This document shows, in pieces, positions 1 through 64,000 of a DNA stretch of 64,000 bases. How positions within the stretch are numbered: the first letter of the stretch is position 1; each line of letters opens with the position of its first letter. Source of the stretch: a virus; IMG/VR virus record IMGVR_UViG_3300035684_000001, positions 1 through 64,000 of that record; one strand, given 5' to 3'. A model generated the notes under the pieces. That model was given only the letters and a program-made list of their open reading frames with translations. It had not been told where the DNA came from and searched no databases. Made by a program: the position numbers and the translations under genes.

Positions 1-279
1 GTCCTTCAAAAAAGTTATGCCGAGATTGGCCCCAGCTTTGTGAAGCTGCTGAGCGATGCCCCAGGCGATCGAGCGATTGTTGGCAATGCCCGTAACAAGA
101 GCATTTTTTCCGGTCAAATCTATCATCTTGTTGTATCGAAACTAAACGAACAAGGACATACCGATCGCCCGCAACTTACCAACAAGGATGTGGCGTGGCT
201 GCGGGGTAAACTCCCAAATTGCTATATTTGCGCCGACTATCAAAATCCAGATCAATCTAGACAATTCAAAAAGAAGTAA
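1..279 (+). CDS. hypothetical protein, 3' part (5' end outside window)
   Basis: Frame is open from base 1 to TAA at 277-279. Confidence 0.55.
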   Translation, partial: VLQKSYAEIGPSFVKLLSDAPGDRAIVGNARNKSIFSGQIYHLVVSKLNEQGHTDRPQLTNKDVAWLRGKLPNCYICADYQNPDQSRQFKKK

Positions 280-461
280 AACTGTTCTTGCAAAAATATG
301 GTACAATCACGTCCCAGATTCACAAGAGCGAAAAAAATAGATCTGGAACGTGTTATACGTTAGAATATTGTGGAATAGATTTACCAAGCAGCTTATGGCA
401 AACGGTAACAGTACGAGAGCATTTATTGCTTGAGGTGCTGCAGCCCGTACAAGTCAAAAGT

Positions 462-1301
462 TCAAGAGTCAAACCTGAACACGCCTTTGCGCCACGCCCA
501 AAAATCCGGTGCTCTTTTGCTGATTGAAATTTCTAGTTCTGGTGTTACCCACAGGACGATCGCGAACGGTAATTCCTGCAACGCTTCCCGCGTCCACTGC
601 AAGTATCCAAAAAATACTTCTTGCTCCGATCGCCCTTCCCCAACTTGCTTGCAATCTCGCAACTCATTCGCACCAGTCACGGTGATAACCGCTTTCCCGC
701 GTTGTTGCAAATGAGGTTCTTGCTCAACCAGTCGGGCGATCGCCAGCCGCATACTCGGTTCGTCTTTTGGTAGTCCAACTCGGTAGCGGCGGATATCCGG
801 GTCAAGTTCTGTTTCGTACTCGGCGATCGTGCGATCGCGCATTTCCTTATCGCTGCAAACTGCTAAGAGCAAATTGAGGCTGTCTGGTCTGGCTTCAATG
901 GATACCAACAAATCATCAAAACTATTTTGATTTTGGCCACCAATAGTTGACTTGACACTCCCCAGCCTAAAGGCATGGCCATTTGGAAGATACTCTGTTG
1001 GGTAAGCCACCGCAAAAGATATTTGATCGACATTTTTCAAGCGATATTCACCAAAACTATAGACAAGAAAAAATGTTTTACCAACATCGTCTTGGACAGT
1101 ACCCATTATAAGACAATTATTCCAAGTACGTCGTCCTTTGTGAAGATGTCGCCTTTCGTCAATAAAAAACCCTTTTTGTGGAAGATCGAAATAATTGATT
1201 TGTTCTTCAGGTACGGGTTTGATTGAAATTTCATCTATTGGTTCCATATTTTTTAGTTGTAGTGGACAATTAATTACAAATTGAATTATCCGATTGCCCA
1301 A
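462..1301 (-). CDS. hypothetical protein; C-terminus resembles the inactive-STAND-like segment of cyanobacterial TPR proteins
   Basis: 279-aa ORF containing FFGYLQWTREAL...FAIVLWVT...KRAPDFWAWRKGVFRF. Confidence 0.6.
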   Translation of the reverse strand: MGNRIIQFVINCPLQLKNMEPIDEISIKPVPEEQINYFDLPQKGFFIDERRHLHKGRRTWNNCLIMGTVQDDVGKTFFLVYSFGEYRLKNVDQISFAVAYPTEYLPNGHAFRLGSVKSTIGGQNQNSFDDLLVSIEARPDSLNLLLAVCSDKEMRDRTIAEYETELDPDIRRYRVGLPKDEPSMRLAIARLVEQEPHLQQRGKAVITVTGANELRDCKQVGEGRSEQEVFFGYLQWTREALQELPFAIVLWVTPELEISISKRAPDFWAWRKGVFRFDS

Positions 1302-1367
1302 AATGCGGTCAATTTGTCGTACCTACTATTTTACACGAAACCACTCAAAAATTATATTACATAAATA

Positions 1368-1396
1368 TTGACATCTGCAATACAATTGTCTAAGAT
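1368..1396 (+). promoter_or_regulatory. sigma70-type promoter of the csx3-like unit
   Basis: TTGACA-17 nt-TAAGAT; AGGAG SD before ATG 1427. Confidence 0.65.
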
Positions 1397-1426
1397 AATT
1401 TTATGAATTAAATTCAGGAGACACAC

Positions 1427-1732
1427 ATGGAAGTTAAAGTGACCGAAAATAATGGCGTGACGCTGTTGGAGATTTTGAAAGACGGCAATCCTGTTAATGC
1501 TCAAAATCCAGTGTTTATTGAGGAATTGCCAGATTTGGTGATTCCAGAACTTTCTGGCGGGTCTGTGGCGATCGTCTCGGGGATGCCTTTCTGGGCTTCT
1601 AGCCGGGTTATGCTTGCTGTCAAGAATATTTTTGGGGCGATCGCCGTGTACGATCCCAAACTAGCCGGCGGCGTGGTAGTACACACCACATCACCTAATT
1701 ATAAAGTTGGTGCCATACTCCCTTTGGGCTAG
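1427..1732 (+). CDS. csx3: Csx3/Crn3-like (ring nuclease family) protein
   Basis: 101 aa; IVSGMPFW...AIAVYDPKLAGGVVVHTTSPNYKVGAIL parallels the Csx3 pattern ISGRGPIW...VAVYDPRLGAVVV.SH...GDVI. Confidence 0.7.
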   Translation: MEVKVTENNGVTLLEILKDGNPVNAQNPVFIEELPDLVIPELSGGSVAIVSGMPFWASSRVMLAVKNIFGAIAVYDPKLAGGVVVHTTSPNYKVGAILPLG

Positions 1733-1743
1733 CTTATCTTTGC

Positions 1744-1887
1744 TTGTCCCGGCGTCAAAGTAGAAAGCCGGGTCCCAAACCCACGGGTAAAGGTTTGACA
1801 GTTTACATCCCGTTTAAAATCTGCGAATCCGCTCGAAACTGCGAATGGGAACCCGTAATTGACTGGTTCAAGAATTGTTTAGAATGA
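1744..1887 (+). CDS. small basic protein (47 aa, TTG start), possible DNA-binding regulator
   Basis: My translation: LSRRQSRKPGPKPTGKGLTVYIPFKICESARNCEWEPVIDWFKNCLE; fills the gap between csx3 and the terminator. Confidence 0.5.
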   Translation: MSRRQSRKPGPKPTGKGLTVYIPFKICESARNCEWEPVIDWFKNCLE

Positions 1888-1927
1888 AAAAGCGGGCGAT
1901 CGAATAACTCCGATCGCCCGCTTTTTT
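1887..1927. terminator. bidirectional intrinsic terminator with HIP1-based arms
   Basis: AAAAAGCGGGCGATCG-loop-CGATCGCCCGCTTTTTT. Confidence 0.8.
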
Positions 1928-2011
1928 ACAACTAAAATAGATTTAAACCAAGCTTATAATTTTTGTTGGGTGTGTAATCATTTCTTTCAAATCATCAGCA
2001 GAAGCTCGTGC

Positions 2012-2770
2012 TCATTGTTCTAGTTTCTTCTTGGCTCTTGTGGACAATCTATTTAGCGTAGTTGAATATCTTTTTACCAAATTTTCTAAATCATAAGTAT
2101 AGCCTGATATTGCGATCGTCATTTCGTAGCCCGGATTTTCTCGCTTGATCGCGTTTAAAATTGCGTCAACCAAGCAATCCAGTGCCAACACGCATTCATC
2201 AAAAGTTTTTTTCTGCCCGATCGCCCGCAGCAAAATCAAATAAGCACTTGCCCGCATCCGCCAGAAAAAGCTAGTAGGTTCTGCGTCGATAATCTCGCAG
2301 GCAAGTTTTCGCCAAGATTCTTTCTCGTCTGGAGAGAGCGTTGTCCAGTTGTTTTGGATCGCGGTCGCTTTGTGGGCGATCTTTTGAGTTAGTTTCTGAA
2401 GGTAATCTGGTTTGAAATTGACGAGTTCGCGACGGTGGAACTGTCGTATTTGGTGTTGTAGCGCAGCAAGCATTTGAGAGGTGTAGAGTATGCTTTGGCG
2501 TTCCAGTTCCAAATCTGAACGGTACAGTGCTTCTTGTTTCAACCAAAATTCTGCTGTGTTCTCCAGTACATTCTCTAGTTTGACGGCTAGCTCGCTGGTG
2601 ACAAGGGTTTCGCCGCTGAGTAGCGAATTCACGAAGTCTTCCGTGCATTGCAGGCGATCGGCCAACTCAGATGGATTCCAACCGCGTTTTTTCATCAAAT
2701 CGGCGATCGTCGCTCCCGGTGGCGGAGAACCCCAGTCTGGACAGAAAGGATGGGTATGTGTTTTAGTCAT
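2012..2770 (-). CDS. HigA-like XRE HTH fused to an unknown C-terminal domain
   Basis: PPGATIADLMKKRGWNPSELADRL...VTSELAVKLENVLENTAEFWLKQEALY. Confidence 0.7.
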   Translation of the reverse strand: MTKTHTHPFCPDWGSPPPGATIADLMKKRGWNPSELADRLQCTEDFVNSLLSGETLVTSELAVKLENVLENTAEFWLKQEALYRSDLELERQSILYTSQMLAALQHQIRQFHRRELVNFKPDYLQKLTQKIAHKATAIQNNWTTLSPDEKESWRKLACEIIDAEPTSFFWRMRASAYLILLRAIGQKKTFDECVLALDCLVDAILNAIKRENPGYEMTIAISGYTYDLENLVKRYSTTLNRLSTRAKKKLEQ

Positions 2771-2829
2771 GTTTTACTTTTTGCTAAAATTGTCTTGCAA
2801 ACAACTAACTTATCTTTTGACGATCTTAA

Positions 2830-3060
2830 ATGAATACTGAAAAAAATTACACGCCTGTCAACCCCGATCGCCCCTTGCTCCCGCCCGCAAAAACGACAAG
2901 CAGGAGGGAAATGCTAGACAAAATAGAATCTGGAGAAATTCAACTAAATTACAGCTACTTGCCGTACCAACCGTTAGAGCCAAAACCTCTCAATATCGAT
3001 ACAACACGGTTTCCATTGGTAGATCCCAACAAACCGCCAGAACGAGTAATCCATTTGTAA
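2830..3060 (+). CDS. hypothetical protein
   Basis: 76-aa ORF with ATG, co-oriented with the next gene. Confidence 0.5.
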   Translation: MNTEKNYTPVNPDRPLLPPAKTTSRREMLDKIESGEIQLNYSYLPYQPLEPKPLNIDTTRFPLVDPNKPPERVIHL

Positions 3061-3108
3061 CCGCTCAGTATAATTTGAATCAACAACAGAAAAACAAGGA
3101 GTTGTCAC

Positions 3109-4101
3109 ATGGGCAAAGAAATCAAGCGAGTTTCTTTGGATTTTGATTGGCCGTTAAGTAAAACTTGGCATGGATATATTAACCCGTACAATTCTTGCGA
3201 GTGTTCTTGTTGTGAAGGATCTGGTTACAGTCCCGGTGCAAGGGAGTTAAAAAAGCAATGGTACGGTAAATCAAGCTTTGATCCAAGTATGACAGGGAGT
3301 AATCGCTGGACTTCTGAAGATGAAGACGTAATAAAATGTGCAAAAAATAATTTCAGGAATCGAGAAGTTTCCGAATCGACAGTTCATTATGAAGCTAGAC
3401 GATTGGCAGCACATTTTAATTCTTGCTGGAGTTACAATTTAGACCAAGACGATGTTTACGCCCTTGCGCTCAATGATCGATTATGGGATTTTACTCGCAA
3501 CTTCATTCCCGGAGTGGGTTGGCAAAAAAAGCTGGAGACTAAAGGTTTCTGGTGTCCTAAAGGGAAAGAAGTAGTCCCCCGGTGTTCTGAACAGCAATAC
3601 TTCTGTTCAGAACACCAGTGTCAAATGGAACTATTAGAGCCAGACGACGTGCGCCTGCACGTTCCTTCGACAGTTGATGTCAACCGCTGGGCTATTCAAG
3701 GGTTGGGACACGATTCAATCAATGCTTTAATCTGCATTAAAGCTAAATGCGAAAGGCTAGGAATCGATCCAACTTGCGATTGGTGCAAAGGTGAAGGAAC
3801 CCTGTGGCAATCAGAACAACTGAAGATCCTTCATGAAAATTGGGTAAAAATTGAACCACCCGTCGGGGAAGGATGGCAAGTATGGGAAACAGTCAGCGAA
3901 GGAAGTCCCGTTTCGCCCGTGTTTAATTCTGCTGAATCCTTAGTATCTTGGCTGGAATCCGAAGGATATTCTACGCTGGCGGCGGAAAATTTTGTCAAAT
4001 CTGGTTGGGTTTCTTCAGGTGTTTTTGTTAATTCAGAATCAAAATCGGGCGGTCATTTTTACTCAGACATTGAATCGGCGGTTTTGCACGAACGAAAATA
4101 G
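3109..4101 (+). CDS. phage-type Cys-rich hypothetical protein
   Basis: 330 aa; SD AGGAG; CxxCxGxG motifs; EPPVGEGWQVWETVSEGSPVSPVF. Confidence 0.75.
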   Translation: MGKEIKRVSLDFDWPLSKTWHGYINPYNSCECSCCEGSGYSPGARELKKQWYGKSSFDPSMTGSNRWTSEDEDVIKCAKNNFRNREVSESTVHYEARRLAAHFNSCWSYNLDQDDVYALALNDRLWDFTRNFIPGVGWQKKLETKGFWCPKGKEVVPRCSEQQYFCSEHQCQMELLEPDDVRLHVPSTVDVNRWAIQGLGHDSINALICIKAKCERLGIDPTCDWCKGEGTLWQSEQLKILHENWVKIEPPVGEGWQVWETVSEGSPVSPVFNSAESLVSWLESEGYSTLAAENFVKSGWVSSGVFVNSESKSGGHFYSDIESAVLHERK

Positions 4102-4278
4102 ATCGAATTGAAGAAAGGGCGATCGGATTGCGGGCGATCGCCCCTTTCATTGTTAAAATTTATCTTTCGGCAGACATTGCCCAGAAAGCATTGAGAACGA
4201 AAAAGAATGTACCAGTTAGCAGAAAGCCTTTCGTTTTTTTAATGATTTTTAGTTTTCTTTCAGTTAACAGCTCAATGT

Positions 4279-4550
4279 TCATCGCTTTTTCCCCGGTTCG
4301 GTTTCAACAAGCTCGAACCCTAGGCGATCATAAAAAGTATTGGAAAGTAAATTTTCCGGACATTTGGCAACAATGCGGTCGCACCCGTTTTCTATCGCGC
4401 TGCACAGCACTTGGTAAAACAGCAGTCGCCCCCAGCCTTCTTTTTGGCGATCGGGCAGCACTGCTATAGGGAATAAATGGTGGTTTGTTTGTCCCGGCGG
4501 TGGTGGAAATGGGCAAATCCAATTCCTTCGATAACCTCAAGATTGTTCTT
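4279..4550 (-). pseudogene. frameshifted GNAT acetyltransferase remnant
   Basis: GFAHFHHRRDKQTTIYS in one frame continues as IAVLPDRQKEGWGRLLFY...SNTFYDRLGF in another. Confidence 0.6.
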
Positions 4551-4822
4551 CGCTTGGCTTTTGCTACTTTATCAAACTTGCGGGCGAGCGATCGGGCGAC
4601 GCGCTCTTGATTGTATGCCCGTCCTTCCGGTGTCTTCAGCCAGCACTTGTTTAGGCACAGGTCAAAAGCGACACACAGGTTGTTGTTATTTTTCCCGCCA
4701 CAGTTCGGACAGCGGGCGACTTCACCCTGTTTTTTCCTCTCTCTCCATTTCTGTTGCTGTTCTTTGGTTGCCACAACACTGCTTTTAACATGGTTTCTAC
4801 AGATCTCGATCAGTAATCCCAT
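4328..4822 (-). CDS. hypothetical protein with CxxC motif; 3' part overlaps the GNAT remnant
   Basis: RCPNCGG...DLC..KC motif; start is uncertain (GTG near 4774). Confidence 0.4.
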   Translation of the reverse strand: MGLLIEICRNHVKSSVVATKEQQQKWRERKKQGEVARCPNCGGKNNNNLCVAFDLCLNKCWLKTPEGRAYNQERVARSLARKFDKVAKAKRRTILRLSKELDLPISTTAGTNKPPFIPYSSAARSPKRRLGATAVLPSAVQRDRKRVRPHCCQMSGKFTFQYFL

Positions 4823-6990
4823 CGCCCTCTCGGTCCGACATCGATATGAACGAAACCACCGTGTTTTACGGCTAACCCTCCTTCGTAAGATCCCTCTAAT
4901 TCTCGGTAGAGCGCCATTTCTCCACCATTGGTTTCATAGTAGAAATCAACAGCTCCCCCCGTGAGGTGATAACTTTGTGCCGCCCCTTGCGCCGCTGCAT
5001 TGGCTGCCGGATCTCGATACCAAGAAGTGATGTTCCAAGATTTGCCTGCACCTACAGATTTTGCAGTTAGAGGTGTAATCACCTGGCAAATTTTGATGAT
5101 TTGATTCATCACTTCTTTAGTGGGGACGCGCTCGCCGTTGCGGGTGGCGATCGCCCACGTATATGGCGACCCAGGAATTATTGGGTCTGCTAATTTGATA
5201 GTTCCCCATTCCGGTGCTTGGATAACGCCAGTGGGATGCTGCTTGGGTGGCTGAGTGGATACGGCGGTGGCGGAAACCATAGTTTTGTCGTTGACATTGA
5301 ATCCTTTGACCGTGATTGCGCCGAAGCCAGATTGTAGCTGTACTCCCATGCGTCGCTTGACATTGACATCAATGAATGCGGCTCGATTTTTCTGGTAGTC
5401 CAAGACAACACCCGATGGAGTTCCAGTTCCCGGTGCTGCTTGAGTGACGGTATTTCCTCTGGCAATTACCGTCTGCCCTTTCAGCGCCGCATCTTTTTGC
5501 GTCGCTTCGAGCATGGTTTGCGACATAGCGACTTTCCCCGCACCCGTCAGTTTGAACAAAGATTTATCGCTAACCTTGAGGTCTGTTGCCTTGGTGAAAA
5601 CCTCAGTATTTAATATTTGATCTTTCGGATTCCGATCGCCCAGTTTAGCCATGTCCGCCTCAAAATTTGCAGAGGCTGCATTAAACGTAGGAGTTACGGG
5701 TGCTGTACTTGTTGATTTTTCTTTTTTTTTCTCAGTGTCTGCGGTCGCTGAGGGTGCGAGCGGTTTGCGGTCTACTTTAGGTACATCGGTTTTTTCTACA
5801 TCAGTTTTCCCTGCGACAGGTGCAGCAGTTTTTGGTTTCCCCTCTTTCTTCTCGCGGGCTTCTTTTTCTAACTCGGTTTCCATCACTTCGCCTTTGACGC
5901 GGATTGCCCCCGTCCCGGTCATTCCCATCGCTTTTGCCGCGTCTTTGCTCAATTCTAGAACCCATCCGCCGGGACCAATCGACTTATCGTTAATTGTGAT
6001 GATTGCCGTTTTGTTATTTGCGGTATTGGTAATCCTTACTCGCGATGTCAGCGGCAGCGTCGCGTGAGTTGCAGTCATCCCGACTCCGCCTCCCATGAAA
6101 ATAGCTTCTCCTTCAAACGTGCTGGTGATGTGTTCATCGGTTTTTTCATCTTTCAGCGGCTGTTCAGTCCCTCCAGGGGCTTGAATGGCTGGAGCACCCG
6201 TTGCCATTTTTTGAGAAGTATCTACCGCTTCCACCTCCGTACCGTCCGGAAACTTGCGCCCGATAGCGAACAACACTCCTACAAATTTATTGATCTTGAA
6301 TCCGTTGACAAATCCGGCTTCAATCTCGATCTTGGAATGTTTGAGCAACTGCTTGCGGATCGAATCGTCTGGGTCATTGATGATAAATTTTGCAGTTGAA
6401 GTTTGATAAGTCGAAAGCCGAATGAACGGCACTCCCAATATGTCGCCCTTTGTTGAATCAATTACGATCTCTCCTGTTTCTGGCGGTTTAGCGTCTTTGT
6501 TCTCGGGAGCCATCAGTTTGGCGAGTTCGGTTTCAACAAAATTACCGACAGCTTTTTTTTCGGCTTTTTCGGCAACCGCTTTGTCCTTCGACTTTTCCAG
6601 TGATGCTTCCAATGCCTGCCTGCTAGAATCTATTTTGGGTTTGGCAAGCGCGGGTTTTTTGAGTCCTTTTTTCAACTCTTCGACTTTTGCAAAAATCTTG
6701 TCCTGCAAATCCTCCTTTTTTGTTTCAGAGGTAGGAGGAGCGGGGGCAGTTGCCCCATCGCTTTTTACTCCGGCAACACCGCTGATTTTGGCGCGGAAAA
6801 ACCACCGCAGGCGATCGTCCCCTTCCTTTTTGTCGGATTTTGGAGTTTCCTTGGGCGACTTTTTCAGATCGATAGCTTTTAGCGCGGTGTCCGATTTTGG
6901 AGCTGCGACAGATGGAGCAGTAGTGGGAGATGCGGGGGCGGTGGGAACCGTGGGGGCGATCGGTTTAGTAGGGGCTTTGACTTCTTCCAT
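4810..6990 (-). CDS. putative tail/baseplate hub (late-control D-like) protein with RlpA-like DPBB and C-terminal peptidase M15A domains
   Basis: MTATHATLPLTSRVRITNTANNKTAIITIND...LELSKDAAKAMG (DPBB); ITSWYRDPAAN...SYHLTGGAVDF...FVHIDVG (M15). Confidence 0.7.
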   Translation of the reverse strand: MEEVKAPTKPIAPTVPTAPASPTTAPSVAAPKSDTALKAIDLKKSPKETPKSDKKEGDDRLRWFFRAKISGVAGVKSDGATAPAPPTSETKKEDLQDKIFAKVEELKKGLKKPALAKPKIDSSRQALEASLEKSKDKAVAEKAEKKAVGNFVETELAKLMAPENKDAKPPETGEIVIDSTKGDILGVPFIRLSTYQTSTAKFIINDPDDSIRKQLLKHSKIEIEAGFVNGFKINKFVGVLFAIGRKFPDGTEVEAVDTSQKMATGAPAIQAPGGTEQPLKDEKTDEHITSTFEGEAIFMGGGVGMTATHATLPLTSRVRITNTANNKTAIITINDKSIGPGGWVLELSKDAAKAMGMTGTGAIRVKGEVMETELEKEAREKKEGKPKTAAPVAGKTDVEKTDVPKVDRKPLAPSATADTEKKKEKSTSTAPVTPTFNAASANFEADMAKLGDRNPKDQILNTEVFTKATDLKVSDKSLFKLTGAGKVAMSQTMLEATQKDAALKGQTVIARGNTVTQAAPGTGTPSGVVLDYQKNRAAFIDVNVKRRMGVQLQSGFGAITVKGFNVNDKTMVSATAVSTQPPKQHPTGVIQAPEWGTIKLADPIIPGSPYTWAIATRNGERVPTKEVMNQIIKICQVITPLTAKSVGAGKSWNITSWYRDPAANAAAQGAAQSYHLTGGAVDFYYETNGGEMALYRELEGSYEGGLAVKHGGFVHIDVGPRGRWDY

Positions 6991-7058
6991 AAATATAAAA
7001 ATTCCTGCCTAGGGAAATCCCAGACAGGGTAGGTGTTGAATTTTTGAATGCAATTAAC

Positions 7059-7643
7059 TTAGACTGGCGGTTCTTTAGTTTTCAACTTTTGATTTTCGTT
7101 CAACAAAAATTCTGCGATCACCACAAGAGTTTCAATATCCCGCCTAGAATCGACTATAAAATAAGCATCCTGTTCGTTGTCTAGCGGTTCTTCAACTTCT
7201 AGAACTTTGATAGCCTCATCCCCTATTTCATGTATTTCAGAACCCCGAGAGTCGCCCCTGCTAGCTGAATATTCCAAAACTCGTTTGTTTTCTAGTCCTT
7301 CTTCTTCTCGCGATCCGAAATTAGTTTCCCAGTTTGCCCACCGCCAAGGTCCCTGAGTGACTCCCGCCAATTTGTATTTGATATCTTCGATTATGCTTGC
7401 AATAGCTTGCGGGTTTAAATCTTGACTATCTGCAACATTTTTTTGTTGTTTAGACAATAAATCAAGGTGTTTATCAACCGCTTCCTGAAAATTTTTGACT
7501 GCTTCTTTTGGCGTTTCACCTTGAAAAGTAATTGCAGAACGATACCTTGTTGCTACTGCATTGCCAAAAAAAGACTCGCTGTCTTGGTCGTACTCGAATA
7601 TTCCTTCGTAACCTTTGTATTCTGAAATTAACATTTTACACAT
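7059..7643 (-). CDS. HicB-like N-terminus fused to an Ead/Ea22-like phage domain
   Basis: YKGYEGIFEYD...ITFQGETPKEAVKNFQEAVD (HicB); TQGPWRW...DAYFI...DIETL (Ead/Ea22-like). Confidence 0.6.
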   Translation of the reverse strand: MCKMLISEYKGYEGIFEYDQDSESFFGNAVATRYRSAITFQGETPKEAVKNFQEAVDKHLDLLSKQQKNVADSQDLNPQAIASIIEDIKYKLAGVTQGPWRWANWETNFGSREEEGLENKRVLEYSASRGDSRGSEIHEIGDEAIKVLEVEEPLDNEQDAYFIVDSRRDIETLVVIAEFLLNENQKLKTKEPPV

Positions 7644-7676
7644 CCTTTGCTTAATTTTTACTTTCGATCGCCCGCT

Positions 7677-8315
7677 TTAGAATCCTTGAGACAACCCACC
7701 TAAATATCCCCTAAGATATGCTTCGGAAAGTTTTACAGGTTCTTGACCTTCAAGTGGCTTTGGACTGTTTTGCCGATGGGCGATCGGGTTGCCTTCTATA
7801 TTGTAACTGACAACAAAAAGTCGTTGAGCTTCGTCGTCTAAATCCAAAGCATCCAGACAGCCAAGATTTTGGGTAGATAAACAAACAATCACATCGTAGG
7901 CTTTTGCTAATTTAATCAACTCTTCTGTTATTTTTCTTCCCAACCTAGGGTCGAAATGACATCCAAAATCTTTAAAGCCTACAATTTGCGGCATAACGTC
8001 TGATGCGATTGCCAAAAAATACAAACAAACTAGCCTCTCTGCTCTATTTTTGCGGAGTTTTTGATCCAAGATTTTGGGGTCAAAACCGATCTCTTGCAAT
8101 ATTTCTTCAACTTTTTCTTTGCGCTCTGTTCTTAGTTTATCAATTGCGCGATCAATTTGCTTGTCTAAACCTTCTAAATCTAGTCTTGGCAAGTCGTAAA
8201 GAAAGTATGACGCTATCAATTTTGCTGGATAACAGTCAATTGCGCCCGTTTCTCCAATGAAAATATTGAACTGAGATAGGTTTAATTTAAAATGAGACAG
8301 GTCTGATCTTGACAT
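7677..8315 (-). pseudogene. internally deleted AAA_21/RloA-like ATPase
   Basis: FNIFIGETGA with a broken Walker A; HFDPRL...STQN...SEAYLRGYLGG C-terminus; too short for the family. Confidence 0.55.
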
Positions 8316-8379
8316 TGCTTTGTTTGACTTATTATAACGCTTGTAGGTATGATTTGAGTTAAAATTAATTTAATTTAAT

Positions 8380-9195
8380 TTAATTTAAATAACTCCAGCT
8401 TTTGCCGTGCTTGATATTTTCAATAGCTTTTCTAGAGACTCCAAATAATCTACTGATTTCAGCACAACTGATGTTATTGGAAAGCATATTTTTTATTTCT
8501 TTTACTTGTTCAGTATTCAGTTTTTTTAATTCTTTTGTCTCTAATAAACTCCACGTTTTACCTTGCCTAATACTTTGAACTGTCCAACGAGAAACCCCAA
8601 ATAATTGACCAACTTCGGTGCAAGTCATGCCTTCTAAAAGTAATTTCTTAATTTTTTCTGCTTGTTCAAAACTTAGTTTCCTTCCTCCTCGTGTTGTTCT
8701 TATTTTAGTTCCTACCCCTTCAACATGACTCCATCTTTTGCCAGAATTGATTTCTGAAATCGTGCGATTACCCACACCAAACCGATTTTTAATTTCTTTG
8801 AGAGTGAGTTTGTTTTCAATTAGTAATTTTTTTATTTCTATAACTTTCTCTTCGGTAAGTTTAGAGCTTGGTACTATAGACCCTTTTGTTTGTCGATTTT
8901 TATTTTTTTTGTCTGCCATATTATCAGCACAGGTGCCAAGCCATAAATGATCTGGATTGATACATCGCGGGTTGTCGCAAGTATGGCATACGTAAAGTTC
9001 TCCTGGATCTTTTCCTTTGTAAAGTTTGTAGATTACGCGAGTAAGTAAATATCGCACACCCTCAATAGAAATTGATGGTTTTTTACTGTTTTTAGAATAA
9101 TTAGTAAGCCAGCAAGACTCTTTGGAGATGATTGAGTTTTCAATTCGTTCTTTTACATTTAAAGGTATTAAAGGAATTGGTTTTATATTGCTCAT
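8380..9195 (-). CDS. HNH homing endonuclease with three tandem HTH repeats
   Basis: CHTCDNPRCINPDHLWLGTCADNMAD, then 3x KL..EQ...IK..L....EI...FGVS...I..I..GK.WS. Confidence 0.85.
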   Translation of the reverse strand: MSNIKPIPLIPLNVKERIENSIISKESCWLTNYSKNSKKPSISIEGVRYLLTRVIYKLYKGKDPGELYVCHTCDNPRCINPDHLWLGTCADNMADKKNKNRQTKGSIVPSSKLTEEKVIEIKKLLIENKLTLKEIKNRFGVGNRTISEINSGKRWSHVEGVGTKIRTTRGGRKLSFEQAEKIKKLLLEGMTCTEVGQLFGVSRWTVQSIRQGKTWSLLETKELKKLNTEQVKEIKNMLSNNISCAEISRLFGVSRKAIENIKHGKSWSYLN

Positions 9196-9249
9196 AGTTT
9201 GTGAGAAATTTTATTTGATACGATTCATGCGATAGTCCTAGAATAGAAT

Positions 9250-9723
9250 TTACCGCAAATAACTTGTTTTTAAGAATTTTTCTGCTTCTGCTTCTGTTAC
9301 TGTTATTTGAATTGGTGAACAGAAAATATCATATTTTAAAGCAAATTCAAGTAATTCTGCCGAATACTCAACTAAAGCTTTAAGTTTTACATGACAAGGA
9401 TACTCTGATTTGTTGACAAATTCAACACAATCAAGGTGTTGTCCATTGAAAACTAACAAGTCCGCAGGGATTGGTTGAATTAACCTGTAGCAATATTCTG
9501 TTACTTCTTTTAAGGCTAGTTCTAGGCTTTGTTCCAATGTCAAGTCTTTCTTCAGCCAATGAGTGTAACACTGACGACAAATTGGGTTTCGATCGCTCAG
9601 GTCTTTAAAAAATTCCTGAATGGTTTGTTTTTTGGTATCAGGCTTTAGGTTGAAGTTGTTCATACTTTGTGGGAAATACTTAGAATAAAGTATATCATTA
9701 AACCACAGGACGATCGCCCGCAT
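9250..9723 (-). CDS. hypothetical protein
   Basis: 157-aa ORF; start may be an internal ATG. Confidence 0.5.
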   Translation of the reverse strand: MRAIVLWFNDILYSKYFPQSMNNFNLKPDTKKQTIQEFFKDLSDRNPICRQCYTHWLKKDLTLEQSLELALKEVTEYCYRLIQPIPADLLVFNGQHLDCVEFVNKSEYPCHVKLKALVEYSAELLEFALKYDIFCSPIQITVTEAEAEKFLKTSYLR

Positions 9724-9726
9724 AAC

Positions 9727-11463
9727 TTATTTAGAATTATTTTTCCAAAAAGTCTCCCAAACTTGATATCCGCGACTTGTATCTGGTGGCGACCCTGCTT
9801 TTGCCATTTTATCCAAAAACTCTTGTTTTGACTTAAATGGTTTCCCGCCGTTGCGGACGATCGCCACCTCCTTGTCCGTAACACCAAAAACCTTCTTAAT
9901 CTCGTCGTCAGTTAAATTTTCTTTGGATATAAACTCGTTTATTTTATCGAGATTTTCCTTGTCCCGCTTTTCAAAATTTTGCCACAGCACGTACCCCGTC
10001 ACTCCATTTCGAGAGTTTGCTAGTTTCTGCAAAAAATCTTCTCTTGATTTGTACGGGCCGCTGTTTCGCAACTGTCGAATTACCGTCTCCGGCGTGTCTG
10101 CCGACAATTTAAATATTGCTGCAACTTCCTTATCTGACAGTTTGGGATTTGCTAGAGCTTGATTGATGCCCGCGATCGCCCGACTGTCTGATTCTACTGG
10201 CTTGGTTGCCAAAGCGGGAGTACCCGATCGCCTCAAGCTAATCGCACAGCCGAACGAATCGATCATTGTCCCCGCCGCTCCCGGCTCAACGGTACTTTTT
10301 TCCTGGTTTTCGTCAAAAGTGCTCTTCCCAAAAATAGGGTCTGTTTCGTCTAGCTTCTGGGTTTGCATTGCATCCAATATTGCTTGGTATTGGGCGAGCA
10401 TTTTATCGAAGGGCGATCGTCCGGTTCCCGGTATTGGCATATTTAGCGATGTCGGAAGCCCGCTGGGATTTCCGAGGTACAGGGCTTCGGCTGTAGCGCG
10501 GATGTTTACCGGGTTCATCCCTGGGGAATCTTTGGCTAATTTTTCTGCCAAGTCGTGCTTCAGTTTTTCCGCAATCTGGGGGTTTTTTAAAGTTTCAGTT
10601 CCGATCAACCCGGCTACTACCATATTGAGAAAAATTTCTGCGGGGAGTGACAGCAGCGCGGTAGCGTCGTCTAGCTGTTTGTTGTCGGTAAGGCTAGCTA
10701 TTTTAGCACTGGCTTCTTCGCCCAAACACGGAGCTAGCAAAACTTGAGTTACTTTATTCTGCCCGATCGCCGCCTTGTCTCGTTCGCTGGTATCAGCGGC
10801 GTATTGTTGCAGCGCTGTTTTCGTAGAAACCAACGACGCTCCGAGTTGACTTTTAGACCCTTGCCCTGCAATTTCTTTCAAACTCATAGACACTATACTG
10901 TGCCTGAACCCTTTTTTTCCGGGGAGTGGTTCGTCGTAGTTCACATCAAACTGGGTACATACGACGGGGGCGATCGAGGTTTTTCCGATCAGCATCCGCA
11001 ACAGCGGCGGAGTCCAAGTTTCCTCGTGCAATTCCTGGGTATGCGATACCGCTTCAGTCAACTGCCGGATGTCCTCTCTCAAATGAGAATATTCAAACTT
11101 GATACTAAAAGTTCGTGGGGTAATTTTGGTGAAGTTAGAACCCACTTTGATGTTTGTACCCTTAGCATCAGACCAATCGGCAGACTGAGATTCGCCCAAC
11201 TCTTGAATGTTTAACCCAGTATCCAGCACCATACCTTTGTATTTCCCCGTCAAAAACATGATTTCGAGCGGGTTGTATTCTGCGTCAAATCGGGGCGTCC
11301 TTTCTTGGCGGGCGATCGTCGCTTTCTCTTTTCCCAAGACTGTCGCATTCTGCAATGCGGAAACCTGTTCGTCCGCCCAGCCGCGACTGGGGAAATAGGT
11401 TCGCTTGGTTACGGGGTTGGGGGCGAGCTGACCGCTGGAAGGGAATGATGAAGGTACGTCCAT
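9727..11463 (-). CDS. contractile-tail protein with a CIS-tube/GpU-like N-terminal domain and duplicated C-terminal repeats
   Basis: PRTFSIKFEY...PPLLRMLIG...VCTQFDVNY...VSMSLKEI; two copies of L.D.E...F.......R..G.P.KS...FL.K. Confidence 0.6.
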   Translation of the reverse strand: MDVPSSFPSSGQLAPNPVTKRTYFPSRGWADEQVSALQNATVLGKEKATIARQERTPRFDAEYNPLEIMFLTGKYKGMVLDTGLNIQELGESQSADWSDAKGTNIKVGSNFTKITPRTFSIKFEYSHLREDIRQLTEAVSHTQELHEETWTPPLLRMLIGKTSIAPVVCTQFDVNYDEPLPGKKGFRHSIVSMSLKEIAGQGSKSQLGASLVSTKTALQQYAADTSERDKAAIGQNKVTQVLLAPCLGEEASAKIASLTDNKQLDDATALLSLPAEIFLNMVVAGLIGTETLKNPQIAEKLKHDLAEKLAKDSPGMNPVNIRATAEALYLGNPSGLPTSLNMPIPGTGRSPFDKMLAQYQAILDAMQTQKLDETDPIFGKSTFDENQEKSTVEPGAAGTMIDSFGCAISLRRSGTPALATKPVESDSRAIAGINQALANPKLSDKEVAAIFKLSADTPETVIRQLRNSGPYKSREDFLQKLANSRNGVTGYVLWQNFEKRDKENLDKINEFISKENLTDDEIKKVFGVTDKEVAIVRNGGKPFKSKQEFLDKMAKAGSPPDTSRGYQVWETFWKNNSK

Positions 11464-11472
11464 GATTTTGGT

Positions 11473-11502
11473 ATAAAAAAACCGGGCGATCGGTCGCTCG
11501 GC
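11473..11502 (-). repeat. 30-bp terminator-like hairpin, identical to 14012-14041
   Basis: ATAAAAAAACCGGGCGATCGGTCGCTCGGC immediately upstream of the minus-strand ATG at 11463. Confidence 0.85.
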
Positions 11503-11537
11503 GTAAGGATATATTTGAGATTGAGAATTTTTTGCTC

Positions 11538-12335
11538 TTAACTGACTTTTACGAAAACATCTAGATTAGGATATTGTCCTTTGACTAACGTTCTTTGGAT
11601 TGCCATTTTTCCATCAACAATTCCCTTTGTTTTGCTTATTTCAACAAACTTGTGTGCCGGGAATTCTTCCCTCGACCAAGACTGACTGACATTCCATGTT
11701 GGACTTACACGATCGTCCGACATTGAAGTTACGCGATTTTGAGATTGCAGATACAATGCGTGATCGAAGTTTGCTAAAGGTTCAACTTGTCCGCTGTGAA
11801 CGTGAACTGTAGGAAAAAATACTGTGGGAAATCCAAAGCGATGAGGATCGATTGGAAACTCAAAAGCCATTGGGTGGACACCAAAATGTCCTGGTTTTAA
11901 CTTAAATACCGCAAATCCATAGTCTTGGTATTGCGGTAGAGATCGCCATGTATTTTCTGGAAGACAAAATCTTGGATCGAGACGATCAAAATCTTGCAAG
12001 CTCGGAACGAAAGACGCCTCAAAGACGCCAACTTGCTCTACTACTAGCATTGACATAGACATACCGCGAGACATTCCTTTCGATCCCCTGTCAATATCAA
12101 AAATCTCAAACCCTTCGTTCATATCCTCAAAAAATTCAGGATATCCAGACAAATCTATAAACTGTACTGCATTTTCAGGAGATGCGGGAGGTATTGGTAG
12201 AGGCAAAATCATAGCTAATTCAGAATTCGCCTGGTAATTCATCTTGTAGACTAAGAACTGTTTGTCTGTCCCCGATCGTCTTGCAAATATTTCAGTTTTA
12301 GAAACGGATTCAACTTCACTGGAAAAAATACACAT
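11538..12335 (-). CDS. conserved hypothetical protein (DUF2330-like)
   Basis: AMILPLP, VGVFEASFVPS, YGFAVFKL, HPMAFEF, FFPTVHVH motifs. Confidence 0.6.
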   Translation of the reverse strand: MCIFSSEVESVSKTEIFARRSGTDKQFLVYKMNYQANSELAMILPLPIPPASPENAVQFIDLSGYPEFFEDMNEGFEIFDIDRGSKGMSRGMSMSMLVVEQVGVFEASFVPSLQDFDRLDPRFCLPENTWRSLPQYQDYGFAVFKLKPGHFGVHPMAFEFPIDPHRFGFPTVFFPTVHVHSGQVEPLANFDHALYLQSQNRVTSMSDDRVSPTWNVSQSWSREEFPAHKFVEISKTKGIVDGKMAIQRTLVKGQYPNLDVFVKVS

Positions 12336-12429
12336 GAGAAACGTCTCTTCTTTTTTTACGATTCTTATTGTACACTAAAATACCGAGCCATCGATTTGAG
12401 AATATAATTATGATTCAAATTTTACCTTG

Positions 12430-12636
12430 TCATCTAAACAGGATTTCTCGTACTTTCTTGTCGGATGTAAGTATTAAAACTTTTGCTCCTTCTTTTCTAG
12501 CGCGGTAAAGATAATCTTCAGTAGCAATAGCTTTCCGGATTGCTTCCTCTATATTTATCCCTTGGTCTTGAGCAAGTTTTGTTAGAAGATCGGAAGCGTC
12601 TCCCGACAAAGAGACGGTGATATTATTTCTCTTCAT
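12430..12636 (-). CDS. ribbon-helix-helix (CopG-like) regulator
   Basis: ITVSLSGDASDLLTKLAQDQGINIEEAIRKAIA. Confidence 0.75.
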   Translation of the reverse strand: MKRNNITVSLSGDASDLLTKLAQDQGINIEEAIRKAIATEDYLYRARKEGAKVLILTSDKKVREILFR

Positions 12637-13175
12637 GGTAAGTCCATAAACTTAATTCCAATACACTCATTTTCACAGCGGGCAACAACTATTTTTTGTT
12701 GAAGTTCAAACCACTGGCGATCGTCCATTCCCAGAGCATCTCCAATAAGTATGCCCATTTCAGAAGAAATTGGTCTATAACCCAGAATAAATTCTAAAAC
12801 TGTTTTTGGGTGAACGCCAAGCATTTCAGCAAACTTGCTAGGACATACACCTGTTTCTTCAATGGCAGCAGCGAGAATTTTCCCCGGAGGTATTGGGAGA
12901 GTTGATTGCCCGCAAAGCGCATCTACCATTTGTGAAGGTTGATATGTACTTGAATCGATATCATCAGGTGTTTCAGCTTCAATGTCAATGTAGTGTGTAC
13001 AGCTTCCAATTGTTTTAACAATAAGATTGGAAGTTTCTATACAAAAAATACTTTTTTGATAAAAAACTAAATAACCTATTAATTTCTCTTTAAACCAAGC
13101 GCTTTTAGGTATAAAACAGGCGGCTAAAACTTTTTGTTTGGGTAAATTGTTTGGATCTATAGTTTGCCAAATCAT
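12633..13175 (-). CDS. phage-like N-terminal domain fused to a HigA/VapI-like HTH
   Basis: PIPPGKILAAAIEETGVCPSKFAEMLGV...ISSEMGILIGDALG...WFELQ. Confidence 0.65.
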   Translation of the reverse strand: MIWQTIDPNNLPKQKVLAACFIPKSAWFKEKLIGYLVFYQKSIFCIETSNLIVKTIGSCTHYIDIEAETPDDIDSSTYQPSQMVDALCGQSTLPIPPGKILAAAIEETGVCPSKFAEMLGVHPKTVLEFILGYRPISSEMGILIGDALGMDDRQWFELQQKIVVARCENECIGIKFMDLP

Positions 13176-13271
13176 AACTATTTTTAGAGTGTTGAGTTTT
13201 TGGATTAGAATCGGGCAATAGCAGATCGCCCGGTTGTAATTTAAATAAAGTTTTTGTTCTTCTTGACCTCG

Positions 13272-13469
13272 CTATTTTACCTTGGGTTTGTCAAACAATA
13301 TGTTAACAATTGTTTCAGCAACAGCGGGTATTTGACCTGAGATTTGATTTAGTTGTGCTGTAAAAGCGGGATCGTATTGCACTTGATTTTCTAGTTTTTC
13401 TTGTAACCTTTTTTGTTCTGCAACGAATTCTTCATCCGAAAGATCGATATTTGCTCTACCTGCGCCCAT
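13272..13469 (-). CDS. hypothetical protein
   Basis: 65 aa; SD AGGAG. Confidence 0.55.
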   Translation of the reverse strand: MGAGRANIDLSDEEFVAEQKRLQEKLENQVQYDPAFTAQLNQISGQIPAVAETIVNILFDKPKVK

Positions 13470-13521
13470 TTGCTTGTCTCCTAAATTTTTGCTTTGTGCT
13501 ATTCCTAGTATACAGTAAATA

Positions 13522-14001
13522 TTAACCCGTTAGCGATCGAAATTGTTGTCCGTCAAGTTGAATTCCATCCAAAAACTCTTCTATTGATCGCGTGTGTTGC
13601 GTGCCCAAATATTCCCAGTAGCCAAAAGTCAGCGTACTGACTAAATCTTCATCTTCAGGTGTAAACTGAATTTCGATCGCCATCCCGTTTGTATACCGTT
13701 CCTCGTAAATCACAACCCCCACGGCGATCGCCCCTACTCCAATTTTTGCGCGATCATTCCAGTCCATAATTTCTTCTTCTAGATGGAACGCCAGGTAGCG
13801 AGGCTCGTAGGTTGAGAGCGGCTGAAACAGATCCGGCGCTATTCCCAGTGACGGGTGAATCGGGTCTTCACCTTTGCGGGTAAGGATGACGTGGAGAATT
13901 CGGGAGGTGATCGCCCGTACTCCCGAAACAATGTTCAATCCGCTGCTCGGGTTGTGCGGGCAGTAAAAAGTCCAATCATTACCAGTGAATTCTGCATCCA
14001 T
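13522..14001 (-). CDS. baseplate wedge protein, gp25/GpW-like
   Basis: AITSRILHVILTRKGEDPIHPSLG signature. Confidence 0.75.
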   Translation of the reverse strand: MDAEFTGNDWTFYCPHNPSSGLNIVSGVRAITSRILHVILTRKGEDPIHPSLGIAPDLFQPLSTYEPRYLAFHLEEEIMDWNDRAKIGVGAIAVGVVIYEERYTNGMAIEIQFTPEDEDLVSTLTFGYWEYLGTQHTRSIEEFLDGIQLDGQQFRSLTG

Positions 14002-14011
14002 AATTTTTGTG

Positions 14012-14041
14012 ATAAAAAAACCGGGCGATCGGTCGCTCGGC
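14012..14041 (-). repeat. 30-bp terminator-like hairpin, identical to 11473-11502
   Basis: Exact copy immediately upstream of the minus-strand ATG at 14001. Confidence 0.85.
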
Positions 14042-14070
14042 TTGAGAAGTATTTAGAATTTTTGTGTACT

Positions 14071-14385
14071 TTATTTCTGATTTGCTGACAATCCCGGATA
14101 CCACTGCTCTTGCTCAATATAGATTCCTGGAGGTGGGTATTTCATATCAGTAATTGCGTCGATCCAGTTTTGACGGTCTTCTAGATTGCCGTAGGGAGGT
14201 TTTCCCTTAAGTTTGTCAAGAAGAATAATTTTCAGAACAACAAGGCTTTTTTCTTTTAATTTACTTGATGGGTACATAGCCTCTATTTGTTCTGGTGTAT
14301 ATGGATACGGGTATGGTATTTTACCTTCTGCTAGATTCAATGGAGCTTCTGCTGCGGGTCTACGTCTTGTTTTTCGCTCACTCAT
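14071..14385 (-). CDS. hypothetical protein
   Basis: 104-aa ORF with ATG. Confidence 0.55.
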   Translation of the reverse strand: MSERKTRRRPAAEAPLNLAEGKIPYPYPYTPEQIEAMYPSSKLKEKSLVVLKIILLDKLKGKPPYGNLEDRQNWIDAITDMKYPPPGIYIEQEQWYPGLSANQK

Positions 14386-14452
14386 AATTGTTTTGTGTTT
14401 ATATTTGGATTATTACCATCTTAACACAATTAAACTTCATTTTTAACGCTTG

Positions 14453-14884
14453 TCAATACTTGATTAACACTTGCTTGTACATTGGCTTGTCTGAAACTGT
14501 GACAATTAACACTACCCCATCTAATGGCTCATTTTCTTCGTAGGTGATATTTTTAACTTTCTTCCTGCCGTCTTGCGGAATAAACTTACTTTTGACCATG
14601 CCGTCTATGATAAATTTCTGACAAGCACGAAGATTGTCCAGATCTATTCTTTGATTTACGAAAAATCTCAAATGAATCCACACCGGAGTAGTGAACGGCT
14701 TAAGTTTTTTAGCTCGGACGATCGCCCCTATTCGCTGGTTCCACTCTATTTTTGCCAAATCGTAGGGGCTGCATTTTCTACTTTTTTTAAAAGGCTTTGC
14801 CATCGCTATTATTTCGTTCATAGTTGGCGGTAACTTGTCTAGAATAAAACTCTGGGTTGTTGGTTTGGTTTTAATCTGCTGCAT
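14453..14884 (-). CDS. rusA: RusA-like Holliday junction resolvase
   Basis: LPPTMNE...RIDLDNLRACQKFIIDGMVKSKFIPQD (DxDN..K...D motif). Confidence 0.75.
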   Translation of the reverse strand: MQQIKTKPTTQSFILDKLPPTMNEIIAMAKPFKKSRKCSPYDLAKIEWNQRIGAIVRAKKLKPFTTPVWIHLRFFVNQRIDLDNLRACQKFIIDGMVKSKFIPQDGRKKVKNITYEENEPLDGVVLIVTVSDKPMYKQVLIKY

Positions 14885-14946
14885 CTTATAAAAAATCCCC
14901 GCAGGAAGCGAGGAACGCGGATTGTATTTTTAGGCGACAGTTGAGG

Positions 14947-15366
14947 TCAGGCGATCGTGTCTTTGCAGTTAAAATAAAAACCGGCTAAGATTATCGCGTC
15001 ATGAACTTTTTCTTTTTCCAGTACAGGCATACTTGCTAAATCTATGCCTGTTGCCATAGCTACAATTGCAGACTTACCTTTGTTGATTAGACCTCGTTTC
15101 AGACCTAACAAGAATGAACTTAATAGATCTTTGTTTTGTTTTTCCTCTGTACTTTCCTGTTCAATGTATTTTTGTAAAACCATTTCATGCAGGTCTTTAA
15201 CGGCATAGTCGTCTAGCAAACTGTTATCTTCAAGACTTATTAAACTTTCCCTTTTGAGGAAACGATAAAATCCTTTACTTCTTGTTGCAATAAAAACATA
15301 GAAGTATTGTTGTGTTCGCACAGATGGCAGTTGTTTGACGTAGTTTTCGATTTCATTTCTGTTCAT
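14947..15366 (-). CDS. hypothetical protein
   Basis: 139-aa ORF coupled to the upstream gene. Confidence 0.6.
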   Translation of the reverse strand: MNRNEIENYVKQLPSVRTQQYFYVFIATRSKGFYRFLKRESLISLEDNSLLDDYAVKDLHEMVLQKYIEQESTEEKQNKDLLSSFLLGLKRGLINKGKSAIVAMATGIDLASMPVLEKEKVHDAIILAGFYFNCKDTIA

Positions 15367-15577
15367 TTTTTTTTGTTTCGTCGTGAACTACTACCGCAAT
15401 TCCTGCGACGACGCCAAAGGCGATCGCGCCAGTAAAAAGTTGTTTGTTTAGATTCAGTATTGTCGATATGACGATCAATACCACTAGAACTGCGCCAGCT
15501 TTTAAAATTTGTCTAGGCAACCGTTTAAGGGATTCTATCGATTCTTGGTACAAACTTGCTGTTCGTTTATTACGCAT
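15353..15577 (-). CDS. small two-TM membrane protein
   Basis: Two hydrophobic stretches; SD AGGAGG. Confidence 0.6.
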   Translation of the reverse strand: MRNKRTASLYQESIESLKRLPRQILKAGAVLVVLIVISTILNLNKQLFTGAIAFGVVAGIAVVVHDETKKNEQK

Positions 15578-15663
15578 TTTTTAGCCTCCTAGTGTTACGT
15601 ATGGTATAATTAAAAATTTTTGATGACCCTGAATTTTACTTTTCCTGTGTGGCGCTTACCTGA

Positions 15664-16335
15664 TTATCCGATCGCTCCGACCGCTTCCAATTCCCAAAAA
15701 TCTTTAGGATTGGAAAGACCAACTCTCACGGGTTCACCGTACCAATCTGGTAGATAAAAGAAATCAGTAACGTAACGAACGAGCTTGCGATCGTCTGGTC
15801 TACGAAGTGTGTACTCAAACCCAGCGACTGGATCGCCGTCATACAAACGGTTGATTAATTCAAAATACTCGTTGCTCAGGTTTTCCCCGTCAATTTTCCA
15901 CGATTGACGGTAGTCGTAGCCAGTCCATTCAGAAGCTGGACGAAGACCCCTTTCTTTGGTAACGTTGCTGTGCTTGCAAAGACCTGTGTCCATGCCTACG
16001 ATTGTTATGAACTTTTCTCCCTCTGCAAGTTCTGCGATTGGGTCCATTGCCCGTGCCAGTGTTGGATTTGATCGCCCGATCGCCTGCAAGCTTTTTTCGG
16101 TAAAAATAGGGAAAGTTGGTCGTAAAATGGGATAAGGAGGTTTGCCTTCACCTCTGGCAATTAGGGCTTTTTCCAAACCCCTAGCTTCGAGCTCTGCTTT
16201 GATGGAGGGGATCGAGTAAAGCAATCTTTGGGCGATTGCGGACTTCATTTCCGAGCCTCCCACAGGCGAGATCAACATTGTCTGATTGTCAATTTCTTCA
16301 ATTAGGCAGTTGTGGAAAGGACTTAGTTCTTGCAT
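15664..16335 (-). CDS. hypothetical protein, possible PAS-like fold at the C-terminus
   Basis: 223 aa; FEYTLRRPD...VRYVTDF...VRVGLS strand pattern. Confidence 0.55.
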   Translation of the reverse strand: MQELSPFHNCLIEEIDNQTMLISPVGGSEMKSAIAQRLLYSIPSIKAELEARGLEKALIARGEGKPPYPILRPTFPIFTEKSLQAIGRSNPTLARAMDPIAELAEGEKFITIVGMDTGLCKHSNVTKERGLRPASEWTGYDYRQSWKIDGENLSNEYFELINRLYDGDPVAGFEYTLRRPDDRKLVRYVTDFFYLPDWYGEPVRVGLSNPKDFWELEAVGAIG

Positions 16336-16781
16336 GGAGCCTCCTGGGTTGAATCAAAGTAAATGTGTCGGAGCAGTTCCAGCTCCTCAATCGCCAACCC
16401 TAAAGAGCTGACGGAAAGAACGGTCAAGTCTTTGTCTGTTGGTCTATCGCCCCCCCTTAACTCTTCCAATCTTTCCACCGGATACAGGATATCAGCTGCC
16501 ATTTGCTGCAAGTCGCAAGATTGCAGTAGTTGGGCGATCGACGGGCGATCGGCTCTCGAAATAGTTGTGTTTACAGAAGGAGCGTTAGAGAATATAATGT
16601 GTCGCCCGGTGAGATGGAAGCTTTTTACAGCCATTTCTATGAGTCGTCGGACGTATTCCATAGCCGAAATTCCGGCGTCTGCCGCCATTACATTTAATCT
16701 TGTCCTTTCCATCAAATCTTTGAAAAAAACCTTGATTGCAATTTTGTCAGGCTGCTTTTTGTCCACAATATTCTCTCTCAT
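16323..16781 (-). CDS. putative regulator (RHH-like N-terminus, HTH-like C-terminus)
   Basis: RTRLNVMAADAGISAMEYVRRLIE; VERLEELRGGDRPTDKDL; start uncertain. Confidence 0.55.
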   Translation of the reverse strand: MRENIVDKKQPDKIAIKVFFKDLMERTRLNVMAADAGISAMEYVRRLIEMAVKSFHLTGRHIIFSNAPSVNTTISRADRPSIAQLLQSCDLQQMAADILYPVERLEELRGGDRPTDKDLTVLSVSSLGLAIEELELLRHIYFDSTQEAPCKN

Positions 16782-17058
16782 ACGCGATATTCATACGGAA
16801 AGCTTGTTCCCTCAGTGGGGTTGAAGCCCTCGTGAGCTTGATTGTCATTAGGTATTCTCTCGAATACCCCCAGTTAATTTCCATTTCCCGAAGGCAAGCT
16901 TGCCTCCAAGTCAGATGTTCGGTTGTTCCTTGCGGTGTTTTCGTTTTCTGTTTTAGACAAGGATCTTCGTACTTGATCCCTGGATACAACCGGGGTATCC
17001 AGATTCTGAAAAACTCAGTTAACCGCATCTCCGGGGCGATCGCTGTTATCATATACAC
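16747..17058 (-). CDS. hypothetical protein, possible HTH
   Basis: 103 aa; first gene of a leftward operon. Confidence 0.5.
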   Translation of the reverse strand: MYMITAIAPEMRLTEFFRIWIPRLYPGIKYEDPCLKQKTKTPQGTTEHLTWRQACLREMEINWGYSREYLMTIKLTRASTPLREQAFRMNIAYEREYCGQKAA

Positions 17059-17131
17059 CTAAACCTTTTTATGCTGTTTTCGCTTTACCTTCACCGGGTG
17101 GGCGATTTTTTTATTCTAGATGGATGTATTA

Positions 17132-17160
17132 AAAGTGTCAAGTAGAGTATTTGACACTTT
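17132..17160. promoter_or_regulatory. inverted repeat with back-to-back TTGACA boxes (divergent promoters/operator)
   Basis: AAAGTGTCAA-9 nt-TTGACACTTT between divergent operons. Confidence 0.7.
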
Positions 17161-17214
17161 CACAAAATTGATCTATCTTAAGCGTAAGACCAAAACAAAA
17201 ACGAAGAGGTTGGT

Positions 17215-17622
17215 ATGGATGTTTTACAAAAGTTTAGAGAATTTCGCGCAGCCGTGAGGTTGGCAACTGAAGAGGAATCATCTGTATTGGTTGCACAGGC
17301 AGCACAATTGAAGGCTTCAGTGGCTCCCACAATAGCAAAATACCAAGCTTTAGCTACTATGGCCCAAGCCGATGCTGACTTGCATGAAGCGGCAGGGGAA
17401 AGCTTTAAGGTTCAGTTAGTATCAAAAGTTCGCAGCATGGAAGTAGATGCCGGCGTTGCTGAAACAGGTGTTACTGTTCAGAAACGCTTTGTAGTTTCGC
17501 AAGAGAGACTTTCTGCTGTTATGCAAACGCAGCAGGAGTTGACAAGTAAATATAGTCACATACTTGCGGGGGGCGATCGGCTCCCGATTGGTCAGTCAGC
17601 GCAAAAACAACTTCCGTGGTAA
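17215..17622 (+). CDS. Ala-rich coiled-coil hypothetical protein
   Basis: 135 aa; SD GAGG. Confidence 0.65.
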   Translation: MDVLQKFREFRAAVRLATEEESSVLVAQAAQLKASVAPTIAKYQALATMAQADADLHEAAGESFKVQLVSKVRSMEVDAGVAETGVTVQKRFVVSQERLSAVMQTQQELTSKYSHILAGGDRLPIGQSAQKQLPW

Positions 17623-17639
17623 TCTTGCCCGCTACTTTT

Positions 17640-17860
17640 CTGCAAAAAAGCCAGGTGTTCGCGCCTGGTTTTTTAGTGTTTTTTGTATAAAAGATTATAC
17701 ACATTAAATAAAATAAGTCAAGAGTTGTATGCAGCGTTGTCACAAGCAGATAATTTTCTCGAAAACATCTTGTAAATTTATCTTCAGAAGCACTGAACAA
17801 GCAACGCTGAACAAGTTGTATTTTAAGTCGCGCTTGTTTTGCAAAAACACTGAACACCTT
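17640..17860. repeat. regulatory block, diverged copy of about 20915-21125
   Basis: Shared GGCGCGAA hairpin, ATTATACAC.TTAAA.AAAATAAGTCAAGAGTT and tandem CTGAACAAG boxes. Confidence 0.75.
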
Positions 17861-17884
17861 CTGTACGTATTGTGAGGTTATTTT

Positions 17885-18154
17885 GTGAAATATCTATTTT
17901 TGTCAGGCGGTATTGCTAGTACCTTTGCTCTACTCAGTTATCTAGCGAAGTACATCCCTAATGTGCAGCTCTTCCCGATCGCCAAACCCGCGATTATAAT
18001 ACTGGTTGCGCTAATTCTGGCGATCGGGCTGTGCCTGATATTTGTCCGAACCTTGTCGGAGGTTCTGGGCTGGGAATTATCGGCAACAAGGGTCATAGCT
18101 TATTGGGCGTGTTTTTTTGCTTCACTCGGACTAGCAATCGGGATTGCAATTTAG
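17885..18154 (+). CDS. three-TM membrane protein
   Basis: Hydrophobic segments. Confidence 0.6.
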   Translation: MKYLFLSGGIASTFALLSYLAKYIPNVQLFPIAKPAIIILVALILAIGLCLIFVRTLSEVLGWELSATRVIAYWACFFASLGLAIGIAI

Positions 18155-18163
18155 GAGGGATTT

Positions 18164-18529
18164 ATGGATTTTTATACCAACACTCACAAACAACTCCACC
18201 GAAAAAAGAACTTAGAGGCGACAGTGTGCGGTGCTGTCATGGTTTCAGGAATTATTGGCTTTATGGCGATTCCGTCTCAAGCTAAAAAAATCGATTACCT
18301 GAAGCTGGGATTTATTGTCACCTCCGTACTGTCGTGTCCTATCGGTCTAGCCATTGTTGCTGGCAAAAAAAGCTTAGATGGGAAAGCAGCACTTGTGGAA
18401 CAGGTCAGTAACGACAAACTTGGTGCACAAGTTGCTGCCGACGTGTCGGTGGATCTCGAACAAACGCGAATTAGGACAGAGCAGCGCCTCGCGGAAATGC
18501 TGCAAGAGATGGAAGGAGGAAACTCCTAA
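18164..18529 (+). CDS. two-TM plus coiled-coil protein, same architecture as the N-terminus of 24207-26057
   Basis: TM-TM-coil layout; SD AGGAGG. Confidence 0.6.
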   Translation: MDFYTNTHKQLHRKKNLEATVCGAVMVSGIIGFMAIPSQAKKIDYLKLGFIVTSVLSCPIGLAIVAGKKSLDGKAALVEQVSNDKLGAQVAADVSVDLEQTRIRTEQRLAEMLQEMEGGNS

Positions 18530-19488
18530 TGGATCGATCGCGCGAAATTACCAAGGATGAAGCTCACCAAGTCGAGCGATTAGTCCGTTCTAGAAAAGAT
18601 CCGTACCGCGAGTGCGGCGGTTGGATTCATCAAAACGGGAAAGTCGAGGTTGTCGATCATTGGGGAATTTGTCGATCGTCAGTGGTACTGCATCCGGACG
18701 AGTTGCCAGAGGATTTGAAAGCTTTGTGGATTTCAAGTCCTCTACAAAAACCCGCGAGTTATATAGATGATTGCTGTGATTCTTGCGAAGCTGGAAATGC
18801 AGGATCTCGCAAGATGTTTATTCCCCCGCTCCCCCGCTCGCTCGAAGAAATTAAAAAACTTGAGGAGGTCGAGAAAGTTCAGAACCCGAACCATCATTTG
18901 TCGTTAGGACAGATTGAATGGGCAAACAAGATGTACGCAGCGGGGGCAAAGACTTCGATATTACTGTACAAGGCGATTGGGGAGAAGGGGGTCTGGGATT
19001 TTTACGACCCTTGTAAGGACGAGAGAAAAAAGGCGATCGGGATAAATCTACACCCGATCAGCGAACTTCACGGTATTGCCCTGAAAGATCGAGAATCTCT
19101 AGCACTCGCTGATCGGGTCGCGGTGCGAGAACGCAAAAAAGCCGAGTACGAAATTTACCAAGCTTGGCTGCAATTTCTGACCGTCGAACAGTCCTGTCGC
19201 GATCGCAAAAACAAGGTCGATAGAGAAATCTTAGACTTGTCTCCGGTGTGGGTTGAAAGGCATCGACGGGCCGTTGATCGAATAAATTTAACCGAACAGC
19301 AGAGAGCAAAATACCGATCAACGGCTCCGTGGAAAAATTGTCGCGTTGCAGCGCCTCCTAAACAAAAATATCAGTTGCAGTTGCCGGAGGCGCAATCTGT
19401 GCCTATTTCTGTGGAACTGTTAAAAGATCCGAGATTTGCTCCCCCTATTGAAGCATACGAGTACATAGAAGTAGGAGTTTTGAAATGA
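18529..19488 (+). CDS. hypothetical protein with a degenerate JAB/MPN-like N-terminus
   Basis: RECGGWI present, but the HSHP position reads WISSP and S..D reads SLGQ. Confidence 0.45.
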   Translation: MDRSREITKDEAHQVERLVRSRKDPYRECGGWIHQNGKVEVVDHWGICRSSVVLHPDELPEDLKALWISSPLQKPASYIDDCCDSCEAGNAGSRKMFIPPLPRSLEEIKKLEEVEKVQNPNHHLSLGQIEWANKMYAAGAKTSILLYKAIGEKGVWDFYDPCKDERKKAIGINLHPISELHGIALKDRESLALADRVAVRERKKAEYEIYQAWLQFLTVEQSCRDRKNKVDREILDLSPVWVERHRRAVDRINLTEQQRAKYRSTAPWKNCRVAAPPKQKYQLQLPEAQSVPISVELLKDPRFAPPIEAYEYIEVGVLK

Positions 19489-19991
19489 ACCTGTTTAACT
19501 TGCTTTTGCTTTTGGGGATTCCTTCAACCGACAGCAACCCAACCATCAGTGATCGATCTTTAGTAGCATTAACCAGTCCCGACTTTGAAGATAGAATCTT
19601 TGCCTCGGTGAACGACCACCGAAGAAGTCTACGGTTGCGAGAACTGCTACGGATGCCCCAGTTGGATCGGATAGCATCGGGACACACTCAAACGATGCTG
19701 GAGGCAAACGTTTTGAGTCACGACAACTGGAAGGGAAAAAGAGATCGGCAAATCCTTGGTTTAGGATTTTCTGGCGGTGCAGAGAATGTTGCCGGAGGAG
19801 AATGCTATCCCTCTGAAATTCAAAAAACCATAGAGTTCGTTGTTCTTGGATGGATCGAAAGTTTGGGTCACAGGCAAAATATCGAAACAGCCAAATTCAC
19901 TCACACCGGAATGGCGCTGTTAATTAGGCAGCACCCGCAAATGTCCGATCGCGTCGTTTTTTTTGCAACTCAAATATTTGCAGCGGTGTAA
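19485..19991 (+). CDS. CAP/SCP domain protein with signal peptide
   Basis: VNDHRRS..L.....LDRIASGHT..M...LSHD; AENVA; WIESLGHRQNI. Confidence 0.85.
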   Translation: MNLFNLLLLLGIPSTDSNPTISDRSLVALTSPDFEDRIFASVNDHRRSLRLRELLRMPQLDRIASGHTQTMLEANVLSHDNWKGKRDRQILGLGFSGGAENVAGGECYPSEIQKTIEFVVLGWIESLGHRQNIETAKFTHTGMALLIRQHPQMSDRVVFFATQIFAAV

Positions 19992-19996
19992 AATAC

Positions 19997-20278
19997 ATGA
20001 CACCTGAAACTTTTGTCTGGAGGGTTTGGAGGCTTACCACGGGACAAGCGCGAATCTATAAATGTGTCGTACAAAAGAAAACACCGTCGTATATTTGGGC
20101 GATCGATCCTGTTTTGAAGCACACAAGCCTTTCAACCGAAAACAAGTTTAATGCAAGCGGAATCGGCAAATACTCTGGAGAACCATGCGTAGAAAGATTG
20201 TTTTTCATGGAATCTCAGGCGATTGCCTACGCAGCAGAGCTAAACAAAAATCCTAAGCCGTACAAGCCAAATTCTTAA
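19997..20278 (+). CDS. hypothetical protein
   Basis: 93-aa ORF in operon. Confidence 0.55.
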   Translation: MTPETFVWRVWRLTTGQARIYKCVVQKKTPSYIWAIDPVLKHTSLSTENKFNASGIGKYSGEPCVERLFFMESQAIAYAAELNKNPKPYKPNS

Positions 20279-20336
20279 AAATAACCCGTTAAATCGAAAT
20301 TTCCCCGCCCTTGGAAAATTTCGATTTTTTGTGTGG

Positions 20337-20834
20337 CTATTGACTTTCTACCGGGTTGCAATCGGGACGTTCGACGCATTTGTTTGATCGCCAATCCGCA
20401 GGGCGGCAAGGATCGAGTTGATCCCAAAGTCCTAGCCTATTGAACCTTGCTTCGACTTCGGCTGCTTTTAGTACCGGGGCATATTCCGGGCAAGTGCGAC
20501 TATATTCTGAGTAAAACCACATCTGGCCTGCAAGAGTCTGTTGCAGGTTGATATTCTCTGTTCCACTGAAAACAAATGCGGGTGTTCTGCCGTATCGATC
20601 GTTGGGTCCGACAGGTCTGATTTCAACTACTGTGCCGGGAGGCAATAATCCCAGTAAACTCATTCGCGCTGATTTTCCTCCGGGTTGACTCAATTCTGGT
20701 GCGTCACCACAGGCAAATCTTACTTTAATTTCTTGAGAATTTCCGGGAGTCACCCCATAGAAGGTATCCCCATCGACAATTTTAGTAACTGTTGCGCTAA
20801 ACGCTGGAGGGGGCGGAGTCGCAGATAAAAACAT
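20337..20834 (-). CDS. thermonuclease (SNase) family protein
   Basis: VTKIVDGDTF; VRFACGDAPE; DRYGRTPA; EARFNRLGLW. Confidence 0.9.
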   Translation of the reverse strand: MFLSATPPPPAFSATVTKIVDGDTFYGVTPGNSQEIKVRFACGDAPELSQPGGKSARMSLLGLLPPGTVVEIRPVGPNDRYGRTPAFVFSGTENINLQQTLAGQMWFYSEYSRTCPEYAPVLKAAEVEARFNRLGLWDQLDPCRPADWRSNKCVERPDCNPVESQ

Positions 20835-20914
20835 AAATTTTTTCCGTAATTGGTGATATGGCGATCGCCAGCATCTCTTGATTTTAGTCGCAATCTACGC
20901 CTCGGGGCAAAAGG

Positions 20915-21125
20915 TTGATCGGGTGTAGTTTCGCGCCCGGTTTTTTTCCATGCTTATTATTGTGCGCTGAATTATACACGTTAAACAAAATAAGTCAAGA
21001 GTTACAGGCAGCGTTACCACAAGTAATTGAGTTCACAGAAAGCATCTTGTAGATTTATTTTTATAGTCGCTGAACAAGCAGCACTGAACAAGCTTATTTT
21101 GCGGAGCGCCTGTTCAGCACAAAAC
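20915..21125. repeat. regulatory block, diverged copy of about 17640-17860
   Basis: Same motifs; CTGAACAAG at 21070 and 21084. Confidence 0.75.
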
Positions 21126-21136
21126 CCAAGATAGTT

Positions 21137-21523
21137 ATGCAGCAAACGCAAAAAGCACACGTTGAAGTAATTTCAGAGCAAGAGTTTTGTCGAGATTTTT
21201 GCACAAATAACTCTCTCGAACTTTACACGATTCCGAGAAGCAAGGTAAAAATACCTGGCGTAAAATCTAGAACAACAATCTGGAAGTGGGATCGAATTCT
21301 TAAGGCAAATATCCCAGACTACCTTATCTGTCCCTACACTGGGCGACAACTTTGGGAGAAGGGTGAGGATCTAAACCTTCACCAACTAAAGTGTCTCAAA
21401 CAAGTCTCTCAGTGGATGAGGTCGCACCCTAACCCAAAATACGAAAAGCTTCGAGCTTTTCTCAAAGAAAACAAAGAAAAATTCAGCATTCAGGCATATT
21501 TTGAGGAATTACCCCATGTCTAA
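21137..21523 (+). CDS. hypothetical protein, possible HTH
   Basis: 128 aa; KSRTTIWKWDRIL. Confidence 0.55.
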   Translation: MQQTQKAHVEVISEQEFCRDFCTNNSLELYTIPRSKVKIPGVKSRTTIWKWDRILKANIPDYLICPYTGRQLWEKGEDLNLHQLKCLKQVSQWMRSHPNPKYEKLRAFLKENKEKFSIQAYFEELPHV

Positions 21524-22151
21524 CAACATCAATGATATCAAGACGATCGCCCAACTAAGCCAAGCAATCAAAGCGCCAGAAGGTGCGCTGTACGCGATCG
21601 CCATGAAGCTCAATATTTCAGCCGAATCTGGCGAAGAGTTAACCCAACAACAGATTCGAGATATTAAATCGGCATACGAAAATCAGTCGAAATCTGCTCC
21701 GAGATTAGCTGCTAGCCAACAATCTCAAGGTTTGGCAGAGCAAGCAGCTTCCGCACCCGCCACAACTCAAAAACCAGTTCTCAGAAAAGCGCAGGAAAAC
21801 TACAGTGGCGCAGTTCGGGCAAGAGATAGTTTTCGACAGGAAACTGCCGTGCAGCGTCTCGAAGAGGCTCAGAGGAGAGGGCAACACGCGGGAGCTTTGA
21901 ACGCGATTATTGAAAACACTTCAATGATCGATGCGGAAGTGGCAGTAACTAGCGCTATTAGAGCTGGCGAACTTGAAGGATTGGCTCAATTAGACGATGC
22001 GATCGCCAAAACGCTAGAGAGTTCTGATTTTTTGGACAGGTTCACGAGTACGCAGCAGTCTTACGCAGAGCGACCGATCGCGCCAATCTGCAACAAGGTA
22101 GAGGAAACGCTGAACGCGCTCAAGAACTTGCGAACCAGCTCCAGCGTTTAA
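21516..22151 (+). CDS. HTH-like N-terminus plus coiled-coil protein
   Basis: ATG 21516 overlaps the upstream stop; KTIAQLSQAIKAPEGALYAIAMKL. Confidence 0.6.
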   Translation: MSNNINDIKTIAQLSQAIKAPEGALYAIAMKLNISAESGEELTQQQIRDIKSAYENQSKSAPRLAASQQSQGLAEQAASAPATTQKPVLRKAQENYSGAVRARDSFRQETAVQRLEEAQRRGQHAGALNAIIENTSMIDAEVAVTSAIRAGELEGLAQLDDAIAKTLESSDFLDRFTSTQQSYAERPIAPICNKVEETLNALKNLRTSSSV

Positions 22152-22308
22152 ACGAGAGTCGGCAACTTGTGAATTTGTTTATTTTCGTCAGTCCGAAAGA
22201 AACCATGTGGAGCAAGCTACTAATGATGAGAATTGTGAGAAATTTTTTCCAGAGTTTTGGCGGCGGCTCGCCTTACATTGCTACCGAACTTGAATTAATG
22301 ATGAGGTT

Positions 22309-22656
22309 TTGTTAATGAGCTATTTACTCGAACAGCAACAAGAAATAACCGGATTGGCTCAACAGCAAACCGCGCTGCCTCAGCAGCAAGTTCAATCCAT
22401 GCACATCAGCTTCGATACAACTGGCTACCCGATCGCCCCGTTACCCCAAAACCAGCCAGTCGCAGTATCGGAAACTTCCAAGAAAAATTCTTTGTTGGTG
22501 GGAAGCGTGTTGGTTGGAGCATTGATTTGCTCTGGGGCGATCGGACACCACCTCGGTGCGTCAGGGGAAGCTCAAAAAGCCCAACAACAACAAATTGAAT
22601 TGCTCAAAGCGCGATCGGGTATCGCCGAATTCTGCAAACAACACAACAGCCAGTAA
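22309..22656 (+). CDS. Gln-rich single-TM protein
   Basis: LLVGSVLVGALICSGAIG TM segment. Confidence 0.6.
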   Translation: MLMSYLLEQQQEITGLAQQQTALPQQQVQSMHISFDTTGYPIAPLPQNQPVAVSETSKKNSLLVGSVLVGALICSGAIGHHLGASGEAQKAQQQQIELLKARSGIAEFCKQHNSQ

Positions 22657-22661
22657 ATACG

Positions 22662-22868
22662 ATGAAAACTCAATCAAATCCAGCGGGCGATCGTCCAACT
22701 CCGAAATCTGCTAAAGCTGCCAAACTCAGGAAATTGGTCGGTGCGATCGATACAAATCGAGTTCAGAATCTGAAAAAAAATTCACACAACTTGTTCTCGC
22801 CACCCGTATGCGCGACAAAAAAACAGCCAACAACAGATTGCGGACTCATTTTGTGGCTTTTTAGGTGA
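22662..22868 (+). CDS. hypothetical protein
   Basis: 68 aa; coupled to neighbours. Confidence 0.45.
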   Translation: MKTQSNPAGDRPTPKSAKAAKLRKLVGAIDTNRVQNLKKNSHNLFSPPVCATKKQPTTDCGLILWLFR

Positions 22869-23731
22869 TAAAAATGAGAAACATTACACCGGGCGCAGCC
22901 CAAGGCAAAAATGGAAGCGGTAGTTTAATCCTAAGTTCCCTCCAGAACCGCACTGTCACTCCAAACGGTCAGGAGATGCTCCAAACCGCTTATGGGTTCA
23001 AGACCAATGATCCATCCACATGGACTTTAGCCACACTTGCAGCAATAGGCGATCGTCGCAAACAAATGGAGGCACTCAAAAAACTCCTTCCTGAACTCGA
23101 AGAAGACCTTTCTGCGATTATGGAGGGGCAAATATCTTGGGATGAAATGCAATCACGCATTGAAGCTAAAGGCTGGAAGGGTTTAGCGAAAATCGAAAAA
23201 GGTGCTACTAAGGCGCTGATAGCAGAATCCGAGTTTGAACAAGCAGTGGTGCAGGGCAAGGACAGGGTAGCGGAATTCAAAAAGCTACATTCCAGTCAAA
23301 CCGCTGAATACAAGACTTTTCTTCAAGCCGAATGCAGTAGTTTGCTCGGAAAATATAAAGTCAATCTGGATCAAAGAATCGAAGCTATGCAGACCGATCC
23401 GCAAATGGCTGAGGCGATCTCGCAATGGAACCATAGTGGCAAAAGCGAGATGGATATACTTCTAGAGCAAAGTACACTAGCGCTGAAGCATGGAACTTCG
23501 GGTTTTACTCACCCAAAATTTTTGGAATTAGCGGGAATGTCAGGTCAGTCCGCCGCCCCTGTTGGATTTGCTCAGTCTTACCAACAAACTGCAACTGCCA
23601 GACCTCGCGACGAGATCGCTTTTGCGTGGCGGGGGGATGCAGCGAGGGCAACAAGAAAAGCAGTTGGTGGCGCGATCGGTACTTTGATGCGCGGTTTCCA
23701 AAGAATTGGCAAAATTGCCAAAAATCGATGA
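22865..23731 (+). CDS. coiled-coil hypothetical protein
   Basis: 288-aa helical ORF. Confidence 0.65.
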   Translation: MIKMRNITPGAAQGKNGSGSLILSSLQNRTVTPNGQEMLQTAYGFKTNDPSTWTLATLAAIGDRRKQMEALKKLLPELEEDLSAIMEGQISWDEMQSRIEAKGWKGLAKIEKGATKALIAESEFEQAVVQGKDRVAEFKKLHSSQTAEYKTFLQAECSSLLGKYKVNLDQRIEAMQTDPQMAEAISQWNHSGKSEMDILLEQSTLALKHGTSGFTHPKFLELAGMSGQSAAPVGFAQSYQQTATARPRDEIAFAWRGDAARATRKAVGGAIGTLMRGFQRIGKIAKNR

Positions 23732-23772
23732 ACAAAATGCGCTAAACAAATTTGCACAGTTAGCAATTCTGT

Positions 23773-24210
23773 TTGGCGCACATATTTCAAACAAACACAA
23801 GACAAGACTTACAGGAGATCGAGATGTATTTTCCACAGCAGCAACCAGAACCCGTCCAAGCAGCGCCAGAAGTATCGAAAGAACTAAAATTCCGACGCAA
23901 TTTAACCAAGGTATCCAACTTTCTCGGATGGTTTGGGGTCGGCGGACTAGCAACAACGATGGTGGCGATCGCCCCAACCTACTGGGGTTTGTACGGGCTG
24001 GGAGCCGGACTGGGAGTTGCAGCGCTAATCTTGTTTCCCAACGAGGATAAGTCGTTCCAGTTTTACAGCGGATTATCGCTTGCTGTCGGATTAATAATTC
24101 CCTACTGGAACTTGATTTATTTAGTTAAACCCGTTCACGTTGCTGGGGCGATCGCCCTGTTGTTTGTCATCGTGTTCTTGGTCGGGGCGATCGGAGGAGG
24201 CGGACAATGA
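23773..24210 (+). CDS. four-TM membrane protein
   Basis: Four hydrophobic segments; probable ATG at 23824. Confidence 0.65.
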   Translation: MAHIFQTNTRQDLQEIEMYFPQQQPEPVQAAPEVSKELKFRRNLTKVSNFLGWFGVGGLATTMVAIAPTYWGLYGLGAGLGVAALILFPNEDKSFQFYSGLSLAVGLIIPYWNLIYLVKPVHVAGAIALLFVIVFLVGAIGGGGQ

Positions 24211-26057
24211 AATTAAAACAGTCGATTTTAATTGGTGGTAGTGCAATTTTGACGATCGCCGGATTGCTACTGGTTCCCTACAAGAACTTAAACCGGATTC
24301 AAGCATTCCTCTTTGCTGGTGGAGCCACTGCGGGATTTGCTGGGGTAGTCAAAGGTCGCCAACTCGAACAAGACCAAGAAGCCTTTGATTTAAAAGCTTT
24401 TGAACTGAAACAACACCAGAAAATGCTTGAGCAGTCTACGCTCGAAGTCTTAAAAATGGAAGAGGTGGCGATCGCCAAGAGTAGAGCTCAAGCCAACGTC
24501 GAAATTCAATCTCTCGACCACCAGCGGCATTTGCAAACCTTGAAACAGATAAAGTTTCCAGGTCTTTTGGAAGCACAGATTGAGGAAGCTCGCAGGCGAT
24601 CGGAATTAGAGCAACTTGAAAAGATGGGGCGGGGCGATCGGCAGTTGCAATTTTCTGAAAACGACAATTCCGTTTCTACCAACCCAGAACTTAGAGCTAT
24701 TCAATCTGCAAATCCGAATCTAGAATTTTATGATTTTGACGATTTAGTGGACGATGCAGCGGGCATAATTATTGCTGGCAATACAGGTGCTGGTAAAACC
24801 TCTGTTGCTTGTTATGTAGCGGGAAAACTAACAGAACACAATCCTGCTCAAGTATTTGCACTAGACCCGCACTACAACGATATATGGAAAGAAGTTGGAA
24901 TTCACGCGATCGGCGAGTTTAATGAAATTGAGGAAATCATAAATTTACTCGTCAAAGAACTCGACGATCGCCGAGCTAGAAAGAGAGACGGGAAACCGAT
25001 TGGTGACACAATTATCTGCTTTACCGACGAATTAAATGCTTGTCTGTTGAACTGTGAAAATCAAGACAGCCTTGAAACTGCTTTAAAAAGATTGGGTAGC
25101 GAAGGAAGAAAATTTGGAATTATTTTGATTGCTATCAACCAGTCTTCTAACGTAGACGATCTTGGAATTAGCGGTCCTTACAGAGCAAACTTTTTATTAA
25201 TATTGCTGGGGGCAAGTGCTAGAACGATTTCAGAAAAGTGGAAAAACACTGACGATCGCGTGAAGTGGATTTCTGAGCAAGTCTATCCCTGCTGTGTAGC
25301 AGGATGCGTGGGGACTAAGTTGGCTATTCATCCCACTCACAATTCTTATGTGAAGTTCAAGAAAAAGGGCAACCCACCTTTGAATTTACTTCCCATTAAT
25401 CAATTAAAGCATACTTTTTTGCCAGAAAAATATCGACCAAGAATAACCAAAAGTGTTGAGTTCTTAGAGTCAGAGACTCCGATCGCTGATGTTGATGTTA
25501 ACCAAAATTCTGATATTGAAAAACAAAGAACCAGATTAACACGTATTTACAAAGAGTCTCCAAACGATGCTCCTCCTTGGGATGAATGGTCGTCCGAACT
25601 AACGACAGAAGAGATCGATCGCCTCATAGACGAAAGGCGATCGCGCCGGGATAATATCTCAGAGACTATCTCAGATACTCCAGAATGTCTGTCCGAAGTC
25701 CCCGAAGACGGTATTGGGGACGATATACCCCTAGAACCCTTGCAAGATATAGGGTATCCCCGCAAATGGGACGCTGATACTTTTCGTAAGATTCTGCCAA
25801 AAGAGGATGAAAACGCCCTTTTTGAGAAGATCCTTAAGTACCTAGATACGTCTTTGGATACTTCGGGCGATCGGACAAAGAGCTACAGCAAAGTAATTAA
25901 ATTTGGCTTGGGCTTCAATAAGCCGCGGACTCACGAGACGCGCAGTTATTGGAACGTCGGGCTTCCGTGTTTTAGGTACTTGCTCGACCAACCAGGTAGA
26001 GAAACTTTGAAACAGCATTTCTCGAAAGCTTGGGATGCGGATAACGAAGAAGAGTAA
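24207..26057 (+). CDS. membrane-anchored P-loop ATPase (TraD/VirD4/FtsK-HerA-like)
   Basis: Two N-terminal TMs, coiled coil, Walker A GNTGAGKT, Walker B ICFTDE, RLGSEGRKFGIILIAINQS. Confidence 0.75.
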   Translation: MKLKQSILIGGSAILTIAGLLLVPYKNLNRIQAFLFAGGATAGFAGVVKGRQLEQDQEAFDLKAFELKQHQKMLEQSTLEVLKMEEVAIAKSRAQANVEIQSLDHQRHLQTLKQIKFPGLLEAQIEEARRRSELEQLEKMGRGDRQLQFSENDNSVSTNPELRAIQSANPNLEFYDFDDLVDDAAGIIIAGNTGAGKTSVACYVAGKLTEHNPAQVFALDPHYNDIWKEVGIHAIGEFNEIEEIINLLVKELDDRRARKRDGKPIGDTIICFTDELNACLLNCENQDSLETALKRLGSEGRKFGIILIAINQSSNVDDLGISGPYRANFLLILLGASARTISEKWKNTDDRVKWISEQVYPCCVAGCVGTKLAIHPTHNSYVKFKKKGNPPLNLLPINQLKHTFLPEKYRPRITKSVEFLESETPIADVDVNQNSDIEKQRTRLTRIYKESPNDAPPWDEWSSELTTEEIDRLIDERRSRRDNISETISDTPECLSEVPEDGIGDDIPLEPLQDIGYPRKWDADTFRKILPKEDENALFEKILKYLDTSLDTSGDRTKSYSKVIKFGLGFNKPRTHETRSYWNVGLPCFRYLLDQPGRETLKQHFSKAWDADNEEE

Positions 26058-26083
26058 ATTAACGGAGTAACTAGTAACTAACG

Positions 26084-26464
26084 ATGGCAACGAAACTAAT
26101 CAACGAATACGAATATCGTGGATGCAATATTTCATTTTTTGAACAGTGGAATCCTCATGATTACGATGGAATCTCTTATTTTTACGAGATTGTTGATCGC
26201 CAGGGCGACTCAAGAACCGATCAAACCGACGAATATCCGCTGGGGAGTTTAGCTCACGCTGAGCGGAATGCAATAAAATCTATCGACGAGGACTTAGATA
26301 AGTGGTATGCTATTTCCTGTTTGGCGACAAATCGAAACAAGTGCGAACATTTTGCTTTGTCGTTTTACGGCGAACTGGATGGGGCGATCGAGGCAGGGTT
26401 AAAAGAGTTAACAAAGTTGTATCCTGAATGGAAATACTCTGTTAAAGCTTGCCAACTGAATTAG
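26084..26464 (+). CDS. hypothetical protein
   Basis: 126-aa ORF. Confidence 0.55.
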   Translation: MATKLINEYEYRGCNISFFEQWNPHDYDGISYFYEIVDRQGDSRTDQTDEYPLGSLAHAERNAIKSIDEDLDKWYAISCLATNRNKCEHFALSFYGELDGAIEAGLKELTKLYPEWKYSVKACQLN

Positions 26465-26498
26465 ACAAATACGTCAAAGAATAAGGAAAGAATGTAAA

Positions 26499-27113
26499 GT
26501 GGATATTGAGCTTAATCAAGCCAGCAAAATCAACAGTTCGCAGATACCAACATCTGAACTTTTAGGTATCCAACAGAAGATACAAACGATGTTCGATCCT
26601 TCTTTGGCGGAATTAGGACTATGTAGGTCAAACTACAAAAAACTTCTCAATCAAGTTGCACCAGTTTTAATTAGCTTGTTCGATCGCGAGCTTGAAACAA
26701 CTGGAGAGGTAAAGGTTCAAGCAATTGTCTCATTTTCTGATGAGCTTGGACTACCTGTAAAAACAATTTGTCAGTTCCTAGAATGTCTGGGAAAAATTCC
26801 TTTAGGGAATTGGGAACGATCGCCCGTCACACCTGAACAAATAAACGAGGTAAAACAAATGAGTTGGAAAAATGGTATGGGACTGGCAACCGCAAATAAA
26901 TTGTTCGACAAATACGGTATAACGATCGCTCAAGACCCGAAGACCAAAATATACACGGCAACTTTGGGCGATCGAACGATCCAGCATACCTCTGTCACGG
27001 GTATCGCGGAAACGATTCTAGAAAAATGGTTCGCCCTAGTCGAACCCGGTAGGGCGATCGGAGCGGTAGTTCCGCCAAAGCAGGTAACTCCGGCAGACTT
27101 TGCATTGCGGTGA
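26499..27113 (+). CDS. hypothetical protein
   Basis: 204-aa ORF. Confidence 0.6.
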   Translation: MDIELNQASKINSSQIPTSELLGIQQKIQTMFDPSLAELGLCRSNYKKLLNQVAPVLISLFDRELETTGEVKVQAIVSFSDELGLPVKTICQFLECLGKIPLGNWERSPVTPEQINEVKQMSWKNGMGLATANKLFDKYGITIAQDPKTKIYTATLGDRTIQHTSVTGIAETILEKWFALVEPGRAIGAVVPPKQVTPADFALR

Positions 27114-27150
27114 TCGGTCTTAGCCGACAAAATCGTTAGGAGAAAAGTAA

Positions 27151-27858
27151 ATGACTGACGCTCTGCTAAAAATATTGCCCGCACTGGTAACTGAAGCGCT
27201 CGGAGGAAGTACCTGGATTCATATAATTGGCTACACTGGCGCTGGAAAAAGTGTATTGCTTCAATCGATTGTCGATAACGCTACCGCAAGTCACGATTGC
27301 TTGCTGGTTTACACTTTCCACCCTCAAGGGATGGGAGATGAAACGATCAAGGAAGCCCGGAAAATAGAAAAGTCTATTTACTTGCTGCACAAAAAATATC
27401 AGGACGGTCTTTTGACTCACAAGACTTTCATCGCAATTCACGAGTGGAGGCTGCTGTTTAACCTAGTAAGCGATCAACAACGCTTGTACGACACCATTTT
27501 AGATATTTATCGAAACTCAAAAAATTGGGGTGTTGTTTTTGGCGTTACCAGTCAAACAATCCACTTAAAACCAATGTACGGAGATGGTTTGCGCGATACA
27601 GGCGACAGGATGTACCTCAAAGCAGTCGATGTAGGAAATTTCAAGAATCTGCGTGGTTTTCGCGATATAGGCGACGGGCCGTACTTGAAGAAAATCATAT
27701 TGGGCGATCGCGCTTTAGAATTTGCCAGTCAAACTTGGGGAAAGAGCGACGACAAATATTTATGGCTTCTAGATCAAGATTGTCCGTGCGTTATTTGTAA
27801 CCGTTACTCGATAAAGTTCGCGATCACCCCCAACCAAAATCAAAACAAGGAAAATTAA
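27151..27858 (+). CDS. second, soluble P-loop ATPase of the same superfamily
   Basis: GYTGAGKS; FIAIHEW; WGVVFGVTSQ. Confidence 0.65.
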   Translation: MTDALLKILPALVTEALGGSTWIHIIGYTGAGKSVLLQSIVDNATASHDCLLVYTFHPQGMGDETIKEARKIEKSIYLLHKKYQDGLLTHKTFIAIHEWRLLFNLVSDQQRLYDTILDIYRNSKNWGVVFGVTSQTIHLKPMYGDGLRDTGDRMYLKAVDVGNFKNLRGFRDIGDGPYLKKIILGDRALEFASQTWGKSDDKYLWLLDQDCPCVICNRYSIKFAITPNQNQNKEN

Positions 27859-27902
27859 ATGATGGAGTTGAGAAAAGCTAGAGCCATAAGGTTGCTACCG
27901 AG

Positions 27903-28145
27903 TTGGTAAACTCAACTCTTCCAGCGACTGAGCTTGCTGAACGACTGACGAGGTGTCAGTATGAACCTTATCGAGGGTTAAATATTTTTGTAGAAAACTT
28001 AAATGAATTTTCTACCTACTTTGTCATAGATGGTTTATACAAAAATCTGCTGACTAGCGACACAGCAGAAAATGGGGCGATCTCTTGGTGGACAGCGAAG
28101 CAATGGATTCGCGTTTTTCTTGCAAGCGAAGATGAAGATGATTAA
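27903..28145 (+). CDS. hypothetical protein
   Basis: 80-aa ORF. Confidence 0.4.
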   Translation: MVNSTLPATELAERLTRCQYEPYRGLNIFVENLNEFSTYFVIDGLYKNLLTSDTAENGAISWWTAKQWIRVFLASEDEDD

Positions 28146-28241
28146 TTTTGTTCAACAATTCTTGTTCAGCGTGTTTGGGTGGTAGGTTGTATACTTGACA
28201 CTTATGATACAATTAACCTAAAGCAAAAAAAAGGAGACGCA

Positions 28242-28856
28242 ATGACCATTCAAACTGTACCCACTACCAAGCAAACTTTTGATGATTTTGTGAACTGGTA
28301 TCCAGAAAATTCCTTGGCAAAATACGAGCTGCATGACGGGAAGGTTGTTGAAATCCGACGAAAATCGGGCGATCTCTCGGAGACTAAGGGTAAAATCCGT
28401 GGCGATTTGTTTTGTGAGATTAACCGTCTTGATTTACCTTACTCGATACCAGGTTACTGCTTGCTCAAGATTCCAGGAAAAGATACTGGCTACCAGCCCG
28501 ATATAGTTGTGTTAGACCGATCAACTTTTGACAGCGAGTTGCGATGGAGAGAATCATCCATCGTTATGAATCCAATTTCGGTACGTCTTATTGTTGAGGT
28601 ACTTGATGAAAATTCAGAAGAAAAAATTTTGACTAAGTGCTGGGACTATGAGGCTATGGGCATTCCAGAATACTGGGTTGCAGACTATAAACATAAACCA
28701 GAACTTGAACGCTATGGTAGAGACGGACTTCCTTGCCTTACGGTTTCTTCTCTTCGAGGCAAAGATTATCAAGTCAAAAAATTCACTGGTGACCAGGCGA
28801 TCAAATCTGTGGCTTTTCCCTATCTCAAGTTAACTGTCAATCAGCTTTTTAATTAA
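28242..28856 (+). CDS. Uma2-family PD-(D/E)xK endonuclease
   Basis: YELHDGKVVE; YQPDIVVLD; LIVEV; YEAMGIPEYWVADY; SD AGGAG and a TTGACA promoter. Confidence 0.85.
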   Translation: MTIQTVPTTKQTFDDFVNWYPENSLAKYELHDGKVVEIRRKSGDLSETKGKIRGDLFCEINRLDLPYSIPGYCLLKIPGKDTGYQPDIVVLDRSTFDSELRWRESSIVMNPISVRLIVEVLDENSEEKILTKCWDYEAMGIPEYWVADYKHKPELERYGRDGLPCLTVSSLRGKDYQVKKFTGDQAIKSVAFPYLKLTVNQLFN

Positions 28857-28914
28857 TCGTTCTTGATCGAAGTAATTGCAAGTGCCAAGTATATAACTCG
28901 ACGCTTGCAGTGTA

Positions 28915-29053
28915 TTAACACTCCCCTGCCTAAAGGCGAGGGGATTCTTTGTTTGTAGATCCAACTTGCTCAGACAGGATTTCTCCAGCCAAAGTAGAGG
29001 TCGAATCTCCCAAAGCGTTCGGATCTAAAATCCAAGTTCCGGTATGCCCTACC
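28915..29053 (-). mobile_element. IS200/IS605 (tnpB) right-end remnant, omega/reRNA scaffold region
   Basis: Minus strand GGGCATACCGGAACTTGG...AACGCTTTGGGAGATTCGACCTCTACT...AAAGAATCCCCTCGCCTTTAGGCAGGGGAGTGTTAA, the typical cyanobacterial tnpB 3' end; no tnpA/tnpB ORF present. Confidence 0.75.
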
Positions 29054-29339
29054 AGATGGATGGGCAATTTCTGAGGTGTTTACTTGGTTTTGTTACTCTG
29101 GCGATAAACTTTTGCATATTGGTGACAAATGCAGTGCAGAAGACGCAGAAGAAAATGCTATAAAATTTATTAATAATTTTCTGGAGGAGTCTGCTAGTGA
29201 TGATTACTACGTTTGATTCGTGGTGTTGGAATTGGGATTGTTGAATTAGGAGGACTGATGGAAGCAACATTGCTAGCAGCCCCAAAATCCCGATAGGTTG
29301 GATATTTATGCACTCAACACCGGAAGATAGAATCTATGC

Positions 29340-29370
29340 TTGACTCACCGTTAACGGGATTAACGGATTC
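29340..29370 (-). mobile_element. second IS200/IS605-like end hairpin
   Basis: Minus strand GAATCCGTTAATCCCGTTAACGGTGAGTCAA (GAATC...GAG.TCAA pattern). Confidence 0.4.
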
Positions 29371-29380
29371 TATTTACAAA

Positions 29381-29426
29381 ACAGAAAACCGATCTCCCAC
29401 AATTAAACGGGCGATCGGTTTTCTGT
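29381..29426. terminator. intrinsic terminator
   Basis: ACAGAAAACCGATC...GATCGGTTTTCTGT. Confidence 0.7.
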
Positions 29427-29436
29427 TTGATCTTTC

Positions 29437-30147
29437 TTAGATAACTGGTGGGGGAACGTGATTTGCAATCACACTGCTAACTGCTCGCAGAGGTTTGGGT
29501 TCATTTAATTTTATAGCAACTAAGCGCAGGCTGATAATTACTGCGCGATCGTAGTCCAGTTCCATCGGTAGCGCACGACCAAACTCTTGGTTCGATCTCC
29601 CGCTCAGACCCGTACCTCCAGCACCGCGCCTCATGCCAGAATCGATACTTTGTCCGCGACCGCCGCGACTAGATTGAAAACTCAGGTCTGTTGAACCACC
29701 GCGCTCGCCTCCCTTGAATCCCTCACTAATTCCTTTAGATCCTCGGTAACTACAATCCATATCTACGGCAGGTACTCCTGGATGGCGCGAGACTTTCTCG
29801 GGAATAAAAGTAACCTGAATTAGTCCCAACTCTTCTTTTGGAACAGAAACCAAGTCTGTTTGCACGGCTTCGCTTGAACCGAGTTCGTAAAAAGTAAAAC
29901 AACCGCGATCGTCAATTGAACGCTCAATCCTTCCAGAAGAATTTGCACTCAGTCGCCAAACGCCAACTTCTTTTCCATCTATTTTAATAGACACGTCGTT
30001 TTCTTCATTTATCTTGTTTGCCAGTGAGATTGCGTAGACATCGCCGTGCTTTAGGTAGACGTAGCCTTCCTCTTCTAGGTAATTAGTTGTTGATCGATTG
30101 CTAGAAAGTGGAACGACAATGTTTACTTCTTTTCCATTTAACTCCAT
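29437..30147 (-). CDS. conserved hypothetical protein with a Gly/Ser/Arg-rich linker
   Basis: GYVYLKHGDVYAISL...VSIKIDGKEVGVWRL...IER...FTFY...GLIQVTFIPEK. Confidence 0.65.
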   Translation of the reverse strand: MELNGKEVNIVVPLSSNRSTTNYLEEEGYVYLKHGDVYAISLANKINEENDVSIKIDGKEVGVWRLSANSSGRIERSIDDRGCFTFYELGSSEAVQTDLVSVPKEELGLIQVTFIPEKVSRHPGVPAVDMDCSYRGSKGISEGFKGGERGGSTDLSFQSSRGGRGQSIDSGMRRGAGGTGLSGRSNQEFGRALPMELDYDRAVIISLRLVAIKLNEPKPLRAVSSVIANHVPPPVI

Positions 30148-30333
30148 GTCAAATCTCTAACGATATTACCGAGTTTAGTCTAACACACATATCGTATAAA
30201 TAATCGATGTACGTACTAAATCATTAATTAGTCGTAAGTTTTGTTCACCAGATTTTGTTTAGTGGTATTCGTGCAAGTCATGCACTTGACACTTGTAGTA
30301 TAATTAACTTAAAACAAAAACAAAAGAGAGACA

Positions 30334-30975
30334 ATGCCTATCCAGACTATACCTACTACCAAGTAAACTTTCGACGAATTCGTAAACTGGTATCCAGAAA
30401 ATTTCTTGGCAAAATACGAGCTGCATGACGGGAAGATAGTTGAAATATCGCGAGGCTCGGGCGATCGCGCCGACATTTGTAGAAACATTCATGGCAAAAT
30501 AAGTCGTGAAATCACACTATTGGATTTACCGTATTTGATACCAGATCGCTGCTTGCTCAAGATACCGGGAAAAGATACTGTTTATCAGCCTGATATAGTT
30601 GTACTGGAGAGATCGACTTTATCTAGCGAGTTGCAGTGGCAAGAATTGTCCGTCATTTTAAATCCATCTTCAGTTCGGCTCGTTGTCGATTTAATTATTG
30701 ACGAAGGCTCCAAAGAAACTTGTCCTGATAAATGCTGGGACTACGAAGATATGAAGATTCCAGAATACTGGATTGCAGAATATCAAGATTTACCAGATCT
30801 TAAACGGAATGGTAAATCTGGACGCCCTTGCTTTACAGTTTCTTCCTTTATAGGTGGAGGTTATCAGGTGGGTGGAAATTATCAATTTAAAAAATTTACT
30901 GGTAACGAGGCAATCGAGTCCGTGGTTTTTTCCTATCTAAAGTCAACCGTCAACCAGTTTTTTAATCGCTCGTAA
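30334..30975 (+). pseudogene. second Uma2-family paralog with a nonsense codon
   Basis: Promoter and 5' end paralogous to 28242; the CAA codon of the paralog is TAA at 30364-30366, and the frame continues. Confidence 0.75.
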
Positions 30976-30998
30976 ACCAGTAAGCACAGGCAAAAATT

Positions 30999-31322
30999 AT
31001 GGCTCGAAACAAACAGCAAGAAGATTTTTCGTGGGAACTAGAGCGTCGCAGCGACAATATTTTTCCCGTTGGCGGCACATACTACAGCGACTACGCACAC
31101 GCAAAAGTCTCTATCTATAAAGGGAACTTAAATCAGGCATTAGAGGTTATTGCTAGTGTAACCGAAGAACCGCAAAAGTTCGATAAAACCTCAGTTCACA
31201 TCTGGCAAGTCAGAGAAGGAATAGAACCGAGTTGGGCTTTCAAGTTGCCCGCAAATACTCAATTGCGAGATTTAACACCAAACGATCTGCACTGCAACTA
31301 CGAGGACATTTTTGAAGACTAA
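30999..31322 (+). CDS. hypothetical protein
   Basis: 107-aa ORF. Confidence 0.55.
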   Translation: MARNKQQEDFSWELERRSDNIFPVGGTYYSDYAHAKVSIYKGNLNQALEVIASVTEEPQKFDKTSVHIWQVREGIEPSWAFKLPANTQLRDLTPNDLHCNYEDIFED

Positions 31323-31339
31323 AAAATTTACACAAAAAA

Positions 31340-31375
31340 GTCGTTCAGTGGAAATATCAGAAACCACTGAACGAC
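31340..31375. terminator. intrinsic terminator
   Basis: GTCGTTCAGTGG...CCACTGAACGAC flanked by A and T runs. Confidence 0.7.
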
Positions 31376-31510
31376 TTTGAGTTGTAAACACAAAACAAAA
31401 ACAATGAAAACAACAAACACACCATGCACTCAACAAGCTACTCGCAAGCCCAGTAAAATGTGTCGAATCGTTTACTAATCCACTATAGCAGCAACTACAG
31501 ATATTGGCAA

Positions 31511-32686
31511 TCAGCGAATCCAGTTTATTATCAAGCTCTGCTGTATTTCTAGCAAATTCCAGGGTTCGATCGCCAGCAGTTCGATCGCCACCCCAGTATC
31601 TGCGTGTTTCAGACTTACCCTCGGAACCGAGTAGCTGAAATTCGGTTGATTCTCAAGGGCGATCGCCAAAGTTCTAGGAAAAGTCTGATCGCCCCAAACA
31701 CCAAAAGGTGGGTTTACATTTGCCTGAATTGCTGTAGCTGCAAGGTTAAAAGCCTCGTTATTCGAGAGAGTCGGTATAATCCTCACATCTATTTCGCCGG
31801 CGATCGGGATAATTTCGGCGGGAATGACCTCAACATTAATTCCGTGCAACTCCCTGTCGGTCATCTCGGGCTGAATTAATTTGGTGATTCCCGGCGGGTA
31901 CACGGCGATCGTCACTAAGTTTGCATATTGCACCTTAGATCCCTTTTTAATCCTCGGGAGAAAAGCAACCTTTGACGCGCCTAAGTCTAGGGCAGCCCTG
32001 TAATAATCCCTGGGATTGACAAGATTTCCAGCGGATTGAATTGCTTGTCGAGCTCGCAGCATCGCTTCTGGAAGCGTCTCCGGTTCCTTCCCTTCAAACA
32101 GCACTTCCGTATTGGCGACCGAATCGATCCAATTTATATCTTCGGAGATAATAGAGTATTCGCCGGGCCAAATATTCGTGGATACCTTGCCGGGGCGATC
32201 AAGCCTGGCGGGTACTTCGCCCATATCGGAATTTTCATCTATATATAGATCGTAAATAGTCGTAGCAATTTCTCCGGCGATCGATTTAACCTCTGTCCCC
32301 AGCGGAACTTTTGCCGGAATGCCGGAGACAATTGCATCGGGCGATCGTCGAAATACCAAATTGATTACGGGTCTTTCCGCCAAGCCCATCTCAACTCCGA
32401 GCAATCGAAACCAGCGCACCCACAGGGAATCTGGGACTAAGTTGATTTCGTGACCGATTAAAGCGTGGAGGTAGGCGATCGCCCCCATAATTTGCCCGTG
32501 CGCTGACAAAGGATTTCTAGAGCTAAACGGTGATTCAACCCCATCGATTGACTGCGCCAACATATCGAGCGAAGCAGCGTGAATCTTTTCAATGTTGACA
32601 TTGTAGAGTTGAAACGAAGGAAGGATCGAGGGATCTTTTGCCAAGATCGCTTCTAATTGATAATGTCCAGAATATTTCTTAAACAT
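31511..32686 (-). CDS. baseplate J/gp47-like protein
   Basis: Flanks: VPLGTEV...ATT; GKEPETLPEAMLRAR; PRDYYRAAL. Confidence 0.8.
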   Translation of the reverse strand: MFKKYSGHYQLEAILAKDPSILPSFQLYNVNIEKIHAASLDMLAQSIDGVESPFSSRNPLSAHGQIMGAIAYLHALIGHEINLVPDSLWVRWFRLLGVEMGLAERPVINLVFRRSPDAIVSGIPAKVPLGTEVKSIAGEIATTIYDLYIDENSDMGEVPARLDRPGKVSTNIWPGEYSIISEDINWIDSVANTEVLFEGKEPETLPEAMLRARQAIQSAGNLVNPRDYYRAALDLGASKVAFLPRIKKGSKVQYANLVTIAVYPPGITKLIQPEMTDRELHGINVEVIPAEIIPIAGEIDVRIIPTLSNNEAFNLAATAIQANVNPPFGVWGDQTFPRTLAIALENQPNFSYSVPRVSLKHADTGVAIELLAIEPWNLLEIQQSLIINWIR

Positions 32687-33076
32687 ATTGATTTGTCACG
32701 AGAAACAATGTATTATAGTCCAAACTCAAACAATAAAACAATGGACTCAATAATGTTGGATAGAATAATTGAACGCAAAATTGCATTACTCATTCCAAAT
32801 ATTAATCAACTGACGATCTCCGAAATCAAGCTTTGCATTTTTGAAAACAGAAGACAAGAGACTCAAGCAGAAAATCTGCGAAGTGCGTGGCGCTGCGGTC
32901 AGTCGATAGATCCGTCCCTAACAATCGAGCAAGAATTTACTTTGCACAAAAGTTCAACGATTGACGCTAACTCTAGTATTGAAGAGTTGAAATCAATACT
33001 TATTAGAGAAATAGAAACTTCTTTGAGGAGACAATTGCAAACCGAATCTTGGATGGCTATCGGAGGGCAAGCGTAA
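32657..33076 (+). CDS. hypothetical protein
   Basis: ORF probably starting at ATG about 32740. Confidence 0.5.
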   Translation: MIMSRIFLKHIDLSRETMYYSPNSNNKTMDSIMLDRIIERKIALLIPNINQLTISEIKLCIFENRRQETQAENLRSAWRCGQSIDPSLTIEQEFTLHKSSTIDANSSIEELKSILIREIETSLRRQLQTESWMAIGGQA

Positions 33077-33561
33077 TGGGCGATCGCTTTGAAATTCCGG
33101 GATGCCCCGGATATAGTATAGACAAGTTTGGTAATGTTTATTCTAAAAAAGGAAATATCTTAAAGTTTCACCAAGAACGAAGAGGATACCGTCGGGTTTG
33201 TATTTTGAACAAAAAAGGTAATAAATCGCGATCGGTTTTGGTTCACCGACTGATGGCGGTAACTTTTTTAGGTTCTCCGCCGAGTCTTTCGCACCAAGTT
33301 CGACACCTAAACGGAGATCCAACCTGCAACAATATAGAAAACTTGGCGTGGGGAACTGCTAAAGACAATGCCAACGATAGAATTCGGCACGGGCGCAAAA
33401 CCGGAAAACCCTCTAGGTTCGGAATTCGAGAACGCCAAGAAATGCGTTCTTTGTGGAAGACTGGAATATCCATCAAGATTATTGCTACCATGTTTCAACT
33501 TTCAACATCCTACTGCCGAAAATTGATATACGAAACCGATCGCCCAACAACGTATGGGTAG
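33076..33561 (+). CDS. NUMOD4/HNH homing endonuclease
   Basis: YSIDKFGNVYS; VLVHRLMAVTFLG; VRHLNGDPTCNNIENLAWGT..DN. Confidence 0.85.
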   Translation: MGDRFEIPGCPGYSIDKFGNVYSKKGNILKFHQERRGYRRVCILNKKGNKSRSVLVHRLMAVTFLGSPPSLSHQVRHLNGDPTCNNIENLAWGTAKDNANDRIRHGRKTGKPSRFGIRERQEMRSLWKTGISIKIIATMFQLSTSYCRKLIYETDRPTTYG

Positions 33562-33904
33562 AACTAAGCGACGAGAAGGACACTGGAAAGAAGTCCTCTG
33601 GGCGCAGAAAATGCAGGTACGGGCGATTGGCAAACTTCCCAGCGCCGGGACGATCGTCCGCCAAACTGCTGCTTTTTGGGGAGTGACGGGCGATCGTGTC
33701 AACGAAAATATGTTGATTGCCATGCTCCGGCATCAGTACACCAATTACGATTCGCTGATCGAACAACTAAGAAAGAGGGTTGAAAAAAGAAAAAATCACA
33801 GGACGGTTTTTGCAGAAGCTTCAGAAATCCTCAAAAGTAATGCTAATATTGTTGCAAGGCGACTGTACAAAAAAGTGTTTGGATCAGCAAATAGTGGTCA
33901 ATAA
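33554..33904 (+). CDS. hypothetical protein (DUF2293-like motif)
   Basis: IAMLRHQYTNYDSL. Confidence 0.55.
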   Translation: MGRTKRREGHWKEVLWAQKMQVRAIGKLPSAGTIVRQTAAFWGVTGDRVNENMLIAMLRHQYTNYDSLIEQLRKRVEKRKNHRTVFAEASEILKSNANIVARRLYKKVFGSANSGQ

Positions 33905-34152
33905 AAAACCGGGGGATTTCTATGGAAAACCAAACAACAAAGAGCCTGGAAATTACTGTGGTAATTGTTGGAACAAAGTCGTAATTAAACCTGGTTTACG
34001 AGGTTCAGTATGGTTAGAAGCATTGAACCGGAAGCCTATAAGGCTAGGATATTTGTGCAAAAAATGTCGTCTAAATTTTGAAAACGATGATTCTTTAGGC
34101 GGTTCTGTAAATTAAACTGTTATTTGCCCTCTTGTGACTACATTTTAAAATT

Positions 34153-34629
34153 ATGAAAGCACCGTTTGACTTCTTTTTTGTGCCAAAAGAATACTTAGAA
34201 ATTGATGATATTGACGTTAATGTTCAACACCTTTTCGATAAGGTCGCATCCCTAGAATTTTATAAAGCGATCAGCGCAATCGCCGAAAGATACAATATTG
34301 ACTATGTGTTAACAAGAACCTGCGTAATAAAAGTTAAGAAATCGCAACCTACATCTACGCTCAATTTGTATGCAATTTGTAAAAATGTCTTTGAGGGTGA
34401 TGAGGAAGATAATTGGGCAGCGCGACACTTAATTCTGCGTGTATATCTAATGTGTAAACTTTACTTACGGTCAAAATATTGCTCATTGTTACATCGCCAC
34501 ACTGGTAAATGCAAATTTTCCTTTCGGACCAGGCTCAAACAAACTAACCAGTACGCACATTTCAGCGAAGTTAGTTGCGTGGAAGTAGTGGTCGGGTGCC
34601 CCCGGTGCTTCTATCCACCTTCCGTTTGA
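34153..34629 (+). CDS. hypothetical protein; 3' end overlaps terL antisense
   Basis: 158-aa ORF. Confidence 0.4.
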   Translation: MKAPFDFFFVPKEYLEIDDIDVNVQHLFDKVASLEFYKAISAIAERYNIDYVLTRTCVIKVKKSQPTSTLNLYAICKNVFEGDEEDNWAARHLILRVYLMCKLYLRSKYCSLLHRHTGKCKFSFRTRLKQTNQYAHFSEVSCVEVVVGCPRCFYPPSV

Positions 34630-36510
34630 CTGTCGATCGCTCGTAATGAAGTGATACAAAAAATTTCCTTTGTCTTTGGCATTGTAGCTCAAGTCTTCAG
34701 GAAGGTGGAACAACCCTCGGTAGATCCGATCGCGGACGCTATCTAGTCCAAAGGTGCGGTCGATCGAGTAGATAGTAAACTCGGTTTCTTTCGCCGTACT
34801 CTTAACTTTCCGGGTAGTCCGCTTGAACTGTTCCTTCATGGAAACTTGATCGAAAAGATAAACTTGCCCCTTCTTTTGAACCCGATCGCCCTTCTTGGAC
34901 ACGCTCGCTCCCGTCGGCAAATGCAGGAGTGCATACTCCGTGGCCAGTTGAATTTCCGGTTCGGAATCCATGCCGATTAAATCGACTTCGTACTGTAGGG
35001 CGATCGCCTCGGCATCTTGGATCGTTCCGAGTTCTCCAAACCAAATGTTGTTCACTCTGGCGGTTTTCCACCAGTCATTTTTAGAACCATGAAAATTTAG
35101 ATACCATTTTTGAACGATTCCGTAATTCGGTCGCCCCTGATCTAGTCCCAGGACGGTTAAAGTAGGAATTTCGGCAAAATCGGGGTGCGATCGCCCGACG
35201 CAGCTCAGGAGTCTGCCCAGGTCAATCTTGCCGCCGGACAGAGAAATAGATTCTCCGAGCCTCTGCTGAATTTCATCTCTAGGGTTGTCCGTTGTGAACA
35301 ACCGTCGCAATCTTTCAGGCGCAGAAAACAGCAAAGATGCCAGCACCGGAAATTCAAGGGCTACTGTTTCGCGAACAATTTTGCGTTCCCGCGTCACTTC
35401 ATCGTTTAAATCTCTCAATGTAACACCCGATCTCGTACAAGCAAATTTTCCGTCGGTGATCGCATCTCTCGGTATTTCCTCGGTGCAGGACTGACAGCCT
35501 ATATAAGCCGAGTCGATTGCCCGCTCCTTGTCGTCTCCTTGTAGTTGCCAGTCTTCAGTGTTTGCTGGATTGGGCGATCGGTGGAACCACTTCAGCGGTC
35601 TGCCCGCAATATCGAAAAATCGCAGTTCTTCCGTGTCGGACTCTTTGAACAGAGCCGGACGCAAAAAATTGCCAGACTGGTTTTCGGTAGAAAAAGGAAC
35701 TAAAAATTGAGCGGTTTGGCAGTGGGGGCATTTAACCAGCCACTGAAAGGAATATTTTGCCCGTTTCATTTCAGAGTCGAGAATCGATCCTTCGTAGGAT
35801 GGAGTTGAACCGGCTCGGACAAGTTTGGTCGGCATTCGAGACGCGGCCATCCGACTGATGGCAATATCAAGTACGCCCTTGGGCCACAAGCTAAATTCGT
35901 CGGCTAAAATCGCGCAAGCTGTAAACGATCTGAGCGTAGCTGGGGCTTGTTCTGCTACAGTCTTTGATTTGACGCAGGCATAGAAAAACGAAATCTTTGT
36001 GCCGGCAACCGTTATCGAGGTTTTGTTGTCTATGTCTTCGCGCCCTGTCGCCCCGTGCCGATCACGGTTCAATTTCTGAATTGGCTCGCAGTAGTCTAGC
36101 GCTGGCTGAATCCGGGAGCCAACCATGTCCCGAAGTTTTTGTTGTTCCTCAAATCCAAAACCGATGGGTGATCGCAGGTAGCCGGCATAGAATTCGGCTG
36201 TGGCGACCAATCCTTCAGAGTAACCTACTTGAGCAGCTTTTTTAATGACTTCTTTTTCTAGCCAGGGACAGCCTATTGCCAGATAAACCTCTTCTAAAAA
36301 TACCTCGTCCCAAGAAAGCGGTTCTCCAGAACTTGTTCGGTGGTGTTCTTTGACCCACTGCAAGTAAACGTCGCCTCCCCCGTCGTACCAGCTAGCGATT
36401 GCTGCTTCGCGGGCGATCGCTGTCTCATCGACAAACTTTTCTCTCTGTTTTTTGTTAGACTTTTTTTGGCGGGCGATCGCCCGCGAGGCGCGACCTAAAC
36501 TGGGAGCCAT
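34489..36510 (-). CDS. terL: terminase large subunit (GpA-like)
   Basis: KKAAQVGYSE Walker A; ILADE Walker B; AGSTP; CPHC/CQSC zinc motif; VLGLDQG nuclease; DHYFHA. Confidence 0.85.
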   Translation of the reverse strand: MAPSLGRASRAIARQKKSNKKQREKFVDETAIAREAAIASWYDGGGDVYLQWVKEHHRTSSGEPLSWDEVFLEEVYLAIGCPWLEKEVIKKAAQVGYSEGLVATAEFYAGYLRSPIGFGFEEQQKLRDMVGSRIQPALDYCEPIQKLNRDRHGATGREDIDNKTSITVAGTKISFFYACVKSKTVAEQAPATLRSFTACAILADEFSLWPKGVLDIAISRMAASRMPTKLVRAGSTPSYEGSILDSEMKRAKYSFQWLVKCPHCQTAQFLVPFSTENQSGNFLRPALFKESDTEELRFFDIAGRPLKWFHRSPNPANTEDWQLQGDDKERAIDSAYIGCQSCTEEIPRDAITDGKFACTRSGVTLRDLNDEVTRERKIVRETVALEFPVLASLLFSAPERLRRLFTTDNPRDEIQQRLGESISLSGGKIDLGRLLSCVGRSHPDFAEIPTLTVLGLDQGRPNYGIVQKWYLNFHGSKNDWWKTARVNNIWFGELGTIQDAEAIALQYEVDLIGMDSEPEIQLATEYALLHLPTGASVSKKGDRVQKKGQVYLFDQVSMKEQFKRTTRKVKSTAKETEFTIYSIDRTFGLDSVRDRIYRGLFHLPEDLSYNAKDKGNFLYHFITSDRQSNGRWIEAPGAPDHYFHATNFAEMCVLVSLFEPGPKGKFAFTSVAM

Positions 36511-36529
36511 AGGCTGTATGGTAAAATTT
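36450..36529 (-). repeat. about 80-bp direct repeat containing the terL start (copy 1)
   Basis: Near-identical to about 37215-37295. Confidence 0.8.
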
Positions 36530-36550
36530 AGTAAAGTTTAAGGAAACAAT

Positions 36551-37198
36551 ATGCAAATGCAAAAGGTCAAATTATTTTTTGGAATTCACGAGGTGGCAAA
36601 ATCACCGGAACATATTATAAGCATAGCTGATAGACAAAAAGCACTTGATACTATAAATGAGAGGATAAATGAAATCATGTCACAAAGAACTTCTAATTTA
36701 TTTTTGTCAGGAGTTATAGACCCTCTTGATAAATGCAGAGATTGTACTTGGTTTCACTTACATAGTAAATTTTGTGCTGTTGCTCCACAAAATTTAACAA
36801 ACACTGAATGTAAAGATCGCAAAACCCCTGAACTATCTTCCAGTATCGATCGCCTCGATTATTTAGAATCTCGATCGCCCGAAAGGATTGCATTAGTCCG
36901 AGATGTAGCTAGAAGAATTGGCAGAAGCCCGGAAGAGTTAGAGCGAAAATTTCACGAAGCTTGGGCAAAAAATCCAGGGTCGTTCGATCGGCAGACAATA
37001 GAAATACTGGCAGAAATAAAAAAGATTGGAGGTTATTCAATTGCTCAAGTAGAATTGATTGGTGATGGTATCAGGGGAGCTTCGCAACGTTTCACTACAC
37101 ACGCTCATGCTTTAGATGTAAAAAATATAGTTCTTGCTGGTCATGAATTTCACGATATTATTTATCAAATGCTTTTGACATTGCCAGGTTATTTCTAA
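36551..37198 (+). CDS. hypothetical protein lying between the two terL-start repeats
   Basis: 215 aa; CxxC...C...C motif. Confidence 0.6.
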   Translation: MQMQKVKLFFGIHEVAKSPEHIISIADRQKALDTINERINEIMSQRTSNLFLSGVIDPLDKCRDCTWFHLHSKFCAVAPQNLTNTECKDRKTPELSSSIDRLDYLESRSPERIALVRDVARRIGRSPEELERKFHEAWAKNPGSFDRQTIEILAEIKKIGGYSIAQVELIGDGIRGASQRFTTHAHALDVKNIVLAGHEFHDIIYQMLLTLPGYF

Positions 37199-37214
37199 GG
37201 ATGCAACTCTAAAT

Positions 37215-37295
37215 TTTTTATTAGACTTTTTTTGGCGGGTGATCGCCCGCGAAGCGCCACCTAAACTGGGAGTCATAGGCGGTGTAGTAAAATTA
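37215..37295 (-). repeat. about 80-bp direct repeat, dead-end copy of the terL start (copy 2)
   Basis: Encodes MTPSLGGASRAITRQKKSNKK versus terL MAPSLGRASRAIARQKKSNKK. Confidence 0.8.
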
Positions 37296-37316
37296 ATCAA
37301 TCACATACAAACTACC

Positions 37317-38300
37317 ATGTTAATTGGATTTAGTGTTGAAAACCACAGGTCTTTTAAAGAAGCGGCAAGCTTAGTCTCTATCGATGAATTAAAAAAGCCC
37401 CTAAAATTTTCTTTCCTTTTTGGTGCAAACAATTCAGGCAAGACTAATTTTATTCGGGCGATCGAAGCAATGACAATGATGCGATTTTGTCTTTTCTGTT
37501 GTTTGCCATTTAAAATGGACGACATATCTAAAAATGAGTCATCATTTTTTGAGATTGTTATTTTAGCAGAATCAGGCGATCGTATTCAGTATGGATTTAA
37601 AGTTAAAGATGATCGGATAGAAGAAGAATGGTTGTACAAATATCATCCTTCTGATGACGTAGATACGCCTATTATTTTGTTTGAAAGATTTGCTTTTGTT
37701 GCAATGGGACGGTATCAGGAAGACTTGTTGGATACCCAGCCATTTTTAAACAAAACATCAATTTTTGAGGCTAAGCTAGTTCGAGAATTTTTTGATTCAA
37801 TTTATTTTGCATTTTCTACAAATAAAAACGATCTTGACGAGGACATTTTTGACTTTGTAAATAACAGCCCCACGCTGAAATCTCGATTGTCCGATCTGAT
37901 GTCAAGGATAGATTTGCCAATTCCAGATTCTTCTTTGGAATTACCTACCTCAAGAGGATTTGATGAAGCTTTTGGATTTTTGAATTTATTGTTATTTGCA
38001 GAAGCAAAAAAAATCAAACTTCTTGCGATCGACAATTTTGGAGAAAACCTGCATCCACTCTTAGCGAGTGAGTTAATAAATATAGCAAAGTCGATATCAG
38101 GTTTGCAGTTAATTATCTCGACACATCAAACAAGGTTGATAGATGAAGTGTCGCCTTGGGCTATATGGTTTGTTGAAAAAGATAACAAACAATCGTCTAC
38201 GCTCACGGGACTTGTAGAATATAAACTTAAGCCCGACAGCATTTCACAAAAATATTTAAATGGATTGTATGGCGACACTCCATTTGTTACTATTAGGTAA
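37317..38300 (+). CDS. AAA_21/RloA-AbiEii-like ATPase
   Basis: MLIGFSVENHRSFKE; GANNSGKTN; LAIDNFGENLHP; STHQ; YLNGLYGDTP. Confidence 0.8.
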   Translation: MLIGFSVENHRSFKEAASLVSIDELKKPLKFSFLFGANNSGKTNFIRAIEAMTMMRFCLFCCLPFKMDDISKNESSFFEIVILAESGDRIQYGFKVKDDRIEEEWLYKYHPSDDVDTPIILFERFAFVAMGRYQEDLLDTQPFLNKTSIFEAKLVREFFDSIYFAFSTNKNDLDEDIFDFVNNSPTLKSRLSDLMSRIDLPIPDSSLELPTSRGFDEAFGFLNLLLFAEAKKIKLLAIDNFGENLHPLLASELINIAKSISGLQLIISTHQTRLIDEVSPWAIWFVEKDNKQSSTLTGLVEYKLKPDSISQKYLNGLYGDTPFVTIR

Positions 38301-38314
38301 TTTGTGAAAAAATA

Positions 38315-38965
38315 ATGGAAAAAATACCTTGGGACAAACCAATTCCGGGTGAGTCAGCAAAAGCTTACGAGGCTTTTTCGATTTACCGCGATATGGGGGT
38401 CGGTCGAAGTTTAGACTCTGCATGGTGGAGTTCGACGGATACAGGTAAGAAAGGGGAAGAAAAAGGAACCAAAAAAGCACCGGGAAATTGGAAAAAATGG
38501 TCTACACAAAATAAGTGGCGATCGCGCTGCAAAGCTTATGACGATCGCCAAGCTGAAATAAAACGCAGAATCAAAGAAGAAGAAGGAACCGATCAATACA
38601 GGACTGAAATAAGAGAGGACTTACAACTTCGCAGAGAAAGAATAAAAGCGTTAAGGCAAGAACAATGGGAAATTGGGTGCAAACTCCAAGAATTAGCAAA
38701 AGCCGGTATCAAAGCATTGAGTAAAACTCCCGATAAAATGTCTGGCGCTGATATTGTTAAAACATTGCAACTGGCGATCGAGCTTAAGAAAGAATCTCTG
38801 GGTGTAACTAAAATGCCGGCGTTGGAGGCAATTACCACTCTTGCAGATGAAGGTCTACTGCCACCAGAAATAATTGAGTTTTTTGAAGAAATTATAAACG
38901 AACCGATCGCCCTAACATCAGAAAAAATTTCCGAACTTTACATTGAAAGGCTAAAAAATGAGTAG
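38315..38965 (+). CDS. terminase small subunit-like protein
   Basis: PWDKPIPGESAKAYEAFSIYRDMGVGRSL...WSTQNKWRSRCKAYD. Confidence 0.65.
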   Translation: MEKIPWDKPIPGESAKAYEAFSIYRDMGVGRSLDSAWWSSTDTGKKGEEKGTKKAPGNWKKWSTQNKWRSRCKAYDDRQAEIKRRIKEEEGTDQYRTEIREDLQLRRERIKALRQEQWEIGCKLQELAKAGIKALSKTPDKMSGADIVKTLQLAIELKKESLGVTKMPALEAITTLADEGLLPPEIIEFFEEIINEPIALTSEKISELYIERLKNE

Positions 38966-39296
38966 AAATCTTTGCACTTCTAGTTGCTGCGAAAATACGG
39001 TCAGGCTTTCTGATTTGCGCGGACGGGCGATCGAGTTTCGACGGTATGGCAATGACCCGCCAAATATTGGTACTAGGTGGGATTGCCCTACCTGTCAGAC
39101 TGCATACTTTGCTATCTGGAGAGATGCTCAGTATTCTTGGAATCCGGGCGCGCGATCGCTGTTATCTCGAGGATTTGTGATAGATCTGAGTTACTACGAA
39201 TCATTCAACGACGAACACGGAGATTTATCCAGAATGGATAATCCAAGTCATCTATGTCTTGACGATGCAGAAGACATTCAAGAAATCTGGGAATAG
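38958..39296 (+). CDS. Cys-rich hypothetical protein
   Basis: 112 aa; CPTC motif. Confidence 0.6.
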   Translation: MSRNLCTSSCCENTVRLSDLRGRAIEFRRYGNDPPNIGTRWDCPTCQTAYFAIWRDAQYSWNPGARSLLSRGFVIDLSYYESFNDEHGDLSRMDNPSHLCLDDAEDIQEIWE

Positions 39297-39395
39297 AAAA
39301 ACCTTGGCAGGATCAGTGCCAAGGTTTAAGAAATGTATCGTCCGCTGCAAACGAAACGACAACTTATATTACCACAATTAGCACGGGTTTGTAAA

Positions 39396-39670
39396 TTAAA
39401 TTGAGTCGCGCCAAATGTCTAATTTTTCTCTAATTTATCCCAATGCACACAATCCAATACTTTTCATTTGCAGTATTTCGTCATCACTGAGCGCAGCAAG
39501 TTTTTCTACAAAGTTTATTCCCGCTCTTTTACAAATATTGTAGACACGCACTGATAGACTGATAGATTTAAAACCACCAATGGTGTTCCTTGTTCTTAGA
39601 TCGCGCCGTGGATGGATTCAAAATGGGCGATCGCTGCCTGCAATTTTACATCAATTTGTTTGATGTTCAT
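39396..39670 (-). pseudogene. RNA polymerase alpha-CTD-like gene, disrupted
   Basis: Removing an 8-bp tandem duplication gives TPLVVLNLSVRVYNICKRAGINFVEKLAALSDDEILQMKSIGLCALG*IREKL; two in-frame TAA codons. Confidence 0.7.
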
Positions 39671-39857
39671 TATTTATCTCCGTAGATGTATTTTTTGTGA
39701 GTGATTGACGATACTTTGATAGTTGAAGAAGCAAGTTTTTATGTAGATTATTTCGATCTTCTATCTCCTTAAGATACCGTGAAAAATCGTCACAAATTCT
39801 TGAGATATTGGCAAGAGCTTTCATTGTTTTTGCTTTATTAATTTGTTCGCTGTTCAT
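39651..39857 (-). CDS. hypothetical protein
   Basis: 68-aa ORF. Confidence 0.45.
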   Translation of the reverse strand: MNSEQINKAKTMKALANISRICDDFSRYLKEIEDRNNLHKNLLLQLSKYRQSLTKNTSTEINNEHQTN

Positions 39858-40009
39858 AGTTTATCTCGGTAGGTGTATTTTTGCTTGTGTCCTTGTCCGC
39901 GTTTCCTGCTTAACTTTTTCTGGATAGTCTCCAGCGAATCCCCTTCCTTGTAAACGCCATCTTTGATAGCCAAATTTTTTAGAATTTGGGCGATCGTCTC
40001 ATCCATATT

Positions 40010-41179
40010 TTAAACCTCCATTATTTTGGTTGAGTGTTCCCGCAATAGTGCTGCGATGCGACAGGCTTCTGGGCGATCGACATTCAGGTAATCACAAAAG
40101 CGAGTCTCTGTAATTAGTCCCCGATCCAGCGCCTCGATCGCCAGACATTGATAGTGGAGGGGGAACGTTTCAGTGCGTCGCGGAACCGTCTTTGCACTAA
40201 ACTCCTGCTGTACCTTTTTTAATTTCAGCCCGCGATCGCGCAGTTTTTCCCAAGTTCCAGTCCGCACAAGCTCCATTTCCTCTAGCTGACAAGCAAGCAC
40301 TTTTGCGGAAACGCCGTAGTAATGAGCTAGCGTGAATAGATGGGTCGGAGTAAACTTGCCATGCGCGCGGCACATATCGTTGAACCGCTTGAGCAAGCCA
40401 CTTGTGGGAATGAGGAAATATTTAGCAAATGATTCGACCGATCGCTCGCTCTCTGGAGTTCGCTGATATTTCCCCTCAAAATCCAACACAGCTTTTCGCC
40501 GATCTGTTAGGAAGCGAAAGTATTGACGGGCGATCGACCAGCGCTGTCGTTCTTCCGAATGATTAACATTGATTGCCATGCAACCGCCAAGTCGCTCGTC
40601 GTAGGTGTAAATCCCTGAGTATTTGGGTGGTAGATCTAGATAGAAAATGCGAAGCCCCACATCCTGCGCTAGAATTTCGTGCAGTCGTGAAACCGGACTG
40701 TCACCAAGCCCAAGTTGCTGACGTTCTGAAATCGCTATGCTTTCCGCCGCAACCTTAATAGGTAAATTTGTCACATCCTGTTCGGAAGGATAGTTCTGGG
40801 GAAGCGACGCAGACACAATCTCTTCAAGCTCTAGGTAGTTCCGGCACAAGTCCTCTAAACGCAAAACGGATGATTTGATCTGTACTTCTTCCCCCTCGTT
40901 GCACCGATAAGCTACCTGAAAATGTATCTCGAAAGGTTGAACAACCGGGTGATCGCACACAAATTCATTGACCGATCGCCCGTAGAGACAAGCAAGTTGA
41001 TTTAATTCCGCTGCTTTGACGGGGCGCTCTCCTTTCTCGATCGCCACTATCGTAGTACGTGCAACATAAATGGCTTTAGCAACATCAGATTGCTTCATAC
41101 CGCATTTTTGACGTGCTTGCCGGAGAAGCTCTCCCAGTTCCTGCGGGTTGGTGTTATCGAGGACTATCGTAGCAGTCAT
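40010..41179 (-). CDS. XRE HTH plus ImmA/IrrE-family metallopeptidase domain; HExxH degenerate
   Basis: LRQARQKCGMKQSDVA; INVNHSEERQRWSIARQYFRFL where the family has AHEYxH. Confidence 0.8.
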   Translation of the reverse strand: MTATIVLDNTNPQELGELLRQARQKCGMKQSDVAKAIYVARTTIVAIEKGERPVKAAELNQLACLYGRSVNEFVCDHPVVQPFEIHFQVAYRCNEGEEVQIKSSVLRLEDLCRNYLELEEIVSASLPQNYPSEQDVTNLPIKVAAESIAISERQQLGLGDSPVSRLHEILAQDVGLRIFYLDLPPKYSGIYTYDERLGGCMAINVNHSEERQRWSIARQYFRFLTDRRKAVLDFEGKYQRTPESERSVESFAKYFLIPTSGLLKRFNDMCRAHGKFTPTHLFTLAHYYGVSAKVLACQLEEMELVRTGTWEKLRDRGLKLKKVQQEFSAKTVPRRTETFPLHYQCLAIEALDRGLITETRFCDYLNVDRPEACRIAALLREHSTKIMEV

Positions 41180-41188
41180 AAATTTTCC

Positions 41189-41458
41189 TCAACTTATTTT
41201 TTCAAAACAATCAGTTAGTATCTCGATAGCTTCTCGTTTTGCCGCATTATCGCCAGATTTAGAACGTCGCAAAAGTTCTCGAAATCTTTCTTGGGGTGAA
41301 CTGTAAAAACCTTTACTGACCTGCTGCTCAAAAAGATAAAGCGCTGTTTCGTAGTTTGCCCGATCGCCCCCCATTGTATGCAACCAGATAGCACTAGCTT
41401 TTGCTACGGGGGTTCCGGGTTGAAAGACAATCTCCTCGACTTCTTTTAATAATGACAT
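41189..41458 (-). CDS. hypothetical protein
   Basis: 89 aa; part of a coupled minus-strand run. Confidence 0.5.
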   Translation of the reverse strand: MSLLKEVEEIVFQPGTPVAKASAIWLHTMGGDRANYETALYLFEQQVSKGFYSSPQERFRELLRRSKSGDNAAKREAIEILTDCFEKIS

Positions 41459-41877
41459 TGTTCTTCCTCTTTACAGCAATATTCAAGCTCATCCCAATCT
41501 AGGTATTCAGGATGATTTAGCTCAGCTTTTTGAGCAATCCACACAATGTGATTTATTAAGGCAGTCTCCCTTTTTGAGAGTGGAAACTTTACTTTGCCAG
41601 AAAATCCAGCAACTGTCTCTAATTTTTGGAGGCATTCAATTGCGGGTTGCGCGATCGAAAAGGTCGTGACGTGCCTGCCTGTCTCCTTGTGCAAAATCTG
41701 ATAGGCTTCGCAATCTTCAAATATTTCATTGCGGGGGCGGATGACGATTGCAAAATTTTCAAGGGCGATCGCGGGAAAATGTAAAATTCTGTCTTTATGT
41801 GCAACAAGTTGTTGTTCGATGTACGTCATGTTTTTGTAGTGCTTGTGTTTAGGTGTGAACAATGACGGAAAGACCAA
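41446..41877 (-). CDS. hypothetical protein
   Basis: Probable ATG at MTYIEQ. Confidence 0.5.
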   Translation of the reverse strand: MVFPSLFTPKHKHYKNMTYIEQQLVAHKDRILHFPAIALENFAIVIRPRNEIFEDCEAYQILHKETGRHVTTFSIAQPAIECLQKLETVAGFSGKVKFPLSKRETALINHIVWIAQKAELNHPEYLDWDELEYCCKEEEQCHY

Positions 41878-42250
41878 AAGACTTTAGATTGTCAGCTACT
41901 TCGTTAGCAAGAACAATAATTTTATTTCGGTCTTCACCTACGAGTATATGACCTGATACCAAAAATAGGTTTCCATACCTAGGCGGTAGATTTTCCTCAA
42001 AGATAGTACCAGCACTGTATTTTAGAGTAGCAGAACTACCTGCATTTGCTTTTACTCTTTCAGATACTTCTTCGGAATGAAGGTGTAAAGGCAATGCACA
42101 TTTGTTTTTGAGGATCAAAAGTATCGATCGCGCCAACTTATAACTCTCTTGAGTTGTGGTTATATAGAAAGCCCTCGAATTAATATTAGAAATGTGAACG
42201 TCTGCGTGTTTTAAAAACATCTTTTCACTTGTAGATAGTTTTTGATTCAA
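41849..42250 (-). CDS. hypothetical protein
   Basis: 133-aa ORF. Confidence 0.5.
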   Translation of the reverse strand: MNQKLSTSEKMFLKHADVHISNINSRAFYITTTQESYKLARSILLILKNKCALPLHLHSEEVSERVKANAGSSATLKYSAGTIFEENLPPRYGNLFLVSGHILVGEDRNKIIVLANEVADNLKSFGLSVIVHT

Positions 42251-42749
42251 GAACTTCGCAAATTACTTTCTCGACACAACCTAATTGATTGGGGTGGGTC
42301 ATCGCGGTTTGATTGATATTTACTATCGGGCGATCGTCTATAAAGTTTTCGATCTGGCGCATACCCCAGTTGAACAACATTTCCTCACCTTGTTCTAGTT
42401 GAAATTCTTCACGTTCTTGTTTCCAGAAATTGATCAAGTGATCTAAGAGCAAAAATCGAGAACCTCTTTTGGCTGCGTCTTGCAATTCCCACTTGATTTT
42501 GGCTAACCTTCGATCTACTTGGGAGATTTGAATTTCAAACTGTTGGTGGTAATGACTGCCATGCCAAAAACCAAGAATAATATCAGACTCAATGACGCTC
42601 CCAGTTACCTCTATTGACTGAAATACATTCGATGATAGACAATTCCATTCTGGATTTTTGATAAAATACCGCAAAGAGTCTAAATCCGGTGGGTAAATTG
42701 GTGAACAGTAATCCCTGATATAGAGTTCAATTAATCTATCTTGTTGCAT
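42225..42749 (-). CDS. hypothetical protein
   Basis: 174-aa ORF. Confidence 0.55.
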   Translation of the reverse strand: MQQDRLIELYIRDYCSPIYPPDLDSLRYFIKNPEWNCLSSNVFQSIEVTGSVIESDIILGFWHGSHYHQQFEIQISQVDRRLAKIKWELQDAAKRGSRFLLLDHLINFWKQEREEFQLEQGEEMLFNWGMRQIENFIDDRPIVNINQTAMTHPNQLGCVEKVICEVLESKTIYK

Positions 42750-43207
42750 TTTAAACTCTCCTGTTTCGAGTTTTTAACGTGAGCATTCCAGGCAGCGATA
42801 GTTTCCTTTATAGGTAAAGATGTATCACGGTAAGTAGAATCGTAATAAACAGGAGTTCCAGTTTCTTTTGAGAAATGAACCTCACGCCCCCCAATTTCTT
42901 TTAAAGTTATCCTCTTTTTTGTTATTTTACTAACAACCAAAATTTTGTCTGCTCTAAGAGACATCGTAGGAGGCTTTATCCAGATTGGTCGAAGACAAGC
43001 TTCATCTTTTTCGTGAGACTCAGTTTTTTCGATCTCATCAATTTTACTTCTAATTAGTCCATAACAAAATCTATCTCCATCAAGATCTTTTTTTAATTTG
43101 CTTACCACAGCTATCCTTTGTTCAAGTTCTTTTTCTTCCCTTGCTAAAGATTCGCGCTGTTTTTCCAATTCTTCTAGCTCACGTTTTAACTCTGTTGATG
43201 TTTTCAT
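42731..43207 (-). CDS. coiled-coil hypothetical protein
   Basis: ATG 43207 (MKTSTELK). Confidence 0.55.
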   Translation of the reverse strand: MKTSTELKRELEELEKQRESLAREEKELEQRIAVVSKLKKDLDGDRFCYGLIRSKIDEIEKTESHEKDEACLRPIWIKPPTMSLRADKILVVSKITKKRITLKEIGGREVHFSKETGTPVYYDSTYRDTSLPIKETIAAWNAHVKNSKQESLKCNKID

Positions 43208-43299
43208 TGTTTTGTGTGTGTTTAATGGCAATTGAGTTGTATTTATTAGTACACAGCCCCGCAAATCTCAGAAAAAACTACTTATAGTTTAATCAGTTT

Positions 43300-43503
43300 T
43301 TACTCGTAATTTTTTACACACCAATCATAGATATTTTCCATGCCTTTAGCAAGCAAAGGATTGTCAGTCATAACTATCGCAACCCACATAGCACTCAGTC
43401 TCTCATCTTTTTCTTGTTTAGTTAAATTATTCCAAGTAAGTTTCGTGCCTACTATAACTAAAGGAAGTTGTAGTAATCGTTTGAATTCATTATAATTAGG
43501 CAT
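43300..43503 (-). CDS. hypothetical protein
   Basis: ATG overlaps the stop of the dam 3' fragment. Confidence 0.5.
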   Translation of the reverse strand: MPNYNEFKRLLQLPLVIVGTKLTWNNLTKQEKDERLSAMWVAIVMTDNPLLAKGMENIYDWCVKNYE

Positions 43504-43651
43504 TATCTTCTTCCTTTTTTGTGTTTTTAGTTGCCAAAATTTCGATCGCCCCTTTCTTCCTTCCCCTTTGCAGTTAATAGCTCTAGTTTTGTGGAAGGTA
43601 GTAATTTGGAATCCTAGGTCAGAGTAAAGTTCGATGACGCGATCGGTCGCA
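43496..43651 (-). pseudogene. 3' fragment of a D12-class (Dam-like) adenine MTase
   Basis: ATDRVIELYSDLGFQITTFHKTRAINCKGEGRKGAIEILATKN. Confidence 0.65.
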
Positions 43652-43659
43652 CGATCTCA

Positions 43660-44397
43660 TTACATCTGAGCGGGTTTGTCAGTACCTAACAACCTCTGCA
43701 AATCTTCTAGCGTTCGTCGTTTCCCAGAAGGATTCGCCCATTTATTGATTCGATGAGGGATTTCCCTTTTGACTTGTTCAACCGTAGGGCTTTCATCTGG
43801 GTTTTTGTAAAATAGCGGAATTTCTGCTTTCGATAGCGACAGAATCTCTGTTAATCCGCTATTATTTGACTTTTGCCAGCAATAGATATTCGTTGGACAC
43901 ATATCTGTAGCCCATTCTCCTTTAGCTGATTTTGTGTAACAGAATCTGGGGACGTTGATTATTAGCGTTGGTGGATGACGCTTGAGAAAGTCGGCGCGAT
44001 CGTCGCAGACCTCAAGCCAGTTCAACCGGAGAATCATAGCAATACCAACCTTTGCGTGGGAATATGCGTTTTGGACAATTGGTGCGGCAAGTTTGCCATA
44101 CGGCGGATTGCTAAAAATCCAGTCAGCTTCCGGCAAAGTTTCCCAGTGTTGCGCTTTGGTTGCATCGCCGTGATAGTCGGCAGGCTTGTTTGAATCGATA
44201 TCGTTGAGCCAAATACTGAAGCCAGCCTCTTTCATGATTGTGGCGATCGCGCCATGTCCCGCGCAAGGCTCCCCGATCGTGCCAGAAAAAGGAATGTGAG
44301 CTAGTCCTAAAAGTGTCAACCATGCAGGAGTCTCGTAAAAGTCAAACTCATGTCTAGTCGATCTTAAATTATCTGTTTTGTTGTTTAGTGCGTACAT
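43660..44397 (-). CDS. phage-type N6-adenine DNA methyltransferase
   Basis: DFYETP; EPCAGHGAI; WIFSNPPY; true start likely MYALNN at 44397. Confidence 0.8.
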   Translation of the reverse strand: MYALNNKTDNLRSTRHEFDFYETPAWLTLLGLAHIPFSGTIGEPCAGHGAIATIMKEAGFSIWLNDIDSNKPADYHGDATKAQHWETLPEADWIFSNPPYGKLAAPIVQNAYSHAKVGIAMILRLNWLEVCDDRADFLKRHPPTLIINVPRFCYTKSAKGEWATDMCPTNIYCWQKSNNSGLTEILSLSKAEIPLFYKNPDESPTVEQVKREIPHRINKWANPSGKRRTLEDLQRLLGTDKPAQM

Positions 44398-44435
44398 GAT
44401 GAAGTATGTGGCTCCTAGTACAGATTGACAAGCGG

Positions 44436-44603
44436 TTAGGATAGTTTTGGGGCAATCGCCATTACATCCCCCAGACCGCCGACAAACAATGAAACATATC
44501 TGAGTCGGTGATCGTAGTGTTCTGCTATTAATGGGGCGACCAGGGTTTTTCCTCCAAGCCATTTGACTAATGGTGGTAGTCGCTTGATTGTTGTTTTTGA
44601 CAT
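44436..44603 (-). pseudogene. 5' fragment of a D12-class (Dam-like) adenine MTase
   Basis: LPPLVKWLGGKT...RYVSLFVGG, then an abrupt stop. Confidence 0.75.
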
Positions 44604-44682
44604 TGCCTTGAATTGCCGGAGGCGACCCGGCAATGCGCCCAAAAATTATTTTGAGTTCTCAACAAAAGCCGTTATTAACTTT

Positions 44683-45927
44683 TTAGAAAGTGTCGGGTTC
44701 TGACTCGGTTTCTCCGGTTTCAACTTCAACTGCTGCAACATTTTGAACTTCCTCTTCTTCGTATTGGTAATTTTCAACTTGTTCCTCAACTTTTTCTAGA
44801 GCGTTTAGACAGTTGAGAAAATCCTGAAGATTGGTGATCGACAACTTGTCTGCAACGCCTGTGCCTTCTGGGCTGGTGACACCGTAGCGTCGAAACGCCA
44901 TCTCGCGAGCCCATTCAGACTCTTTCCCCGTTTCCTTGAGTCGCTTCCCCAGTTCCCGCATCAATTCTCGTTTTAGGGATTGATCTTCATCGGGAACTGG
45001 AGTCAATGCTCGCACACCTGCATCAGCACTTTTCAGTAAAGAACCATCCCCAAAACCAAGTTGGTGCAATACTGCTTGCGGAAGTTGAACCCCGCGTTCT
45101 TTGGCTTGCACGTACTGCTGCCACAAGAGGAACCGTTGATACCATAGCGGTTCCACCGTTAAAGTTATAGGCCAGTCTGGAGTTTCGTTGGTAGTGCCTG
45201 TTCGTTTTTTGGAATTTTTATCGAAATTGGGGGCTTTACGTTTTCCGCTCAATCTCTTCAAAGTGAACGGAATTTTACCAAAAGTTTCAGGCCAAGGAAA
45301 TGGGGATAGACTTAGCGAACCAAATTCTCTGTAGTAGTTGAGCAGTTGTTTGGCGATCGAGAACACCTCTCCGGAATGTACTGTAGTCAAACTAGCTAAC
45401 TGGTATGGCTCGATCGCCTGCATTTCCTGTAAGTAAAAATACAGCGTTCCCATACCTTTGCAGCTTTTAGGACATTCTGGAAACTCTTCACCATCTTGTG
45501 CAAACTTGGCACAAGGAATTTCTTCCCTAGCTTCGACAACTTTTCGATAATCACCTTTTTGTGTAGTTACTTTTATGCAGTGCTTGAGAATGTTCCTGCC
45601 GTCGCAAACAATTTCAAGACCGCTCAGTGAGTAAGCTTTGTTAAAGTTTGGGAATGTATGATCGGGTTTAGAGTATGCCAAAAAAATGGGTATTTCTTCG
45701 TGATACGAATCTTTCTCGTAATTGATTTTTTCCCGCAACCACGGTGTGTCTATATGAAGTCTGAGCTTTTCTTTTAAATTAGCCCCTGGTCTATCGTCTT
45801 GCTTGATATCTCCTTTAAACACCTGAATAGCTGTTTTGACTTCCCGTACTTCTAATGAGTCCAAATCGGTCTTTCCAAAGATCGGCATTGCTTTTTTCCT
45901 GTGTTGAGTGTTGAATGTTGTTGACAA
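44683..45927 (-). CDS. Gp3-like recombination directionality factor-like protein
   Basis: IQVFKG; EIPIFL; LEIVCDG; C...CK.MGTLYF; LTTVHS; KIPFTLKR; acidic tail. Confidence 0.65.
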   Translation of the reverse strand: MSTTFNTQHRKKAMPIFGKTDLDSLEVREVKTAIQVFKGDIKQDDRPGANLKEKLRLHIDTPWLREKINYEKDSYHEEIPIFLAYSKPDHTFPNFNKAYSLSGLEIVCDGRNILKHCIKVTTQKGDYRKVVEAREEIPCAKFAQDGEEFPECPKSCKGMGTLYFYLQEMQAIEPYQLASLTTVHSGEVFSIAKQLLNYYREFGSLSLSPFPWPETFGKIPFTLKRLSGKRKAPNFDKNSKKRTGTTNETPDWPITLTVEPLWYQRFLLWQQYVQAKERGVQLPQAVLHQLGFGDGSLLKSADAGVRALTPVPDEDQSLKRELMRELGKRLKETGKESEWAREMAFRRYGVTSPEGTGVADKLSITNLQDFLNCLNALEKVEEQVENYQYEEEEVQNVAAVEVETGETESEPDTF

Positions 45928-45966
45928 GCGTTCCAGAATTAAGTTTCTTCTGGAATGCAGGACAAA

Positions 45967-47058
45967 TTAGGACAGATCGTCTGTTACAGAAGCACTTCCA
46001 CTGGCGATCGCCTCAACAGCCAACCTAATTTCAAGACAAGGCACTCGCCCTAGCTCGATAGACTGTGTTCGATGCACCACCAAGTCTGGAATTTCGCTGG
46101 GAGATTTAGGAAGGTGTTCCGGGGACACGATGTGAATGTCATCTTCTGTAAGCTCGTCCAAGGGACAGTCTTTTAGCCCAGACTTGTAATCTAGGACTTG
46201 CTCTTCAGTCCAATTGAGTTCATGCAGTGTGATCTCTGAAGCGATCGCCACCTCAAATTCGCGACAAATAGCTACCATGAGCTCGGCTGGTACATCTTCC
46301 GATTTCGTTACAGTGAAAAGCTCGATCGCGCTTGGTGTAACTTTCAACTTTCGAGAGTTAATACTGTTCGTCGGGGTTAACAGGTGGAAGTAACCGTCGC
46401 CGTCCGGGCGATCGGACAGTGACCAACCAAACTCAGTATCTGAGCTACAGCAACCACCTTTTGTCCAGATGATTTTGTACAGGTTTAAAGTTGCGTGATC
46501 GGGCCAAGTCCAAATAGAGTGCTTGTAATTCGCGATGTCGTTTTCAGTTTTTTGTGCTGCAACTTTAAGATCGGAATTGTATCGGTCTGAATTTGCTGCC
46601 CAAAAACGATATTTCTGGTATTGTTCGATAATCTCACCGATGAGAGCGAACAAGTAATGGCAAAGGTTGTCTCTGTCGATCCATTTCCTTTCTGCATAAC
46701 CGAAGTAGCCACCTACGACGCTGACGCCAACAGTGCACTTGCCACCGCAAAGATTTTCTGGAGCTGCTAATGTAATGACCGTGTGAGCTACCCTAAAACT
46801 GTAAAGCCACAGTCCAGAATCACTCTCAACAACTGGAATTTCTGTTGATAAATCCAATCGACGCAGGATAGCGCAGGTGTATTTGTCCAAAAAATCCAAA
46901 AAGGCTTGCTTGCTTTCTTCAATATGCTTGAACTCAAGAGCTTTTTTCTCTAAACGTTGGCGATCGAATTCTTCGAGTTGGCGATCGCGCATCTTTTTGG
47001 CTTCTTCCAACAAGGAATATTGGATACCGGGGATTGAAGCTGTGTTTTCGATTGTCAT
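45967..47058 (-). CDS. hypothetical protein
   Basis: 363-aa ORF. Confidence 0.7.
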   Translation of the reverse strand: MTIENTASIPGIQYSLLEEAKKMRDRQLEEFDRQRLEKKALEFKHIEESKQAFLDFLDKYTCAILRRLDLSTEIPVVESDSGLWLYSFRVAHTVITLAAPENLCGGKCTVGVSVVGGYFGYAERKWIDRDNLCHYLFALIGEIIEQYQKYRFWAANSDRYNSDLKVAAQKTENDIANYKHSIWTWPDHATLNLYKIIWTKGGCCSSDTEFGWSLSDRPDGDGYFHLLTPTNSINSRKLKVTPSAIELFTVTKSEDVPAELMVAICREFEVAIASEITLHELNWTEEQVLDYKSGLKDCPLDELTEDDIHIVSPEHLPKSPSEIPDLVVHRTQSIELGRVPCLEIRLAVEAIASGSASVTDDLS

Positions 47059-47140
47059 TGTTTTGTGTTGTTGATAAGTGAGTTATCCGCCCTTTTAGCT
47101 CCTGCAAACACTGAGCAAAACGGTTTGACGGTTTGTTCTT

Positions 47141-47407
47141 TTAGATACCCCAACAGCCTAGGGGTTTGTTAACGGGATGATATTTATCTTTTTGATCTGA
47201 CAAGTAATCTACGGTACATACCGGAAACCACTTGTAATTATGTCTCCAAGGAGAAGGGCGATGCCCTGTGTTAGCTGGTGGTACAACCCATCCAATTACA
47301 GCATTATTTTGTTCGACTGTCAGCAGATCAGGGATTAAAATTGTGTTTTTGGCTGTCATTGTTTTGCAAAGTTGTAGTTTGGTTATTCGATTGCCTAAAA
47401 CAAACAA
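47141..47407 (-). CDS. hypothetical protein
   Basis: ORF; start probably MTAKN. Confidence 0.35.
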   Translation of the reverse strand: MFVLGNRITKLQLCKTMTAKNTILIPDLLTVEQNNAVIGWVVPPANTGHRPSPWRHNYKWFPVCTVDYLSDQKDKYHPVNKPLGCWGI

Positions 47408-47592
47408 AGCTGACCGTTGGAAGCTATCTTGTATTGAACGGTATTTTGGCGCAGTTTAGCTTCTTTATCGAGCAGTTCGCCGCAGCACCGTCGGATTAAC
47501 TTTCTGGAATAGCTAAAACGGATTATTAATCTGTTCAGCACAGCAATTCTCTGCTTGAGTTTTGCAATTTGCTTGGGAGTCATTTTTGTCAC
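47395..47592 (-). CDS. small basic hypothetical protein
   Basis: Ends GQLCLF; coupled to the upstream gene. Confidence 0.5.
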   Translation of the reverse strand: MTKMTPKQIAKLKQRIAVLNRLIIRFSYSRKLIRRCCGELLDKEAKLRQNTVQYKIASNGQLCLF

Positions 47593-48527
47593 CCCGCGAC
47601 AGAAGCTACCCGATCACCCGCGCCGACCTTAACACTCTTCATTTCTAAATACTTGAGTGCCATCGATCTGGTCAAGAACTTGTGTCCTCTGGCTTGCCCG
47701 TAACGCCACACCCACCACCAGCCATCGCACGACTGATGGATTCGTCCAAAGCGGCATAGTTCACCTATTTTACTTAAAGGATCGAACCTCTTGCCCGCTT
47801 CCACCGCCTGCCGGATTACCGTGTGGTGGTAGTTGCGGTGAGCGCGCTCGGAAGCACAAAAGTTTTTTGTACCCGATTGAAGCACGACATAGATGCAGTC
47901 GCCTTCGATAAAGAAAGGGCGACTTTTTTCTTCTCGACCCAATATCTCCCCTTGAAAAGGGGTTTTCCAGGTTATTGTCTCGCGATCCACACATTCAGTG
48001 CGGACGGGGCGATCAAGTAACTTTTTGGGGTTCAGGATGTCATCTTTCAAACTGGCGATCGCCTCCTCAATTTGGTCTAAACTCCAAACTTCTTCTACTG
48101 GTTTTACTAACGGTGCCGGTGCAGGCAAATACCATTCTTCTACTTGACTGCCAGCAGGGGTGCGGACTACCAAACGAATACGCCCGTCGTCCATTAATGT
48201 TTTGCCTGCAACCACCCACAGGGGGTGATATGGCATTCCGATGTACTCGCCGATCGCCACTTCTGAACTTACCTTATCCCATATCTTTGGGAGAGTTGAC
48301 AATGCAGGAGAGGTGGCGGGTTCGTTTTCTTGCTCTAGTTGCGAGGCGATCGGTTGAGGGGCGATCGGTTCTTCAACCTTCTGGGGTTGTACCTCTAGAA
48401 TCCGGTTCTCGTAATCTCGACGGGTGCGAGAATCGGCCGTTGCCTTCAAACCCAGAGAAGCGTGAAGCTTGCGAATTTCGTCCCAAGAAAGGGCGCTTAG
48501 AGTTTCTCGCGTGTGTACTGTTATCAT
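47589..48527 (-). CDS. hypothetical protein with a SAP/Rho-N-like N-terminal helix
   Basis: ETLSALSWDEIRKLHASLGLKAT. Confidence 0.6.
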   Translation of the reverse strand: MITVHTRETLSALSWDEIRKLHASLGLKATADSRTRRDYENRILEVQPQKVEEPIAPQPIASQLEQENEPATSPALSTLPKIWDKVSSEVAIGEYIGMPYHPLWVVAGKTLMDDGRIRLVVRTPAGSQVEEWYLPAPAPLVKPVEEVWSLDQIEEAIASLKDDILNPKKLLDRPVRTECVDRETITWKTPFQGEILGREEKSRPFFIEGDCIYVVLQSGTKNFCASERAHRNYHHTVIRQAVEAGKRFDPLSKIGELCRFGRIHQSCDGWWWVWRYGQARGHKFLTRSMALKYLEMKSVKVGAGDRVASVAG

Positions 48528-48613
48528 TGTTAGGAAGTTTTATTTACCTTTGGGCGTTCTTGGCGGAGCGCTTTTTCGTGTGACTTCATTATGCAAGGTA
48601 TACTTTACATCTG

Positions 48614-48880
48614 TCAAGCCTTTTCCGAATTTTTATTTTTGCGGGTACTGAATGCCAGTACGAACTCAGCAAATGTACACTCAAGAAGATCGATAACCGC
48701 AAACATCTCGGCGGGGGTAAAAGTCGGAATCTCCCGATTGTTAGCCCACGCTGAAACCGACTGCCTGCTTAACGATCGCCCAGATATATCAGCCCAAGCT
48801 TTCTGGGTTAGCTCCGTAAAGCGTTGCTGAGTTAGTCGCCTGCGCTTAAGGATTTTTTTAAAATTGAGATTTTCTTCCAC
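48614..48880 (-). CDS. XRE/Cro-like HTH regulator
   Basis: LKRRRLTQQRF...SRQSVSAWANNREIP...LLECTFAEF. Confidence 0.7.
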   Translation of the reverse strand: MEENLNFKKILKRRRLTQQRFTELTQKAWADISGRSLSRQSVSAWANNREIPTFTPAEMFAVIDLLECTFAEFVLAFSTRKNKNSEKA

Positions 48881-49007
48881 TGGTTTTTTGGTGTAATGTG
48901 TGCTTTACTAAAATAACACAAGCGATCGCGCCCAATGTCGATACTTCAGAAAAAACCATCAGGTCGATCTGAAAGTTTCGAGTGATCGCCCACAAAGGAG
49001 ATTCAAC

Positions 49008-49284
49008 AATGCCTACCGACAGACTCAACCGTTTAATACTCAACATCAACAGACTGACCGAAGTCGAGATCGTACCGACCAACGACGACGAGGGTTGGTA
49101 CTGGGAGTGGCGGTGTGCTCATGGCGAAGTGTTCAAAAGTGAAGATCTGGCGCTGATCGACTGGATTCAACGCATTTGCAAAGATTACGAGAACTTGCTA
49201 GTAGAGGTTAACGATGACGATAGTGATGATGAAGTTGAAGATTCTCAGCCCATGACAACGATGAGACTTTTTTGCCCGGAGTGA
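49008..49284 (+). CDS. acidic hypothetical protein
   Basis: SD AGGAG before ATG 49008; divergent from the XRE gene. Confidence 0.55.
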
Positions 49285-49338
49285 CCACAAGATAAGTTAA
49301 TAAGTAAATCACACCGCTCACCCACAACTTACAACAAA

Positions 49339-58167: not shown

Positions 58168-58464
58168 TTACATTTCATCTTCTGGAACATAGTATTCCAA
58201 AATTCTTGGATTTGAGATTTGGTTCCCAAAATCTTGAGCCAATTCCTCTACCGACAAAGCTTGCATTTTTTTCCACAAAGCTTCATGTTCTTCTGATTCC
58301 CAATAAGGGAGCGAATGTACGTCGTTTCTTGGAACTTTTGAGCGACATACTCTTGTCGCTAAATCTAAATCAATATTTAACCGATTGTATCTTTTAACCG
58401 CTAAGGTGATGGCTTCTATTTGTTTTTTGTTAATTGCTGCGATATCAGATTTTTGAAGTTTCAT
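58168..58464 (-). CDS. hypothetical protein (single-gene cassette)
   Basis: 98 aa; promoter embedded in a 21-bp inverted repeat. Confidence 0.6.
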   Translation of the reverse strand: MKLQKSDIAAINKKQIEAITLAVKRYNRLNIDLDLATRVCRSKVPRNDVHSLPYWESEEHEALWKKMQALSVEELAQDFGNQISNPRILEYYVPEDEM

Positions 58465-58474
58465 TGTTTTTTTG

Positions 58475-58533
58475 TTGTAACTTGATTTTGTGTTACTTCT
58501 ACTTGTTTATTTTAACACAAAATCAAGTTACAA
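58475..58533 (-). promoter_or_regulatory. perfect 21-bp inverted repeat enclosing an extended -10
   Basis: TTGTAACTTGATTTTGTGTTA-17 nt-TAACACAAAATCAAGTTACAA; minus-strand TGtTAAAAT. Confidence 0.7.
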
Positions 58534-58568
58534 TTATTGCTGGAGTTAAACGCGATTGCCCGTATTGC

Positions 58569-58829
58569 TTAATTTGCTTTCTTTGTCCAATCTTTGCAAG
58601 AGTGAAGTGCATATGCAGTCCGACAATCTGCTGCCTCAAGTTCGACATTTGATATTTGGGGCGTATTGACGGGACAAACAAAGTCATCTTGCATATTTCC
58701 TGGATTTCCAGTCCAATATATACAATCACAACATCTAATTATTCCAGGATAATCAGGTTGTCTAAACTTTGTCGTTACTGGAATATGTTTTGCTTTGAGT
58801 TGTTCTTGTGTTGATGGAATGTATGTCAT
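58569..58829 (-). CDS. small Cys-rich hypothetical protein
   Basis: CCDCIYW...CPV...CKDW. Confidence 0.55.
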   Translation of the reverse strand: MTYIPSTQEQLKAKHIPVTTKFRQPDYPGIIRCCDCIYWTGNPGNMQDDFVCPVNTPQISNVELEAADCRTAYALHSCKDWTKKAN

Positions 58830-58924
58830 TGTTTTCGTGTTGTAAATCTATAGTTAATTTTAACACAAAAAGGCTACAGATCAAACTAATTTCTCTGCAC
58901 TGTTTTACAACTCGGTTCACATAG

Positions 58925-61666
58925 TTAACGTTGATTATTTACGGAGTCAATATTACCTTGATGCGCTCGAAGGATAGCGATCGTCAGTTCAAGATTATTT
59001 CGTGTCGATTCCAGTACCTCTATTTTAGATTGCAATTCAGAGATTGTATTGGCTTGTGCAAGTAAACTCACGCTTAGAGTACGAATTATCTCAACCAAAA
59101 CATCTTGAGAATTTTCAGAAGACTTTACCGAGCGATCAACCCACAAAACCCAAGTGTCCTTGTTTAGATCCCAGCACTCAATCCGATCGCCGATCGCCCG
59201 ACAAAGTACATTTGGTTCGGTAACTTGAGTATTTGTTGGGGCAGGTGTTGGAATTGGAACGGGATTGGGATTGGGAACAGGCTCGGGGGTCGGGTTTGGA
59301 GTAGGCTCGGGAGTTAGAATTTCGTAAATCGTCAAACTGATAGCATTTGAAATCAGTCCGCTAGTATTTTGTACGGAGACAGACACAGAACCCAAGAGTG
59401 GCGGAACTTCTACTGAGAGTTGAGTAGCGCTTTGGACGATCGCCCCTACACCAAGAACATCCCCAAATTTAACTACTGTACCACTAGCGAAGTTGCTACC
59501 GTTCAAAGTAATTGTTTGACCTACGATCGCCCGTGCTGGAGAAATTGAAACAATACTAGGAGGGGCAGTCGGTGGTGTGACGGGATCGACTGCGGGCGAT
59601 CGGGGGGTGGTTCCAATTTCAAACCAATCATCATTTGAGTTTACTCTTGCTAAAATTTGCTGAGAAGAACCTGTATTTGCAAAATTTTCAACCAAAAATT
59701 CTTTATCTCCCAATCTCGAAGCTTCTATTTCACCAACACGCAAGGAAAATTCCATACCAGGTTTCCGACCAAGAGGAAGATTAGAAAGAGTGATTTTTAT
59801 AGAAGCGGTAATTGCCGCAATAACAGTCTGAATCTGAAATAAATCTTTTTTTCGCAATACAGCTCCAACGAGCGATCGATTTCCTTCCCATGCCCCAATA
59901 TTGGGAGGAATGGTTGACGTGATACCTTCAATAACTATACCTGCTTGCTCAAGTAGAGATCCTTGTTCCAAAGAATAATCAGAATTGAATTTGGAATCTT
60001 GCACTGCAATATTGTCTGGCAAACTAATTTCTTTGAACGCATTTTGGCGACATTCTATGTCAGGATGTAGACGAGTGCCTTGACCAAATTTAATTGCATA
60101 ATTGTTGATATACTTACACCCGGGATACCTATTTCGCATCCACCAACCAATAGAAGCGTCAAAAGTATTATTAAAAAATGAAATATTTTGAAGGTTTCCA
60201 CAAATATTTAACCCAAGAGAAGTTACTCTGGTAATTATATTGTGATGAAAAACAATCTGAGCTGTAGTGTCTTCAAAATAAATTCCACCAGTTCCATAGA
60301 ATTCTTTAGAGTTGTCACCCAATCCTAGACCATCATGCAAATAGTTATTAAAAACTTCCGCTGAAGTTCCTACTGCTGTTCTGGCAACAAGTAAAAGCCC
60401 TCCATCGGTAAAAGTTAAACCTCCATATCCAATGTCGTTGTTGTATACTTTTAGTCCAGTTATATCATTACTTAGTTTTAAGTTTCCATACGGACAATAC
60501 CATACGGTATTTTGTGAAAAACGAGACTCCGCCCCACCAAAATTTACATTTTCAGCATTAATTATTGTGCAATTTTCAACAATTGTACTCTCGTTCCCTG
60601 CTGGAAACAGAAAAGGTCCCATTGAATCTGTAAAGTCACAATCGGAAATCCTTAACCCACTTTTGTTATTGTACAAAGCTGGGTTAATCCATCCCCATGT
60701 GGTTGCATAAAAAATACGATGTGAGTACCACTTAAAAGTGCAATTTTCAAAAACCATACCGGAAGCATTAGTGATATTTGCGCTAGCCCCAATAAAATTT
60801 AAATTTTTAAGCTGGTAATAATTTCTAGACCAAAAATCAATTAATTTTTGTGTTTGCTTTGCTTCTACGATTGAATTAATAGGATTGCTACTATCTGGTA
60901 GCCAAGCGTAAATCGTATTAGAATTAGGTTCTCGCCACCAACTACCTGGGTAAGAAAGAAATTGTTGATGACCAAACAAAAAATAAAGACTGCGATCGTC
61001 AGGCTTGTAAAAAGATTCGTTACCAGGAGACTTAGCCATAAACGTTAGCTTGTCGCCATCATTTGCAATTACTTTCCCGGACAGGAGACTCCATCTAGCT
61101 CCAAGTAAAATAGTGATGTAACTACCTACCAAAGAGTTAGGCGAAAAAATGAGTAATTTGCTATCTGTGATCTCTGCTGTTACATCAGCATTTTTTACGC
61201 TTGGATCGGAGATCCATTCACCGTTATCTACGGTTGCCCATCCATTACAAGATTGTGGATATTCGTCAATCTTGGCTGGAGGCCAGCGGGCCTCGTTTAA
61301 AACAGTACCGTTACAAACAAGAAAATCTTCACCTGCGATAGCTGAAGATTCTCCACACAAAGTAAAAGGCATAGGAGCGCGGTAAATAGCCCGATCGCCA
61401 GTCACGTCGAAAGGCTCCCAGCCCAATAATTGCGTAAAAGCTGAAATATTTACGGTTTCCCCCGGATACGCTTCAATCACAATCGGATTGCTAGCTGTCG
61501 CCCTTCCTTCCGGGAACCAACCCCCTCTGTTCTTGTAGGTTCCGCCGCGCAGGATAACCCGATCGCCCGCAACCGCTTTATTTAAACCCTTGTCAAGAGT
61601 TTTAAGGGGACTGGCGATCGTCCCTAAGTTAGAATCGATTCCGTCTGGCGAGATATAGTAATCCAT
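58925..61666 (-). CDS. right-handed beta-helix protein with IPT/TIG domain, PT/PN linker and coiled-coil tail (possible depolymerase)
   Basis: YYISPDGIDSNLGTIASPLKTL...GDRVILRGGTY; Asn-rich PbH repeats; PSIVSISPARAIVGQTITLNGSNF. Confidence 0.75.
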   Translation of the reverse strand: MDYYISPDGIDSNLGTIASPLKTLDKGLNKAVAGDRVILRGGTYKNRGGWFPEGRATASNPIVIEAYPGETVNISAFTQLLGWEPFDVTGDRAIYRAPMPFTLCGESSAIAGEDFLVCNGTVLNEARWPPAKIDEYPQSCNGWATVDNGEWISDPSVKNADVTAEITDSKLLIFSPNSLVGSYITILLGARWSLLSGKVIANDGDKLTFMAKSPGNESFYKPDDRSLYFLFGHQQFLSYPGSWWREPNSNTIYAWLPDSSNPINSIVEAKQTQKLIDFWSRNYYQLKNLNFIGASANITNASGMVFENCTFKWYSHRIFYATTWGWINPALYNNKSGLRISDCDFTDSMGPFLFPAGNESTIVENCTIINAENVNFGGAESRFSQNTVWYCPYGNLKLSNDITGLKVYNNDIGYGGLTFTDGGLLLVARTAVGTSAEVFNNYLHDGLGLGDNSKEFYGTGGIYFEDTTAQIVFHHNIITRVTSLGLNICGNLQNISFFNNTFDASIGWWMRNRYPGCKYINNYAIKFGQGTRLHPDIECRQNAFKEISLPDNIAVQDSKFNSDYSLEQGSLLEQAGIVIEGITSTIPPNIGAWEGNRSLVGAVLRKKDLFQIQTVIAAITASIKITLSNLPLGRKPGMEFSLRVGEIEASRLGDKEFLVENFANTGSSQQILARVNSNDDWFEIGTTPRSPAVDPVTPPTAPPSIVSISPARAIVGQTITLNGSNFASGTVVKFGDVLGVGAIVQSATQLSVEVPPLLGSVSVSVQNTSGLISNAISLTIYEILTPEPTPNPTPEPVPNPNPVPIPTPAPTNTQVTEPNVLCRAIGDRIECWDLNKDTWVLWVDRSVKSSENSQDVLVEIIRTLSVSLLAQANTISELQSKIEVLESTRNNLELTIAILRAHQGNIDSVNNQR

Positions 61667-61725
61667 GATTAATACCGTAGCAAAGCTATTTTGCTCTTAA
61701 TATTATCACACTTTGCCGAATACAC

Positions 61726-61762
61726 AAAAAAAGCCCTTCAGTAGTTAGCTGAGGGGCTTTTT
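61726..61762. terminator. repeated bidirectional terminator
   Basis: AAAAAAAGCCCTTCAG-TAGTTAG-CTGAGGGGCTTTTT. Confidence 0.8.
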
Positions 61763-61795
61763 GTGTATTAGAGTGTTGGTGTCACTATTTAAGTT

Positions 61796-62431
61796 TTAGG
61801 CTGGTCCGTACTTGTCATGCCAACTGTCTCCTAATGAAGAGAAGTTATCGTTAGAACAACCTGTTTTAAAAGTTCCATTGCTGTGACAGGGCGATCGATC
61901 CTCGTAGATAAAAGAAGTAACTTCCACATACTGCGGAGTTACTTTGTAATGTTCTGCTTCGTAGTATTTGACCAGAAAATAGAAGTTTCCTAGTTCGTTG
62001 TCAAACCAGTTTACAATTTCTTGAGGTTTGCTTTCTCCGCGATCGAAAAAAACATAATCTGCTTCAAATTTTCCATTAGTATCGATTTCTGGATAATTAA
62101 TGGAAAAGTTTTTATTTGCTACTTGTTGAATTGCTTTCTCGCAGGTATGCCCAGAATATTGTTCGTCCCAATCTGGAAAACGAATTATTATTTTTTCGTC
62201 TCTTATTTTTACCATCCAAAAATTGTAACCATCTTTCATGGGTTTGTCTAAAGTTATACTATCTTTATCTATCCTACGTTGATTTTCTGCTTTTATCCAT
62301 TTTTTCTTTTTTTCTTCGTATCGATAAAGAATTTTGGTCTTATGCGTTGGAAACAAGTCGTACTCTTTTTGATAATTGCTAATCTTTTCCCAAAAAGGAT
62401 TTAGAAAACGTTGAGGATTAGGTTTTTTCAT
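61796..62431 (-). CDS. hypothetical protein
   Basis: 211-aa AT-rich ORF. Confidence 0.6.
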   Translation of the reverse strand: MKKPNPQRFLNPFWEKISNYQKEYDLFPTHKTKILYRYEEKKKKWIKAENQRRIDKDSITLDKPMKDGYNFWMVKIRDEKIIIRFPDWDEQYSGHTCEKAIQQVANKNFSINYPEIDTNGKFEADYVFFDRGESKPQEIVNWFDNELGNFYFLVKYYEAEHYKVTPQYVEVTSFIYEDRSPCHSNGTFKTGCSNDNFSSLGDSWHDKYGPA

Positions 62432-62469
62432 GATGTTATGCTTGCGTTTGTTACTTTATTGTAACGCAA

Positions 62470-62507
62470 AAGAGTGACGCAGATCGGTATTAATCTGCGC
62501 CACTCTT
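62470..62507 (-). terminator. terminator of the helicase gene
   Basis: AAGAGTGACGCAGAT/ATCTGCGCCACTCTT stem. Confidence 0.7.
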
Positions 62508-62513
62508 AATTAA

Positions 62514-64000
62514 TTAGTCGCCAAAGAAGTCGCTATCATCGTCGAAATCATTGAGACTGGTACTAACAGGTTCTTCGGCGTCATCATCGAAAAAGTCACT
62601 GTCATCGTCAAAATCATTGCTAAAATCTTCGTCGTCATCGTCGTCGAAGAAATCGCTATCGTCATCAAAATCCTTGAATGTACAAAGATTTATTTCGTCA
62701 TTTGTGTCTTCACGATCGCCCGCAAAGACTTCTACATCTATTGAAGCCAACTTTGGAAGTACAGCTTCACAGGAAGACATAACCCGATCCACCCAGTTGG
62801 GCAATTGCTCTAGAAGTAGTTTTAATTCTTCTATCGTGTCACTGTCTACTCCCTCATAAGTGCAGGGAGAGTCGGTCTGCCAAAACTCATAAGTCTCAGT
62901 AGGTTCTGATTCTTTAGGCTCTGGTTCTTTTTGTGACTCTGCTGGAGAGTCTTGTTCTTGGGGAACTTCTTGAGGATTTAATTGCTCTTCGAGTTCCACT
63001 TGCTCATCTAAGAGTTGCTTTAGTTCTTCGGCTCCTACGAAAGGAGTCGATAGTGCATCCCCCAAAGATTTATAGTTGGCGCGAGCCAGTCTTAACTCCT
63101 CCGTGGATGAGTCGATTTCTTTTTGAATCACATTGCAAATACTCTCAATGTTTAAAGATTCTACAATCTTCGTTCTGTTACTTGAGGGAAGAATGTAGCT
63201 TCCTTTTCCGCCCAGAATTAAATTTATCGAGAGGGTTCGCGGACTTAGTTCTGCGCGTAGTTGGTAATCAGCAAACTTGCCGATAACAGGATTGAATTTG
63301 TTGACCGCCGCAGGATTGTCTTTAATATTTCGCAGGTTATTTAGTTTTTCTGCGATTATCTTGCCAATTTCCTCGGCATTTTTCTTATTGTTATCGATTT
63401 CTTGACCCACCAAGAACAATTTCGGTTCGGCAGTTTTGACTTGTGCCAAATCTGCCTGCATCTTTTCGATCGAATCGCATAGAAAATCTATCCTTTTTAC
63501 GGACCTATCTAAGGCTACAGTGTTTTGATAGCGTTGCTGCTCGTATCCTCTTTGCTGAATCAGCAAAGAATTTACGAGGCGATCAACATCTATTTTGCGC
63601 TTGATGCATTCGTCACCGCTGGCGATCGCCATCATCGTTGCAGCAGAAGCTACAAACGGGTCGATGTCGTCGCTGGCGTTACCGGGAGCTTCTCCCGACA
63701 TCAAGAATTGGAACGATTCTAATTTCTGAAGGATTACCCCCCAGATGTAGGAATCGAAACCGGGTTTACCTTCCACGCCTTGAGTAGCGTAGCGGAAAAT
63801 AAACACGTTGTCGAACAAGTTACCTTGACGCACGATGCGCCCAGATCGCTGTTCGATATCTGAAGGCCTCCAAGGACAATCCATGTCGTGAACGGCCAGC
63901 AGTCGAGATTGGATGTTGACTCCGGTTCCCAGTTTTTGAGTCGAACCCAAAATAACTCGGATTTCACCGGAATTAACTTTTCCCATCATTTTTTTACGAG
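62514..64000 (-). CDS. C-terminal part of a large SNF2-type helicase (DarB-like helicase/methylase); 5' end outside window
   Basis: RVILGSTQKLGTGVNIQ...HDMDCPWRPSDIEQRSGRIVRQGN; FDSYIW..ILQK; acidic repeat tail. Confidence 0.8.
   Translation of the reverse strand, partial: RKKMMGKVNSGEIRVILGSTQKLGTGVNIQSRLLAVHDMDCPWRPSDIEQRSGRIVRQGNLFDNVFIFRYATQGVEGKPGFDSYIWGVILQKLESFQFLMSGEAPGNASDDIDPFVASAATMMAIASGDECIKRKIDVDRLVNSLLIQQRGYEQQRYQNTVALDRSVKRIDFLCDSIEKMQADLAQVKTAEPKLFLVGQEIDNNKKNAEEIGKIIAEKLNNLRNIKDNPAAVNKFNPVIGKFADYQLRAELSPRTLSINLILGGKGSYILPSSNRTKIVESLNIESICNVIQKEIDSSTEELRLARANYKSLGDALSTPFVGAEELKQLLDEQVELEEQLNPQEVPQEQDSPAESQKEPEPKESEPTETYEFWQTDSPCTYEGVDSDTIEELKLLLEQLPNWVDRVMSSCEAVLPKLASIDVEVFAGDREDTNDEINLCTFKDFDDDSDFFDDDDDEDFSNDFDDDSDFFDDDAEEPVSTSLNDFDDDSDFFGD

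Follow-up and report, generated by a model that had tools for sequence, protein, structure and literature searches.

The stretch of DNA analysed here, referred to as the window, comprises 64,000 nucleotides (positions 1 to 64,000 of the IMG/VR viral record IMGVR_UViG_3300035684_000001), and near its beginning it carries a compact cassette at 1281-1927 in which a promoter, a Shine-Dalgarno (SD) sequence, a 101-amino acid open reading frame (ORF), and a strong terminator follow one another on the + strand. The whole record is 188,553 bp long and the element is a phage, as a preliminary description of the window had proposed: genes for a terminase large subunit (34492-36510) and a baseplate wedge (31514-32686) lie in the same record. 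Homology with a related contig, L002, spans exactly 1281-1925, ending at the terminator. Because this homology is confined to the cassette and the flanks are rearranged, the cassette appears to be autonomous, and the best explanation is that a contractile-tailed cyanophage of ~189 kb carries 1281-1927 as a self-contained, moron-like accessory cassette.

RAMP, Cmr2-type Cas10 (TIGR02577), and Cas1 proteins gave no match in the full 188,553-bp record, in a search whose Cas10 coverage was the Cmr2 type, and no CRISPR-like array is present across the whole 188.5-kb record. For these proteins and for the array, the earlier statement that 64 kb of sequence hold neither cas genes nor an array extends to the complete record. 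Cas genes are likewise absent from the flanks of L002 and L008. Crn3/Csx3 genes characteristically sit within or beside a type III CRISPR-cas locus; for the phage gene, these searches of its 188.5-kb record gave none.

The promoter is of the sigma-70 type (TTGACA-17-TAAGAT, 1368-1396, +) and agrees with the consensus at 10 of 12 positions. By itself such a match is within chance (10 sites, versus 7.2 ± 2.6 in shuffled sequences); the -35 and -10 hexamers are both conserved in L002, L003, and L012, which upholds the near-consensus promoter first picked out by eye. An SD sequence, AGGAG, can be read directly at 1416-1420 (+), 6 nucleotides ahead of the ATG at 1427, again as first described. An inverted repeat surrounds the promoter at 1348-1402 (+) and constitutes a candidate operator; its 17-nucleotide arms (1348-1364 and 1386-1402) are 82% complementary, and the right arm overlaps the -10 hexamer. 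Analogous repeats with an identical right arm exist in L002 and L012 (GTCTAAGAT / ATCTAAGAT), and in all three loci the repeat overlaps the -10, but the spacing differs among them. With this variable spacing, and with no enrichment of the operator motif ATCTNAGAT across the window (39 occurrences, versus 29.6 ± 5.2), the evidence for an operator is weak. At the other end of the cassette, the intrinsic terminator (1892-1927, +) that had also been recognized at the outset consists of an 11-bp GC-rich stem, an 8-nucleotide loop, and a T6 run, and folds at -30.6 kcal/mol (z = -9.4). It is probably bidirectional, judging from the A-run that flanks it. Comparison with Rfam returned only sub-threshold matches, and these fall on the terminator hairpin.

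The ORF at 1427-1732 (+, 0 frame) encodes a protein whose assignment to the Csx3 family, initially made by eye, holds when examined by profile and by structure. Specifically, it scores 43.6 bits on the Pfam family PF09620 (Cas_csx3), for which the gathering threshold is 21, residues 26-98 aligning with profile positions 5-77 of 78, whereas it misses the equivalog cut-off of NCBIfam TIGR02579 (27.1 vs 55.4 bits). An AlphaFold2 (AF2) model of the 101-residue protein has a pLDDT of 94.4, and Foldseek places AfCsx3 first among its neighbors (6yud/3wzg/6vjg; probability 1.00, TM 0.66-0.73, E ~1e-5), followed by the cA4-binding Cat1. The reading frame is under purifying selection, with dN/dS of 0.06-0.29 in comparisons with L002 and L003.

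The residues that define the known activity of this family are only partly retained. In AfCsx3, the single substitution H60A abolishes activity and D69A is inactive, and conservation of H57, H60, and H80 across the family is described as absolute; the cA4-binding D69 face is formed by S44, G45, R46, D69, and R71 (PMC7371418). In the window protein the segment that canonically contains histidine reads LAVKN and the Asp of the YDP motif is kept as D76, both as noted in the preliminary description. By sequence alignment, the position of H60 falls on N67, nine residues before the Asp; that of H57 falls on V64 and L63; and that of H80 falls on T88, two residues after His86, which is conserved in the branch. 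On the cA4-binding face, the same kind of mapping by alignment shows S51-G52, D76, and K78 to be kept, and the cA4 contact R46 is Met53. The residue corresponding to D69 (D76 in the window) is Asn in two further viral clades, 2 and 3, so the cA4-binding face has drifted too. K66, N67, and H86 are nearly invariant among the relatives of the window protein, which suggests that the catalytic face of this branch is still selected.

These relatives form what we call the K-N branch. In a phylogenetic tree, 21 of 22 K-N rows cluster together and are split from 54 canonical rows with 98% SH-aLRT, and by its sequence the window protein is a divergent Csx3 copy belonging to this separate lineage, which is without the canonical His triad. 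All K-N members whose DNA was read lie on viral contigs, among them L002 and L007-L012, which are IMG/VR contigs of 17-189 kb. Two pattern scans of GTDB representative genomes yielded no clade member; the lone GTDB match (L005, in a Clostridia MAG) is partial and was discarded as spurious. A tblastn search of the INPHARED phages gave no match. P0008 and P0009, two proteins that carry the name Csx3 in assemblies of Desertifilum and Planktothrix, had no match when scanned against viral contigs. A 153-residue protein, P0029, that was considered as a single-frame fusion of Csx3 and tail proved to be a canonical Csx3 whose tail is unrelated.

Downstream of the Csx3-like gene, the preliminary description had recognized a 47-amino acid basic ORF and had interpreted the pair as an acr-aca-like two-gene unit. 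The ORF is present at 1744-1887, but conservation does not extend to its TTG start: L002 has CTG in this place and L003 has CTA, which like TTG are Leu codons and are read as internal ones, and L003 contains no ATG, GTG, or TTG anywhere in this frame. There is no SD sequence before 1744. Furthermore, the ORF lies within a longer extension in the -1 frame relative to the Csx3-like gene (1726-1887, +; 53 codons and TGA), and purifying selection in that frame extends upstream of the TTG, up to the csx3 stop. In clade 1, dN/dS is 0.10-0.36 in the -1 frame and at least 0.9 in the other two frames, which also contain stops; for clades 1 and 2 together the corresponding values are 0.04-0.36 versus 0.67-3.8, again with stops. 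Clades 2 and 3 likewise have no conserved start and show coding constraint reaching upstream. No homolog of the tail, either free or fused, was found among 5.8 billion proteins at near or longer lengths. Because the start is not conserved, there is no called product, and the constraint continues to the csx3 stop, the small ORF is best read as a -1 extension of Csx3; most likely it is a tail added to some Csx3 copies by a -1 slip and not an independent gene. The acr-aca part of the initial interpretation is thus not supported, while its other elements stand: a stand-alone phage protein of the Csx3 family, without cas neighbors and missing the catalytic His residues, for which these same three properties make a role as a ring nuclease or a sponge against type III systems a reasonable one.

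A slippery heptamer, C_CCT_TTG, is located at 1720-1726 (+), in the phase of the 0 frame and one codon before the TAG stop. It lies within CTCCCTTTGGG, the longest invariant run (11 nucleotides) in 461 aligned nucleotides from three loci. The same heptamer recurs in clade 2 and, locus by locus, in L002, L003, and L007-L011, and clade 3 (L012) has C_CCT_TTA; both C_CC.U_UU.G and C_CC.U_UU.A are experimentally shift-prone in Escherichia coli (PMC4066793). Traced upstream from the heptamer, the -1 frame stays open for no more than 3 to 12 codons in most loci. In L010 and L012 the two frames overlap by only three open codons, which pins the site of the shift. The layout of csx3, heptamer, and homologous tail is common to three viral clades that are ~39-75% identical, and the tail residues G1, L5, R10, K14, G16, T20, G21, G23, Y27, and P29 are invariant across them. 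This comparative evidence for frameshifting comprises seven distinct loci, or eight counting L011, in which the tail is disrupted; the tail is thus dispensable in at least one phage. Transcriptional slippage was rejected as an explanation because the site has no homopolymer longer than 3 nucleotides, and assembly error was dismissed since nine loci on eight distinct contigs from three clades share the frame offset.

A stem-loop that could stimulate frameshifting is found 9 nucleotides past the heptamer (1736-1794, +; -24.4 kcal/mol). In the window it is marginally more stable than shuffled sequences (z = -1.7). The equivalent hairpins have z = -4.0 in L002, -3.6 in L003, -2.6 in L007, -3.9 in L008, and -6.4 in L010, so that a stable hairpin (z -2.6 to -6.4) occurs in 5 of 6 loci, with spacers between hairpin and heptamer of 5-10 nucleotides. 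Consensus hairpins can be folded with one compensatory pair per clade, a thin level of covariation.

The 53-residue basic tail that the -1 frame would add has an arm reading KPGPKPTGKG / RGRPATGQG, then a YIP strand and a helical hairpin; AF2 models it as a disordered basic linker leading into two helices. The tail has no match in Pfam (at E<=10), profile searches of the PDB and the ESM Atlas revealed no HTH or RHH, and for this 53-residue peptide neither Foldseek nor a wide VIA-align search (best Z 2.6) returned anything clear. An RHH or AT-hook identity, guessed from the basic arm, strand, and helices, found no support in these searches. Since Pfam, PDB, Foldseek, VIA-align, and ESM Atlas gave nothing, both the fold of the tail and DNA binding by it are conjectural; the tail may have an Aca-like autoregulatory role.

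It is useful to consider how these elements might work together. In the model we favor, and to which we give about an even chance, programmed -1 frameshifting in the cassette yields a 101-residue Csx3-like protein and a 153-residue isoform with a basic tail, which would intercept cyclic oligoadenylate (cOA), an activity presumed from fold and residues. A single mRNA running from the strong promoter to the strong terminator encodes a protein with the Csx3 fold; the majority of ribosomes would terminate at the TAG and release the 101-residue form, and a fixed fraction would slip by -1 on CCC-UUU to make the longer isoform, composed of residues 1-100 and the 53-residue basic tail. The Csx3 domain probably captures the cOA signal of the host type III CRISPR system, because the cA4 face (S51-G52, D76, K78) is kept and the catalytic face has lost its His triad. 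It may act as a sponge, or by a slower, non-canonical chemistry involving the branch-specific K66, N67, and H86; in either case the outcome would be that cOA-activated effectors are blunted. The tailed isoform would probably bind nucleic acid, and the most economical role for the tail would be feedback on its own promoter, that is, an Aca-like function within the same gene. We regard the cassette as a new candidate anti-CRISPR device.

Comparison with known systems reveals both similarities and differences. Crn3/Csx3 (Archaeoglobus fulgidus AF_1864; PDB 6YUD, 3WZG, 6VJG) shares with the phage protein its fold, its Pfam family, and its size of ~100 amino acids, as well as, by alignment, the S-G loop, the Y-D-P-[KR] motif, and the Asp of the D69 face. 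However, Crn3/Csx3 uses its His triad for Mn-dependent cleavage of cA4 to A2-P, where the phage protein reads V64/N67/T88, and unlike Crn3/Csx3 the phage gene is without a type III locus, has Met in place of R46, scores below the equivalog cut-off, and has a tail in the -1 frame. AcrIII-1 (DUF1874), viral SAVED, Csx16, and Csx20 are likewise small, virus-encoded, and stand-alone, with a cOA-binding fold and their own promoter, and the role proposed for the phage protein is the same as that of AcrIII-1 and other viral ring nucleases, removal of the type III second messenger; yet their fold is unrelated, and catalysis by the phage Csx3-like protein is doubtful. AcrIII-1, Csx20, and Csx16 all turned up when 28,114 phage genomes were surveyed, and no Crn3 was reported there (PMC12409355).

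The combination of a cOA-binding fold with a tail probably made by recoding also invites comparison with several less closely related systems. Acb2, Tad1, and Tad2 are phage cyclic-nucleotide sponges that sequester rather than cleave an immune messenger (of CBASS or Thoeris), and there may be a working likeness between them and the cassette by analogy, although the folds and signals differ; "sponges" are mentioned in PMC12751052. The arrangement of the shift site has counterparts elsewhere. Programmed -1 frameshifting operates in dnaX and in the genes for the tail assembly chaperones of phages (lambda G/GT). There, too, an X_XXY_YYZ heptamer close to where the upstream frame ends precedes a hairpin, and two products with a common N-terminus are made in a fixed ratio, as we infer for the phage case from sequence; the difference is the class of gene, here a candidate counter-defense protein. 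A literature search found no paper that joins frameshifting with an anti-CRISPR gene. AcrIIA1 and AcrIF24 are fused Acr/Aca proteins. As in acr-aca units and in these fusions, a strong promoter here precedes a candidate counter-defense gene with a putative attached DNA-binding module, but there is no separate aca and no recognizable HTH or RHH, and the fusion would be achieved by recoding, not within a single ORF. Csa3 (CARF-wHTH) is a cA4-responsive cellular transcription factor with a defined wHTH; it likewise couples a cOA-binding domain with a DNA-binding part, which is putative in the phage protein, but its domain is CARF and not the Csx3 fold, it is cellular, and it involves no frameshift.

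Other readings of the cassette must be weighed against this model. The K-N branch might be an active viral ring nuclease in which K66, N67, and H86 replace the Mn-His site and cA4 or another cOA is cleaved rapidly in the manner of AcrIII-1, the tail being secondary. The near invariance of these three residues and the retention of D76 and K78 in the clade of the window fit such an enzyme, and metal-independent ring nucleases are known (AcrIII-1 and Crn1; PMC7371418, PMC12409355), but the loss of activity of AfCsx3 with H60A and the conservation of H57/H60/H80 in the family, described as absolute (PMC7371418), together with the Asn at D76 in clades 2 and 3 while AfCsx3 D69A is inactive, make this unlikely. 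Alternatively, the phage might use the tailed isoform to sense cOA, as a cA4-responsive DNA-binding regulator analogous to Csa3 and tuned by the short isoform, and change its program upon a host type III alarm. A ligand-binding fold joined at a fixed ratio to a basic, AT-hook-like tail, the lost catalytic His, and the presence of a candidate operator would suit this role; given that DNA binding by the tail is conjectural and has no known regulated target, and that the tail of L011 is disrupted, we consider it improbable. Slightly less probable again is a function unrelated to cOA, in which the fold serves in RNA binding or deadenylation or as a protein-protein switch during phage development. 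AfCsx3 does bind and trim RNA in vitro (PMC7371418), the active-site residues are strongly remodelled, and nothing links the cassette directly to a host type III system; against this, the nearest structural neighbors (AfCsx3, Cat1) are all cA4 binders, the cA4 face retains its S-G loop, D, and K/R, and the rest of the family is associated with type III loci (PMC7371418, PMC12409355). Finally, two separate genes, one for a Csx3-like anti-CRISPR and one for a small Aca-like repressor with its own TTG start at 1744, are very unlikely: the TTG does open a 47-residue ORF in the window, the tail is basic, and an inverted repeat brackets the promoter, but the loss of the start codon in L002 and L003, the constraint upstream of it in all three clades, the missing SD, and the absence of the small protein from the protein records searched speak against it.

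Returning to the model of a frameshifting Csx3-like cassette, one can imagine a more far-reaching version. Phages of filamentous cyanobacteria and their relatives may have evolved a Csx3-derived lineage that has given up ring-nuclease chemistry and that, by -1 frameshifting, produces at a set ratio both a free cOA sponge and a cA4-sensing regulator with a DNA-binding tail, so that the phage would both mute and listen to the type III alarm and adjust its own expression. We offer this as a speculation with a small chance of being correct in full.

Few viral countermeasures against type III signaling are known, namely AcrIII-1, a viral SAVED enzyme, and some copies of Csx16 and Csx20. In the literature searched, no programmed frameshifting in a counter-defense gene has been described, and no paper describes a phage Csx3-like frameshift cassette. 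The finding also carries a warning for annotation, in that small "aca-like" ORFs that follow such genes may be no genes at all. If the interpretation proposed here is true, the phage Csx3 lineage would be either the first anti-CRISPR of the Csx3 type or the first sponge for cOA directed against type III systems, and recoding would be a simple route by which one short gene provides, at a fixed ratio, both an effector and its regulator (or a tethered form).

The 101-aa protein encoded near the left end of the window is a Csx3-family member belonging to an unusual branch. It passes the Pfam Cas_csx3 model (43.6 bits, cut-off 21) and misses the NCBIfam equivalog cut-off (27.1 versus 55.4). The best PDB matches of its AF2 model (pLDDT 94.4; 83-sequence alignment) are all Archaeoglobus fulgidus Csx3, AfCsx3 (6yud, 3wzg and 6vjg; TM 0.66–0.73, probability 1.00); Cat1, a cA4 binder, comes next. 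Both comparisons bear out the likeness to Csx3 that the preliminary description had drawn by eye, and the fold is that of Csx3. Searched with a profile, 1.84 billion representatives yielded 345 relatives; in the profile alignment most of them carry A-H-x-x-x-H ahead of a Y/F-D-P-K motif, and the window protein and about 20 others have K-N in place of this His pattern. In a quick maximum-likelihood tree, 21 of the 22 K-N rows group together, and the branch that divides them from 54 canonical rows has 98% SH-aLRT support.

It is informative to examine these differences in light of what is established for AfCsx3. There, H57, H60 and H80 are absolutely conserved across the family (Athukoralage et al. 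2020, PMC7371418), the H60A and D69A variants are inactive, and cA4 is bound mostly via the “D69 face”, comprising I22, S44, G45, R46, I49 and R71 (PMC7371418). Counting from the Asp, which is kept in the window protein (D76) as previously proposed, H60 corresponds to N67, H57 to V64 or L63, and H80 to T88, with a branch-conserved His86 two residues before on the same strand. The His triad is therefore lost. The ligand face is partly kept: S51-G52, D76 and K78 are retained, and the R46 position is occupied by Met53.

The gene lies in a compact plus-strand cassette (1281–1927) whose elements are those already listed in the preliminary description. A promoter, TTGACA-17-TAAGAT (1368–1396), precedes an AGGAG Shine–Dalgarno sequence (1416–1420) placed 6 nt 5′ of the ATG at 1427; the 101-aa ORF runs from there to a TAG at 1730–1732, a second open frame behind it ends at a TGA (1885–1887), and beyond this stands a terminator whose GC stem arms lie at 1892–1902 and 1911–1921 and whose T6 tract lies at 1922–1927 (−30.6 kcal/mol, z = −9.4). 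Taken by itself, the promoter's fit to the consensus does not exceed chance (10 sites in the region versus 7.2 expected); in related loci, however, both hexamers are kept. Because homology to L002, a locus of the window's own clade, covers exactly 1281–1925 and the genes on either side are rearranged, the cassette acts as a discrete, autonomous module. Inverted repeats with the right arm over the −10 (GTCTAAGAT) occur at varying spacing in the window, L002 and L012 (the third-clade locus), and the motif is not enriched across the window. In L008, a second-clade locus, the stretch 5′ of the csx3-like gene (5895–5965) contains perfect inverted repeats nested one in the other, CGGCCATT/AATGGCCG and TAAGAAT-CAA-ATTCTTA, possibly an operator or RNA element particular to that clade. 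A minus-strand gene (2012–2770) converges on the cassette's probably bidirectional terminator; its product, 252 aa long, has an XRE/HigA-like HTH at the N terminus (TIGR02607, 38.9 bits, under the cut-off; PF01381 also matched). The L002 homologue of this gene sits 3 kb from the cassette, and hence it is no conserved partner.

The 47-aa ORF (1744–1887), in the −1 frame relative to csx3, is best read as an extension of csx3 rather than as an independent gene. In a codon-by-codon alignment the TTG “start” at 1744 is CTG in L002 and CTA in L003, the other close-clade locus examined, encoding Leu in all three, and the whole −1 frame of L003 contains no ATG, GTG or TTG. By the Nei–Gojobori method, applied to 53 codons from 1726, dN/dS in the window's clade is 0.10–0.36 in the −1 frame and 0.9–2.4 in the other two frames, which have stops; constraint also extends to the nine “linker” codons that separate the old TTG from the csx3 stop (0.10–0.26). 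The frame is closed 7–12 codons upstream, with no canonical start in that stretch. Of the earlier interpretation, the Csx3-family protein on a phage is supported, and the small ORF as a separate gene is not.

A slippery heptamer, C_CCT_TTG (1720–1726), lies in the brief overlap of the two frames, one codon 5′ of the TAG and in the right phase for tandem tRNA slippage, inside CTCCCTTTGGG, the longest invariant run among 461 aligned nucleotides. In the second clade the gene ends ..C_CCT_TTG_Gxx_TAA and the −1 frame runs on for 44–47 codons, with dN/dS of 0.04–0.11 versus 0.67–3.8 in the other frames, which have stops; in L010, of this clade, the −1 frame opens just three codons ahead of the slippery site. 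The third clade has the same layout and ends ..C_CCT_TTA_TAA. Both C_CC.U_UU.G and C_CC.U_UU.A are among 18 heptamers that E. coli genes avoid and that shift at >0.1% without a stimulator (Sharma et al. 2014, PMC4066793). In every locus a stem-loop of −22 to −36 kcal/mol begins 5–10 nt past the heptamer (z against shuffles −4.0, −3.6, −2.6, −3.9 and −6.4 in relatives, −1.7 in the window), its 3′ arm always over the codons of a P-x-T-G-x-G motif. Judged by sequence comparison, these features together make up the usual architecture of a programmed −1 ribosomal frameshift, a conserved putative recoding signal joining a conserved tail to csx3; the predicted products are of 101 aa and 153 aa (residues 1–100 plus 53).

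The tails of the first two clades align, with G1, L5, R10, K14, G16, T20, G21, G23, Y27 and P29 invariant, and by eye the third-clade tail has the same GRPATG...YIP core. This core comprises a basic arm (KPGPKPTGKG in the window's clade, AT-hook-like RGRPATGQG in the second), a short Y-I-P strand and an amphipathic helix. An AF2 model from a three-sequence alignment has a disordered, basic first half and confident helices at residues 30–37 and 41–52 (pLDDT ~92–95). A ribbon-helix-helix identity was expected, but searches back no known DNA-binding family, and no tail-like protein, free or fused, was found among 5.8 billion clusters. In the second-clade phage L011 (6303–6400) the tail ends early after the GRPATGQGES arm and gives way to unrelated sequence, so that the Csx3 core can evidently stand alone; this natural tail-less variant could be used as an experimental comparison.

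The K-N branch appears to be viral. Six members (68–75% identity) make up the window's close clade, and a phage setting like that previously described extends to L002, on a 188,942-bp IMG/VR contig, to L007–L011 of the second, P0022-like clade (~44% identical, 57 cluster members; IMG/VR contigs of 17–95 kb), and to L012 of the third, P0071-like clade (56-kb IMG/VR contig); L003 is on a 4.3-kb metagenome contig. The flanks of L008 contain helicase and HTH genes without cas. No member turned up when GTDB representative genomes were scanned twice by pattern, tblastn found no match in INPHARED phages, and two members go by the name Csx3 in assemblies from Desertifilum and Planktothrix. Among 28,114 phage genomes, a published survey recorded AcrIII-1, Csx20 and Csx16 but not Crn3 (PMC12409355), and we found no paper pairing “Csx3” with “cyanophage”. 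As Csx3 is commonest in euryarchaea and cyanobacteria (PMC7371418), a cyanophage target for the cassette fits.

The cassette is carried by a phage. The window makes up the first 64 kb of an IMG/VR viral record 188,553 bp long, and it encodes a terminase large subunit (34492–36510), a baseplate wedge protein (31514–32686), an endolysin-type peptidase, an HNH endonuclease and a DarB-like antirestriction helicase. The last, a giant helicase/methyltransferase-type protein (62517–63989, minus strand, continuing past the window's end; phrog_10089, E = 4e-50), is a second candidate counter-defence gene. Beside the lysin, amid otherwise unknown genes, two minus-strand ORFs (7062–7643 and 12636–13175) have PHROG matches to HicB-like antitoxin and “plasmid antitoxin with HTH”. 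The stated absence of cas genes and array extends to the entire record for the families searched, namely RAMP, Cmr2-type Cas10 (TIGR02577) and Cas1, none of which had a match, and no CRISPR-like repeat array was found. As to a type III cas locus directly upstream of the window, named earlier as evidence against the anti-CRISPR reading, the window begins at the record's left end, with nothing upstream in the record. The right end matches L002 DNA immediately upstream of the cassette region and of the LRR gene there, so the two ends are neighbours in L002, where no cas locus lies between their equivalents. Positions 1–126 (minus strand) encode the N-terminal 42 residues of a FabI enoyl-ACP reductase, which runs off the record edge (E = 2e-9 to PDB FabI chains), and ~60 nt further in (190–279, plus strand) are just the last ~26 codons for the LRR protein, intact in L002; joining the record ends forms no FabI ORF. 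This is either a junction between prophage and host that trimming of the provirus left in place or a piece of captured host DNA, and the answer matters for deciding if the phage is temperate.

How might such a cassette act? We propose that the abundant short product would bind cyclic oligoadenylate (cOA) from a host type III CRISPR complex and, since it has no Mn-His site, would sequester it or turn it over by another route, possibly via K66, N67 and H86; either route would dampen cOA-activated effectors. The rivals are that it acts as a genuine, fast ring nuclease through new catalytic residues, that it is a cOA-sensing regulator, or that its role has no relation to cOA. The two-gene acr–aca unit is the weakest, as the start-codon and selection data speak against it. 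Alongside the proposed capture or turnover of cOA by the short product, the minor tailed isoform would be a nucleic-acid binder, perhaps with feedback on the cassette promoter. We found no paper on a phage Csx3-like lineage with a frameshift tail; with its remodelled active-site residues and conserved, predicted −1 frameshift tail, this phage lineage appears to be a variant new to the known family.
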